Assembly (NCBI GenBank): GCA_964010765.1
Contig: CAXGMD010000097.1
Span: forward strand, 1 to 10,676
DNA length: 10,676 bases
Direction: 5' to 3'
From: an uncultured bacterium
Lineage (GTDB): Bacteria; SAR324; NAC60-12
Shown: piece by piece, positions 1 through 10,676 of the stretch
Position numbering within the stretch: position 1 is the first letter of the stretch
How the letters are laid out: each line of letters starts with the position of its first letter
The notes under the pieces: model-generated
Told to the model about the DNA's origin: nothing
Database searches by the model: none
The model's input: the letters and a program-made list of their open reading frames with translations, nothing else
Made by a program: the position numbers and the translations under genes

Positions 1-29
1 GTCAGAATATATCAATTTATGTGCTGAAG

Positions 30-58
30 TTGACAGCATACTTTCAATCTTGTACACT
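30..58 (+). promoter_or_regulatory. Putative sigma70 promoter of the proXWV operon
   Basis: Perfect -35 TTGACA (30-35), 17-bp spacer, and -10 TACACT (53-58; 4/6 match, keeping the key T, A and final T). It points toward the operon and implies a TSS near 65. Confidence 0.6.
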
Positions 59-84
59 AGTCTGCAAATGGAATTAATTGTTGC

Positions 85-100
85 ATCTCATTGATGAGAT
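85..100. promoter_or_regulatory. Palindromic operator-like site ATCTCAT-TG-ATGAGAT
   Basis: Perfect 7-bp inverted repeat with a 2-bp spacer, ~20 bp downstream of the predicted TSS, a typical repressor position. The cognate regulator is unknown. Confidence 0.4.
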
Positions 101-325
101 TCTGTACGCACACACATTAGTGAAATAAACTATATATTTTACTGATGTTATTGAAAATATTTCTGAAACTAAGTTTTGGAGAAACACTATTTTTTCCATT
201 GTGGAGGCATTCTTTTTGATCCACAACTAGCCTGCCAGAATTCACTCAATTCCGCTTGAATTCCCCTCTTTGGGAAACTCTTTGGTATCGGCTGTTTCAG
301 AACAACCTGAAATCCAGGAGAAGCT

Positions 326-1396
326 ATGTCTTTTCATTCACTTCTGCATGATTTTCATAATAAATTTCAATCAAAAATGCTGCGCGCCGTACTGACCAGT
401 GCCATCACGCTAGGTGGTGCGATGGCACTCGCCGGCACAGCTGCCGCAGGCGGTCACAGCAAATGTGGGAAAGTTAGCCTAGCGGACATGACTTGGGCCT
501 CGGCTTCGCTCATGGCTAATGTAGACGCTTTCATACTCAAGGAAGGATATGGATGCGAAGCAGAGATTGTTCCTGGTGACACTATCCCAACCTTCACTTC
601 GATGAACGAGAAGGGTAATCCGGATGTCGCCAGTGAACTATGGATCAACGCGGTACGCGAGCCATTGTTTAAAGCAATGTCTGAAGGCCGACTGCATTCA
701 GCTGTCAAAGGACCAATTACCGGACTTGGTGAAGGTTGGTGGGTGACTGAAAAGTTTGCCAAGGACCACCCGGATCTAAACACAGTAGAAAAGGTGCTGG
801 CTCGTCCAGACCTGTTCCCTTACGCTGAAGACAAGAGCAAAGGTGCTTTCATGGGCTGCCCAGCTGGTTGGGGTTGTCAGCTAACCAATGCTAATTTGTT
901 CCGGGCCTTTGGGATGGAGAAGAAAGGATGGGTTCTCGTTGATCCAGGTTCATCTGCCGGCTTGGATGGATCGATCGCTAAGGCATCTGAGAGAGGTGAA
1001 GCTTGGTTTGGCTACTATTGGTCACCAACTGCCATCATCGGCAAATACAATCTGCAAATGCTACCCTTTGAAGCTCCCTTTGCTGGATCTGACAATTGGG
1101 ACGGTTGTATGGTCAAGGCAGAGCAGGACTGTGACAATCCAAAGCCAAGTTCTTGGACAGAGTCAGAAGTTCATACAGTCGTGACTGATGAATTTAAGCA
1201 AAAGGGTGGCGTTGCACTGGACTATTTGTCCAAGCGAGTGTGGCCTGGGCCCGTGATGAATGGCATGCTAGTTTACATGACTGAGAATCAAGCCACCGGC
1301 GAAGACGCTGCAGTCGAATTTTTGGCTACCAAGGAAGACGTCTGGACCAAGTGGGTTCCAGCTGACGTTGCCAAGAAAGTAAAGTCTGCCCTCTAA
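326..1396 (+). CDS. proX: Glycine betaine/proline-type ABC transporter substrate-binding protein (OpuAC/ProX family, HisX-like subgroup)
   Basis: RBS AGGAG at 316-320. Sec-type signal peptide ending ...ALAGTAAA. Family motifs CGKVSLADMTWAS, GYGC, ELW, EGWW, GCPAGWGC and GYYWSPT. First gene before a permease and an ATPase. An alternative start is ATG 377. The symbol is family-level and the ligand is not determined. Confidence 0.9.
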   Translation: MSFHSLLHDFHNKFQSKMLRAVLTSAITLGGAMALAGTAAAGGHSKCGKVSLADMTWASASLMANVDAFILKEGYGCEAEIVPGDTIPTFTSMNEKGNPDVASELWINAVREPLFKAMSEGRLHSAVKGPITGLGEGWWVTEKFAKDHPDLNTVEKVLARPDLFPYAEDKSKGAFMGCPAGWGCQLTNANLFRAFGMEKKGWVLVDPGSSAGLDGSIAKASERGEAWFGYYWSPTAIIGKYNLQMLPFEAPFAGSDNWDGCMVKAEQDCDNPKPSSWTESEVHTVVTDEFKQKGGVALDYLSKRVWPGPVMNGMLVYMTENQATGEDAAVEFLATKEDVWTKWVPADVAKKVKSAL

Positions 1397-1398
1397 TT

Positions 1399-1451
1399 CT
1401 GAAAGATGGGGCCTACGAAAGGAATGTCCTGCCATGTAGGCCCTATTTCAG
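1399..1451 (+). other. Intercistronic stem-loop between the binding-protein and permease genes
   Basis: CTGAAA (1399-1404) pairs with TTTCAG (1446-1451), GGGCCTAC (1409-1416) pairs with GTAGGCCC (1436-1443), and there is an inner AGGA/TCCT mini-stem. No U-tract follows. Confidence 0.6.
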
Positions 1452-1463
1452 GAAAGAGAACAA

Positions 1464-2354
1464 ATGGACCTCTTCGAAGAGATGCCCTCTCTAGGGCGTC
1501 GAGACCTGATGAACCTGCGCAAAGGTATTGACGCTGGTTTCCGATCCTTTTCACGCTCCTACGGGGAAGCTCTTGAGAACTTCTTCGATCCACTTCTGCA
1601 ATTCCTGATTTTTTTTGAAAAACTGCTGATAGCTACTCCCTGGCCGATCATTCTATTGATTGTTGCTGGTCTGACCTGGCTGGGTTCTCGCAGTTGGAAG
1701 ATTGTTGTTGGCTCACTCCTTTGTTTCATGTTGATTGGCTACTTGGGTATGTGGGAAGACACAATGTCCACGGTTGCCATGATTTCTGTTGCTACTCTGA
1801 TCTGCATAAGTATTGGGATACCCATCGGAGTGTTGATGTCCCGCTCAGATCGGGTACAAGCCACAATCACTCCAGTTTTGGACGTGATGCAAACGATCCC
1901 CAGTTTTGTTTACCTGATTCCAGTTGTGATGCTGTTGGGCATTGGCAAGGTGCCAGGACTGTTGGCTGTCTGTATCTATGCTCTCCCGCCGATCATACGC
2001 TTGACCAATCTGGGAATACGTTTGGTGGATAAGCAGGTGTTGGAAGCAGCGGATGCTTTTGGTTCAAGTTATTGGCAGCGCCTCAAGGATGTACAGATCC
2101 CATTGGCGCTACCGAATATTTTCGCTGGAGTGAACCAGACGATCATGATGGCATTGGCGATGGTGGTGATTGCTTCAATGATTGGTGTTAAAGGCCTGGG
2201 TATCCCTGTTCTGCAGGCGATTTCCAATCAATATCTAGCGCTTGGACTCTTCAACGGGTTGGCAATTGTCGCCTTGGCAATTATCTTTGACCGGGTCACA
2301 CAGGCGTTTGGAAAACGGTTGCAACGTCATCAAATAGGGGGGCCCAGTGTCTGA
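1464..2354 (+). CDS. proW: Glycine betaine/proline ABC transporter permease
   Basis: Multiple TM segments, ProW motifs PVLDVMQTIPSFVYLIP and PPIIRLTNLGIR, EAA loop EAADAFGSS, and AGVNQTIMMAL. Confidence 0.95.
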   Translation: MDLFEEMPSLGRRDLMNLRKGIDAGFRSFSRSYGEALENFFDPLLQFLIFFEKLLIATPWPIILLIVAGLTWLGSRSWKIVVGSLLCFMLIGYLGMWEDTMSTVAMISVATLICISIGIPIGVLMSRSDRVQATITPVLDVMQTIPSFVYLIPVVMLLGIGKVPGLLAVCIYALPPIIRLTNLGIRLVDKQVLEAADAFGSSYWQRLKDVQIPLALPNIFAGVNQTIMMALAMVVIASMIGVKGLGIPVLQAISNQYLALGLFNGLAIVALAIIFDRVTQAFGKRLQRHQIGGPSV

Positions 2355-3393
2355 TTCAGAAGCGCTGATTCGTATTGAGCACCTCTACAAGATCTTTGGT
2401 GCGCGACCTCAGACCAAGTTGTCTTTGGTAAAGCAGGGAATCGACAAGCAAGAGTTGTTGGAAGAGCACCAGCATGTGCTGGGTCTTACTGACATCAACT
2501 TGGAAATTCCCAAGGGTAGTCTGCAGGTAGTAATGGGCCTCTCTGGATCCGGTAAATCTACGTTGATTCGTCACATCAACCGCCTGATTGAACCAACTGC
2601 TGGAGAGATCTTGGTTGGTTCAGACGACGTGTTGAAGATGGACAAGGTGCAGTTACGAGAGTTCCGACGGCATCGAACAGCGATGGTTTTTCAGCGCTTT
2701 GCACTGCTGCCGCACCGTACAGTCCTGGAGAATGTATCCTACGGGTTAGACATCCAAGGAATCGCCAAGGGAGAAGCGAACCAGCGAGCAGAACGCTGGA
2801 TTGAGCGAGTGGGACTGGCCGGATACGAGAATCACTTTCCCGCTAAACTCTCTGGAGGTATGCAACAGCGAGTTGGGTTAGCTCGGGCGCTGGCCACAGA
2901 CGCAGACATCCTGTTGATGGATGAAGCTTTCAGTGCATTGGATCCACTCATCCGCACCGACATGCAGAACATCCTGCTGGACCTGCAGGAAGAACTGCAC
3001 AAGACAATTGTCTTCATCACCCACGATCTGGACGAGGCGTTGAAGCTCGGTGACCAGATTGCGATTCTACGGGATGGAGGAATGGTTCAGCAGGGAACAG
3101 CCCAACAGATCGTGATGAAACCGGCTGACGACTACATCATGGACTTCGTTCGTGACATCAACCGGGCGCGGGTCTTACGAGTTCGTGGTGTGATGGAAAG
3201 AGCAGGCTTGCCCGAAAACGCAGATGGAGCAATTCCAGAAAATATCTCACTGGAGGACGCTCTTCCCCGTTTAGCTTCAGCAGGTCACGAAGCGGTCCCT
3301 GTGCAGAACAAACAGGGTCAGATCGTGGGAAGCATCACGGTAGAGTCTGTCATTCAAGCGATGATTCGACCAGATCATGACAACCGCAACTGA
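2347..3393 (+). CDS. proV: Glycine betaine/proline ABC transporter ATP-binding subunit
   Basis: GTG start overlapping proW by 8 bp, with a G-rich RBS upstream. Walker A GLSGSGKS, signature LSGGMQQR, Walker B/D-loop LLMDEAFSALDP, H-loop FITHD, and a short CBS-like C-terminal tail. Confidence 0.95.
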   Translation: MSDSEALIRIEHLYKIFGARPQTKLSLVKQGIDKQELLEEHQHVLGLTDINLEIPKGSLQVVMGLSGSGKSTLIRHINRLIEPTAGEILVGSDDVLKMDKVQLREFRRHRTAMVFQRFALLPHRTVLENVSYGLDIQGIAKGEANQRAERWIERVGLAGYENHFPAKLSGGMQQRVGLARALATDADILLMDEAFSALDPLIRTDMQNILLDLQEELHKTIVFITHDLDEALKLGDQIAILRDGGMVQQGTAQQIVMKPADDYIMDFVRDINRARVLRVRGVMERAGLPENADGAIPENISLEDALPRLASAGHEAVPVQNKQGQIVGSITVESVIQAMIRPDHDNRN

Positions 3394-6300
3394 TCACCCG
3401 GGTAAGCTGTCTTGCTGATTCTCTCTTCAATCAACTGCTTCCGCTGGAGAATTTCCTGCTTCAGCGGTTGCTGTTCCTCACACTCTCTCAGCACCCAATC
3501 ACAAGTCCGGAAGACTAATCCACACTTGGGCTTCTTAGGCAGTCGCTCCAGGTCTAGGTAGCGTTCCAGCATGTAAGCCCTCGGGGTGCTGCCATTCATC
3601 GTGATGTGCCAGTATTCACTTCTTCTCGCCAGCTCTGCAGTCGATTCTCCTGTTGCCAAGCGAAAATACTTCACCGCCAGATCAAGCAACTCAACTAAAT
3701 TAGCCCGAGCTGATTCCATGGAAGTGATCATGGGGACTGCTTGCTCGCGTGGCATTTCAGCAGGCGTCACCGTTGTCTCTGGTTGCTCTGATTCAGGGCA
3801 GGCCGTAACCGTATAGACCCATTCCTGTTGCGCACCAAACTCCATCACACGGACAGTGAGTTGACAGGGCCACTTGGTGCCGTCTTTTTGCAGAATGATC
3901 TGTCGACTGATAGATGGTTTTTCGTTTTTCCAGCCATCCTGCTGAAAGAAACTAGAGATGGAGCGTTGGAGAGTTTCACTCTGGGGAAATCCAGTACGCT
4001 CTCCAAAACTCTTGTTGGCGTAGAGAATTTGATCCGCACTGCTGGTGACTACTAAGGGAGTTTCCACTGTATCAAAGAGGGTGGCCATTCGGTGATGCTC
4101 CTGGCGAAGCTCAATTCGTTGTTTTTCAGATTCTTCGAGTGATTTCTGCAACCGGATTTGTTGGATCAGACCTAGTTGACTCTGTACTCGGGAGCGCAAC
4201 TCCATCGCCACTAGCGGCTTGATCAGGTAGTCATTGGCTCCAAGAGTCAACGACTTGTGCGTGGTGCGCTCCTGTTCATTGGCAGTGACAACCAGAATAG
4301 GGAGTTCTTGTGGGCTATATTCGCTGCGGACTTGGCGAATCACGGAATATCCATCCAGATCGGGCATCATCAGGTCGAGGATTAGTAAGTCTGGATCGTC
4401 TTCCGTCAAGCGCTCCAGCATACTGTTCCCATCTGCGTAGCTGGTGATCTCGAGATCCAGGAATTCCAAAAAATTATGGATGATCTCCACATTCAGTGGT
4501 TCATCGTCCACTACCACGATCCTGGCGCGGCCCTCGAATGAAACCTCCTTCTCAGACTCAGCGACTTCTTGGAAGTCATCGTCTTCCAATCTCTCCTGAG
4601 AGGCTTGGGGAGAGGCTTCCTGGCTTGGAAAACCTTCAGCCAAAGGTAGCGTGAATTGAACGCGAGTTCCTGTTCCCAATTGACTGGAGATCTGCAACTC
4701 TCCTTGGTGGAGTTCAACGATATGCCGAGACAGGCTCAACCCGAGTCCCATTCCAGAAATTGTCGCGACATTGCTACCTCGGCCATAGTCTTTGAAGATG
4801 TTGTTCAATTCGTCTTCAGGAACCCCTACTCCGGTATCTTGCACCTCGACTTGTAGGCTTGATCGAAGCAGCCGAGCTTCCAGCAGAATTTCGCCGCTTT
4901 GAGTGTACTTGACGGCATTATTGATCAGGTTGAAAAGCACCTGCTGAATCCGGTTTTCATCCACAGCCACTTTTGGCAGATTTTCCGGAATCTTTGTCTT
5001 CAGGCTCAGTTTTTTGCGTTCAATACTGGGGGCAACCAAGGGCAGCATGGTCTGAAAGATCTGCACAAAGTTTGCGGGATTGCGCTCCAGCTTCAGCTTG
5101 CCATCGCGCATGTTGGTAAAATCAGTGATGTCCCCGATCAGCTGATTCATTCTTCTGCCGCTGTTAACAGCAATCTCCAGCTTGCGTACGAACGCTTCAG
5201 CCAAGCCATCTTTTCGCTCCAGGATGCTTTCACAAAGCCCAATCATACCTGCTAGGGGAGTGCGCAGTTCGTGAGAGGTTCTGGCTAGGAAGAGATCCTT
5301 GTTGCGATTCTGAATCTCCAATTGATTGGTCAATCTGCGTAGTCGCACCTCTCGATCCTTGTAGATGATGATAGAGAGAAGCAACGGAATGACAGCGCGA
5401 TAGTCGGCATTCCAGACGTCAAAAATTGGAGGAAGTGTTCCTTCCACAGTCAGGTTTGTCAGGAGGGGAAGGGAGTAGATCATTATGAAAACGATCGCAA
5501 ATTCATGGAGATGTGGTCTTTTCTTCCAGGAAATGACCAGCACCATCACGCAGTAGAAATAAACAAGAATGAATCCGAGCACATTGAGTTGAAAGGGGTT
5601 GCTGAAGAGCTTGAGTAGTGTTTTCTGTTCAAATGCGAGAAATCCGCTCGTGAGGAAGAGGACAACTAAGGCTGTAAGAGAGTGCTGGAGATAATTCTGA
5701 AACTTGACGTGGTTGAAGCCAGTTTCTCCGACAATGATGCGGAGATAGGCAATGGAATTAATAGCAAGTTGGGCTGCAAACAATTTGAGATAAACTTCCG
5801 ATGTGAATGAGAAATCCAGCAAGAGATAGAGCTTTTTCTCCAGTAGCACCCCGAATAGTCCATTGACAATGATAACCAACAACCAAAGCTGGTTCTGGCT
5901 CCAACCAACCAGAGCTGTCAAGAGGAAGCTCAGCAGGAACAGTCCGATCACCATCCCAGTCACCAACACCCGCAACAACTGCTGGTCTTCATAAGCCTGG
6001 AGGCTCAGCAGCTCGAATCCTCGAATGACTCCACCCCATTGCTGTTTGAGCAGAATCAACACACTCCTTCCAGAGGATTCTAACTGGAAAGAATAATTCT
6101 GAGAAAAGGACATTTTAGATGGAGTCAGCACTCTAAGTTCACCGTCTTCCTTGATTAGAAATGCTTGAAACTCAATCAGGTTCAGCGTTTGGAATTCAAG
6201 GACTCTCGGGATTTTGGTGGAGGGCAAGTCGAGATGGAACCAAACGTTGCCGTGTTTCTGAGCCATCTTGTTGAAATCTTTTCTTGTCCAATCATCGAAT

Positions 6301-6476
6301 GAGTCGAGTTGTTGGAGGATTTCTTGAGGCTGAGAAAGTTGCTCTCGCTCCAGATAGTATTTGGCTGAGAGGGTTGTTGAGTCTTGTTCCCTCAAGTTCT
6401 GGCAGGAACCCAGAAAGAGTCCGCTCAGCACTAGGAACAATGGAATGTGCAGCAGTCTAAAAAGCCCAAGTGACAT
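3375..6476 (-). CDS. Membrane-bound hybrid sensor histidine kinase: 7TMR-DISM-like input, HisKA, HATPase_c, REC, PAS and a ChiS-like C-terminal DNA-binding domain
   Basis: N-terminal hydrophobic signal ending LGSC. Extracellular segment with VWFHLDLP, then about 7 TM helices. H-box FLARTSHELRTPL (His402, codon 5271-5273), N-box NLINNAVKYT, G1 DTGVG, G2 GMGLGL. REC VVDD...LILDLMMP (Asp701)...VVTA...IKP. PAS-like LFDTVETPLVVT...ILYANKSF. C-terminal ATGESTAELARRSEYW...LERYLDLERLPKKPK. Kinase and REC calls are firm; the DISM and DNA-binding calls are by-eye homology. Confidence 0.92.
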   Translation of the reverse strand: MSLGLFRLLHIPLFLVLSGLFLGSCQNLREQDSTTLSAKYYLEREQLSQPQEILQQLDSFDDWTRKDFNKMAQKHGNVWFHLDLPSTKIPRVLEFQTLNLIEFQAFLIKEDGELRVLTPSKMSFSQNYSFQLESSGRSVLILLKQQWGGVIRGFELLSLQAYEDQQLLRVLVTGMVIGLFLLSFLLTALVGWSQNQLWLLVIIVNGLFGVLLEKKLYLLLDFSFTSEVYLKLFAAQLAINSIAYLRIIVGETGFNHVKFQNYLQHSLTALVVLFLTSGFLAFEQKTLLKLFSNPFQLNVLGFILVYFYCVMVLVISWKKRPHLHEFAIVFIMIYSLPLLTNLTVEGTLPPIFDVWNADYRAVIPLLLSIIIYKDREVRLRRLTNQLEIQNRNKDLFLARTSHELRTPLAGMIGLCESILERKDGLAEAFVRKLEIAVNSGRRMNQLIGDITDFTNMRDGKLKLERNPANFVQIFQTMLPLVAPSIERKKLSLKTKIPENLPKVAVDENRIQQVLFNLINNAVKYTQSGEILLEARLLRSSLQVEVQDTGVGVPEDELNNIFKDYGRGSNVATISGMGLGLSLSRHIVELHQGELQISSQLGTGTRVQFTLPLAEGFPSQEASPQASQERLEDDDFQEVAESEKEVSFEGRARIVVVDDEPLNVEIIHNFLEFLDLEITSYADGNSMLERLTEDDPDLLILDLMMPDLDGYSVIRQVRSEYSPQELPILVVTANEQERTTHKSLTLGANDYLIKPLVAMELRSRVQSQLGLIQQIRLQKSLEESEKQRIELRQEHHRMATLFDTVETPLVVTSSADQILYANKSFGERTGFPQSETLQRSISSFFQQDGWKNEKPSISRQIILQKDGTKWPCQLTVRVMEFGAQQEWVYTVTACPESEQPETTVTPAEMPREQAVPMITSMESARANLVELLDLAVKYFRLATGESTAELARRSEYWHITMNGSTPRAYMLERYLDLERLPKKPKCGLVFRTCDWVLRECEEQQPLKQEILQRKQLIEERISKTAYPGDQLRLS

Positions 6477-6550
6477 GGTTTCTTTTGAAAAATGTCTGAC
6501 GATTTTGTGAAACAGCCCCCTAGTTTCTATCAGATGAGTTGTTGTTGCAC

Positions 6551-6590
6551 AACGTTCTCCAAAATTCTCCGTTATTCTCCGTTATTCTCC
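6551..6590. repeat. Four tandem 10-bp units ending in TTCTCC (AACG/AAAA/GTTA/GTTA-TTCTCC)
   Basis: TTCTCC at 6555, 6565, 6575 and 6585, an exact 10-bp period. The last two units are identical (GTTATTCTCC). It lies 75-115 bp upstream of the kinase start. Confidence 0.9.
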
Positions 6591-6667
6591 TTGAGAAAAG
6601 TCAGAGTGTTACTAGATTCTGCAATCAGTCAATTATTTTAGATCTGAAAGAGTGATTGTGCTCTATG

Positions 6668-6700
6668 GATCTTAAGATCTCGAAACGATTGTTTAACAAT
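6668..6700. promoter_or_regulatory. Two adjacent palindromes in the divergent promoter region
   Basis: GATCTTAAGATC (6668-6679, perfect 12-mer) and ATTGTT-T-AACAAT (6688-6700), about midway between the divergent starts at 6476 and 6886. Confidence 0.35.
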
Positions 6701-6885
6701 GTTTGGAGTTGTTGTGTCTCAGACAGACGAGCGTAGATTGGACTTGGAAGACGAGGCAGAGTGGTCTGATCGGAATCCTTTTTGGTATTTGGCGGTAGGT
6801 GGCAGTGTACTGGTCGCTGCCTTTCTCCTATGGTTACTGCTCTAGGGTTAGCAGCACCAGAACTTTTTCAACCATTGACAGAAAA

Positions 6886-7701
6886 ATGAAACCAACGAAA
6901 AAATTTCTTGTCGTGGATGACAATGAATGGATTCTCGAAACAATGTACGAGTTGCTGATTCCAACTGAGCAGGCTGCTGCACCTAAGTTTGAGGAGATGG
7001 CCAGCAGTCTGTTCAACAACCCAGCAGTAACTCAGCTTGCAGCCCAGCGGGAGGATAAGCGGGAAATCACTGGTGCAACAACCGGCGAGGATGCTCTGGA
7101 GCAAGCTGAGCGTGCATTAGAATTGGGGGAGCCGTATTTGATCGCTTTTGTTGATTTGAACCTTGAGCGAAACCTGAATGGGGTCGATGTAGCCATTCGT
7201 TTACGACAACTGGATCCCAAGATTCAGATTGTCATCATTACGGCGTACTTTGATCGTAGGGATGAAGATCAGCTTCACCGTGAGCTGGGTACCGGAAACT
7301 TTCACTTCCTCCGCAAGCCCTTCAAGATGGCAGCAATGAAAAAATTAGTAGATGAACTCTGCCATCATCCGTCTGTTGATGAACATCAGACGCCTCAATC
7401 AATAGAGCTCTCCCACCTAGATGCTGTCGTTGAACCGCTAAACCTCTCTGAGGAGCTCAATAGAGTCCTCAGTCAGTACGGTATTCGGTCCGTTCGTTTT
7501 GTCGTGTCTGATCAACGAATCGTGCAGCAAACACTCACCTATCCAAATCATCAACACAGCCTGGTGACAGATATCCCCTGGGTTGAGGATTGTTCTTTCG
7601 GGGATCTAGAGGATGCCCGCAAAGCCTGTCACCAGGTGATTCTGCAGAAGAGTCTGGAGCGCTTGAATAAAAGTCCTGGTACTCAATGGGCGTCCTCTTG
7701 A
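6886..7701 (+). CDS. Response regulator: receiver domain with an internal insertion plus an uncharacterised C-terminal region
   Basis: FLVVDDN, AFVD (phosphoacceptor), IITAY and LRKPF are all conserved. There are ~30 extra residues after helix 1 and a ~110-aa C-terminal region with no recognisable output domain. Start moved from GTG 6799 to ATG 6886 because the receiver begins right after MKPTKK. Confidence 0.85.
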   Translation: MKPTKKFLVVDDNEWILETMYELLIPTEQAAAPKFEEMASSLFNNPAVTQLAAQREDKREITGATTGEDALEQAERALELGEPYLIAFVDLNLERNLNGVDVAIRLRQLDPKIQIVIITAYFDRRDEDQLHRELGTGNFHFLRKPFKMAAMKKLVDELCHHPSVDEHQTPQSIELSHLDAVVEPLNLSEELNRVLSQYGIRSVRFVVSDQRIVQQTLTYPNHQHSLVTDIPWVEDCSFGDLEDARKACHQVILQKSLERLNKSPGTQWASS

Positions 7702-7726
7702 TGATTCAACGCTATGAAAGCTCTTC

Positions 7727-7976
7727 ATGAGAAAGCTAGTTCTTGCTTCCCTCTGTTTTCCACTTTTCACAAGTTTAGCCCTCGTCAAGAAGCTTATCTT
7801 TGCTAAAGGGCCTGATGGTGGTCTGTTTCGAGTATTTGCATCGGGCATCTCAGCGTGCCTGAACAAGAATCAAGATGAACACACCTTTACCACGCAGCAC
7901 ACGGGTGGAGTTGGGTAAGACAGGCATCGTGACGCCACTGCACAAGGGCGCCGCCTCTTTTTGGAAGAATCAGTAA
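7727..7976 (+). pseudogene. Internally deleted, frameshifted TAXI-family TRAP solute-binding protein remnant
   Basis: The frame from ATG 7727 gives a signal-like peptide then LIFAKGPDGGLFRVFASGISACLNK...TTQHTG, matching the TAXI N-terminal GPxGGxF pattern. The +1 frame 7905-7976 gives VELGKTGIVTPLHKGAASFWKNQ*, matching the TAXI C-terminal PLHPGAxx[FY][WY]KE motif. The middle of a ~320-aa protein is absent. Confidence 0.75.
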
Positions 7977-7977
7977 A

Positions 7978-8008
7978 GATTTGAAACACGGGATCACTGT
8001 TTCAAATC
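7978..8008. terminator. Perfect 11-bp inverted repeat (hairpin) right after the TAXI remnant
   Basis: GATTTGAAACA (7978-7988), a 9-nt loop, then TGTTTCAAATC (7998-8008). It starts 1 nt after the remnant's TAA. No U-tract, so it may be a stabilising hairpin or operator rather than an intrinsic terminator. Confidence 0.45.
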
Positions 8009-8039
8009 ATCTGTAACAGCAACAAATCTCTATCAAAGA

Positions 8040-8453
8040 ATGGATATTCACGAAGTGCGCAGGTGGACCAGTGAACTGAACGTCCTGGTTGTCGAAGATG
8101 ATGAAGTTTTACGGGAATCTTTCCAGCAGTTGCTCAGCTACCTCTTTGCAGAAGTTGATACCGCCGTTGACGGTCAGGACGCTTTCGATCAATGGGTGAA
8201 AAAGCAGCATGACATAGTCGTCACCGATCTAAACATGCCGCGGCTGAGTGGCTTTCGGCTGATCGAAAAGATTCACCAGCAAGCTCCACAGCAGGCGATG
8301 GTTGTCATCAGCGCCTATGAAGATGAAATTTTTCAGCAAGCTCTGACAACTCAACAGGTAAATTACCTGATCAAACCGGTCAGCCTGGAGGAATTGCTAA
8401 ACGTGCTGATTCCCGTTTGTCAAAGTCTTCCTTTAGAGCATCAAGGTTACTGA
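8040..8453 (+). CDS. Single-domain response regulator (CheY-like receiver)
   Basis: VLVVEDD, DIVVTDLNMPRLSG (phosphoacceptor Asp), VISAY and YLIKPV. No output domain. Confidence 0.93.
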   Translation: MDIHEVRRWTSELNVLVVEDDEVLRESFQQLLSYLFAEVDTAVDGQDAFDQWVKKQHDIVVTDLNMPRLSGFRLIEKIHQQAPQQAMVVISAYEDEIFQQALTTQQVNYLIKPVSLEELLNVLIPVCQSLPLEHQGY

Positions 8454-8596
8454 AGCAGTGAACAAATGGAGGCCAAGACTAAAAAATAAGGCTAAAATTC
8501 ATTTCATGAAGTCACTAAACTAGGTGCATTCCTCAAATCTTTGTATAGACTGTGCAGAAATACTAAAACCAGTTTGCTCCTACTCCAACGCACTTT

Positions 8597-9256
8597 ATGA
8601 AAAAAGAAGATCTGCAACGATTGAAAGATACGGGAAATTGTCCCAGGGGAAATCTCCGTGGGGTAGACCTGGGTGGGGCCAGTTTGTTGGAGGCTGTGCT
8701 GAGAGAAACGGATCTGTCTCAAGCGAACTTGCGGAGGACGTTACTTCGGCGAGCAATCCTGGTCAAAGCGAATTTGAGAGAAGCCAACTTACAGGAAGCA
8801 GATCTCAAGGGGGCTGACCTGGAAAGTGCAGATCTCTACCGGGCCGATCTGTTCAAGGCGATTCTAGAAGATGTTGATCTTCAGGACGCGAATCTGGATC
8901 AGCCAGATCTCCGCAAAGCGATTCTGATCAAAGCCGACCTCCGTGGTGCCAATCTGTTTCGGGCCAGAATGCAAGGCGCTAATCTTTCAGAAGCTGATTG
9001 CTACCGAGCCGACCTGGAGAAAAGCGATCTGAGTGATGCCAATCTGTACAAAGCCGATCTACGGGAATCGAACCTCCATGCTGTGAATCTTCAGGGGGCT
9101 AACCTTATGGGGGCCGATCTGGAAGGGGCCAACCTCTTTGAAGCCGACCTGACAGAGGCAAACCTGGAAGGGCTGAGCCTGGAACGTACGAACCTGGAAT
9201 CCGCTAAATTCCTCAAAACTATCATGCCTGACGGGCATTCGCACACTAGGCAATAG
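8597..9256 (+). CDS. Pentapeptide repeat protein
   Basis: 38 uninterrupted [DN]LxxA-type units from NLRGV to KFLKT, with the typical N-cap DLQRLKDTGNC and C-cap MPDG. No signal peptide. Confidence 0.95.
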   Translation: MKKEDLQRLKDTGNCPRGNLRGVDLGGASLLEAVLRETDLSQANLRRTLLRRAILVKANLREANLQEADLKGADLESADLYRADLFKAILEDVDLQDANLDQPDLRKAILIKADLRGANLFRARMQGANLSEADCYRADLEKSDLSDANLYKADLRESNLHAVNLQGANLMGADLEGANLFEADLTEANLEGLSLERTNLESAKFLKTIMPDGHSHTRQ

Positions 9257-9701
9257 CATTCTTCAGATTTTCTGTTTCTCGCTCGGAGAAGTTCGCCTTC
9301 AAGCCAGATGTGGGCCCAGGTCTACACATTCAATTTTCCCCATTTTTTCAGTTCTCACAATTCCCTCATCTACCACGAAGGTGGTCCCCCCTCTCCCAGT
9401 TGAGCGAGGTTTTTTAGTAAATTGATTTCATTTGCCAATTCAATTTTTTGGTGAGCAGCAGTCCGCAGTTTTTTTACCTTTTCCTTTGGGGAGAAACTGG
9501 CTGAAGGCTGGATGAGGGGTGTGTGTCAACTCTGAAGGTTTCTCCAAATTTTGTCTGATAACCAACCACTCTGTCTCTTCAATTCTCTTCCAACTTCTAC
9601 CAGCAACGTTTCGAAATTGAGCGAAACTCCAATCCAAGCAACCGGTTTCTTAAAAATTTATCTGCCAAAATGGAATCACTAATTTCAAAAAAGCAGAAAA
9701 A

Positions 9702-9962
9702 ATGGAAACCATACCCCGAAATCTAAAGACGCTCTCCTCCAGCTTTTTCTTGTTTGGACCCAGAGGAACCGGCAAATCCACCTGGCTTCGACAGCACTTT
9801 CCAGAGGCTCTTTGGATCGATTTGCTGGACCCCCGCGAACAGCGGATCTTCCGGGCGCATCTAGAGCATTTGCTCGAGCGACTGATGGGAGATCCAGAGA
9901 GAACGGTGGTGGTGATTGATGAGATTCAGAAAGCTCCAACTTTTTTGGATGTCATCCATTGA
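9702..9962 (+). pseudogene. Truncated AAA+ ATPase (AAA_14/DUF4143-type), N-terminal fragment only
   Basis: SFFLFGPRGTGKST (Walker A), WIDLLD and VVIDEIQKAPTFLDVIH (Walker B), then TGA at 86 aa. Family members are about 380-400 aa, and I see no expected LTGSS continuation downstream. Confidence 0.85.
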
Positions 9963-10391
9963 GAAGGCTGGACCCTTACAAATCTCCTCCCAAAATACTT
10001 GTGTCGTTCTCTCTTCCATTTGGCAAAATCTTTGTAGACGATCCGTCCGTCCGCTTTCATTTTTCCAGTGATTCGATAGTAGTCTTCTGCAAAAATCCCA
10101 ACTCTTTTTCAGGGCTAACGAAAGCCTAAAATCTTAAATAACAAGATTTTTCTAATTTTTGCTCCGAAATTCTCCACCTTATGTTTTCTGGCCTGGCGGA
10201 TATTCTCCGAAATGTTCCTACCGACAAGTAAATTTATTCACTATTTTCTCTTGTAAATCATTTTCTTGTAGTAGACGAAAAGATTAGTGAAAGCATAGCC
10301 TTCCTGTGATCTTTGATTAGATGGGGAAATTGACATCCCCTTCCCTTTGCGTTTGAAACATTGATTAAGAATTAAAAAGGTTAGGAGAGAT

Positions 10392-10676
10392 ATGGATCGT
10401 GCGCTGATTTTTGTGGACTCAAAGCATTACCGAGGCAACTGTCGTCGGATCCAAGACCGTTTTGAGGTGAAAGGATCGGTCAAACTGAATTACAACGACC
10501 AAGATCAAATGGTCAAATTATCTAATTTGAGCAGGGGTGGATGTCGACTCATCTCAGAGAACCATTGTAGTCCACAAGCTAGTGTCCATCTCACATTTCT
10601 AGTACCGTCCAAGATCCATCGGCAGCAATTGCAGGTTCAGTCCCCAATTCTTGCTCGAGTAGTACGCTCGCATCAC
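10392..10676 (+). CDS. PilZ-domain (c-di-GMP-binding) protein, 3' end beyond the window
   Basis: Not in the ORF track. RBS AGGAG at 10383-10387, ATG 10392, open for 95 codons to the edge: MDRALIFVDSKHYRGNCRRIQDRFEVKGSVKLNYNDQDQMVKLSNLSRGGCRL...ARVVRSHH. It contains RxxxR (RIQDR), [DN]xSxxG (NLSRGG) and the typical ARVVR strand. Confidence 0.88.
   Translation, partial: MDRALIFVDSKHYRGNCRRIQDRFEVKGSVKLNYNDQDQMVKLSNLSRGGCRLISENHCSPQASVHLTFLVPSKIHRQQLQVQSPILARVVRSHH

Follow-up and report, generated by a model that had tools for sequence, protein, structure and literature searches.

A SAR324 hybrid sensor kinase with a ChiS-family DNA-binding tail and candidate operators near its gene

Can a sensor kinase that remains embedded in the membrane act as its own transcription factor? 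The question is raised by a gene on the reverse strand of a 10,676-nucleotide stretch of DNA from an uncultured SAR324 bacterium (the window below), which the open reading frame list and its translation give as a hybrid sensor kinase of 1033 aa (3375..6476, stop codon included in the coordinates). The original prediction, made from the letters of the sequence, was that this kinase ends in a cryptic DNA-binding domain like that of Vibrio cholerae ChiS, a kinase reported to bind DNA directly (bioRxiv 10.1101/2020.01.10.902320; PMC12704726). ChiS is the sole studied member of this DNA-binding family, and the non-Vibrio architectures that have been catalogued are without a known target. The analysis below leads us to favor, with a probability of about 0.65, the explanation that the kinase as a whole resembles ChiS in uniting sensor and transcription factor in a single protein embedded in the membrane.

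The last ~100 residues of the kinase are a ChiS-family DNA-binding domain, a helix-sheet-helix variant of the HTH that was delineated by sequence, profile, structural model and Foldseek at aa 921-1017 of the 1033 (3426..3716, reverse strand). The translation at aa 923-1020 reads as originally quoted (the coordinates then given, 3420-3710, correspond to residues 923-1019), and the pattern that had been given for the domain, W-E-x2-TG...LAExSxxW...TLDRYL...LPKxPRW, agrees with the consensus of 40 aligned relatives. Pfam has zero matches to aa 893-1033, as is also the case for aa 1-390. However compared, the tail leads to the V. cholerae ChiS DNA-binding domain: aa 893-1033 match 7kpo_A with E=1.2e-12 over 97 ungapped residues, a match far beyond chance given that the runner-up has E=1.3, and the family profile of 40 relatives aligns with chain residues 3-106 over 104 positions (E=3.8e-39). 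The AF2 model of the tail (pLDDT 91.4) shows the order helix, helix, beta hairpin, helix, helix, with elements H32-39, E45-47, E50-52 and H54-59; its top Foldseek match is again 7kpo (E=3.1e-7, TM 0.89, rmsd 1.7 A, 28% identity), 1 of 441 Foldseek matches reaching E<=1e-3. Thus, both the profile search and the AlphaFold plus Foldseek comparison that had been suggested as checks came out in favor of the predicted identity. The C-terminal placement is likewise typical, with the domain lying within the last 150 residues in 150/150 representative matches.

The tail retains the hallmark residues W956, Y973, P980 and P983, along with R972 and K984 at the positions of ChiS K1078 and R1090 (R/K in 150/150 and 142/150 representatives, respectively). 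Three of the five basic residues needed for binding by ChiS are absent: R1068 is replaced by G962, R1074 by Y968 (R/K in 117/148 representatives, Y in 6/148) and R1092 by G986 (R/K in 98/149, G in 7/149). The last two replacements, at arginines critical for DNA binding by ChiS, bear out the expectation of a diverged recognition region; R1074 and R1092 have been described as “somewhat conserved”, being required in ChiS but not family-defining (PMC8092284). Inside the SAR324 clade the segment W956-H-x-T-x-N-G-x3-R-A-Y-M-x-E-R-Y973 is invariant. Sequence and alignments further reveal a codon TGT (3522..3524, reverse strand) for Cys985, at a position that is Trp in relatives (W1091 of ChiS). Trp is found here in 123/149 family representatives, with Cys outside the seven most frequent residues, and also in each of the 7 further members of the 90% cluster in which the site is covered, leaving Cys to this assembly alone. 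DNA contigs from runs X10 and X2 also carry the Cys985 allele, and the related strain in X15 has Trp.

Upstream of the tail, the kinase consists of a probable, diverged 7TMR-DISM sensor, a HisKA/HATPase core, a REC domain and a weak PAS domain. The core (4638..5300, reverse strand; Pfam) comprises HisKA at aa 393-458, with H402 and T406, and HATPase_c at aa 506-613, and is followed by the receiver (4185..4520, reverse strand; aa 653-764; Pfam 1.3e-26) with D657/D658, D701, T731 and K753. All these residues, together with the N box and G boxes (N520, D547/G549/G551, G575/G577/G579), are unchanged in 18/18 full-length relatives; the protein therefore has the HisKA phospho-His, the HATPase_c N and G boxes and the REC phospho-Asp of a hybrid histidine kinase. 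The PAS-like domain (3801..4091, reverse strand; aa 796-892) was recognized by a weak Pfam PAS match (E=4.5e-4), which at aa 796-876 scores 20.7 bits, under the gathering cut-off of 22.6; precomputed PAS matches are carried by homologs.

A protein so built could also be an ordinary hybrid kinase engaged in a phosphorelay to the neighboring REC proteins, its tail having lost DNA binding in this clade and being a protein-interaction or structural module. This would accord with the two REC genes adjoining the kinase, the loss of the R1074 and R1092 equivalents and the W985C change in the present allele. Nevertheless, an HPt domain is absent from both the kinase and the window, the REC genes are broken in 4/6 congeners yet the tail persists, its hairpin and helix 3 being invariant, and it retains its fold and the two family-wide basic residues. 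We consider this alternative improbable.

The input region was recognized solely by profile-profile and fold comparison, being too diverged for the Pfam 7TMR-DISM models, none of which matched it at E<=1. It begins with a putative signal peptide, read from the sequence, with a lipobox-like LGSC (C25; 6402..6476, reverse strand), of which S24 and C25 are conserved at >=90% and the following Q26 is unchanged among the relatives. The model, Foldseek and hhalign place next a periplasmic beta-sandwich ectodomain of the 7TMR-DISMED2-like type (6003..6374, reverse strand; aa 35-158), and the model shows seven helices for the putative, diverged 7TMR-DISM_7TM segment (5310..6002, reverse strand; aa 159-389). 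In hhalign, the input matched bona fide 7TMR-DISM proteins with a probability of 94.4% (E 9e-8) over 328 columns across the ectodomain and transmembrane part, although transmembrane composition can inflate such profile scores. The ectodomain fold resembles the periplasmic domain of Pseudomonas aeruginosa RetS (Foldseek TM 0.70, E 2.3e-3 for 3jyb_A; TM 0.56 for 2XBZ), a 7TMR-DISM hybrid kinase in which an ectodomain is likewise followed by seven transmembrane helices and a hybrid kinase. Unlike the protein under study, RetS is not known to carry a DNA-binding tail, and its target is another kinase.

The kinase is ordered like ChiS (VC0622; Klancher et al. 2020, 2021; DNA-binding domain in PDB 7KPO), as had been anticipated: HK and REC are followed by a PAS-like region, weak by Pfam, and a C-terminal helix-sheet-helix domain. 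Both proteins are membrane-anchored, and ChiS H469, T473 and D772 correspond to H402, T406 and D701. In contrast, the ChiS input is a CBP-binding periplasmic domain with HAMP, in place of which the SAR324 protein has the lipobox signal peptide, beta-sandwich and seven transmembrane helices, in line with the predicted exchange of sensors. The hosts differ as well (SAR324, not Vibrio), and, again as predicted, the window has no chitin genes. Having neither the CBP domain with HAMP nor the chitin-gene linkage, the kinase is not a ChiS ortholog. Its architecture is not new, contrary to what had been implied, but constitutes an already named class in Klancher 2021 (PMC8092284) with the same domain order: P0041 and P0056 of this class align from the transmembrane region to the DNA-binding domain (residues 192-999 at 30% identity and 255-1006 at 28%, respectively). 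SAR324 entries are found in that data set solely among the “Unassigned hits” (PMC8092284). The same genome codes for a second kinase with a ChiS-type domain, P0299 (G000:C45:1843-4611), which also combines 7TMR-DISM, HK, REC and a ChiS-type tail; however, P0299 gives canonical matches to 7TMR-DISMED2 and 7TM of Pfam, lacks PAS, has a tail nearer to the family consensus and is 33% identical to our kinase in the kinase core only. The supposition that standard annotation would call such a protein just a histidine kinase was partly right: cluster members are called “response regulator” or “ATP-binding protein” by NCBI, and some of these already read “sensor histidine kinase ChiS” in JGI/IMG.

If the tail binds DNA, where might its sites be? 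The original prediction had proposed two target fragments, of which 6477-6885 contains motif sites and 1-325, upstream of opuA, has none. The sites follow a 16-bp direct-repeat motif of the type TTCTCC-N4-TTCTCC (degenerate form TkyTCC-rAAAT-kyTCC). Sequence and congener alignment identified a candidate operator in which a TTCTCC-N4 unit is repeated in tandem, four times and every 10 bp (6555..6590, forward strand; three units in the congeners), abutting the -35 of a promoter-like site oriented divergently to the kinase gene (TTGAGA, 16 nt spacer, TAGATT; 6591..6618, forward strand), whose -10 is TAnnnT in 6/6 aligned loci. Two further copies, 43 bp apart, lie at 10160-10175 and 10203-10218 (10160..10218, forward strand), upstream of a PilZ-domain gene (10392..10676, forward strand; domain search) that is cut by the contig end; a scan found no sigma-70-like promoter beside them. 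In the 3.86-Mb genome the triple repeat has a single match (reversed control 0), and the degenerate 16-mer, a pattern derived from these very sites, matches exactly at 3 places, none of them outside this contig (0 for the control); allowing one mismatch adds 21 genome matches versus 2 for the control.

Kinase orthologs are present in 7/8 congeners searched, and all three motif sites are kept at the same positions in congeners even as the flanking intergenic DNA has diverged. In the block upstream of PilZ, 47/68 columns are invariant in 4 loci versus 73/268 outside it. Of the extra exact sites in congeners, L028, L029, L031 and L032 (4/6) were discarded as lying inside long ORFs, L030 is located at a contig end, and the site in G036:C25 is a triple repeat in intergenic DNA, with a Gly-rich lipoprotein gene downstream; the motif is absent at paralogous lipoprotein genes elsewhere. 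The congener G038 has neither a kinase ortholog nor a motif site (0 sites); we rejected it as a clean co-loss of the two, for it is too diverged and has another arrangement after opuA. A search for covariation of motif and DNA-binding domain in more distant homologs yielded nothing usable, the sole match, in L018, being inside a 1025-aa ORF.

The neighbors of the kinase gene code for an OpuA-type ABC transporter, two REC proteins, a pentapeptide-repeat protein and the PilZ protein, and the kinase is the sole gene of the window with a recognizable DNA-binding domain. Downstream of the promoter-like site is a conserved small ORF (6714..6845, forward strand; GGAG 5 nt before a GTG start) for a 43-aa protein with an acidic N-terminus and one transmembrane helix, intact in 6/6 loci of the genus with an in-frame 3-nt indel. 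Domain searches identified next a 271-aa REC protein with a C-terminal ~115 aa outside REC (6886..7701, forward strand), frameshifted in 4/6 loci, and a 137-aa single-domain REC protein (8040..8453, forward strand), interrupted in 4/6. The motif, kinase and 43-aa ORF are all intact in the 4 loci with both REC genes broken. The OpuA-type transporter was considered as a target or co-sensor by analogy with CBP and ChiS and rejected for lack of evidence: its adjacency is limited to genus-level synteny, the neighbors of the g11 homologs differ, and 1-325 is without the motif. Metatranscriptome contigs cover parts of the stretch (25/30 bins in X14 and 23/30 in X15); since they show neither starts nor strand and DNA carry-over is possible, expression is not claimed. 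One X14 piece, 6599-6757, begins upstream of the predicted -10 and speaks neither for nor against the promoter.

Together, these observations allow a 16-bp motif with candidate DNA sites and target genes to be proposed for the kinase, which is what this analysis adds. That the repeats at 6555-6590 and the two 16-mers at 10160-10218 are its operators is a tentative assignment, to which we give somewhat less than even odds. For a kinase dimer in parallel arrangement, an inverted repeat would be the more natural target. Sites that recur directly every 10 bp are classic for OmpR/PhoB-type regulators and match winged-helix response regulator geometry. The tail may bind DNA while the TTCTCC repeats serve another regulator, which could be a response regulator of the OmpR/PhoB type with its gene elsewhere, or else the 271-aa REC protein by means of its C-terminal ~115 aa, which has no Pfam family and no Atlas match; the kinase would then have its targets elsewhere in the genome. 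Such a division would also suit two more distant genus g11 homologs, which have the same recognition segment and no intergenic motif in the fetched 12.2 and 5.9 kb, and the ChIP-seq result, as reported in PMC11856585, that ChiS occupies several distant loci. On the other hand, all motif sites are kept in the 4/6 loci where the 271-aa REC gene is frameshifted, exact copies of the motif occur nowhere in the genome but on this contig, and the window has no further DNA-binding domain. On balance we regard a separate regulator of the repeats as rather unlikely.

Returning to the favored reading of a one-protein sensor and transcription factor, the periplasmic beta-sandwich and seven-helix bundle would sense an external ligand and govern the core, a bifunctional kinase/phosphatase (H402, T406); the core would in turn set the phosphorylation state of the protein's own receiver at D701. 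The phosphatase activity of ChiS is reported to require T473, and its phosphomimetic D772E to reduce DNA binding (bioRxiv 10.1101/2020.01.10.902320; PMC12704726); binding of ChiS to its site has also been demonstrated in E. coli (bioRxiv 10.1101/2020.01.10.902320). By analogy with ChiS, we infer that the tail binds DNA under the control of phosphorylation, such that the unphosphorylated form would let it engage DNA with the protein still in the membrane. Through the candidate operators, the kinase could then control the divergent operon of the small membrane protein and REC proteins as well as the PilZ gene, a step that we would place a little short of an even chance. More speculatively, and on our estimate rather doubtful, the tail might read TkyTCC-rAAAT-kyTCC only around its own gene, the kinase thereby running a small private regulon of the 43-aa tail-anchored protein, the two REC proteins, the PilZ c-di-GMP receptor and, in relatives, the surface lipoprotein. 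In this reading the 43-aa membrane protein may exert feedback on the sensor, much as small proteins do that regulate kinases.

The genome-unique, short candidate operator beside the gene offers a cheap in-vitro test of the DNA binding and specificity of a diverged family member, and would make it possible to study the way in which a dimer tethered to the membrane recognizes direct repeats in helical phase. If the private-regulon reading is true, it would provide the first operator and regulon for a ChiS-family domain outside Vibrio and would indicate that the family is able to read tandem, helically phased half-sites. Beyond this locus, the ChiS-type domain, covered by neither Pfam nor NCBIfam, occurs in 29/45 genomes of the SAR324 family to which this genome belongs, a single genome having as many as 16 copies, and is thus a major unannotated output module in that family of an abundant, uncultured ocean lineage.

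Within the window, which is one entire 10,676-bp contig of a 3.86-Mb, 92% complete assembly, a minus-strand ORF (3375–6476) translates to a 1033-aa protein, here the kinase. Going by the names of close homologs, the contig belongs to the SAR324 cluster. Pfam profiles recovered HisKA (aa 393–458), HATPase_c (aa 506–613) and REC (aa 653–764) domains, along with a PAS domain (aa 796–876) that scored below threshold at 20.7 bits vs. a cut-off of 22.6. Residues 1–390 and 893–1033 had no Pfam match, and NCBIfam returned generic hybrid-kinase similarities only, each under its cut-off. We searched the tail (residues 893–1033) against all PDB sequences, and the sole significant match was the Vibrio cholerae ChiS DNA-binding domain (7kpo_A, E=1.2e-12, 97 residues ungapped), the runner-up scoring E=1.3. 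Among 1.84 billion cluster representatives scanned, 590 were relatives of the tail at E≤1e-3, and a profile made from 40 relatives matched 7kpo_A at E=3.8e-39. The AlphaFold2 model derived from the alignment of relatives (mean pLDDT 91.4) comprises two helices, two short strands and two further helices; in a Foldseek search of the PDB, 7kpo was its top match (E=3.1e-7, TM 0.89, rmsd 1.7 Å over 105 columns, 28% identity) and the only one of 441 with E≤1e-3. The original prediction had read the end of the kinase as a ChiS-like DNA-binding domain and had suggested checking it by profile and by AlphaFold with Foldseek. Both checks bear it out, since each singles out 7kpo, and the identity of the tail as a member of the ChiS family is secure.

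The signaling core is likewise intact. All 18 full-length clade proteins share H402, T406, D657/D658, D701, T731, K753 and the N and G boxes, T406 occupying the position of ChiS T473. No HPt domain was found in the kinase or elsewhere in the window. According to the reports on ChiS, it binds DNA directly while in the membrane and is active when unphosphorylated; the D772E substitution reduces DNA binding and T473 is required for phosphatase activity (bioRxiv 10.1101/2020.01.10.902320; PMC12704726). By homology and from these intact residues, we infer that the kinase would act like ChiS, as a transcription factor that stays in the membrane and is governed by the receiver it carries.

As for the input, Pfam models of 7TMR-DISM had no match in the close relatives of the kinase. 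The kinase aligns from its membrane region through its tail with two proteins, P0041 (residues 192–999) and P0056 (residues 255–1006), which carry PF07696, PF07695, HK, REC, PAS and a ChiS-type tail. In hhalign, the clade alignment, cut to residues 1–385, matched the N-terminal regions of nine bona fide 7TMR-DISM kinases with a probability of 94.4% (E=9e-8); the 328 aligned columns extend over the ectodomain as well as the membrane part. In the AlphaFold2 model of residues 1–390 (pLDDT 79.8), an N-terminal helix precedes a beta-sandwich (~35–158) and seven long helices, and Foldseek matches of the model include the beta-sandwich-plus-7TM proteins WLS and TMEM87A. The ectodomain matched the periplasmic domain of RetS (3jyb_A, TM 0.70, E=2.3e-3; 2xbz_A, TM 0.56), which we take to be a 7TMR-DISM protein. 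The input of the kinase is thus likely a diverged 7TMR-DISM sensor. This polytopic protein opens with a lipoprotein-type signal, LGSC (6402–6476, aa 1–25), whose C25 is shared by ≥90% of the 18 relatives.

In ChiS, five basic residues are reported whose substitution by Q abolished DNA binding: R1068, R1074, K1078, R1090 and R1092 (PMC8092284). In the ungapped alignment with 7kpo_A, the numbering of ChiS runs 106 ahead of that of the kinase, which places G962, Y968, R972, K984 and G986, respectively, at these positions. In an alignment of 150 representatives to the family profile, the five positions hold R/K in 14/148, 117/148, 150/150, 142/150 and 98/149; therefore, the kinase retains both basic residues conserved family-wide (R972 and K984). 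It also retains the family hallmarks W956, Y973, P980 and P983, and departs at two positions important in ChiS, where, as the original prediction of a diverged recognition region anticipated, Y968 and G986 replace R1074 and R1092. The hairpin/helix-3 residues W956, H957, T959, N961, G962, R966, A967, Y968, M969, E971, R972 and Y973 are invariant in the SAR324 clade (18 full-length proteins with identity down to 34%). This invariance, together with the departures from ChiS, fits a conserved yet different DNA specificity.

Between the equivalents of R1090 and R1092, the codon at 3522–3524 is TGT, encoding Cys985. This position is Trp in 17 of the 18 clade members, in all seven genomic homologs, in 7/7 other members of the 90% cluster covering the site and in 123/149 family representatives, where Cys is not among the seven commonest residues. 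The allele is not an assembly slip, because contigs from two DNA runs, X10 and X2 (the latter possibly the source sample), carry the same base; a related strain in run X15 has a Trp codon. Cys985 is thus a private substitution of this assembly in the DNA-binding domain.

Five congener loci share a gene order in which opuAC, permease and ATPase genes point rightward, the kinase leftward, and the small ORF, two REC genes, pentapeptide and PilZ genes rightward. In the window, the convergent ABC ATPase and kinase genes overlap at their 3′ ends by 19 bp (3375–3393). In four of these loci (L014–L017, from G033, G031, G036 and G032) the flanking proteins are 90–98% identical to those of the window, whereas the kinase is just 59–65% identical, its core and REC being best kept and its ectodomain, PAS and linkers least. 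The kinase and REC genes (3375–8453) thus form a fast-evolving island against the opuA and pentapeptide flanks. Both REC genes (6886–7701 and 8040–8453) are frameshifted or stopped in L014–L017, L016 and L017 being interrupted by an in-frame stop at one shared codon, and neither gene is disrupted in the window or in the congener genome G037; this decay looks like an ongoing loss of partner receivers. The kinase and the small ORF (43–45 aa) are intact in all six loci. The latter (6714–6845, plus strand, 43 aa, GTG start at 6714 with GGAG 5 nt upstream) encodes a conserved, unannotated protein with an acidic N-terminal head and one C-terminal TM helix; this small membrane protein may regulate the kinase. 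The pentapeptide–PilZ spacer (9257–10391) is ~1.1 kb in the window vs. ~0.68 kb in congeners and holds an 86-aa AAA_14 ATPase fragment (9702–9962), probably a gene remnant.

Directly upstream of the small ORF lies a plus-strand promoter-like site (TTGAGA-16 nt-TAGATT) whose -10 position reads TAnnnT in 6/6 aligned loci. Abutting it at 6555–6590 are four TTCTCC units spaced exactly 10 bp apart, of which congeners have three. The triple-unit pattern, allowing ≤1 mismatch, has no other match in the 3.86-Mb genome (reversed control 0). Upstream of the PilZ gene (10392–10676) are two more such 16-mers, TGCTCCGAAATTCTCC and TTCTCCGAAATGTTCC (10160–10175 and 10203–10218), offset by 43 bp. The block that contains them has 47/68 invariant columns across four loci vs. 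73/268 outside it. A degenerate 16-mer matched the genome exactly three times, always on this contig (control 0); as it was derived from these sites, recovering them is circular and the absence of others is what informs. With one mismatch, it has 21 further genomic matches vs. 2 for the control. In congeners, the exact 16-mer occurs at the locus sites and six others. Four of the six fall within long ORFs and a fifth sits at the edge of a contig; the sixth (G036:C25:1318–1343) is a triple repeat of TGTTCCGAAA in intergenic DNA, with a Gly-rich lipoprotein gene ~290 bp downstream. This last repeat, of the same type as at the kinase locus, adjoins a tyrosine-recombinase fragment. In the closest relative's locus, a homolog of the Gly-rich lipoprotein directly follows the motif.

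We infer that the tail would read this candidate operator because the exact motif is unique in the genome, adjoins the kinase gene and is retained in loci with decayed REC genes, and because no other DNA-binding domain was found in the window. Against this link stand the direct-repeat geometry of the array, which is typical of OmpR-type regulators, the lack in the kinase of equivalents of ChiS R1074 and R1092, and the absence of an intergenic copy of the motif from 12.2 and 5.9 kb around the two more distant homologs in genus g11.

ChiS-type domains have been catalogued in 3,829 proteins, invariably at the C-terminus, and Fig. 5A of that survey lists 7TMR-DISM among the partner domains, while its Data Set S1 has three SAR324 accessions, all under 'Unassigned hits' (PMC8092284). 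Our literature search did not find a study of any non-Vibrio family member. Orthologs of the kinase (E≤1e-100) are present in 9/45 family genomes, namely this one, 7/8 other congeners and 1/3 of genus g11, and the ChiS-type domain in 29/45, with ≤16 matches per genome. Some SAR324 relatives (G026 and G028) hold up to 16 such matches, in open frames of ~120 to >2000 aa. The same assembly encodes a second kinase of this kind (C45:1843–4611), ordered 7TMR-DISM-HK-REC-ChiS-DBD, which differs from the window kinase in having canonical Pfam 7TMR-DISMED2 and 7TM matches and no PAS. In SAR324 relatives, ChiS-family domains thus form an extensive group of output domains that lack annotation. The protein type that the original prediction recognized was called correctly and, going by the survey (PMC8092284), is already catalogued; the window kinase belongs to a known type that is common in its lineage. 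Both its sensor and its recognition surface are diverged, and the motif sites provide a concrete hypothesis for a candidate operator.
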